Shown: positions 1 to 45,410 of the stretch, piece after piece | Layout of the letters: each line of letters begins with the position of its first letter | How positions within the stretch are numbered: position 1 is the stretch's first letter | From: Chiloscyllium plagiosum | Lineage: Eukaryota | Assembly (NCBI RefSeq): GCF_004010195.1 | Contig: NC_057757.1 | Coordinates: 5,465,093-5,510,502 of the forward strand | Reading direction: 5' to 3' | Length of the DNA stretch: 45,410 bases | Program-made: the position numbers and the translations under genes | The notes under the pieces: model-generated | The model's input: only the letters and a program-made list of their open reading frames with translations | The model's database searches: none | What the model was told of the DNA's origin: nothing

Positions 1-467
1 AGGAAGGGAGAGGGAGGGAGGGAATGAGGAAGGAAGGAAGGATAGGAGGGTTGGTGAATGGAGGAAAGAGGAGGTAATAGAGGGGGCTACCTTGAGGGAG
101 TGAGGGAGAACTGAGAATGGGGGAGGGATGGAGGGAGGCGACAGGTGGAAGGGATGGTGTGGAGGGGAGGTAGGGACCGAGGAGAATGGGTGTGCGCCCT
201 GGGTCTGGGAAAGCCTCAGAGCCAAGTGGTCCTTCCCATCTGGAGTAGGGTTTACAGGGACAGGATGTTGAAGACTCAGTCAGACGTCTCTACAGCTCTC
301 AAAGTTATCCCCGGTTTCCCTCCTGGCCAGGGGGCGCTGGAGAACATTTTGGAGTCACTTCCAGCACAGGAAGAGGCCACTCTGCCCATCGCGTTCAATG
401 GCAGCCTACAGAAAGAGGATGGAGACGGGGTCCAGGTAAAAGTGCGGGTCACCGCGGAGGTACTGAC

Positions 468-622
468 CTTTTCTTTGTGGTGATGAGCAGGAGGTCGTTG
501 AAGAGGAAAAGGTAGAGAGGAGAGAGCTTGGGTTTCATCGCAAACAGGTTCCCCCGCGAGCCAATCTCCCACAATTCCCCTCGCTTCTCAAGATGGCGTT
601 GCTGAGAGATGATGGGGATGGC
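468..622 (-). CDS. ARHGEF15: Coding exon 11, PH domain start (AIPIISQQRHLEKRGELWEI...LYLFLFNDLLLITTKK); gene continues beyond window
   Basis: Acceptor ctttctttccAG; donor AG|GTCAGT; 155 nt, phase 0 to 2; PH motif LFLFNDLLLIT. Confidence 0.93.
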
Positions 623-1049
623 CTGGAAAGAAAGGTCACGACAGGGATGGCAAGGGGGAGGGGGAGAAAGGAGAGACAGGAGTCACTGGTTCACCGGCAA
701 AATGGAACCGACGACTGCAAACACCTGCCTTCAGGTAGCGCCCGGAACCTGCCGGCTTGCGGAACAGACGCGACAAAACTGGAAGCCATTCAGCCCTGGG
801 CAAGGAGGACTCAGGTTGCCTTCGCTATGGCACCGTCACTCAGTCGCAGCATGCGCTGCAGCAACTCGCCATAGATCCTCAAACAGCACCTTCCAAACCC
901 ACGGGCCACTTCCACCCAGAAGGCCAAGGGGCAGCAGATACACCAGCCCACCCCCTGCAGGTTCCCCTCTGAGCCCCTCACCATCCTGACTTGGAAATAT
1001 ATCGCTGTTCTTTCAGTCAACGGTATTGAACATTTGTTTAAATAGGGAA

Positions 1050-1730
1050 GAAAAATTGCAGCACACTGCAGTGCAGAGGGATCTGGGAGTCCTGATGCAT
1101 GAATTGTATGAAGTTGGTTTGCAGGTGCAGCAAGTAATGAGGAAGGCAAATGGAATATTGTCCTCCATTGCTAAAGGGGATGGAGTTTAAAAGCAGGAGG
1201 TTATGCTACTGCTATACAGGCCGCACCTGGAGTACTGTGTGCAGTGTTAGTCTCCTTACTCGAGAAAGGACAGACTGGCTCCGGAGGGGGTGCAGAGGAG
1301 GTTTACTCGGTTAATTCTGGAGTCGAGGGGGTTGCCTTATGAGGAGGGATTGAGTAGACTGGAACTATATTCATTGGAATTCAGAAGAATCTTACCGAAA
1401 CATATAAAATTAGGGAGGGAGTAGATGAGATAGAAGCAGGGAGGATGTTTCCACTGGTGGGTGAAACTAGAACTAGGGGCATAGCCTCAAAATAAGGGGG
1501 GAGCAGATTTAGGACAGAGTTGAGGAGGAATTTCCTTCACGCAAAGGGTTGTGAATCTGTGATATTCCCCGCCCAGTCGAGGCTAACTCGTTGAACGTTG
1601 ATGGATTTTGAAATGGGAAAGGAGTTAAGGGTCAGTGTGAGCGGGCGGGTAAGGGGAGCCAGGACTTACTGAATGACAGGGCAGGCCCGAGGGGCCAAAC
1701 GGCCTACTCCTGCTCCTGTTTCTTATGTTC
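1050..1730 (+). mobile_element. 5'-truncated CR1-like LINE (RT C-terminus and 3' tail); boundaries approximate
   Basis: Degenerate PHLEYCVQ / YEE.LSRL.LYSLEFRR coding remnant, followed by the ggcctactcctgctcctgtttcttatgttc tail. Confidence 0.8.
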
Positions 1731-1907
1731 CAAATCCAGGAAGTGCTCAGGAACAACGTGGGGCTCTGATGGGACGGTGGGATAGGAAGGGTCAAGGCTT
1801 TGCTTTTTCGGAATATAGGAAGAGAGCAGTCTTTGCGAATGTCAGGGGCTGTTCAAACACCAGCCAGCGGGAGTATGGTTTCAGAACCTTGGCCTTTTTT
1901 ACTGCAC

Positions 1908-2000
1908 CTTCAGCTTGTCAAATTCCAGCTTCTTTCCGATGTGGATCATTTCCTCCATTTGCTTCATTATCCCGACTTCTCGGTTGCATTCTCCAATTAT
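1908..2000 (-). CDS. ARHGEF15: Coding exon 10, DH-PH linker (IIGECNREVGIMKQMEEMIHIGKKLEFDKLK)
   Basis: Acceptor ctctttccAG; donor AAG|GTGCAG; 93 nt, phase 0-0; ephexin CN.EVG.MKQ.EE motif. Confidence 0.93.
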
Positions 2001-2169
2001 CTGGAAAGAGACGGAAGTTGTAACTGAAAACACAGGGATCGGGACAGAGCTGGCCTCTCCCTGGGAGGGAGGGAGCGGAGTCCACACAGCCAGAGGAGCC
2101 CAGTCACCAGGAAACTACAACTACCAGGATCACACACACAGCAACTCCATTACAGTCAGGGGGCATCAG

Positions 2170-2492
2170 GAAGATGAGCTTTACTCTATATCAAACCCTG
2201 TGCTGCAAGGGTTTGATGGAGGGAGGGGGATCAGTGTAGAGGGAGCTTTACTCTGTACCTAATCCTGTGCTGTATGTGTCCTGGGAGTGTCTGATAGGGG
2301 GACAGTGTAGAGGGAGCTTTACTCTGTACCTAAATCCGTGCTGTCCCTGTCCTGGGAGTGTCTGATGGGGGACAGTGTAGAGGGAGCTTTACTCTGTATC
2401 TAACCCTGTGTTGTTGTTGTCCTGGGAGTTTTTTTGATGGGGACATAGCGTAAAGGGAGCTTTACTCTGTATCTAACCCTGTGCTGTCCCTG
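2170..2492. repeat. Minisatellite, ~69-bp unit (gggacagtgtagagggagctttactctgtatctaaccctgtgctgtccctgtcctgggagtgtctgatgg), ~4.5 copies
   Basis: Direct repeats are visible; a single inverted partial copy lies at ~34888-34942. Confidence 0.9.
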
Positions 2493-2556
2493 ATTTGGTG
2501 ACCATGTTTGGCAGTAACTGCTGACTGTGGGCAGTGCTTTAATGGACAGGCCTTAC

Positions 2557-2631
2557 CTTGGAAACGAGGCCTAGAGCCTTCGAGGCCGTTTCCTCATTGA
2601 CAGACCCGACTTCCGATCGCTGGAGTATGTT
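2557..2631 (-). CDS. ARHGEF15: Coding exon 9, DH domain (NILQRSEVGSVNEETASKALGLVSK)
   Basis: Acceptor ctccttcAG; donor AAG|GTAAGG; 75 nt, phase 0-0. Confidence 0.93.
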
Positions 2632-2971
2632 CTGAAGGAGACAAGAGCATCTTTAGAGCCTGGATCAACACTAAAAGCAACATGGGAGCCTACATTTTGA
2701 TAGCACCAAGGCTGTGCACTTCATGAGCTATAATCTCAGAAAACCAATCTGTGCACAGAAAGATCCTACAAACTGCAGCATGAAATAACAACAATCTGAA
2801 TCTACCCCTGTTGTTTTTTATCTAAAAAATATTCTTTCAGGGACGTGGGGGTCACTGGGTGAGGCAGGTCTTTGTTGACCATTTCCAAATTACCCCCCTT
2901 GCCCCAATCAAAGCAGTTTGGTCAGCCACGACAGACCACACTCCACACCCTACACCCAACCTCCACATTTC

Positions 2972-3200
2972 AGGGCAGCTCAGTGGTAAGGACTGCTGCC
3001 TCACAGCGCCAGGGACCCAGGCCTGTGTGGAGTTTGCACATTCCCCCCCTGTCCGGGTGCTCCGGTTTCCTCCCACAGTCCAGGAGACGTGCAGGTTAGG
3101 GTGGATTGGCCATGAGGCATGTGGGGTTATGGTGATAGGGTGGGTCTGGGTGGGATGCTCTTCAGGCAGACTCGATGGGCTGAATGGCCAGGGTGTTGTC
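2972..3200 (+). mobile_element. HE1-like (V-SINE) SINE, degenerate
   Basis: gctcagtggt..actgctgcctcacagcgccagggaccc head followed by the tgtgtggagtttgcacatt core. Confidence 0.8.
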
Positions 3201-3307
3201 CTCGACTCTGGGTGGGTTACACAACCCATTAGGATCAATTTCAGCAATTCCTTGTAAGGCACACTCTTCTCCCAGCTTCCTGACCCACACCCTCAAAGGG
3301 CCCTCTC

Positions 3308-3341
<34 letters not shown>

Positions 3342-3648
3342 CCCTCTCCACCCTCACCCCCACCGTAGACCCCCCTCTGTCTCCCTCATCCTCTGTGGTC
3401 TCTCTCTCTCTCTCTCTGTGCCCCCCCCCTCCTGTGGGCTCTCTCCCTGCCCCTCNNNNNNNNNNNNNNNNNNNTGGCCCCTCTCTTTCCCCCCCTCTCC
3501 CCTAACCCACTGTGGGCTCTCTCTCTTTCTCTTCCCCCACCCCTCACCTAGTGTGGGCCCTCTCTCTCTCCCCTCTGGGCCGTTCCCCCTCTCCATTGCT
3601 GATGTCCCTCCCAGTCAGAGCTCCCCTCCCCCGAGGCCCCAGGCCTAC

Positions 3649-3778
3649 CTCAATCAGCATCTTAATGCGTGTGATTCGCTGGAAAGGGAGCAGCAGGAAG
3701 GACATGAGGGGGAGCCTCTGGCACCTGGGCTGCTCCTGAAGACGGACAACAACGGCTGCAAATTGAGAATTCTCCTCC
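3649..3778 (-). CDS. ARHGEF15: Coding exon 8, DH domain (EENSQFAAVVVRLQEQPRCQRLPLMSFLLLPFQRITRIKMLIE)
   Basis: Acceptor cccacAG; donor GAG|GTAGGC; 130 nt, phase 2 to 0; DH CR3 motif SFLLLPFQRITR. Confidence 0.95.
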
Positions 3779-4738
3779 CTGTGGGTGAGAGAGAGGGTCA
3801 CGGCAAGGGTCACAGTCAGGGACAGGGCCTACCCCCTCACTCTCCATGGGCCCTCCCTCCCTCTCTCCCCCCCCCCAACCACCACTGTGGGCCTCCCTCT
3901 CTGAGGGACAGTACAGAGCCTATCCCCCTCACTCTCCGTGGGCCCTCTCTCTCTCTGAGGGACAGGGACAGGGACAGTGACAGGGTGAGGGTTAAGGTCA
4001 CGGTGAAAGTGAGGCCATCAGCCCATCGTCTCCAGCACCCCTCCAACACATACACACACAACCCCACCCATCACAGACCTCTCACCCCCCCGCCCCCACA
4101 CATACTGACCCATTACCCTCCTGCACCAACAATCCCTACGCCCCTCCCCAACTCCTTTAGGAGAGGGAGCGCCATCGCATTCGGAACCTGCCCCTCGATC
4201 ACCAACAACAACCACCAACTGCCTTCAGATGGCGACTTCGACATGGGTTTCCCCACAAGCAAACATCATCATCAGAGGAAACGGGGTGAACCGATAAGGG
4301 CGGCGATGAGGAGCCATTTCCTCACCCACAGAGCAACGAGCCTGTGGAATTCATTACCACAGGGAGGAGCCGACGCAAAAACATTGAATGTATTCGAGAG
4401 GCGGCTGGATATAGCCCTTGGGGTGAACGGGGCCAAAGCAGGATTAGGATACTGAGTTGGACGATCAGCCATGATCGTCATGAATGGCAGGGCAGGCTCA
4501 ATGGGCCGAACGGTCTGCTCCTATCCTGAGAGACAGTGATAGCCAGAGAGCTCTGTTGAAGCTGGGGTTACAGAAAGAGAGAACTGGGGCTAATTTCGGG
4601 CCTGGTGGTATTGGAGGTGATCTGAACCCGCCTTGTCGTGTTAACGACAATTCAAGATAGCGGCTCACTATCACCTTCTCGAGGGGCAATAATCCCATGA
4701 ATAAGATGAGAAAAAAAAAGACCGGAACGATATCTTAC

Positions 4739-4891
4739 ATCAGTTGGCTGTACTTCTGTTCCTGGTAGAGCTGGTTACGTACATAGTCAACATACACCTG
4801 GAAATTGTGCTGGGCGTGGAAATAAATTATGTCGCAGACGTCAGTTATCATGATACTCTCATCCATCCGCTCTTCAAGATCCTTCAGGAAA
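4739..4891 (-). CDS. ARHGEF15: Coding exon 7, DH domain (FLKDLEERMDESIMITDVCDIIYFHAQHNFQVYVDYVRNQLYQEQKYSQL)
   Basis: Acceptor aaacAG; donor AT|GTAAGA; 153 nt, phase 2-2; VYVDYVRNQ.YQE is ARHGEF15-like. Confidence 0.95.
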
Positions 4892-5505
4892 CTGTTTTTA
4901 AAAAGACACAGGCAAAAATGATCTTCCTTGCAGGTTAATATTGACTTCGCCAGGTATCTGCCAGGTCAGAGGTTTCTCGCAGTTGGCTTGGGCCTACTGA
5001 TCACCATGGCGACGGGGCCTAGATTTGAGGGCTCGCTTAAGGGAGGACAGTGAGTGACAATGCTGCCCAGCACTTCCATTTTGTTTTTAAAAATAAAAGC
5101 CCACAAAAGACTGGAGCAGTCTCCAGGAAATCTTTCATGGTACCAGTTAGGCTGGTGCCGGTGGTAATGGCTTCACAGAGGGCAAGATGCCGAGCCATCT
5201 CTCCTTGATTCGGCAAGGAAACAGGCAAGTGTTAAAGAATCACAGAACGGTTACACCACGGAGGACAGCTCTCAGGTGCTTACTTTCCTCTCTGCGAGAT
5301 TAATTCACCCCGATCCCACTCTCCTTGGCTCTTCCCCTAGAACACTGCGAACATTCCCTGACATTTAGCCAATTCCCTTTGGAAACCCAGACTGACCCTG
5401 ACCTTGCCCCTATCTGCGTGCGAGGTTTCTCCTCGCGCTCCGATGTTGGATACCCCTGGGTGAGGCCTTTAGTGACTGGGTCCACCTTAGTTGTCTGTAC
5501 CGTAC

Positions 5506-5666
5506 CTTTCACTGACTTCTTTCACCCTGGTGATGCAGGAAAAGAGGGTCTTTTTGTCTCGTAAGATGATGGTGTCGTTCAGGTCCCTGCTGTTCATGAA
5601 GTGCTCAATGAGGACGTTCAGGCTGCGGAGGTAGGAGGCCTCGGACGTCAGCACCTCGAACATACT
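5506..5666 (-). CDS. ARHGEF15: Coding exon 6, DH domain start (SMFEVLTSEASYLRSLNVLIEHF...VKEVSE)
   Basis: Acceptor ttgttgcAG; donor AG|GTACGG; 161 nt, phase 0 to 2; canonical DH CR1 helix FEVxTSEASYLRSL. Confidence 0.95.
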
Positions 5667-6171
5667 CTGCAACAAAGCACAGGCCACTGAGTCACTCCCT
5701 CCAAGGCCGATCTAATCACCGCCCACACCTTCAGATCGGGAAGGCCAACAGCTCCAATGGGATCATGGCTATCCTCAACTTCCTATCTCCCCCATCCCTC
5801 GCAACCCTGGATTCCCTTCCCCATTAAAAACCTGCCTCAATCTTCAAGCATATTTACTAACTGAGCCTCTGTGGTAAGTAATTCCATAAATTCACTGTCA
5901 TTAGGAATAGGAGCAGGAGGAGGCTATCTGGCCCATCAAGCCTGCCCTCCATTCAGTAAGATCACGGCTGATCTTTTTTGTGGACTCAGCTCCACTCACC
6001 CTCACCCTTAGTTCCTTTGCTGTTCCAAAAGCTATTTATCAACATTCAACGAGGTAGCCACAACTGGGTAGGGAATTCCACAGATTCACAACCCTTTGGG
6101 TGAAGATGTTCCTCCTCAATTCAGTCCAAAATCTGCTCCCCCCCCTCCCCCCCTTATTTAGAGACTATGCC

Positions 6172-6332
6172 GAGCTGAAAATATGTTGCTGGAACAGCGC
6201 AGCAGGTCAGGCAGCATCCAGGGAACAGGAGAATCGACGTTTCGGGCATAAGCCCTTCTTCAGGGTTCCTGCGCTGTTCCAGCAACACATTTTCAGGTCT
6301 GATCTCCAGCATCTGCAGACCTCACTTTCTCC
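6172..6332 (-). mobile_element. Short Penelope-derived element with hammerhead motif, inserted in a CR1 fragment
   Basis: Exact 14-bp direct repeat ttagagactatgcc at 6158-6171 and 6333-6346; internal inverted repeat. Confidence 0.75.
6231..6268 (-). ncRNA. Minimal type-I hammerhead ribozyme motif (Penelope type)
   Basis: Minus strand reads GAACC-CUGAAGA-A-GGGC-UUAU-GCCC-GAAAC-GUC-GAUUC: intact core, helix II, palindromic ACGU in place of helix III, helix I 4/5 pairs. Confidence 0.7.
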
Positions 6333-6876
6333 TTAGAGACTATGCCCCCTAGTTCGAGTTTCAACCACCAGTGAAAACAGCCTCTCTACTTCCATCTTAT
6401 CTATTTCCCCTCATAACTTTATACGTTTCTATAAGATCGTCCCTCATTCTTTTAAATTCCAATGAATATAATCCCAGTCGACTCAATCTCTCCTCATAAA
6501 CCAACCGCCTTAACTGTGGAATAAACCCAGTGAATCACCTCCTCCAGTGCCAGTTTCTCAAGTAAGGAGACCAAAACTGTACGTAGTACTCCACTGCAGC
6601 ATGGCCTCCCTGCTTTTAAAATCCATCCCTTTAGCAACGAAGGCCCTCAAAATAAAATCCCCCTCATCTCGGTCTTAAAAGTTTGAATCAGAAGTCACCA
6701 GATAATAGTCCAACAGGTTTATACGAAATCACAAGCGCTGCTCCTGCGTTGCGATAACGTCTGGTCTGGCCAAGGGGAAAACAACCTTTCCAGAACAACT
6801 GTGTCAAGTCCTCTAGGAATCCAAATGTTCTTCTGAACCCCAATGAGTACAGTTTGAAAATAGTTGCCTCCATTAC

Positions 6877-7551
6877 TGTTTGGACAGAGTAAACCCCCCT
6901 CTACTAATTTAAATCAACACCACAGAAAAGATTCATCCTGTGTAGTAATCTGTTAAAATTCAAGAGGAAAAGAACTAGCCCAAAAGTCACTGAGTAAAAA
7001 TTAACACCTTTATTCTTTAAGTCTAACAGAGAATATTAACTAACAACAATTTCCAACTCCTTTAACTTAAGCCTGTCTTTTACCTCCCGCTAGTTTTTGA
7101 TTTACGAAAAAAGAAAATCACGTTTCAAAACCAGTCAGCTTTGCCAAATCTCCTTTGGAGATTCCCTCCAGGTTGGTTGCTATGTTCTGTTGCGCAGACG
7201 TCTTCCACAGACAGGTACCTCTCGGAGAGCTCTTAAACTAGCAGACTACATCTATTGGTCTTTTGGTAGTTCTCCCTCAACTGTTCAAAAATGTACCCCA
7301 TTTCATTGATTTTAACATTATCAAAATACTAAATTCAAACTTGATTGGAGTTTGGTATCTCGGGGCATAATTTAAATGGATTGGTTAAATTTGAATTTGT
7401 TTTTGTCGCGTGGCAACCCGTCTACTGCTAGCTGTTTCGACCGCAATGTTACACTGTTACCTTGTTCAGAACACTTTGTGCTTTGTCAGGCAGCCCTTGC
7501 TGGCGTTTCGACTCTCTTAAAGATACAGTACACCTCTACACCTTCGTAACA
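6877..7551 (-). mobile_element. Solo LTR (675 bp)
   Basis: Termini TGTT...AACA; flanks ATTAC (6872-6876) and ACTAC (7552-7556) form a 5-bp TSD with one mismatch; minus-strand AATAAA at 7009-7014; no internal ORFs. Confidence 0.65.
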
Positions 7552-7946
7552 ACTACCTAGGAACAGTCAACACCCGAAAGCACATAAATAATGGTGAATG
7601 ACACAAGTTCGGTTCAAGGTGTTGGCTTTAAGAAACATCTCAAAAGAATTGGAATTCGGTTTATCAAGTGACACCACAACACGAGTACTGTGTACAACGT
7701 CACCAACACACGCCACGCTCTCAGGTACAAAGTACCTCGGTAAAAAAATCTTTAGGTATGAAAGAAAAAGAGAAAAGAAAGAAAAAAGTTACACTGCATT
7801 ACAGATACACTTAGCATAAGTCAGGCTACAGCCCTTTCTATAAAAAGGGGAGAGACAGAGCGGTTTAGGGAGAGATTTCCAGAGGGCGGGACCTCAGTCA
7901 ATGAGAGAATAATTCAAATTGACAAGTGCTGGAGAGACCAGATACC

Positions 7947-8659
7947 GAAATACTGTCATCCCCTTTTTTAACCCCTCACCGGTCCTGGTACCCCCGATTA
8001 TTTTTATACTGGAAATGTTTCATGTAAACAGGTCACGTTGTTACCGCACCCACTCGCCAGCAGAGGCGCTGCTGCACTACTAGGAGAAAACTGACGAGTA
8101 TGGAGATTTGAGGGCTGTTGGACTAGAGGAGGTGACATAATGAGGGAGCATGGGGTGTGATGAGAATTTTTAATGAGGCACTGATTTAAATGGAGGCAAA
8201 TACAATAGGGGCATTTAAGGGGCTTTCAGAAAAGCACATGAAAATGCAAGATTTAGCAGGATATGGAGCAAGGACAGGTAGAAAGGATTAATTTAAATTT
8301 GGCGTCAGGTTCAGCACAGCAAAGTGGGCCGAAGGGCCTGTTGCTGTGCTACAGAGCCAGGGGGTCAGCAGTGCAGAGTTGACCAATGAAATGCAGTCTC
8401 TATTTTAAAAGGTCAATATCTGGGCCCCTTCAGCCCATCTACCTGAACCACCTCCATCTCGCCTTCCCCTTGTCCCACCATAACCCCACAACGAATGCCT
8501 CTCGTCCTCAGCCATGAAGTAACTACGCCGCGCCGCCATTTTCTCACCAGTAGCACAGCAGCGCCTCTGCTGGTGAGAGGGCGCGGTTACAGCGTGACCT
8601 GTTTACATGGAACGTTTCCAGTATAAAAATAACTCGAAAAAAGGGGATGGCAATATTTC
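7947..8659. repeat. Long imperfect inverted repeat (arms 7947-8090 and 8539-8659, ~450 bp spacer)
   Basis: Arms align as reverse complements, e.g. ttatttttatactggaaa, catgtaaacaggtcacg, ccagcagaggcgctgctg, gagaaaa. Confidence 0.85.
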
Positions 8660-9736
8660 AGATAATGAATAGGTCGATAAAAATCTGCGGAAAGCAGTGT
8701 GGGAGATGAGAGACACGGGATTTTTCACATGAATAACATCTTTTAAGGATGGTCTCAGAAATTCTAGTTTCAATTCGGCCCTCTTTAATCCCAAAATGCT
8801 TAACCTTCACTAACAGAGTAGTCATTCATCAGACTGTCACGCAAGGCCCAATAAACTGTGAATGACAGTAAATCCTTGTTGAAGAGAAATGGGTCTTCAT
8901 CGCTGACCTTCAAACCTTAATCCCTGCCAATAAGCGCTGCTGTGTCCAAAAGATCTTTGATCACATTCCCATCGTTATTAAGATCACTGACTTAAAAAAA
9001 AAACACGCTTCAACAAGACGGTCGAAGGCAAAACCTTGCCTTGATATAGTGCCACCCGAGACCATCCCACTGAGGCACCCATCAGTCCTGTGATGGAGGA
9101 AAACGGGGTGGCCATTTTTGCACAGCAAGATCCCACTACCAACTCACTTCCCTTCAGGCCCAAAAAGAGAAAATGACAAACAAATAATCGTCACGTTGCT
9201 TAGGGGCTAACTGTCGGCCCAGGGGTGGGGTGCAGGCCAAGGAGGGGGGGGGGGGGGGGGGGATGGCACAGTAGAGCTTCCCTGCTCCCCATTCCCAAAA
9301 TAACAGCCGTGGGATCTTACCCATCCATCTCACCGACCGGCCCAGCTCTCGGTTTAGGCTCATCTCCGGCCCCCTAACACGGGGTCAGGGTAGGGGAAGG
9401 GGAGCTAGACATTGTAGACGGTACAAACGATCTCAAAAGGAAATCCTGGTGAGCTAAGAAAGGATTAATCCAGCCATTGCTTGAAGATTTGTTCTGTCTC
9501 AAATTAAACTGCCGGAGAAATGCTCACGAGAGGTTTGCTCGACATGGATTACATCTTTCTGTCTCCTCAGTGCTCCTGCCCAGTCTACCCTTCCTAGACC
9601 GGGAATTCCTAAGTCGGACACAGGGATATTTTCCACTTGACGATGCCAATGGGAGCTTCTACTGAGTTGGCATCAAGGCCTGGCAGAGGGAGGGAATTGC
9701 ACCAAAGGGCTCACTCATGATGATGGCTGCCCAATT

Positions 9737-10100
9737 CAGTCTGGCCTCCCGGCGACAGTAGGCCCGGAGTCTGGCCTCCCGGCGACAGTATGCCCACAGC
9801 CCGGACCCTTGGCGGCAGGAGACCTGGAGCCTGGCCTCTTGGCGACAGTAGGCCTGGAGCCCGGACCCTTGGCAGCAGGAGACCTGGAGCCTGGCCTCCC
9901 GGCGACAGTAGGCCTGGACCCCGGACCCTTGGCAGCAGGAGACCTGGAGCCTGGCCTCTTGGCGACAGTAGGCCTGGAGCCCGGACCCTTGGCAGCAGGA
10001 GACCTGGAGCCTGGCCTCTTGGCGACAGTAGGCCTGGAGCCCGCACCCTTGGCAGCAGGAGACCTGGAGCCTGGCCTCTTGGTGACAGTAGGCCCACAGC
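9737..10100. repeat. GC-rich minisatellite, 60-bp unit made of two related 30-mers, ~6 units
   Basis: ggcgacagtaggcctggagcccggaccctt + ggcagcaggagacctggagcctggcctctt repeated in register on consecutive lines. Confidence 0.95.
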
Positions 10101-11217
10101 TCCGATGCTGCCATGGTAGCGGAACCAGGGTCTCCTGGGGCAACTCCATCTTCATTGCTGTTCTTGGGGCAGGACCCCCTTGAGGCCCACAACACCTTGC
10201 AGAAGCCCTGAAGCCTAGTTTGAACCGAAGGTAACCACTTACTTGAGTCATTTCTTTTTATCCTTATCGTAACTCAAAAGTGGCACAAAATATCTTTAAG
10301 ATATATAGCGACAACCAATAACTAGATACGCGTGTATATAGACACAAATAGAAACTTGGGCACGGCCACAGAGTGTTGCCGCGAGGAATCCTGTAGTCCA
10401 ATAGCCAGCTAACCTCTGGTTAAGACCCACAGATTTGTGCCCGACACACTTCCCTCGGAGTGTAGGGATGTAGGCAAAGGGAGAAATTGAGGGGGGTCGG
10501 GAGGGGTAGGTAGGGACGGCACAATCAGATCAGCTATTAGGATAGCAGAGAAACAGAATGGAGGTGACAAGGGGGCTGAATGCCCCCCATTCCAACTCCC
10601 GTCTGTTGAATTCCGCCTTCACAGGGCTCCTAAGCTGTCTCTACCCGCCCCAGAGTTTGTAGCTCAGGGTCACACGAAGGTGAGAACATAAGAACCAGGA
10701 GCGGGCCGTTCGGCCCTTCGAGCCTGCTCCGCCATTCAATAAGATGGCGGCTGATCGTTTCGTGGCCTCAGCTCCACTTAACCCGTCCCCATCGCTCTAA
10801 CCCTTAATTCCTCCGTTGGTCAAAAAATATCCAACATCACTTTAAAAGCATTTACTGAAGTAGCGGTCAACGACTTCCCTGGGCGGGGAATTCCATAGAT
10901 TTCCAACCCTCTGGGTGAAGAAGTTCCATCTCAATTAAGGGGAGCGGATTTAGAATGGAATTTCGAGGCTATGCCCTCTTGTCCCAGTTGCACCCGCCAG
11001 TAGGAAACATCCTCTCTATTTCTATCTTATCTATTCCCTTCATAATTTTATACGTTTCCATAAAGATCCTCCCCTCATTTCTCCTAAATTCCAACGAATG
11101 GAATCCCAGTCTCTCGCCCATAAATCCCCTCAACTCCCGGCGCTCGAGCGAGAATGTTTCCCCCACTTCCTCCCCAACACCCTGTGTCCCTCCCCCACTC
11201 TCGCCAACCCTCCTCAC

Positions 11218-11459
11218 CTCCTGGAGCCTGCATTCCTGCTGGCTCAGGTCAGTCAGGATCCCACTCTGTCGCACTGTGTTCAGGTTCTGCCACAGGGCCT
11301 GCAGCCTCGGAGTCTGGAGGGAGGCGGCGTCGCCGTCGGGAACCAGGGGGATGCTCTCGTAGGCGTAGTCCTCGCTGGTCTTGCTGGAGTCTCGCATCAG
11401 GGTCTGCCGTTTAATCTCCTTCTTGATCACCGTCTCCCTGTACGTTTGGTACAAAGGTT
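11218..11459 (-). CDS. ARHGEF15: Ephexin-family RhoGEF coding exon 5 (EPLYQTYRE...LWQNLNTVRQSGILTDLSQQECRLQE)
   Basis: Acceptor tttggttctAG; donor GAG|GTGAGG; 242 nt, phase 1 to 0. EPLYQTYR and the LWQ..V..SG.L..LS.QE..LQE segment are ephexin hallmarks; PLYQTYR is the ARHGEF15-type motif as I recall it. Confidence 0.92.
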
Positions 11460-11599
11460 CTAGAACCAAAGGGTGGGGGTCGGGGAATGGGGAAGTCAGG
11501 TCAATCACGGCCATAGTGGGTCCTCTCAAATACCACGGCAACACGACCTTTCACCATCTACCCTCGGGTGTGTACTGGGCGGGAAGGCCAGCGCCTGGC

Positions 11600-11880
11600 C
11601 CAGGCAGCACAGACTGCGCTAGCTAGGCCATGCCCAATGCATGGAGGTAGGCTGCATTCCAAAGGATATCCTCAGTGGAGAGCTCGCAGCCAGGAACAGA
11701 CTCACTGGGTGTCTCCATCTGCACCACAAGGGACATGAAAGTGTTTGATATCGTTACGGAGCCCTGGGAAAGGCTTGCAGCTGACTGCACGAGATGGAGA
11801 AGCACCCTGAACCGACACCTCAAAACAGGGGGAAGGAGGCTGGTGAGCCCTGCAGCAGACAAGCAGGAAGGAGTGCAGCA
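11600..11880 (+). mobile_element. RTE (BovB-like) LINE 3' coding remnant
   Basis: Translates to RLR*LGH...IPKDILSGEL and RDMK.FDI..E.WE.LAAD..RWRS, typical of an RTE ORF C-terminus. Confidence 0.75.
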
Positions 11881-11904
11881 GCTCTGGCAGATACAGACTC
11901 AGAG

Positions 11905-12325
11905 AGATATACAGCACGGAAACAGACCGTTTGGTCCAACCCGTCCATGCCGACCAGATATCCCAACCCAATCTAGTCCCACCTGCCAGCACCTGGCCCA
12001 TATCCCTCCAAACCCTTCCTATTCATATACCCATCCAAATGCCTCTTAAATGTTGCACTTGTACCAGCCTCCATCACTTCCTTTGGCAGCTCATTCCATA
12101 TACGTACCACCCTCCGAGTGAAAAAGTTGCCCCTTAGGTCTCTTTTATATCTTTCCCCTCTCACCCTAAACATATCACCTCTAGTTCTGGACTACCCCAC
12201 CCCAGGGAAAAGACCTTGACTATTTACCCTATCCATGCTCCCCCTCATGATTTTATAAACCTCTATAAGGTCAGCCCTCAGCCTCCGGCGCTCCAGGGAA
12301 AACAGCCCCAGCCTGTTCAGCCCCT
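11905..12325 (-). mobile_element. CR1/HER1-like LINE 3' fragment
   Basis: RGNFFTRRVVRIWNELP...FKRHLDGYM plus 3' UTR. Confidence 0.85.
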
Positions 12326-13019
12326 CAACCAAGATCAATGACCACATACAGATGTGACCCTTGTGACCAGGACTGTCACTCCAGCGTTGGTCTCTTCAGT
12401 CACAACGGACGTTGCTTCAGGGAAGCAGAAGGCTAGAGCAACGCTGATGCAACCCATGGTCAGCCATGACCGAGAGGGGCCCCACCCACCCTCGGGAACT
12501 GTGTGCCCACCCAATGTACCTCCTGCCACACATTCCCTTTGCCTCTTACCGCCCCCCCCTTCCCATAAGAAAGGGGTAGACCATTTACCCCATCGCGTTT
12601 GGTCCATGATGCAGTCAGAATATGCCTGAGGCAACTATGGCTTCAATTCCCCGTGATACCCCCCCCGACCCCCTTCTCAATGACAAATCCCTCTACCTCA
12701 GTCCTGGAACATATTCAAAGCCAACCACCCCTCCTTCTCCCCACCGGGAGGGAAAACTTTCGAACCTTCAAAGCCGTCCAAGAGAGAAAGATAAACATCT
12801 TCCTCAACTCCAGTGTAAAGCCTTTAGTTTGAAAGCGTGTCCCCTCGTCTTTAGACTCCCCTCCCACTCACCCTTACCAGGGGCAACGTCCTTCAGTCAT
12901 CTACTCTGCACTCCACCCCTCACTTCCCGCCACACCCCAAAGTCTTAATGCTTCAATAGGATCATCTCGCATTCTTCCAAGCTCCCACCGGAGCGTAGGC
13001 CTGACCACCCATTCTAACA

Positions 13020-14090
13020 CAGAGTCCTACAGCTCAGAAACAGACCCTTCGTACACGCTGACCAGATATCTTAAATTAATCTCGTTCCATTTGCCTGTGT
13101 CAGGCCCATTATCCCCCTAAACCCTTCCTATTCATCTACCCATCCACATGCCTTTTAAATGCTGTAATTGTACCAGCCTCCACCACTTCCTCTGGCAGCT
13201 CATTCCATACATGTACCACCCTCTGCATGAAAAAGTTGCTCGTTAGGTTCCTTTTAAACGTTTTCCCTCTCACTTTAAACCTATGCCCTCTAGATCTTGA
13301 CTCCCCTACTCTGGGGGGAAAAGACTTTGCCTATTTACACTATCCGTGCCCCTCATGATTTTGTAAACCTCTATAAGGTCACCCCTTAGTCTCCGACGCT
13401 CCAGGGAAAACAGCCCCAGCCTGTTCAGCTCTCCCTGTAGCTCAGATCCTCCAACCCTGGCAACATCCTTATAAATCTTTTCTGAACCCTCTCAAGTTTA
13501 ACAACATCCTTCCGATAGGAAGGAGACCAGAATTGCACGCAATATTCCAACAGTGGCCTAACCAATGTCCTGTACAGCCACAACATGACCTCCCAACTCC
13601 TGTATCCAATACTCTGACCAATAAAGGAAAGCATACCAAATGCCTTCTTCACTATCCTATCTACCTGCGAATCTACTTTCAAGGAGCTATGAACCTGGAC
13701 TCCAAGGTCTCTCTGTTCAACAACATTCCCCAGGACCTTATCATTAAGTGCATAATTCCTGCTCGGATTTGTCTTTCTAAAATGCAGCACCTCGCATTTA
13801 TTGGAATTAAACTCCATCTGCCACTCCTCAGCCCATTGACCCATCTGATCAAGACCCCATTGTAATCTGAGGTAACCCTCTTCGCTGTTCACTCCACCTC
13901 CAATTTTGGCGTCATCTGCAAACTTACTAACTGTACCTCTTATGCTGGCATCCAAATCATTTATGTAAATGACAAAGAGTAGTGGACCCAGCACCGATCC
14001 TTGGGGCACTCCACTGGTCACAGGCCTTCAGTCTGAAAAACAACCCTCCACCACCACCCTCTGTCTTCTACCTTCGAGCCAGTTCTGCAT
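13020..14090 (-). mobile_element. CR1/HER1-like LINE, RT domain to 3' end
   Basis: ORF 13425..14021: SGVPQGSVLGPLLF..YINDLD...KFADDAK...LEYCVQFWSP. Confidence 0.92.
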
Positions 14091-14094
14091 TGAA

Positions 14095-14470
14095 ATGGCT
14101 GGAAAAGCTCAGCGACCACTCTTGGAGAAAGAGCGGAGTTCATGTTTCAGGGTCCGGCGACCCTTCCTCAGACCTGATGCTAACTGCAAAACAGTTCAGT
14201 CTTATGCAGAAGGCCGGGGGCGGGCGGGGGGGAGTAAGGTGTAAACAATAAGTGGAGATAAAGCCCAAAGACTGAGAAAAGAACAGTTGGCCACACAAAG
14301 AAGTGGATAACACTCCTTGGAGAACAAATAGCTGCTGATGAGGACTATCAGGAGTTAACAATGGGCTGTGCGCAATAGCAGACTCTGTGATAACAAGGCC
14401 TGGCATGTGGGGGGTTGGGTAAGGAGGTGGGAGATAGTGCCTCACATTGCTGAACTCAATACTGAGTCTG
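14095..14470 (-). mobile_element. Penelope-like element 3' remnant with degenerate hammerhead (14137-14175)
   Basis: Minus strand: endonuclease-like terminus LSIEFSNVR, then GGU-CUGAGGA-AGGGUC-GCCG-GACCCU-GAAAC. Confidence 0.55.
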
Positions 14471-15871
14471 GAACCTTCCTGGAGTACTGCATACAGTTTT
14501 GGTCTCCCTGCCTGAGAAAGGATGTACATGGCGCTGGAGGGGGTGCACAGGAAGATCACTCGGAGTTGAGAGGGTTGGCTTATGAGGAGAGACTGGGACT
14601 ATATTCATTGAAATTTATTAGTCAGAGTATTGAGTACAGGAGTTGGGAGGTCATGCTGCGGCTGTACAGGACATTGGTTAGGCCACTGTTGGAATATTGT
14701 GTGCAATTCTGGTCTCCTTCCTATCGGAAAGATGTTGTGAAACTTGAAAGGGTTCAGAAAGGCTAGATGAACAAGGGGGTGGGGAATTCTCTGCCGTGGA
14801 AAGGCATTGATGCCCAACTACTGAATATTTCTAAAAGAGTTGTCTGTGGGGGGTGGAGGGGTTAAGGGATCAAAGGGTGTGGGGGCGGGGCAGAGGGAGA
14901 AAACAGAATGGGATGATCAGCCACGATCACACGGAACAGCAGCAGGCCTGGCGGGCCGAATGGCCCACTGCTGCTCCTGTTCCTTTCGCGTCAGCGTGAG
15001 GGGTGACGGAGACAGATTCAACAGGGAGGTTCAAAATGGGAGCAGTACTGGAACGCTGCAGAGGCCTAACAGCGAGTGAGCTAGTCCCAGCACGAGGGGC
15101 CAAATGGCCTGTCATTTCCAAATCCAGGAGCCGCCAGCAGTTAGGTAGATATTCAATAAAATAGGGAAAAGGACAAGATAGCGAGATGGGGAGTGGGGGG
15201 GTGGGGAGAGAGAGGGGGCTGACGCTGTACAAACAGGTTCAGAATGAACTCTGTGGCTGGCAGATAAATTCCAATCTTTATTAACAATTTAATAAAGATC
15301 TGTAAAATATTTTTAATCATGAAGCCATGGTCTGGTTGACACAGGCTGGAGAAACGAGCCTCCCCATGGTGAGAGACCGTGTTACTTGGGGGGTACAAAA
15401 GGAAAGCGTGGGCAGGGGACAATTAGAAGGGAGGTGCAGACAGACGCATGATCCGGAACCTTCCGTTAAAGTTCACCTTTGTTCTGTTTCTGTTTGCCGA
15501 GTCCCCTTTCAGCATCAGAGTTTCCAAAATGCGCTCGGGGTGTCTCCCCGTTAGCACAAAGTCCTCTCTCACATCCTTTCACTTTCTCAAACAAACAATC
15601 ATAGGATCCCGACAGTGTGGAAGCAGGCCATTCAGCCCGTTGAGTCCACACCGTCCCGCTGAAGACACGCCTTAAACGTTGCCAACGTACCTCTTTCCAC
15701 CACCTCCACTGGCAGTGTGTTCCAGGCACCCACCACCCTCCTTGTGAAAACTGTCCCCCTATTTCTCCCCTAAACTTTCCCCCTCTCACCTTGAACCAGT
15801 GTTCTCTTGTAGTTGAGCCCTCCACCCTGGGGTCAAAGCCTCTGACTATCCACCCTATCCATACCTCTGGT

Positions 15872-16063
15872 TAAAAATCACCCAACACCAGGTTCTAGTC
15901 CAACAGGTTGACTTGGAAGCACTAACTTTCAGAGCGCTGCTACAACCACCTGATGAAGGAGCGTCGCTCTGAAAGCTAGTGCTTCCAATTAAACCTGTTG
16001 GACTACAACCTGGTGTTGTGTGATTTTTAACTTTGTCTAACACCGGCATCTCCAAATCATGTC
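15872..16063 (+). mobile_element. Palindromic non-autonomous Penelope-derived element with central hammerhead motif
   Basis: ~65-bp inverted arms (15871-15936 / 15965-16030); tacctctggt duplicated at 15862-15871 and 16064-16073; inserted in a CR1 fragment. Confidence 0.75.
15947..15981 (+). ncRNA. Minimal hammerhead ribozyme motif
   Basis: CAC-CUGAUGA-A-GGAGC-GUC-GCUCU-GAAAG-CUA-GUG: core, helix II, palindromic AGCU, helix I CAC/GUG; predicted cut after A15978. Confidence 0.7.
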
Positions 16064-16206
16064 TACCTCTGGTAATTTTGTAGATCTCTATCAGATTGCC
16101 CCTCAACCTCTGCCTTTCCAGTGAAAATAATCTGAGTTTAGCCAACCTCTCCTCATAACTAAAGTCCTCCAATTCTGTAAAACCTTCTCTGTGACACAGA
16201 GTCTAG

Positions 16207-16690
16207 AGTCATAGAGATGTACAGCATGGAGAAAGACCCTTCGGTCCAACCTGTCCATGCCGACCAGATATTCTAACCCAATCTAGTCCCACCTGCCAGC
16301 ACCCGGCCCATATCCCTCCAAACCCTTCCTATTCATATACCCATCCAAATGCTTCTTAAAATATTGCAATTGTACCAGCCTCCACCACATCCTCTGGCAG
16401 CTCATTCCAAACACGTACCGCCCTCTGCATGAAAAGGTTGCCCCTTAGGTCTCTTTTATATCTTTCCGCTCTCACCCTAAACCTATGCCCCTCTAGTTCT
16501 GGACTCCCTGACCCCAGGGAAAAGACTTTGCCTATTTATCCTATCCATGCCCCTCATAATTTTGTAAACCTCTATGAGGTCACCCCTCGGCCTCCAACGC
16601 TCCAGGGAAAACAGCCCCAGCCTGTTCAGCCTCTCCCTATAGCTCAAACCCTCCAACCCTGGCAACATCCTTGTAAATCTTTTCTGAACG
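16207..16690 (-). mobile_element. CR1/HER1-like LINE 3' fragment
   Basis: MLPGLEGLSYRERLNRLGLFSLE..RGDLIEVYKIM plus a (ctatgact)-type tail. Confidence 0.88.
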
Positions 16691-16993
16691 ACATCTCCAA
16701 AGCCTTCACCTCCTTCTGGTAGTGTGGCGACCAGAACTCCACGCGGTATCCCATATGCGGCCTAAAGTTTTATACACTGTAACACAACTTGCCACCTTTT
16801 ATATTCAATGCCCTGAAAGGCCTCATGCTTTCACGGCCACTTTACCCATCCGTCTTGTGGACCTGTACATCCAAATCCCTCTCTACGTCAATGAGCACCA
16901 ACGGCCCCCTGTCTCTCTGCCAACAGGTCTGTATTGCCTCTTCATTGAAACAGTCAATGTCGAAGCAGAGTAGGCCTATCGACCTCCCAAGGC

Positions 16994-17106
16994 GAAAGTG
17001 AGGACTGCGGACGCTAGAGATTAGAGTCGAGAGTGCGGTGTTGGAAAGGCACAGCAGGTCAGGCAGCAGGATGTTTCGGGCAAAAGCCCTTCAATCGGGA
17101 ATGATT
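16994..17106. mobile_element. Short Penelope-derived element, degenerate hammerhead on the minus strand
   Basis: Same family text (ggaaaggcacagcaggtcaggcagc, tttcgggcaaaagcccttc); 13-bp direct repeat gacctcccaaggc/gaccttccaaggc at 16981-16993 and 17107-17119. Confidence 0.65.
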
Positions 17107-17180
17107 GACCTTCCAAGGCTGCTTCACCGTTTAATAGGATCACATCCGAACATCCAGTACCCTGTTCCCACTCTCTCCCC

Positions 17181-17430
17181 TTCAATTCCCGCCTCAGGCG
17201 ACTGACTGTGTGGAGTTTGCACATCCTCCCCATGTCTGCATGGGTTTCCTCCCACAGTCCAAAAAAACGTGCAGGTCAGGTGAATTGGCCATGCTAAATT
17301 GCCCGTAGTGTAAGGTGAAGGGGTAAATGTAGGGGAATGGTTCTGGGTGGGTTGCGCTTCAGTGGGTCGGTGTGGACTTGTTGGGCTGAAGGGCCTGTTT
17401 CCACACTGTAAGTAATCTAATCTAATCTAA
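17181..17430 (+). mobile_element. HE1-like SINE
   Basis: tgtgtggagtttgcac core, gggcctgtttccacactgta tail and (taatc)n end. Confidence 0.85.
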
Positions 17431-17801
17431 AATAAAACTAAAACTAGGAAATCTGACACGTTCTCAAAACTCCACCACCCCCCATCTCAGATTCTTCAGT
17501 TAATTATCTTCCTACCGGACCCCCTTGATTACGAACTTCCCGCCAACAGAGGCGGTCTCTCCCTAACCACGCCTTGGGATTTAAAACACCCCGATTAAGT
17601 CAGTCAGGTACGTACCTCATAGGAAGTGGAGTCACAGGTAGACGGGGGAGGAGGGAGGGGGTTAAGGTGGCGTTTGAGATGTTCACCTCCATTTCTTGGC
17701 CCACTGGGTAGAGGGAGTTGGGATGTCATGTCACAGTGGTACGGGGCGTTGGTGAGTTTTGGAGGAATACACGCCAGGAGCAGGCAGCTGGGACTAGTTT
17801 A

Positions 17802-17980
17802 GGTAAAAACAATGACTGCAGATGCTGGAAACCAGATTCTGGATTAGAGTGGTGCTGGAAAAGCACAGCAGTTCAGGCAGCATCCAAGGAGTGTGAAGGG
17901 CTTTTGCCCGAAACACCGATTTTCCTGCTCCTCGGATGCTGCCTGAACTGCTGTGCTTTTCCAGCACCACTCTACTCCAG
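17802..17980. mobile_element. Palindromic Penelope-derived element with partial hammerhead
   Basis: Inverted arms agagtggtgctggaaaagcacagcagttcaggcagcatcc / its reverse complement; 16-bp direct repeat (15/16) at 17786-17801 and 17981-17996. Confidence 0.72.
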
Positions 17981-18314
17981 AGCTGGGACTAGGTTAGTTT
18001 GAGATTAGGGTTGGGATGGGCTAGTTGGGCCGAAGAGTCTGCTTCCATGCTGAATGGCTCTACAATTCTCCCTGTGGCTCTCTACGCTCCGCGGAGAGAT
18101 ATCCCAGCTTCCCCACGCTCTCTTCATGTCCCTGGTAACCCTTCGATGGACCAGATTTCACATCCTTTCTCAAGTAGAGGTGGTCGCAAGTCTCCAAGTA
18201 GGGCTTCCCACAATGAGGCCCGTCATTCCACAGCCACCCTGTACTGTACTGTCAGCATCTACCAATCCCCCGTTCCTCAGATATCCCACACCTCAATCGT
18301 TACTCAATATTTAC

Positions 18315-18370
18315 CGCTCTCAAATTGGGATTCCCAGTTGGTCGAGTTCCGATTGCCGGTCTTCACATCA
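18315..18370 (-). CDS. ARHGEF15: Ephexin-family RhoGEF coding exon 4, 56 nt (SDVKTGNRNSTNWESQFES)
   Basis: Acceptor ctcctttatcgtAG; donor G|GTAAAT; phase 2 to 1, leading directly into E-PLYQTY. Confidence 0.8.
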
Positions 18371-18509
18371 CTACGATAAAGGAGAGGTGAAACAGTTGTC
18401 ATTAGCGGTCCAATCCATCGGAATTATTACACGTCTCCAACGCACACCATGGTTAAAGGGAAGGCCTTGATTCACAAACTGTTGTTAACACATCACAACA
18501 GCAGACAGA

Positions 18510-19842
18510 TGGAGTCACAGAGCCATACAGCACGGAAACAGACCCTTCATCGCCACCCGTCCACGCCAACCAGATTTCCAAAATTAATCCAGTCCCATTT
18601 CCCAGCATTTGGCCCATATCCCTCTAAACCCTTCCTATCCAGATACCCATCCAGATGCCTTTTAAATGCTATAATTGTACCAGCCTCCACCATTTCCTCT
18701 GGCAGCTCATTCTCTCCACGCACCACCCTCTGTGTGAAAAAAGTTACCTCTCGAGCCCCTTTTAAGTCTTTCCCCTCTCACCTTTAAACCTATGCCTTCT
18801 GGTTTTGGACTCCCCCTACCCTGGGGAAAAGACCTTGTCTATTCATCCTATCCATGTCCCTTATGATTTTATAAACCTCTATAAGACCATAAGACATAGG
18901 AGTTGAAGTAAGGCCATTCGGCCCATCAAGTCCACTCGCGCAATTCAATCAGGGCTGATGGGCATTTCAGCGCCACTTACCTGCACTCTCCCCGTATCCC
19001 TTAATTCCTTGTGAGATTAAGAATTTATCAATCTCTGCCTTGAAGACATTTAACATCCTGGCCTCCACTGCACTCTGTGACAATGAATTCCACAGGCCCA
19101 CCACTCTCTGGCTGAAGAAATGTCTCATTTCCGTTGTAAATTGACCCGCTCTAATTCTAAGGCTATGCCCATGGGTCCTAGTCTCCCTGTCTAACAGAGA
19201 CAACTTCCCAGCATCCACCCTTTCTAAGCCATGAATTATCTTGTATGTTTTTATTACATCTCCCCTCAACCTTCTAAACTCTAATGAATACAATCCCAGG
19301 ATCGCAGTTATTCATCGTACGCTAGGCCTACCATTCCAGGGATCATCCGTGTGAATCTCCGCTGGACACGCTCCAGTGCCAGTATGTCCTTCCTGAGGTG
19401 TGGGGCCCAAAATTAGACAATATTCCAAATGGGGCCTAACCAAAGCTTTATAAAGTTTTAGTAGCACATTGCTGCTTTTACATTCCAACCCTCTTGAGAT
19501 AAAACCCTCTATGAGGTCACCCCTCAGCCTCTGACGCTCCAGGGAAAACAGTCCCAGCCTATTCAGCCTCTCCCTATAGCTCAAACCCTCCAACCCTGGC
19601 AACATCCTTGTAAATCTTTTTCATGCAGAGGATGGGACGTATGTGGAATGAGCTGCCAGAAGAAGTGGTGGAGGCTGGTACAATTACAACATTTGAAAAA
19701 CATTTGGATGGGTATATGAATAGGAAGGTTTGGAGGGATATGGGCTGGGTGCTGGCAAAATGGGATTAGATTACTTTAGGATATCAGGTCAGCATGGACA
19801 GGTTGGACCGAAGGTTCTGTTTCTGTGTTGTATGACTCCATG
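18510..19842. mobile_element. CR1 cluster: minus-strand copy 18510-19620 interrupted by a second CR1-family copy (~18886-19500), abutting a plus-strand 3' fragment 19621-19842
   Basis: The host motif ataaacctctataag|gtcacc is split around the insert; ORFs 18967..19293 and 19312..19605 are CR1-like. Confidence 0.8.
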
Positions 19843-20266
19843 ACACTGAAAGAGTGGTGCCCAGTACAGCCTGGAGTCAGGGCCCAGTGTGGACTGGAGG
19901 CTAAATGCTGGTGTGGACTGGGGTGGAAGGGTCGTAATTCTGAACTTCTCATTTCGCGGTTTTCTAATTATTCGTACGGTCGGGATTGCTGGATTTTTCA
20001 TTTCTTTATTTTTCTAATATTTATTTCCTCCCCCCTCCAGTTGAAGAATCTGTACCCGGAGACCCTGGATCCAAGATGGCGGCCGTATGTAGCCAGTTGT
20101 AAACTTTTCGCTGAACTGATTGGAGGGCGTGCATGTAACAATAAAGCTCATTCCATTCAGTGACATCAACGCCAGAAAAGTCCGGGAATTTCGCCCGTGA
20201 AGGACAGTAGAATGGAGAGATCGCTTTGCAGCCCTGCGAGGAGAGTTGGACAGGAAGTGATCTCAC

Positions 20267-20327
20267 CTGCTCTCTACAATCTCCAGATGGGCCTCATAAC
20301 CGTCATGTCTTGAACCATCATCAAGAG
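20267..20327 (-). CDS. ARHGEF15: Ephexin-family RhoGEF coding exon 3, 61 nt (ALDDGSRHDGYEAHLEIVES)
   Basis: Acceptor ttgttcttggcAG; donor CAG|GTGAGA; phase 1 to 2, exactly the bridge needed between the neighbouring exons. Confidence 0.75.
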
Positions 20328-20419
20328 CTGCCAAGAACAATAACATGTTAAAGCAACACTGCACAATATTATGAGACAGATGCTGACCGTCAACCTTTTC
20401 TCTCCCTCAGAGATTAAAT

Positions 20420-21675
20420 GTCTAAGACTAAGGAGCGGGTGTTTAAGGTGAGAGGGTGCAAGTTCAAAAGGAGATGCGAGGGGCAAGTTCTTTTTTTGAC
20501 ACAGAGTCTGGAACGTGCTGCTAGGAGCGGTGATGGAGGTAGATATGATAGGGTAGTTTAAGGGGCTTTTAGATAAGCACATGCGTATGCAAGGAATGGG
20601 GAGGTTATGGAGCAAGGGCAGGCAGAAGGGATTCATTTTGGAAGATCAAATTTGAATGCAGAATACAGGGTTAAAGGCAGTAGTCTTGGCACTGTGGAGG
20701 AACAGAGGGATCTTGAGGTCCATGCCCATAGATCCCTCAAAGTTGCCACTCAAGGTTGATAGGGTTGTTAAGAAGGCGTATGGTGTGCTCGCTTTCATTA
20801 GCAGGGGGATTGAGTTTAAGAGCCGTGAGGTTATGTTGCAGCTCTATAGAGCCCTGGTTAGACCACACTTGGAATGCTGTGTTCAGTTCTGGTCACCTCA
20901 TTATAGGAAGGATGTGGAAACTTTAGAGAGGGTGCAGAGGAGATTTACCAGGATGCTGCCTGGACTGGAGGGCACATCTTATGAAGAAAGATTAGATTCC
21001 CCCTACAGTGTGGAAACAGGCCCTTCGGCCCAAGCAGTTCACACCGACCCTCCGAAAAGTAACCCACCCAGACCCATTTCCCTAATGCACCTAACACTAC
21101 GGGCAATTTAGCACGGCCAATTCACCCTGACCTGCACATATTTGGACTGTGGGAGGAAACCGGAGCACCCAGAGGAAACCCACACAGACATGGGGAGAAC
21201 ATGCAAACTCCACACCGACAGTCGCCCGAGGCTGGGATCGAACCTGGGACCCTGGCGCAGTGAGGCAGCAGTGCTAACCACTGAGCCGCTGTGCCGCCCT
21301 AAAGGTGGAGGGAGCGAGGGCTTTTCTCATTGGAGCGAAGAAGGAGGAGAGGTGACTTGTTAGAGGTGTACAGGACGATGAGAGGAAAGCCAAAGACATT
21401 TCCCAGGACAGAAATGTCAATCACGCGAGGGCATAATTTTAAAGATAATTGGAGGAAGGTTTAGGGGTAGGATCTGTACACACAGAGTGGCGGGTACATG
21501 GAACACACTGCCAGCAGTGTTGTAGAGTCAGAGACATTTAAGCGACTCTTGGATAGGCACACGGAAGATAGTAAAATGAAGGGAATGTAGGTTAGTCTGA
21601 TCTTAGAATAGGATAAAAGGCCAGCATAACAGAGGGCCGAAGGGCCTGTATTGTGCTGTACTGTTCTACATTCTA
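20420..21675 (+). mobile_element. CR1 fragments with a nested minus-strand HE1-like SINE (~20991-21298)
   Basis: ORF 20656..21111 contains RVVKKAYGVLAFISRGIEFKS..RPHLECCVQFWSP; SINE core and tRNA-like head lie on the minus strand. Confidence 0.85.
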
Positions 21676-22152
21676 GAAGGGATTACTTGCTTTTGGCGTC
21701 ATTAACAGCACAACATGGTGGGCCGAACAGCCTGTTCCTGTGTTGTACTGTTTGATGAATGTATGTCCAGACTGGGAGATCTATCCTCCATTTGCTGCCC
21801 TGGTCTGGACTCTGAGCCAGTGTTCCAACTCCCGATCACCATCCCACAACGTGCGTGAGGGAGACAAACAGGTCTCAGCTGTAGAGTTTCTTTTAGCAAC
21901 ATCCCAAGCATAGGTTTACTTATATAAAAAAAATCCCTCGCAGTTAAATCAGAGGTAAATCTAGGCCTTCTCAAGCTCAGGGGTTGGAGGGAGGGCTTAG
22001 TTTCAGACAAAACAATAAAAACACACAAATGCTGGAATCCAAAGCAGACGAGCAGCAGGCTGGAAGGAAACAGACGCAGACACAGGGAGAACAAATGTGT
22101 GGAGTTTGCGCATTCTCCCAGTGTCTGCGTGGGTTTCCTCCAATGGTCCAAA

Positions 22153-22558
22153 GATGTGCAGGTTAGGGTGACTTGGCCATGCTAAATTACCCATAGTGCA
22201 CAGGGATGTGCAGGTTAGGATGGATTGGCCATGCTAAATTACCCATAGTGCACAGGGATGTGCAGGTTAGGGTGAATTGGCCGTGCTAAATTACCCATAG
22301 TGCTCAGGGATGTGCAGGTCAGGGTGGATTAGCCATGCTAAATTACCCATAGTGCCCAGGGATGTGCAGGTTAGGGTGCCTTGGCCATGCTAAATTACCC
22401 ATAGTGCACAGGGATGTGCAGGTTAGGGTGGATTGGCCATGCTAAATTACCCATAGTGCCCAGGGATGTGCAGGTTAGGGTGCCTTGGCCATGCTAAATT
22501 ACCCATAGTGCACAGGGATAGCAGGTTAGGGTGGATTGGCCGTGCTAAATTACCCATG
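22153..22558 (+). repeat. 52-bp tandem repeat (~7.8 copies) inside an HE1-like SINE starting ~22097
   Basis: gatgtgcaggttagggtggattggccatgctaaattacccatagtgcacagg units start at 22153, 22205, 22257, 22309, 22361, 22413, 22465 and 22517. Confidence 0.93.
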
Positions 22559-22782
22559 TTTGCCCACCCACTCAACTCGTCCAAACGGGGCTTGGGGGAG
22601 AATGTAAGGACTCAGGATATGGAGGCAGGTCATCACACTGAACAGAGGAGTGGGACTCGAGGGACTAAATGGCCTACGCCTGCTGTGGCGAGAGGGTGGT
22701 AGAGAGGATTTCGGACACTGAAACGGGGGGGGTGGGGGTAGTCCTCCCAACGAGGAGGGAAGGTTCCAGAAGCAGTCCGTAC

Positions 22783-23511
22783 CCAGGTCGTAGACTGCGT
22801 CATAAAGCCCCGGCTGGTGCTTGTCTTTGGGGCTGGGCGGTGCCGAGCGCGTCACCTTGGGGCTGGGGGGTTCCGGTAGGCCGCAGGCTGCCACGGGCCG
22901 ACGAGAGGCCATCTCCTCCGCCACGGGGGGGGGCTGCTCGCCGGCCGGGGGCAGCTGCCGCTTCTGGATGTGGAGGTTCAGCTCGCCCACGCACTTGGAG
23001 ATCTTGTCCAGGTCGGAGGCCGTGTACCGCTGCCTGAGGAGAGCGAGCCTCTGCTGAGGTAAGTGCGGTGCGTCCGCCACGGGGGCTACCGGTCTGTTCC
23101 GTCGTAAGGGTTTGGGCACTGCGTTGGGGGGCCTGGCCGGCGGCCGGGGCCGGAGCCTGTCCTCCTTAGAGATGACCTGCGACCCGGGCGGGAGGGAGAG
23201 GGCGCCGTTTCCGCCATTGACCTCATCTCTCAAAATGGCCGCCTCCTGCTCCTCCGGGCGCGTGACGCCTTCCTTCTCCTCTGTCCCGGAGAGATCCGCG
23301 TCGGTGACGTGCAGGATGAAATGGAAATGCCCGGTCCCCGAGGAATCTGAGCCGGAGTGATCGGAACCGTCCGTCTCGTCCTGGCCTTCAGGCAGTGCTT
23401 TCCAGACCAGCACCATCCCGGGCCTTTGGAGGTGACACATGCATGGACAACCGGGCGGACAGTGCCACACTTCCGCCGTCTCTCCAGCCGCTGGCAACTC
23501 CATCTCGAGTC
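22783..23511 (-). CDS. ARHGEF15: Ephexin-family RhoGEF coding exon 2 (Pro-rich N-terminal region, GLEMELPAAG...GLYDAVYDL)
   Basis: Polypyrimidine acceptor cttctctttcccacAG; donor G|GTACGG; 729 nt, phase 1-1; GC-rich open frame matching ORF 22550..23503. Confidence 0.8.
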
Positions 23512-24615
23512 CTGTGGGAAAGAGAAGAGGGAGGAGGGTGCGCGGAAATCAGGCTTTTAAAGAAATAAATCAACCATCGCCTGACAAACTCACCCCCTGG
23601 CGTCAAAAACTTAGGAACTAGGCTGTTCAGCCCTTTGTACCTCATCCACCATTCGGAGAAACCAGCAGGAGGCCGTTCAGCCCTCCGAGGCACTCTGCTG
23701 TTCAACAGGATTCATGGCCGACTGTCCAACTCACTCCCCCCGTTCCCGCTTGCAGCCCCAAGAACTATATCTAACTCCGTAAAAAAATGTCAATATTTTG
23801 GTCTCAATCCCTTCCCATGGCAGTAAATTCCACAGGCTCCCCACTCTCTGGGTGAGAGAGAGAGAAGGTCTCTGGGTGAAGACATTTCTCACTGTCTCAG
23901 CCCAAAATGGCCCACCCGGTATCCTTGAACTGTGACCCCTGGGTTCAGGAGTCACTGGTCATTGGGAACAATGCTCCTGCGTTTAACCCTCTCCAGTCCT
24001 ATTAGAATCTGATTGATTGTAAATGGATGGATCTCATAGAAACCAAAGACCCTTCCTACATTGTTTATAATCTCGTTCAGTGTCTTCTGTTGGGTAGGAG
24101 ATACAAAAACATGTATTGACAGATTCAAGGCAAGCTTCTTCCCCATTGTTACTAGACTCCAGAATGGACCTCTTAAGTTTAACGATGACCTTGCCCTTTG
24201 TGCACACTCTCTGCAGCTGTAACATTCTATTCCTCGCTCTTTTCCCTCACTCTAATACACTCTGTATGGTGCGAGCTGCCTGTGCTGCACACAAAACAAA
24301 ACTTTTCACTGTACTGAGGTACATGGGATAATAATTAATCGAATCAAAATTTATTTAGTGCCGGTGTGGCAGAACGGCACAACATTCCACCCTCCCCTGG
24401 ATCCTTCGAGAGCTGAGGTTTGGGGAGCAATTTTCAAAAAAAAAAAAGGGGGTGGATGGAAAGGAAGGAAGGGAGGGGGGGGGGGGGCAAGATTTAAAAG
24501 GGATCTAAGGGGCAACTTTTTCACACGGAGGGTGATACGTGCATGGAATGAGCTGCCAGAGGAAGTGATGGAGGCTGGTACAATTGCAACACTTAAAAGG
24601 CATCTGGATGGGTAT

Positions 24616-25098
24616 NNNNNNNNNNNNNNNNNNNNNNNNNNNNNNNNNNNNNNNNNNNNNNNNNNNNNNNNNNNNNNNNNNNNNNNNNNNNNNNNNNNNN
24701 NNNNNNNNNNNNNNNNNNNNNNNNNNNNNNNNNNNNNNNNNNNNNNNNNNNNNNNNNNNNNNNNNNNNNNNNNNNNNNNNNNNNNNNNNNNNNNNNNNNN
24801 NNNNNNNNNNNNNNNNNNNNNNNNNNNNNNNNNNNNNNNNNNNNNNNNNNNNNNNNNNNNNNNNNNNNNNNNNNNNNNNNNNNNNNNNNNNNNNNNNNNN
24901 NNNNNNNNNNNNNNNNNNNNNNNNNNNNNNNNNNNNNNNNNNNNNNNNNNNNNNNNNNNNNNNNNNNNNNNNNNNNNNNNNNNNNNNNNNNNNNNNNNNN
25001 NNNNNNNNNNNNNNNNNNNNNNNNNNNNNNNNNNNNNNNNNNNNNNNNNNNNNNNNNNNNNNNNNNNNNNNNNNNNNNNNNNNNNNNNNNNNNNNNNN
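24616..25098. other. Assembly gap (N run)
   Basis: Ns; other gaps at 3456-3474, 26572-26915 and 36633-36638. Confidence 1.
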
Positions 25099-27050
25099 GA
25101 GGGGAAAGCGAGGGGGGGGAAAGCGAGGGGGAGAAAACGAGAGAGCGAGAGCGAGAAAGAGAAGGAAGAGGAAAGAAAGAAAGAGAGCGAGAGCGAGATA
25201 GATGGAAGGATTTAGTGAAGGGATTTAAGTAGAAGTCGGGATCCACTCCCTCAAGACCCCCCCCCACAACCCCCCCGTTGTCCTGGTGATGACAGTGCAA
25301 CGGAGATCGTCGAGGTGGGGGTTAGGTTTAGGTTCCCAGTCACCCCACCTCTCAGACACTGTGAATGACGTCAAACAGAAGCTCCATCAGAATTGGCACA
25401 AATGCCAATTTTCGAAGCGAGCACCAATGAGCACTGCAGGAGAAGAGGGTGTTGCTGGGTAGGCTGGCCAACCCCTGATTGGTCCCAGTATTGCCACGGC
25501 GAACCCAGACTGGTCCCACTGTTACCCCACACTTTCCGATTCAGTCAGGAACAGCATAAAAACGCTGGCAAGGACCGCTCCACGTGTGGGAATAGACACA
25601 GCTTCGAGGCCCATTGTGACCCCAAAGGTCACACATACAGCAAGATCCCACACAAAGACAAGCAACTGGCGTGATCCATTTGCTTTAAGGACGGTGGGGA
25701 GAGATAGTGGTTACAATCTCTCACCCACCACCACACTCCTCCCCCACCCACCCCCGCACCTCACACATGCCGATCACACATTGGAGAACCGTTCCCCACA
25801 ATCCTCCGGGAGGGCACACCAAGTCTTCGCAGGCAGGGGCAGCACTCCCTAGAGGGGAAGGGTCAGCTTCCATGAAGTGCCCTCAGGACCCTGCAAACCA
25901 CCTGGGTTCGAGTGGTGGGGGAGGGGGGGGAAACAATACTGACCAGGCCTCAGGGCGGTCTCTTGACAATGTGCCTATCTTGCGGCCTAGTTTTCAATTC
26001 TCTTTCCTGCCAACCCTGGCACCTTGTCTGTTACCCACACCTGCCAAGATGCGGGCACCAGGCAATGGGCAGCTGTTTGACCTTTGGCCTGCGTTGACTC
26101 TGAGTTCTTGAGCTCTTCCCCCTACTCTGCAAGTCAGGAGGGAGGGCGAGGCAAGGTCGGAGGTGTTAATCTACACCAGGATTATGGAGTGCGTGCTGTA
26201 TTGTCGGAGGATCTCACTTTCCTTTGGGTTAAAGGTCAAAGGTCCTGCCTCATTTCCATCTCCACCTGTCAACTGACCACCCGGGCCAATAGACCGCCTT
26301 CCAGCAACGTCAGGTTTGAGGTTAGTCAAAAAAAGCACCTCCTCAGTTTGGACTGTGGGAGAATTGGCCTGGAACCTATCCTCATCTCCCCACCCAAGCA
26401 CAGTTTGAACCCACACCCTCCTACATGAGAGATGAGATCACTGCCCCTTAGCCCGAAGTGGGAGACATGGAGCGAGAGTGAGACAGAAAGGAGAGAGGGG
26501 GAGACAGAGCCGGGGGCAGGGGAGAGAGAGACACATGGGTGGGGGGGGGGGAAAGAGAGGGAGAGACACGGNNNNNNNNNNNNNNNNNNNNNNNNNNNNN
26601 NNNNNNNNNNNNNNNNNNNNNNNNNNNNNNNNNNNNNNNNNNNNNNNNNNNNNNNNNNNNNNNNNNNNNNNNNNNNNNNNNNNNNNNNNNNNNNNNNNNN
26701 NNNNNNNNNNNNNNNNNNNNNNNNNNNNNNNNNNNNNNNNNNNNNNNNNNNNNNNNNNNNNNNNNNNNNNNNNNNNNNNNNNNNNNNNNNNNNNNNNNNN
26801 NNNNNNNNNNNNNNNNNNNNNNNNNNNNNNNNNNNNNNNNNNNNNNNNNNNNNNNNNNNNNNNNNNNNNNNNNNNNNNNNNNNNNNNNNNNNNNNNNNNN
26901 NNNNNNNNNNNNNNNGGTAGAGAGAGGGAGAGGGAGAGGGAGAGGGAGACAAGGAAAAAGGGTGAGAGAAAGAGAGCGCGAGGGGGGAGTAAAAGTGGGA
27001 GGATGTTGTGAAACAGAGAGGAGGGAGAGAGAGGACAATGTTTCGTGTAC

Positions 27051-27576
27051 CTTTCGAAGTTTCCTGGCTGGGATGTACTTCCAAAGGCAGCCGTTTGGGC
27101 ACTGGGGGTACCTGACCACCCTCACCATGCATCACTGGGTCATCGGTCAGGCCCGCTGACCTCGCCAGGGGCTTTTTCCGGGCCTTGGGCACGGGCCTGG
27201 TCCCGTCGGGAATGTCCAGCGCTGGTTCTGACCGGACGAGACCTCGAGCCGGTTGCTCCTTGGCTACTGGCTCCTCGCCCTCGGCTAGGCCCGAAGCCTT
27301 GTCGAACAACTCCCGCATCTTCCGGACGTTCCCGGAACTGGAGAGGGCGTCTCCAGCCACTGCCTCATCCGAGGTCTTCCGTTTGGCAGGGACCGGAGGG
27401 CCATTCGGCTCGGCGGAAGGTTCTGGAACGGCGGCAGCGGCAGCGTGAGCTCTGTCCTGCTTCCCGGCCCCGTGGGCTAGCACGGGGGGCTTGGGTTTCA
27501 AGGGTGGCTTGGGCTGCAGTTTTGAGGCCCCTTTCGGTGTCGCCGTCTCCAGCGGTTCCTTGGCCACCGACTCCAT
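27051..27576 (-). CDS. ARHGEF15: Ephexin-family RhoGEF, probable first coding exon (MESVAKEPLE...HPSQETSK); exon extends to 27614 as putative 5' UTR
   Basis: Acceptor ttgttgcgtttctcAG just above 27614; ATG 27576-27574; donor AAG|GTACAC below 27051. 526 nt, ends phase 1 and joins the next exon in frame. The frame is open back to the acceptor, so the start codon is inferred. Confidence 0.72.
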
Positions 27577-27904
27577 CTTAGAAACGGGTTGCCCGTCAAC
27601 ACCCCAAGACGCTTCTGAGAAACGCAACAAACACAAAGGGCTCAGACTTATCAACTCCACCTCGGGATCTGATCAGGATCAGACCAATAGGAATAAACAT
27701 CTCCAGACTCCGAAACAATTCCTGGTCAACTCCACATCATCAGACCCCTCCTGAATAAATCCAACAGACTCATTTTCACAGGAGCGAGGGAGCTCCTACC
27801 AACCCCCAAATCCCCGGGTCAAAGTTCACCCCTCAACTTACGTCACGACAAAATCAAAACAGATCTCCCGGTCGTGTAGCACCTTATTGGGATCCTGCTG
27901 TGCA

Positions 27905-28860
27905 GAGATCATAGAGCAGAACACGGAAACAGACCTTTCGGTCCACATCATCCAGGCCGACCAGGATAGATTAATAGTCCTACATGCTAGCATTTGGCTT
28001 AAAGCCCTCTAAACCCTTCCAATTCCTCCACCACTTCCTGTGGGAGCTCATTCCATACACTTACTACCCTCTACGTGAAAAAGTTGCCCCTTAAATCCCT
28101 TTTAAATCTTTCCCCTCTCTCACCCTAAACCTATGCCCTCTAGTTCTGGACTCCCCCACCCCAGGGAAAAGACCTTGTCTATTCACCCTATCCGTGCCCC
28201 TCATGATTTTATTATCCTCTATAAAGGTCACCCCTCAGCCTCCAACGCTTTAGGGAAAACAGCCCCAGCCTATTCAGCCTCTCCCTATAGCTCAAACCCT
28301 CCAACCTTGGCAATATCCTTATAAACCTTTTCTGAACCCTCTCAAGTTTAACAACATCCTTCCTATAGCAGGGTGACCAGAATTGCACACAATACTCCAA
28401 AAGTGGCCTAACCAATGTCCTGTACAGCCACAACATGACCTCCCAACTCCTGTACTCAATACTCTGACCAATAAAGGAAAGCATACCAAACGCCTTTTTC
28501 ACTAAGGTAAAAACAATGACTGCAGATGCTGGAAACCAGATTCTGGATCAGTGGTGCTGGAAGAGCACAGCAGTTCAGGCAGTAGAAAGTGCCTTCTTCA
28601 CTATCCTATCGACCTGCGACTCCACTTTCAAGGAGCTATGACTATACCTCCTATGTTCACATCCAAATCATTTACATAAATGACAAAAAGCAGTGGACCA
28701 GCACCAATCCTTGTGGCACTCCACTGGTCACAGGCCTCCAGTCTGAAAAGCATCCTTCCACCATCACCCTCTGTCTTCTACCTTTGAGCCAGTTCTGTAT
28801 CCAAATGGCTAGATCTCCCTGTATCCCATGAGATCTAACCTTGCTAACCAGTCTACCCTA
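27905..28860 (-). mobile_element. CR1/HER1-like LINE with a nested Penelope-derived fragment (28505-28590)
   Basis: ORF 28212..28502 is a CR1 RT C-terminus; the insert is flanked by gcctttttcacta / gccttcttcacta (28492-28504, 28591-28603). Confidence 0.85.
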
Positions 28861-29461
28861 AGGTAGATGGTGGGCGGACGTGACCTCTCATAGAGGAATC
28901 TAGAATCGTAGGTCACAGCTTAAAAACAGAGACGAGGAGGAATTGTTTTCCTCAGATTGTCAATGTTCGGAATTCTCTCTGCTCACCCCAGAGGGCCGTG
29001 GTGACTGGGTCACCGAGTACATCAATGGCCAACTTGGACAGAAATTCTTGATAGATGAGGGTGTCAAAAGATTAACTGAAGGAGGGTCATACTGAACTTG
29101 AAATATTAACTCTTGCTTCTCTCTCTCCCCCACAGATACTGCTGTGCTTCTCCAGCTGTTTCACAATATTTTGAGGGAGCTAAGGCTTTTCTCATCAGAG
29201 TGAAGAAGGCCGAGAGGTGACTGTTAGAGGTGTACAAGATGATGAGAGGCTGGACGGCCCAAAGACTTTTTCCCAGGGCGGAAATTGCTATCATGAGGGG
29301 ACATAATTATAAAGTGATCGGAGGAAGGTCTAGGGGAGATGTCAGAGGTAGGTTCTTTACACAGAGAGTGGGGGGTGTGTGGAATGCACTGCCAGCAGTG
29401 GTAGTAGAGTCAGAGACATTGGGGACATTTATGTGACTCTTGGATAGGCACATGGAAGATA

Positions 29462-32400
29462 AGGTTTTTTTGTGTCACTATAGTCTTACCAGAACATAGG
29501 GGCTGCTCTCGGGGAGAGGGAGGGGAGAGGGAGGGAGAAGGAGGTGAGAGAGCGTGAGAGAGCGTGAGAGAGCGTGAGAGAGCGTGAGAGAGCGTGAGAG
29601 AGCGTGAGAGAGCGTGAGAGAGCGTGAGAGAGCGTGAGAGAGCGTGAGAGAGCGTGAGAGAGCGTGAGAGAGCGTGAGAGAGCGTGAGAGAGCGTGAGAG
29701 AGCGTGAGAGAGCGTGAGAGAGCGTGAGAGAGCGTGAGAGAGCGTGAGAGAGCGTGAGAGAGCGTGAGAGAGCGTGAGAGAGCGTGAGAGAGCGTGAGAG
29801 AGCGTGAGAGAGCGTGAGAGAGCGTGAGAGAGCGTGAGAGAGCGTGAGAGAGCGTGAGAGAGCGTGAGAGAGCGTGAGAGAGCGTGAGAGAGCGTGAGAG
29901 AGCGTGAGAGAGCGTGAGAGAGCGTGAGAGAGCGTGAGAGAGCGTGAGAGAGCGTGAGAGAGCGTGAGAGAGCGTGAGAGAGCGTGAGAGAGCGTGAGAG
30001 AGCGTGAGAGAGCGTGAGAGAGCGTGAGAGAGCGTGAGAGAGCGTGAGAGAGCGTGAGAGAGCGTGAGAGAGCGTGAGAGAGCGTGAGAGAGCGTGAGAG
30101 AGCGTGAGAGAGCGTGAGAGAGCGTGAGAGAGCGTGAGAGAGCGTGAGAGAGCGTGAGAGAGCGTGAGAGAGCGTGAGAGAGCGTGAGAGAGCGTGAGAG
30201 AGCGTGAGAGAGCGTGAGAGAGCGTGAGAGAGCGTGAGAGAGCGTGAGAGAGCGTGAGAGAGCGTGAGAGAGCGTGAGAGAGCGTGAGAGAGCGTGAGAG
30301 AGCGTGAGAGAGCGTGAGAGAGCGTGAGAGAGCGTGAGAGAGCGTGAGAGAGCGTGAGAGAGCGTGAGAGAGCGTGAGAGAGCGTGAGAGAGCGTGAGAG
30401 AGCGTGAGAGAGCGTGAGAGAGCGTGAGAGAGCGTGAGAGAGCGTGAGAGAGCGTGAGAGAGCGTGAGAGAGCGTGAGAGAGCGTGAGAGAGCGTGAGAG
30501 AGCGTGAGAGAGCGTGAGAGAGCGTGAGAGAGCGTGAGAGAGCGTGAGAGAGCGTGAGAGAGCGTGAGAGAGCGTGAGAGAGCGTGAGAGAGCGTGAGAG
30601 AGCGTGAGAGAGCGTGAGAGAGCGTGAGAGAGCGTGAGAGAGCGTGAGAGAGCGTGAGAGAGCGTGAGAGAGCGTGAGAGAGCGTGAGAGAGCGTGAGAG
30701 AGCGTGAGAGAGCGTGAGAGAGCGTGAGAGAGCGTGAGAGAGCGTGAGAGAGCGTGAGAGAGCGTGAGAGAGCGTGAGAGAGCGTGAGAGAGCGTGAGAG
30801 AGCGTGAGAGAGCGTGAGAGAGCGTGAGAGAGCGTGAGAGAGCGTGAGAGAGCGTGAGAGAGCGTGAGAGAGCGTGAGAGAGCGTGAGAGAGCGTGAGAG
30901 AGCGTGAGAGAGCGTGAGAGAGCGTGAGAGAGCGTGAGAGAGCGTGAGAGAGCGTGAGAGAGCGTGAGAGAGCGTGAGAGAGCGTGAGAGAGCGTGAGAG
31001 AGCGTGAGAGAGCGTGAGAGAGCGTGAGAGAGCGTGAGAGAGCGTGAGAGAGCGTGAGAGAGCGTGAGAGAGCGTGAGAGAGCGTGAGAGAGCGTGAGAG
31101 AGCGTGAGAGAGCGTGAGAGAGCGTGAGAGAGCGTGAGAGAGCGTGAGAGAGCGTGAGAGAGCGTGAGAGAGCGTGAGAGAGCGTGAGAGAGCGTGAGAG
31201 AGCGTGAGAGAGCGTGAGAGAGCGTGAGAGAGCGTGAGAGAGCGTGAGAGAGCGTGAGAGAGCGTGAGAGAGCGTGAGAGAGCGTGAGAGAGCGTGAGAG
31301 AGCGTGAGAGAGCGTGAGAGAGCGTGAGAGAGCGTGAGAGAGCGTGAGAGAGCGTGAGAGAGCGTGAGAGAGCGTGAGAGAGCGTGAGAGAGCGTGAGAG
31401 AGCGTGAGAGAGCGTGAGAGAGCGTGAGAGAGCGTGAGAGAGCGTGAGAGAGCGTGAGAGAGCGTGAGAGAGCGTGAGAGAGCGTGAGAGAGCGTGAGAG
31501 AGCGTGAGAGAGCGTGAGAGAGCGTGAGAGAGCGTGAGAGAGCGTGAGAGAGCGTGAGAGAGCGTGAGAGAGCGTGAGAGAGCGTGAGAGAGCGTGAGAG
31601 AGCGTGAGAGAGCGTGAGAGAGCGTGAGAGAGCGTGAGAGAGCGTGAGAGAGCGTGAGAGAGCGTGAGAGAGCGTGAGAGAGCGTGAGAGAGCGTGAGAG
31701 AGCGTGAGAGAGCGTGAGAGAGCGTGAGAGAGCGTGAGAGAGCGTGAGAGAGCGTGAGAGAGCGTGAGAGAGCGTGAGAGAGCGTGAGAGAGCGTGAGAG
31801 AGCGTGAGAGAGCGTGAGAGAGCGTGAGAGAGCGTGAGAGAGCGTGAGAGAGCGTGAGAGAGCGTGAGAGAGCGTGAGAGAGCGTGAGAGAGCGTGAGAG
31901 AGCGTGAGAGAGCGTGAGAGAGCGTGAGAGAGCGTGAGAGAGCGTGAGAGAGCGTGAGAGAGCGTGAGAGAGCGTGAGAGAGCGTGAGAGAGCGTGAGAG
32001 AGCGTGAGAGAGCGTGAGAGAGCGTGAGAGAGCGTGAGAGAGCGTGAGAGAGCGTGAGAGAGCGTGAGAGAGCGTGAGAGAGCGTGAGAGAGCGTGAGAG
32101 AGCGTGAGAGAGCGTGAGAGAGCGTGAGAGAGCGTGAGAGAGCGTGAGAGAGCGTGAGAGAGCGTGAGAGAGCGTGAGAGAGCGTGAGAGAGCGTGAGAG
32201 AGCGTGAGAGAGCGTGAGAGAGCGTGAGAGAGCGTGAGAGAGCGTGAGAGAGCGTGAGAGAGCGTGAGAGAGCGTGAGAGAGCGTGAGAGAGCGTGAGAG
32301 AGCGTGAGAGAGCGTGAGAGAGCGTGAGAGAGCGTGAGAGAGCGTGAGAGAGCGTGAGAGAGCGTGAGAGAGCGTGAGAGAGCGTGAGAGAGCGTGAGAG

Positions 32401-34292
32401 AGCGTGAGAGAGCGTGAGAGAGCGTGAGAGAGCGTGAGAGAGCGTGAGAGAGCGTGAGAGAGCGTGAGAGAGCGTGAGAGAGCGTGAGAGAGCGTGAGAG
32501 AGCGTGAGAGAGCGTGAGAGAGCGTGAGAGAGCGTGAGAGAGCGTGAGAGAGCGTGAGAGAGCGTGAGAGAGCGTGAGAGAGCGTGAGAGAGCGTGAGAG
32601 AGCGTGAGAGAGCGTGAGAGAGCGTGAGAGAGCGTGAGAGAGCGTGAGAGAGCGTGAGAGAGCGTGAGAGAGCGTGAGAGAGCGTGAGAGAGCGTGAGAG
32701 AGCGTGAGAGAGCGTGAGAGAGCGTGAGAGAGCGTGAGAGAGCGTGAGAGAGCGTGAGAGAGCGTGAGAGAGCGTGAGAGAGCGTGAGAGAGCGTGAGAG
32801 AGCGTGAGAGAGCGTGAGAGAGCGTGAGAGAGCGTGAGAGAGCGTGAGAGAGCGTGAGAGAGCGTGAGAGAGCGTGAGAGAGCGTGAGAGAGCGTGAGAG
32901 AGCGTGAGAGAGCGTGAGAGAGCGTGAGAGAGCGTGAGAGAGCGTGAGAGAGCGTGAGAGAGCGTGAGAGAGCGTGAGAGAGCGTGAGAGAGCGTGAGAG
33001 AGCGTGAGAGAGCGTGAGAGAGCGTGAGAGAGCGTGAGAGAGCGTGAGAGAGCGTGAGAGAGCGTGAGAGAGCGTGAGAGAGCGTGAGAGAGCGTGAGAG
33101 AGCGTGAGAGAGCGTGAGAGAGCGTGAGAGAGCGTGAGAGAGCGTGAGAGAGCGTGAGAGAGCGTGAGAGAGCGTGAGAGAGCGTGAGAGAGCGTGAGAG
33201 AGCGTGAGAGAGCGTGAGAGAGCGTGAGAGAGCGTGAGAGAGCGTGAGAGAGCGTGAGAGAGCGTGAGAGAGCGTGAGAGAGCGTGAGAGAGCGTGAGAG
33301 AGCGTGAGAGAGCGTGAGAGAGCGTGAGAGAGCGTGAGAGAGCGTGAGAGAGCGTGAGAGAGCGTGAGAGAGCGTGAGAGAGCGTGAGAGAGCGTGAGAG
33401 AGCGTGAGAGAGCGTGAGAGAGCGTGAGAGAGCGTGAGAGAGCGTGAGAGAGCGTGAGAGAGCGTGAGAGAGCGTGAGAGAGCGTGAGAGAGCGTGAGAG
33501 AGCGTGAGAGAGCGTGAGAGAGCGTGAGAGAGCGTGAGAGAGCGTGAGAGAGCGTGAGAGAGCGTGAGAGAGCGTGAGAGAGCGTGAGAGAGCGTGAGAG
33601 AGCGTGAGAGAGCGTGAGAGAGCGTGAGAGAGCGTGAGAGAGCGTGAGAGAGCGTGAGAGAGCGTGAGAGAGCGTGAGAGAGCGTGAGAGAGCGTGAGAG
33701 AGCGTGAGAGAGCGTGAGAGAGCGTGAGAGAGCGTGAGAGAGCGTGAGAGAGCGTGAGAGAGCGTGAGAGAGCGTGAGAGAGCGTGAGAGAGCGTGAGAG
33801 AGCGTGAGAGAGCGTGAGAGAGCGTGAGAGAGCGTGAGAGAGCGTGAGAGAGCGTGAGAGAGCGTGAGAGAGCGTGAGAGAGCGTGAGAGAGCGTGAGAG
33901 AGCGTGAGAGAGCGTGAGAGAGCGTGAGAGAGCGTGAGAGAGCGTGAGAGAGCGTGAGAGAGCGTGAGAGAGCGTGAGAGAGCGTGAGAGAGCGTGAGAG
34001 AGCGTGAGAGAGCGTGAGAGAGCGTGAGAGAGCGTGAGAGAGCGTGAGAGAGCGTGAGAGAGCGTGAGAGAGCGTGAGAGAGCGTGAGAGAGCGTGAGAG
34101 AGAGGAGAGAGAGAGAAGAGGAGAGAGAGGAGAGAGAGAGAGGAGAGAGGCACAACTGGTGGTGCTTTAAACAGAGGGTCACCAGAGCGTGAGGGGGAGG
34201 GTCCTTCATGATAACCTCAAACCGGTGATGGGAATTGAACCCATACTGTTGGTATCACACTGCTCTAAACCGACTGAGCTAAACCGATTTCC
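29462..34292 (-). mobile_element. tRNA-derived SINE inflated by an internal satellite, inserted in a plus-strand CR1 tail (29175-29461 resuming 34293-34400)
   Basis: A-box TAGCTCAGTCGG (34270-34281) and B-box GGTTCAATTCC (34231-34241) on the minus strand; 13-bp direct repeat cacatggaagata / cacatgaaagtta at 29449-29461 and 34293-34305. Confidence 0.7.
29544..34102. repeat. Perfect decamer array (GTGAGAGAGC)n, ~456 copies
   Basis: Uninterrupted identical 10-mer over ~4.56 kb. Confidence 0.98.
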
Positions 34293-34758
34293 CACATGAA
34301 AGTTAGTACAATAAAGGGTATGTAGGTTGTCTGACCTCAGAGTAGGATAAAAGATCGGCACATCTTTGAGGGCCAAAGGGCCTGTTCTATGTTCTATGTT
34401 GCCTTTATTCAAAGGTGCAGGAGTCTAGGCAGGGAATTGGAGATGATCAGCCAGGGTCATGTTGAGCAGTGGACTGTCTCTGGTATTGCTACTTTTCCAG
34501 GTTCCTTGATTTCCCAGCCTGGGACCTCAGTCCCTCAACATTCGCCCCCTCCGGCCTCTTCATCGCCTCACATTCCCATGGCAACACCTCTCAACATTCC
34601 AAACTCCCAGGTTTCCAGGCCTGGGTCTGATCCTGAGAGAGGCAGTGAGTAGACATCACCAAAACCTTTGGCCCATTTCTACGTAGCCCCTAGAGAAGGT
34701 GGGGGTGAGCTTCCTTCTTGACCCACCACAGTCCCGTGGGGTGTAGGGACACTCACAC

Positions 34759-34888
34759 GGGAATCCCAATGAAGAGCTTATGCTCGAAACGTTGACTCTC
34801 CTGCTCCTCGGATGCTGCCTGACCGGCTGGACTTTTCCAGCACCACACATTTGACTTTGATCTCCAGCATCTGCAGTCCTCACTTTCT
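34759..34888 (+). mobile_element. Penelope-derived fragment with mutated hammerhead
   Basis: GAAUC-CCAAUGA-A-GAGC-UUAU-GCUC-GAAAC-GUU-GACUC followed by the family tail ctcctgctcctcggatgctgcctgacc. Confidence 0.65.
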
Positions 34889-35261
34889 CTCTCTACAATG
34901 TCCCCCATCAAACACTCCCAGGACAGAGACAGCACAGGGTTATTATTGAATAGAGCCAGGATACCTCAGTGAAATGGAGCGGGAGGTCAGGAATTCTCTA
35001 TTGTTTAACTCTATTGCTTCCTCTGTGTGTGCTTAAAAGAAAATTGAGGAATTGGTTTAAAAAAGCACATTTATAAAAGAGGAACAATGCTGGTGGTACA
35101 TTTGACAGGAAACCAATTTCCTCTCAAATTGGAAAGTGCCTCATCAGAGACACCAGGTCAACTGTGCTGATCTCCTGTGAAATAGCTCATAGGAACAGGC
35201 CATTCAACCCCTCAGCCTGACATTAGGTCGATTCATACCTTAACTCCATCAGTTTGCCCTT

Positions 35262-35520
35262 ACCCCATAACCCACCTAACCTGCACATCCCTGGACACTA
35301 TGGGCAATTTAGCACGGCCAATCCAACCTAACCTGGACACCACGGGACAATTTCCCATGACCAATTCACCCGAACCTGCACATCTCTTGGAGTGTGGGAG
35401 GAAACAGGAGCACCCAGAGGAAACCCACGGGGAGAATGTGTAATGCCCGAGGTTGGAATCGATCCGGGGACCCTGGCACTGTGAGGCACCGTGCTGTAGC
35501 CACTGAGCCACCGTGCCACC
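35262..35520 (-). mobile_element. HE1-like SINE
   Basis: Minus-strand tRNA-like head ggcacggtggctcagtgg...gatcgattcc plus core. Confidence 0.8.
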
Positions 35521-36494
35521 CCAGTGAGCACTCTGCTATTCAACTTTTCCTCTCCTGCTTTGCAATTCCTCTCACACTTTTCAAGATCAAGTTTAAATTC
35601 AAAATGTAAAATCAATTCAATACTAGTTTAGTTTGGGATTATGGTCAACATGGACTGATTGGGCCGAAGGGTCTGTTTCTGTGCTGTACGACTACGGATT
35701 CCACCTGCCACTGAGTAGCCTGTCTGACCACACGGTCGGTCTGTATCATCTTGTTGTCTAAGGCTTGCTGTCACACTATTTAACACCCCACCAATGTTCG
35801 TGTCATCTGCAAACCTTCTGTTACATTCCTGTCTCGGTCTTTAAATGTTCACAACAAACAGCAGGAGACCCGGCGTCACACTCTGTGGTACATCGCTCCC
35901 AAAAACATCCTTTTAGCAACATCCCCTGCTGCTTCCTTAGCCAATTTTGGATCCAAATTGCTTTGGATCCCACAAGCTTGTTCACCAGCCTGCCACACTG
36001 TTTAGTTCAATGTTAAACTTATCCCCAACATCAACCACTGATCCAATGGAGTGTTTACAAACCCCCTTTGGTTCACTAGAGTCTTAAAGTCGTACCGCAC
36101 AGAAACTGACCCTTCGCTCCAATCAATTAATCCAAAACTAATCTAGTCCCACCCTGCCTGCTTCCTGGTCCATATCCCTCCAAACCTTTCCCAATCATTT
36201 ATTTTTTCCAAATGTCTTTTAAATGTTGTAGCTGTACCAGCATCCACCACTTCCTCTCGAAGTTCATTCCAAGTTCGAACCACCCTCATGTCTTTCTCCT
36301 CTCACTTAAAAATTGGCCCTCTAGTCTCGAAATCTCCCCCCCCCCCCCCACCCTAGGGGAAAAGACACCTGCCATTCACCTTACCCATGCCCCTCATGAT
36401 TTTATAAACCTCTATAAGGGTCACCCCTCAACCTCCTACGCTCCAGGGTAAAACGTCACAGCCTAACCAGCTTATCCTTATAACTCAAACCCCA

Positions 36495-36730
36495 ATGTCC
36501 CTTTCAGAAAGGGTGTCTACCTCATCTTTATCGTGGACTGGTTTAAAAGCCAACTCCAGGAGGAAGGCGGCCTCATCTTCCGCCTTGGGACCCTCCAACC
36601 GCACGGGATCAACGTGGATTTCACCAGTTTCCNNNNNNTCCTGTCACACATTCCTGATGAAACGTCGACTCTCCTGCTCCTCGGATGCTGCCTGACCGGC
36701 TGTGCTTTTCCAGCACCACACTCTTCGAGT
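36495..36730 (+). mobile_element. Penelope-like element 3' end: endonuclease C-terminal remnant plus hammerhead lacking helix II
   Basis: LIFRLGTLQPHGINVDFTSF resembles a PLE GIY-YIG ORF terminus; followed by cctgatgaaacgtcgactctcctgctcctcggatgctgcc. Confidence 0.7.
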
Positions 36731-37034
36731 CTGATGCAACTCCAGACCCACAGCAATGTGGTTGACTCTCAACTGCCCTCCGGGCAATAAATGCTGGCCC
36801 AGCCAGTGACGCCCCACAGTCAGGGGGCAAATAATGAAATACAATTGGCTGCTGTGTGTTCCCCCCGTTAGAAAAGATTTCTCTCATTTTAAGAAAGCTG
36901 CAAATTGTTTTGGGATGACCCATTAGGGAAGGGACTTTTTTTTTTAAGAAAGAGGAATAAATTGAATACATGATCTTCAGCAAGGGATTGGAGTGGAGGT
37001 AGGGTGGTTTAATCAGGGAATGACGCACATACAT

Positions 37035-37610
37035 TGCTCAGGCCATTGAGTACTGGAGTTGGAACGTCACGTTGAGGCGGAATACTGTGTCCAGCTCTGG
37101 TTGTCTTGTTATAGGAAGGATATTATTAAACTGGAGAGGATTCAGAAGAGATTTACCAGGATGTTGCTGGGAATGGAGGGTTTGAGAAATAAGGAGAGGT
37201 TGGGTTCTTTTTCCCTGGAGCGTTGGAGGCTGAGGGGGTGACCTTATAGAGGTTTATCAAATCATGAGGGGGCACTGGTAGGGTGAATAGCCAAGGTCTT
37301 TTCTCCACGGTAGGGGAGTCCAAAAACGGGGGGGGGAGGGGGTGTCATATTTTTAAGGTGAGAGGAGAAAGATTTAAAAGGGACCTGAGGGGCAATGTTT
37401 TTGCACAGAGGGTGGTGCGTGTGTGGAATGAACTGCCAGAGGATGTGGTGGAGGCTGGTATAAGATGTTTGGACAGGTACATGAACGGGAAAGGTTTGGA
37501 GGGATAAGAGCCAGGAGCAGGCAGGGGGGACTAGTTTAGTTTGGGAAACTTGGTCGGACGAGCTGGGCCGAAGGGTCTGTTTCCATGCTGTATGACCCAG
37601 TGACTCTAAA
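37035..37610 (+). mobile_element. CR1/HER1-like LINE 3' fragment
   Basis: YRKDIIKLERIQKRFTRML; RGERFKRDLRGN.F.QRVVRVWNELP. Confidence 0.85.
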
Positions 37611-37639
37611 TGTCGGACAATTAGGGATCCCCACCTCAT

Positions 37640-37940
37640 GGGAGCAGGCCATTCAACCCATCGAATCCACACCGAAGAGCATCCCAACCACACCCACGTT
37701 ATCCCTGTAACCCTGTGTTGCCCATGGCTAACCCACCTAGCCTGCACGTCCTTGGGCACTATGGGCAATTTCCCACCCTAACCTGCACTCTAACCTTTTG
37801 GACTGCGGGAGGAAACCGGAGCACCCGGAGGAAGCCCATGCTGACACGGGGGAGAAACTCCACACAGATACAGTCGCCCGAGGGTGGAATTGAACCCAGG
37901 TCCCTGGTGCTGCGAGGCAGCAGTGCTAACCACTGAGCCA
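37640..37940 (-). mobile_element. HE1-like SINE
   Basis: Minus-strand tggctcagtggttagcactgctgcctc...gggttcaattcc head plus core. Confidence 0.8.
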
Positions 37941-38222
37941 ATAAGCTTTGCACTTGTTCAGAACTTTGTTGTCACCACTTTCTCATTGCTACTGAGCGGT
38001 CTTAAAGGGACAGGCCCTGGCTAACAACTACGCAACAGAACCAGCACCTTACACGGCGCCCTTACACGTCCCGCACGGATTGCTACTGAAACAAAGTCTG
38101 ATGCAGAGGTGCCGTGGGGGGGATATTGGGATAGGGGTAGAGCAGGGACCAAACGCCTCAAGGAGATGAGGAGAATGATGAAACCCCAGTGAGGTTTAGG
38201 GAGGGAATTCCCGAGATTGGAG

Positions 38223-38565
38223 AGGCGATGGCCGAGTGGTATTACGGCTGGACTGTCAATCGAGAGAGCCAGGTAACGTTCTGGGAACCCAGGTTCAAAT
38301 CCCGCCATGGCAGATGGTGGAATTTGAATTCAATAAAAATCTGGAATTAAGAGTCTAATGATGACTGTGAATCTCTTGTCAGAAAAAACCCATCTGGTTT
38401 ACTGATGTCCTCCAGGGAGAGAAACTGCCATCCCTACCTGGTCTGGCCTACACGTGACTCCAGACCCACAGCAACATGGTTGACTCTTTACCACCCTCTG
38501 GGCAATTAGGGATGCATAATAAATGCTGGTCCCAGCCCGCGATGCCCTTGTCCCTTGAGTGAATT
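38223..38565 (+). mobile_element. tRNA-derived SINE (family not named)
   Basis: A-box TGGCCGAGTGG 38229-38239 and B-box GGTTCAAATCC 38292-38302; the 3' tail ...aataaatgctgg... is shared with a fragment at ~36738-36820. Confidence 0.75.
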
Positions 38566-38789
38566 ATAAAGAGATATCTTTCAGACCAGGCCTCATCACT
38601 CTCCCTACCTCCAGACAGCAACATGCTGCGACGACCCAGCCGCCCAGGGGCCGGCTGGAGATCGTGGACCAGACGGACATTCCCTCTCGCTCGGGCCGGG
38701 AGCCGGAGGGGACAGATGTATTCTCCACCTGCCCGAGGAGGAAAGGGGCTAATTATTCGCACTAGGGGAAAGGGAGGCTGGTATTGCGT

Positions 38790-39365
38790 CGTGCACGTAC
38801 CTGACTGTGTTTGCCTGTGTACGTGCACGTATCTGACTGTGTTTGCCTGTTTGTGTGCACATGTCTGACTGTGTTTGCCTGTGTGCGCGCATGTATCTGA
38901 CTGTGTTTGCCTGTGTGCGCGCATGTATCTGACTGTGTTTGCCTGTGTGTGTGCACATGTGTCTGACTGTGTTTGCCTATGTGCGCACGTGTCTGACTGT
39001 GTTTGCCTATGTGTGCACGTGTCTGACTGTGTTTGCCTATGTGTGCACGAGTCTGACTGTGTTTGCCTATGTGTGCACGTGTCTGTCTGTGTTTGCCTAT
39101 GTGTGCACGTGTCTGTCTGTGTTTGCCTATGTGTGCACGAGTCTGACTGTGTTTGCCTATGTGTGCACGTGTCTGACTGTGTTTGCCTGTGTGCGCGCAT
39201 GTATCTGACTGTGTTTGCCTGTGTGTGTGCGCACGTGTCTGACTGTGTTTGCCTATGTGTGCACGTGTCTGACTGTGTTTGCCTATGTGTGCACGTGTCT
39301 GACTGTGTTTGCCTGTGTGTGCACGTGTCTGACTGTGTTTGCCTGTGTGTGTGCATGCCTCTGTC
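38790..39365. repeat. ~30-32 bp minisatellite (gtgtgcacgtgtctgactgtgtttgcctat), ~18 copies
   Basis: Direct tandem units are visible. Confidence 0.95.
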
Positions 39366-40660
39366 AGTGTCTGTGTGTTTACGCACGGATTCTCCTGTCT
39401 GCACAGTTCTTTTCCAGATGTGCCTTGTGAACCCCAGCGCCTGAGCAGTGATGACCCTCGGGTTAAACGCAGCGCTGGTCGTCTCTCATTCTAACCACCG
39501 TCCGGGAACTGTGGACTCGAAGCAGGAAGGATTTGCGTGGGCCATTCAGGGGTGAGCAGGGTGAACGGCCTCCTCCTGAGCCTAGCAAGTGGACAGTGCA
39601 GGGTGAAAGGTGCACCGTGGACCATGACAAAGCACCTGATAAAGGGCTTGGCATTGTTCGACGAGATTCCTGTTTGTGCGGTTGGCGAACATGTTGATGC
39701 CTGAGCTACAGTCTGGAAGCCTCGACATTGGGAGTGGTTTGAGGTTGAAACCATCTCCCAAATTCCTGTCAGTGCTCAGGGAGGAGTCACCACCGAGCTC
39801 GTTCATGCACGGTTTGAAGGTGCAACAGCGCTGCATCACTGCCTGACTCAGCAACAACGCATCCCCAATTACCAACCGTGAAACTGCCAGCACCTGGGCC
39901 CTGAACTCGGAAACAAGTTCCCTGCCCGTCTCTCTCTCTCTGACTCCTTCGTATGACCATCTGACCCCTCCTGTCCCATCATGTCCTCACGTCTGTCAGT
40001 CGTCAAATTCTGTTTGATAACCGCTCCTGTGGGACACTAGGCGCCACAGAAATGCAAGTCGTTGAGGTCATTTTAAAATCCCGGCTCTTTTCCTTTGAGA
40101 AGGTGGCGAGGGGAAGGGCACAGGGGTTTGGGTGGAGGGGGCAAATGGACACGTATCGAAAATTCAGGACAATCACAGCGCACAGGAGAGACGGATCGGC
40201 CCACCGGCTTCCTCTGGCTCCCTGAATGCACCTCGTGTCTCTCCCTCTGCCTCGTCTCTGGGACCCTGCACGTTCCTCATCCTCCTCCTCCTCAGAAAGT
40301 CTGCCTATTTCCTTCTCGAGTCCCTCAGCTCAACCTGACCTGGCTTTCAACGCCTCAATCAAATCTCCTCTCCCAATTTCTCCAAAGAAAGTTCGAGAAA
40401 AGAAATCCAAGATGGACAATAGGTGCAGGAGTAGGCCATTCTGCCCTTTGAGCCAGCACCACCATTCATTATGATCATGGCTAATCATCCTTAATCAGTA
40501 TCCTGTTCCTGCCTTATCCCCATAACCCTTGATGCCACTATCCTTGAGAGCTCTATCCAACTCTGTCTTAAATCAATCCAGAGACTGGGCCTGGGGCAGA
40601 GCATTCCACACAGCCACCACTCTCTGGGTGAAGAAGTTTTTCCTCAGCTCTGTTCTAAGT

Positions 40661-40977
40661 GATTAGATTTAGATTAGATTACAGTGTGGAAACAGGCCCT
40701 TCGGCCCAACAAGTCCACACCGACCCGCAGAAGCGAAACCCACCCATACCCCTACATTTACCCCTTACCTAACACTACAGGCAATTTAGTATGGCCAATT
40801 CACCTGACCCTGCACATCTTTGGACTGTGGGAGGAAACCGGAGCACCCGGAGGAAACCCACGCAGACACGGGGAGAACGTGCAAACTCCACACAGTCAGT
40901 CGCCTGAGGCGGGAACTGAACCCGGGTCTCTGGCGCTGTGAAGCAGCAGTGCTAACCACTGTGCCACCGTACCGCCC
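40661..40977 (-). mobile_element. Apparently full-length HE1-like SINE inserted in a CR1 tail
   Basis: Head ggcggtacggtggcacagtggttagcactgctg, core, and a (taatc)n tail. Confidence 0.9.
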
Positions 40978-41349
40978 ATCCCTTATTTTTAAACTGTGTC
41001 CTCTGGTTCGGAGGACAGGAAAAATTTCTGGCTGTAAGAGCGGCTCTTTTTTTTTTGGAGTATTTTAGGTGCAGGAGGTGATTTCCTCGAATTCCAGGAG
41101 CAGCAATTACTGTTTTGCATGCTGCTGCATTGTTTGGAACTTTGGGGGGAAAAGAAAAAGAGTCAAAACAACAGCAGTTTTAAAAGGGAGAAGAACAGAC
41201 AAAGGAAGCACATGGTGAGGACAGTGCAGGAGAGAAAGAGAGAGAGAGAGGGGGAGAGAGGACCTGCATAGTTACCGCCTTTGCTGTTTTGAATTCATAT
41301 ATCGCTGGACATTGGAGTACGTCTGGGAAAATTAACAAACAGTGAAATT

Positions 41350-42150
41350 CAACTTTTTCACGCAGAGGGTGGTGCGTGTATGGAATGAGCTGCCAGAGGT
41401 AGTGGTGGAGGCTGGTACAATTGCAACGTTTAAGAGGCATCTGGATGGGTACACGAATAGGAAGGTTTATAACGTTGGACATTGGAGTGCGTCTGGGAAA
41501 ATTAACAACAGTGAAATTCAACTGTTTCACGCAGAGGGTGGTACTGGTATGGAATGAGCTGCCAGAGGTAGTGGTGGAGGCTGGTACAATTGCAACGTTT
41601 AAGAGGCATCTGGATGGGTACACGAATAGGAAGGTTTTGGAGGGATATGGGCCGGGTGCTGGCAGGTGGAGCTAGATTGGGTTGGAATATCTGGACGGCA
41701 TGGACGGGTTGGACCGAAGGGTCTGTTTCTATGCTGTACATGTCTATGACTCTATGACACAAACAAAAATTAAACCGGAGAGGGTTCAGAGGAGATTTAC
41801 CAGGATGTCACTGGCAATGGAAGGCTCGAGTCAGAAGGAGAGGCTGGGACTTTGTTTCACTGGAGTGCCGAGGGGTGACCTTATAGAGGTTTATAAAACC
41901 ATGAGAGGTATGGATAAGGTGAATGACAAAGGTCTTTTCCCTAAGGTGGGGGATTTCAAGACGAGGAGGCCTATTTTTAAGGTCAGAAGAGAAAAATGTT
42001 TTTGCACAGAGAGTAGTTTGTGTGTGGAATGAACTTCCAGAGGAAGTGGTAGGTGGGGGTGCAGTTGCAACGTTTAAGCGACATTTGGATAAGTACGTGA
42101 ATAGGAAAGGTTTGGAGGGACAGGAGTCAGGAGCAGGCAGATGGGACTGG
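41350..42150 (+). mobile_element. CR1/HER1-like 3' fragments
   Basis: NFFTQRVVRVWNELPEVVVEAGTIATFKRHLDGY occurs twice, plus a further copy from ~41775. Confidence 0.85.
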
Positions 42151-43595
42151 TTTAGTTCGGGTACGTGGTCAGCGTGGACTGGTTGGACTGAAAGATCTGT
42201 ATGACTCTACAGTGTCTATTTGTCTAGTTTTCAATGATAAAGTATCCACAACTCTCTAGGGTGTCGGGGGGGGTCTGGTTTAGTTTGTGATTATGGTCGG
42301 TATGGACTAGTTAAGCCGAAGGGTCTGTTTCCGTGCTGTATGACCATAACTTATACGATCTGTCAGGTTACTTAAGTCCCTCATCCCTAATGCCATTTTC
42401 CTGTATTCTCTCTGAAACCCTCTCACCCGAAGGACACAGGATTCTAGCGAAGGTAAACATTTATACGGAAGTTTAACAATCACCTCTTTGTTCTTATACT
42501 ACATGCCCCTATTAATGGAAGAGGAGCTTGTAGTCTTTTTAATAAAGTTATGATACCCACCTTGAACTGGGACCTTCAGACCCAAGGGTAGGGACACTAC
42601 CGGTGCAACACTGCTCTCTCAGATAGAAACGACAGACTTAACCAGGTTTAATCTGATTGAGAAGCAAGAGTCCTCATGGTAACCTCAGCCGATAACACCA
42701 TAAGACATCGGAGCAGAAATTAGGCCATTCAGCCCATAGAGTCTGCTCTGTTGTTCAATCATGGCTGATAGGTTTCTCGTCTCCATTCTCCCGATTTCTC
42801 CCAGTAACCCTTGATCCTCAAGAACCTATCTATCTCAGTCTTGAATATACTCAATGACCTGGCCTCCACATCCTCCTGTGGCAATGAATTCCATAGATTC
42901 ACCACTCTCTGGCTGAAGAAGTGTCTCCATATCTCTGTTCTAAAAAGCTCTTCCCTTTACACTAAGGCTGTGCCCTTGGGTCATAGTCTTTCCTGCCAAT
43001 GGAAACATCTTCCCAACATCCACTCTGACCAGGCCACTTGGTATTCTACCCGGGACACCTCTGGGGTCCCTCTGTGCCGCAAGCCAGCCCTCCAGCCAAC
43101 TGAGCTAATGGATTCCTCCCCCACCCCCCACCGTTGTGCCAAAAAAGCCCTTAGAGGGGTAGTGTATGTTCTGCACGCCGTCCTCTCTCAATCTGCCCTG
43201 CATCCACAACAATTAGTGTACGGACACCCACACAGCTCCCTCTGCAGAACCCACCAGCACCAATGCATTCCTCCGGTTTAATAAACTAGTCCTTAATTGA
43301 TTTTAAGAAAAAGATTTAACCTATTTTTATAACAGACCTTTGTAACAGCATTAAAAAGCAGAGCTTTCTCACTCTGAAACCCCATGAGCGGAGTCATGCA
43401 GCACAGAAACAAACCCTTCGGTCCAGCCAGTCCCCAAACTGAACTAGTCCCACCTGCACTTGGGCATATCCCTCCAAACCTTTCCTACACATGTACTTAA
43501 ACAAATGTCTTTTAAACCTTATATCTGTACCTGCATCCACCACTTCCTCTGGCAGTTCATTCCACACACGAACCACCCTCTGTATATATATAAAA

Positions 43596-43765
43596 AAAAA
43601 TCACACAACACCAGGTTATAGTCCAACAGGTTTATTTGGAAGCGCTAGCTTTCGGAGCACTGCTACAACCACCTGATGAAGGAGCGGTGCTTCGAAAGCT
43701 AGTGCTTCCAAGTTGGACTATAACCTGGCGTTGTGTGATTTTTAACTTTGTACACCCCAGTCCAT
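43596..43765 (+). mobile_element. Palindromic Penelope-derived element with hammerhead motif at 43670-43704 (same family as 15872-16063)
   Basis: Arms aaaaatcacacaacaccaggttatagtccaac / gttggactataacctggcgttgtgtgattttt; CAC-CUGAUGA-A-GGAGC-GGU-GCUUC-GAAAG-CUA-GUG. Confidence 0.75.
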
Positions 43766-44207
43766 ATCTAAATTCTAAAAAAAAAATTGACCCTCGCGTC
43801 CTTTTTAAATCTTTCCCCTCCCAGCTCAAAACTATGCCCCATGATTTTATAAACCTCTGTAAAGGTCATCCCTCAACCTCCAGTGAAAATGGTCGCAACC
43901 TATCCAGATTTTATATCTCAAACCCTTCCATACCCGGCAACATCCTGGTAAATCTATTCTGAGCCCTCTCCATCTTGATCATATCCTTCCTGTAACAGGG
44001 TGACCAGAACTGGACCCAGTGTTCCAGAACAGGCCTCACCATCACCCTGTACAAGGGCAACGTGACATCCCAACTCCTATACTGAAAAGGTCTGAGCAAG
44101 AAAGGCAGGCGTGCTGAATACCTTCTTAACCAGCCTGTGACGCAAATTTCAAAGAATTGTGTATACCCGAATCCCTAGGTCTCTCTGTTTTACAACACTA
44201 CCTGGGA

Positions 44208-44391
44208 GGAGGTGGGTACTGCAGATGCTGGAGATTAGAGTCAAGATTAGAGTGGTGCTGGAAAAGCACAGCAGGTCAGGCAGCATCCGAGGAGCAGGAG
44301 AATTGACGTTTCAGGCTAGATCCCTTCATCAGGAACCATCCATTCACCTGCTCCTCGGATGCTGTGCTTTTCCAGCACGACTCTAATCTTT
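44208..44391 (-). mobile_element. Palindromic Penelope-derived element, hammerhead core at 44300-44337 (weak helix II)
   Basis: 14-bp direct repeat aacactacc(t/c)ggga at 44194-44207 and 44392-44405; minus strand reads CUGAUGA...GAAACGUC. Confidence 0.7.
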
Positions 44392-45207
44392 AACACTACC
44401 CGGGACTCTTCCGTTAATTAAATCCTGCACTTGATTGTTTTACCAAAATGCAATACCTCACATTTATCCAAATCAAACTCAGTCTGCCTCAGCCCATTGA
44501 CCCAAGTGATCAAGATCTCTTTGTATAGGTCACTTGGCAATTAGAATAGTTTGGATTGTTCAGATCTTGACAGTATAAGGTTTCGAAGACTACAATACCA
44601 TGCCATAGACTGGACTCTCCTGATATACAAGCTTGACAGCATGATAGCTCATATTTCTAACGACAGCTTCAGTGTAACAAGGTGCCTCATGAAAGAACAA
44701 ACCAAATAAGATTAGACCTTTGAGAAAATATCAGGACAGCTGATCAAAACCGTAACCAAGGGGCTCCCCGTTTAAATTAGCCATCTAAAGGAAGAAGGAG
44801 AGGCAGGAAGATTTCGAGGGGACTTCATTCCACGCACTCAGGGTTCTGAGTGCATTTAAAAGGCATCTGGATGGGTATATGGATAGGAAGGGTTCAGAGG
44901 GATATGGGCCAAATGCTAGAAAATGGGATTTAATTAGGTTGGGACATATGGATATCTGGCATGGACGAATTGGGGCCGAAGGGTCTGTTTCCTTCCTGCA
45001 CATCATTTTCATGAACCTAACTTAGCTCCATAGTTCATCGCACACAGCAAAACTCTCCTCACAGCAGTCTGGAAGATGTCAGCCATTCTCCCTGAATCAG
45101 GTGAATCTTCCATAGGGAAAAAAAAAGATATTTCTTCCGAACCAAGAATGAAACCCCTGGTTACAGTACATGAGTGTGGTCGTCAGGGCCATTCCAGACC
45201 CAGCACC

Positions 45208-45410
45208 TCGGGGAACCCCCTGTAAATACTGACACTCCCCCCGGAGACCCCCCCCCCATAAATACTGACACACTCGCCCCCCCCTGCCTCCTGGAAATAC
45301 TGAACCTCTCTCCGGGATTCCCCCCTGTAAATACTGACACACTCGCCGGGGATTCCCCCTGTAAATACTGACACACTCCCCGGGGATTCCCCCTGTAAAT
45401 ACTGACACAC
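45208..45410. repeat. ~34-bp minisatellite (ccccctgtaaatactgacacactcgccggggatt), runs off the window
   Basis: aaatactgacac recurs about 6 times. Confidence 0.9.

Follow-up and report, generated by a model that had tools for sequence, protein, structure and literature searches.

Insertions of Penelope-like elements (PLEs) have been described in which an inverted 5'-truncated copy lies beside the unit and one end carries an extension of 30 to 40 bp (Craig et al. 2021, PMC8557442). Inverted pLTRs, a 31-bp tail, and target duplications of 8 to 10 bp are reported by Arkhipova et al. (2013, PMC3846280), who propose self-priming for the inverted copies, and the same insertion pattern is given in a curation guide (PMC8969392). 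How PLEs build the inverted pLTRs and tails is described as unresolved (PMC8557442). A PLE protein of the anole (Poseidon PLE, PAc), for which a dimer is predicted, acts on both strands, cutting and extending each; it initiates at two adjacent sites that flank the tail, and most of the RNA that it inserts is uncleaved (Frangieh et al. 2024, PMC11167929). The minimal hammerhead ribozymes (min-HHRs) of metazoan PLEs are mostly single motifs from truncated elements that cleave weakly even as dimers, and pairs on opposite strands have been noted (Cervera and de la Pena 2014, PMC4209133). Non-LTR retrozymes are built as tandem arrays of head-to-tail units, every one of which contains a ribozyme (Cervera and de la Pena 2020, PMC7229834; Li et al. 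bioRxiv 10.64898/2026.07.22.740005). Among the papers listed by literature searches, none was on a palindromic PLE mini-element; the supplements of the preprint may include the family for the one chondrichthyan treated there.

Here, we analyzed a stretch of 45,410 nucleotides from Chiloscyllium plagiosum (the window), in which a sequence-only reading had described two palindromic inserts with a caged hammerhead as members of a fixed, retrozyme-like or MITE-like family that moves as a unit. We find instead that both inserts are probably dead-on-arrival PLE end stubs of a high-copy family, built at insertion, a reading to which we give a probability of about 0.82.

Anatomy of the two inserts and their sites

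Copy 1 consists of two inverted arms of 72 nt each, complementary at 90% of their positions and separated by an 18-nt spacer (Table 1), and its RNA folds at -110 kcal/mol (z = -17.3), a value that none of 200 shuffles equaled. An insert of about 190 bp with inverted arms had been claimed, and the arms are indeed there, but they measure 69 to 72 nt and not about 65, and the one-sided tail had gone unremarked. It is this tail that makes the insert asymmetric, the right arm running 32 nt beyond the point where the left arm begins. Both element 3' ends face outward inside the 10-bp duplication, one tailed and one untailed, and the outer end of the left arm coincides with the untailed 3'-end cluster of the family at 16031-16034.

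The 10-bp target duplication claimed for copy 1, TACCTCTGGT, is exact on both sides. As a chance estimate, the 10-mer next to a randomly chosen position was found again within a similarly placed 80-nt window at 401 of 36,386 positions when a 4.6-kb tandem array is excluded; a looser 45x80 version of the test gave 173 of 5,000, mostly in tandem arrays, and keeping the 4.6-kb array gave 357 of 3,000, a figure inflated by that array. Both copies lie inside LINE 3' regions, at different points, and the site is uninterrupted in one paralogous LINE copy for copy 1 and in six for copy 2.

Copy 2 is 86.6% identical to copy 1 over 164 columns, has the same center, and folds with z = -14.6. A second copy of the same architecture and center at 43596-43765 had been proposed, which is correct except for its end, probably near 43775. 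Its sole candidate duplication is a low-complexity A-run (43591-43600 and 43776-43785). The spurious frame that spans its junction, used as a protein query, gave no candidate.

Table 1. Features of the two inserts and of the second hammerhead family, in window coordinates
Feature	Position	Strand	Basis or remark
Copy 1, left target-site duplication	15862..15871	.	Exact 10-mer again at 16064-16073; final 2 nt compatible with the arm end as well
Copy 1, left arm (inverted, truncated element end without tail)	15870..15941	-	Stops inside helix II; no CUGAUGA
Copy 1, unpaired center (5' part of the hammerhead)	15942..15959	+	Junction between 15941 and 15942
Copy 1, minimal type I hammerhead motif	15947..15981	+	Sequence, descriptor scan, family letters; predicted cut after A15978
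Copy 1, right arm (sense copy, element end)	15960..16031	+	Inverted-repeat pairing
Copy 1, one-sided tail, 32 nt	16032..16063	+	Lacks a short internal stretch present in other family copies
Copy 1, right target-site duplication	16064..16073	.	Exact 10-mer match to 15862-15871
Copy 2, left arm (inverted, without tail)	43596..43664	-	Inverted-repeat pairing
Copy 2, minimal hammerhead motif	43670..43704	+	Core from 43673; predicted cut after 43701
Copy 2, right arm, 8-nt deletion	43683..43746	+	Inverted-repeat pairing
Copy 2, tail	43747..43775	+	First ~18 nt clear, rest degenerate; then A-run, possible target duplication
Second-family hairpins, including flanks	6158-6346, 17786-17997, 44194-44405		Core then GAAACGTC or a decayed form; one-sided tails
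Second-family single-arm copies	16981-17119, 28492-28603, 34770-34889, 36659-36722		

The junction at which the left arm meets the center is identical to the base in both copies, the only two hairpins of this family in the window, and is without the two C's found at the end of the most frequent upstream sequence among the family contigs, so that the obvious 4-nt microhomology is insufficient as an explanation as it stands. Between the two arms of one insert, there are differences at 7 of 72 positions in copy 1 and at 4 of 61 in copy 2. Comparing the arms of copy 1 with those of copy 2 gives 6 to 8 differences per 64 to 69 positions, which means that the two arms of copy 1 are no closer to each other than to those of copy 2. 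In loop II, the left and right arms disagree in the same direction in both copies, a pattern compatible with a shared hairpin master and equally with two templates. Relative to the majority letters of the family, we saw no derived change common to both copies outside the junction region, and each copy has one CpG-type change that is mirrored in both of its own arms. The junction, the loop II pattern, and the mirrored changes would all follow if a subfamily had slightly different upstream bases that gave rise to recurrent microhomology. The exact junction common to both copies is the part of the claimed fixed family that survives.

The hammerhead motif and its predicted occlusion

The complete minimal hammerhead that had been claimed near the center of copy 1 is laid out as described, with CAC at 15947-49, CUGAUGA at 15950-56, one unpaired A, helix II at 15958-62/15966-70, GAAA at 15971-74, the palindromic AGCU, and GUG at 15979-81, and we agree with the cut site predicted for it. 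The assignment to the PLE type also holds at the level of the motif, since the CUGANGA and GAAA core, helix I, helix II, and the palindromic remnant of helix III are all present. A strict descriptor, written after the motif had been seen, matches the window only at 15950 and 43673 and none of 100 shuffles, while the loose core alone has 8 matches against a mean of 4.6, which is barely above chance. An Rfam scan over the inserts gave no match to a hammerhead family and only sub-threshold matches to miRNA hairpins.

The copies show decay. Copy 1 has G-U in place of the G10.1-C11.1 pair, with T15970 where 65.6% of the family depth has C, whereas copy 2 keeps the pair, and the CpG sites of helix II have decayed in 7 to 34% of the family depth. 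Among the 40 variant positions listed of 47, none falls within 15947-15961 or 15972-15976 and loop II varies in 43 to 51%, with alignment-end effects uncontrolled in this comparison.

The left arm had been described as antisense to the 3' half of the ribozyme, and this is borne out. In a transcript of the whole element, the ribozyme helices have a predicted probability of pairing of 0.0000. The further proposal that the hairpin could switch ribozyme folding off is not supported. Forcing helices I and II would cost 28.7 kcal/mol in copy 1 and 35.3 kcal/mol in copy 2, and transcription of the ribozyme strand produces the blocking arm first. Removal of the left arm lowers the cost to 3.5 and 4.4 kcal/mol, and helix I is still predicted to pair at just 0.4% and 0.1%. 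In a transcript of the minus strand, the sense arm lacks CUGAUGA. Cofolding of two isolated motifs yields a predicted gain of 12.1 and 6.7 kcal/mol, mainly through the helix II sequences and not through an active dimer. The occlusion is thus predicted to be real but permanent, a lock and not a switch. Any inverted copy of the element 3' end is antisense to the 3' half of the ribozyme, and the caging is therefore a by-product of the insert geometry.

Hairpins at 15901-16000, 17862-17959, 43634-43715, and 44279-44365 match Rfam miRNA precursors below threshold (best E value 7.7e-09, under the gathering score), and such matches are a likely source of false miRNA annotation.

The family in public contigs

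Public contigs were aligned to 15912-16075 (junction, right arm, and tail) at 80% likeness, and matches were found in 48,725 contigs from organism A, 39,199 from organism B, and 8,971 from organism C. The family is therefore very large, although summed depth cannot be read as copy number, hairpins interrupt contigs, and the junction of the query itself cannot appear as a joint. A raw RNA run contributed no reads, a result that speaks neither for nor against expression or cleavage. Depth through 15942 away from contig ends was 2005, 740, and 82 in the three sets, compared to 336,048, 248,222, and 26,866 at 15946, or 0.60%, 0.30%, and 0.31%, and in the organism A set (X1) a different letter stands at 15942 in 1056 of the 2005. 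Among the matches listed, 462, 316, and 113 contigs have loose ends at 15942 where the 5' continuation has a different sequence. The consensus upstream of this position comprises 30 letters and ends alike in all three sets, with a low agreement of 0.39 to 0.43. Depth falls towards the 5' side, as it does in retro-truncation, and the greater part of it comes from copies that have one arm or are joined elsewhere.

Of 47 joints, 15 were listed, each resting on one to four contigs per set with sides of 21 to 48 letters, and 13 of these 15 are fold-backs, at 13 different position pairs. Five of the 13 also start at 15942, making this side a hotspot, in part because the aligned stretch stops matching there. 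In the 18 loose-end entries listed of 552, 3' ends gather at 16031 (478 contigs in X1) and 16034 (579 contigs in X1), while the tail continues at 16037 in 570 (X1) and 466 contigs, so that the family has two 3'-end classes, one ending at 16031/16034 and one tailed. One organism B contig crosses the junction, spanning 15913-16037 with 21 other letters and 2 gap letters, and a junction like that of both copies thus exists elsewhere.

These data do not support a fixed family that moves as a unit, as had been claimed, given a through-center depth of at most 0.3 to 0.6% and 13 distinct fold-back joints among the 15 of 47 listed. Arm boundaries that vary between copies, which the sequence-only reading itself had named as evidence against its proposal, are largely what the contigs contain, and three of three centers differ in a second family of the window. 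Pattern scans for further copies gave none in viral contigs and none in metagenome contigs. A single match in a prokaryote genome was set aside as a 21-nt chance match inside unrelated bacterial sequence.

Other hammerhead families and neighboring repeats

Six hammerhead motifs in the window align on the core. A second, unrelated hammerhead family forms three hairpins (about 6172-6332, 17803-17980, and 44208-44391), which have three different centers, duplications of 14 to 17 bp, and a tail on the left in two cases and on the right in one. The ribozyme lies in the loop in two of these, and the third has lost the 5' core. Arms within one hairpin differ at 1 or 2 per 31 to 33 positions, compared to 11 to 14 per 29 to 31 between the arms of the 6172 hairpin and those of the other two, which differ mutually at 2 to 4 of 31. 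Hairpin formation is thus a habit of more than one family, with the arms matched at each site. Two of the single-arm copies (16981-17119 and 28492-28603) have 13-bp duplications matching at 12 of 13 positions, and no duplication was found at the other two (34770-34889 and 36659-36722). Overall, duplications are present at 7 of 11 sites examined in the window.

A third hammerhead-like core on the minus strand (14130-14180, core at 14171) belongs to a different family with a 6-bp helix II, and no duplication was found there. The reverse transcriptase open reading frame beside it (13425-14027) was considered as a PLE partner and rejected on account of its motifs, which are LINE-type and which we take to be of the CR1 type. 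No PLE reverse transcriptase was found among the 34 open reading frames scanned of at least 70 in the window; the one reverse transcriptase match is LINE-type.

Several other repeats were seen. A 27-nt fragment of the copies' own family, followed by degenerate sequence, lies at 6696-6722, where no duplication was found. On the minus strand, 29138-29198 has a CTGATGA and GAAA core without a clear helix II, adjoining a 19-nt second-family match, and is possibly a further decayed stub. The 4.6-kb array at 29544-34138 has a 10-bp unit in about 460 copies at 99% identity, and the tRNA-like match adjoining it (34220-34288, minus strand; Rfam tRNA, 35 bits) is probably a SINE head. Minisatellites occupy 9741-10094, 22153-22557, and 38791-39351, with units of 30 to 60, 52, and 30 bp.

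Discussion

The reading of both inserts as PLE end stubs draws on their anatomy, the two clusters of 3' ends, the many junctions, the huge copy number, and the decay of the copies. Membership of the family in the PLEs is suggested by the insert anatomy, and a one-sided tail together with an inverted truncated copy and a duplication of 8 to 10 bp is the published PLE pattern, which counts for this reading. We infer that PLE enzymes were the agent and that the steps followed in the order given here. An uncleaved transcript of the high-copy family would serve as the template, as indicated by the presence in the inserts of bases 5' of the ribozyme cut site. The PLE endonuclease would nick both target strands about 10 bp apart, and reverse transcription would begin at two neighboring start sites of the family, the tail end and a site about 30 nt inside. 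Both cDNA products would stop early, in or just beyond the hammerhead, and their head-to-head joining through a short stretch of matching bases would leave a one-tailed hairpin flanked by target duplications. For the origin of the two products, we favor two primings, one per nicked strand, at about even odds, over a single cDNA snapping back on itself, which is a possible but less probable route; the cutting and extension of both strands, the two start sites, and the uncleaved RNA reported for the anole PLE argue for priming from both nicks.

The shared junction could also mark a minority lineage beside the ordinary stubs, a palindromic non-coding PLE parasite of about 190 bp in which a fold-back stub, its hammerhead silenced by the antisense arm, acted as master, was transcribed whole, and was re-inserted as a unit by PLE enzymes. 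We regard this as unlikely. The identical junction in two of two window hairpins without the two expected C's, the same loop II asymmetry in both, the 10-bp candidate duplications at both copies, the organism B contig that crosses the junction, and the non-zero depth through the center are in its favor, as is the finding that pLTR ends suffice for mobilization in trans (PMC3846280). However, that depth is at most 0.6% of the neighboring depth, the copies share no other derived change that we could see, and each has its private CpG-type change mirrored within itself, for which the chance is about 0.34 x 0.145, a rough figure from depth-weighted letters. In addition, the 15942 side is a hotspot, with five of the 13 listed fold-back joints (partly for the alignment reason given above), and a hairpin of -104 kcal/mol would be a poor template.

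Much less probable still is a selected regulatory device, either a switch gating self-cleavage or a locus that yields small RNAs directed at the family. It would account for the full occlusion of the ribozyme helices in the predicted fold and for the sub-threshold miRNA-precursor matches over both centers, but it is difficult to reconcile with the predicted cost of opening the hairpin, the near absence of helix I pairing even without the left arm, the loss of G10.1-C11.1 in copy 1, the 8-nt deletion in copy 2, the CpG decay in helix II, and second-family hairpins that leave the ribozyme in the loop or lack its 5' core. A MITE-like DNA transposon with terminal inverted repeats, in which the hammerhead would be incidental, matches the inverted arms, the small size, the target duplication, and the high copy number; this part of the sequence-only reading is largely refuted, as the repeat is non-terminal on the right, where the 32-nt tail follows, the copies are heterogeneous with most of the depth one-armed or joined elsewhere, and the fall-off on the 5' side is of the retro type. 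Its retrozyme-like alternative fails as well, with no tandem array over either copy and one complete motif per insert. Palindromes can arise as assembly or library fold-back artifacts, and among the contigs listed none spans all of 15912-16075, but we give this explanation almost no credence in view of the differences between the arms in both copies, the clean duplication at copy 1, and the sites of both copies that are uninterrupted in paralogous LINEs.

The inserts are thus real but ordinary, following the known PLE insertion pattern, and as they stand they matter little other than as material for the question of how PLEs insert. A genome with very many minimal two-armed inserts offers material for distinguishing one template molecule (snap-back) from two (both nicks). 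There is also a risk that such hairpins are annotated wrongly as miRNA precursors or MITEs. If the lineage with the same junction were true, it would correspond, in head-to-head form, to the tandem retrozymes and would be a new kind of non-autonomous PLE derivative.

Compared to known systems, the inserts are most like the complex insertions of endonuclease-positive PLEs, with which they share a head-to-head inverted truncated copy, a tail on one arm, a duplication of 8 to 10 bp, and a short junction overlap (PMC3846280, PMC8557442), but they have no open reading frame or direct pLTR and consist of just two end stubs of about 70 and 120 nt. By this analogy, they resemble the inverted-pLTR-plus-tail end of a canonical PLE insertion reduced to a minimum. 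The motif agrees with the metazoan min-HHRs in its CUGANGA and GAAA cores, the unpaired base between 9 and 10.1, the palindromic 15.2-16.2, and the absence of loop 3 (PMC4209133); it differs in the G-U at 10.1-11.1 of copy 1 and in having a helix I of 3 bp and a helix II of 5 bp, compared to 4 to 5 and 7 to 8 in the Schistosoma families, and the family has no mention among the min-HHR families in the consulted part of that description (PMC4209133). Like non-LTR retrozymes, which are known from a chondrichthyan genome, the inserts are short, non-coding, and PLE-related with a type I hammerhead (bioRxiv 10.64898/2026.07.22.740005), but they are single head-to-head inserts with one complete motif each. 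No open reading frame start was identified at the hammerhead of this family, which sets it apart from PAc, and the PAc work did not reconstitute inverted inserts in what is described there (PMC11167929). PAc prefers AT-rich sites (PMC11167929), and copy 2 likewise lies in an AT-rich run, which is not obviously the case for copy 1. On the reading favored here, the inserts share with PAc the two adjacent start sites of reverse transcription that bracket the tail, the cutting and extension of both target strands, and the inclusion of sequence 5' of the ribozyme cut site (PMC11167929).
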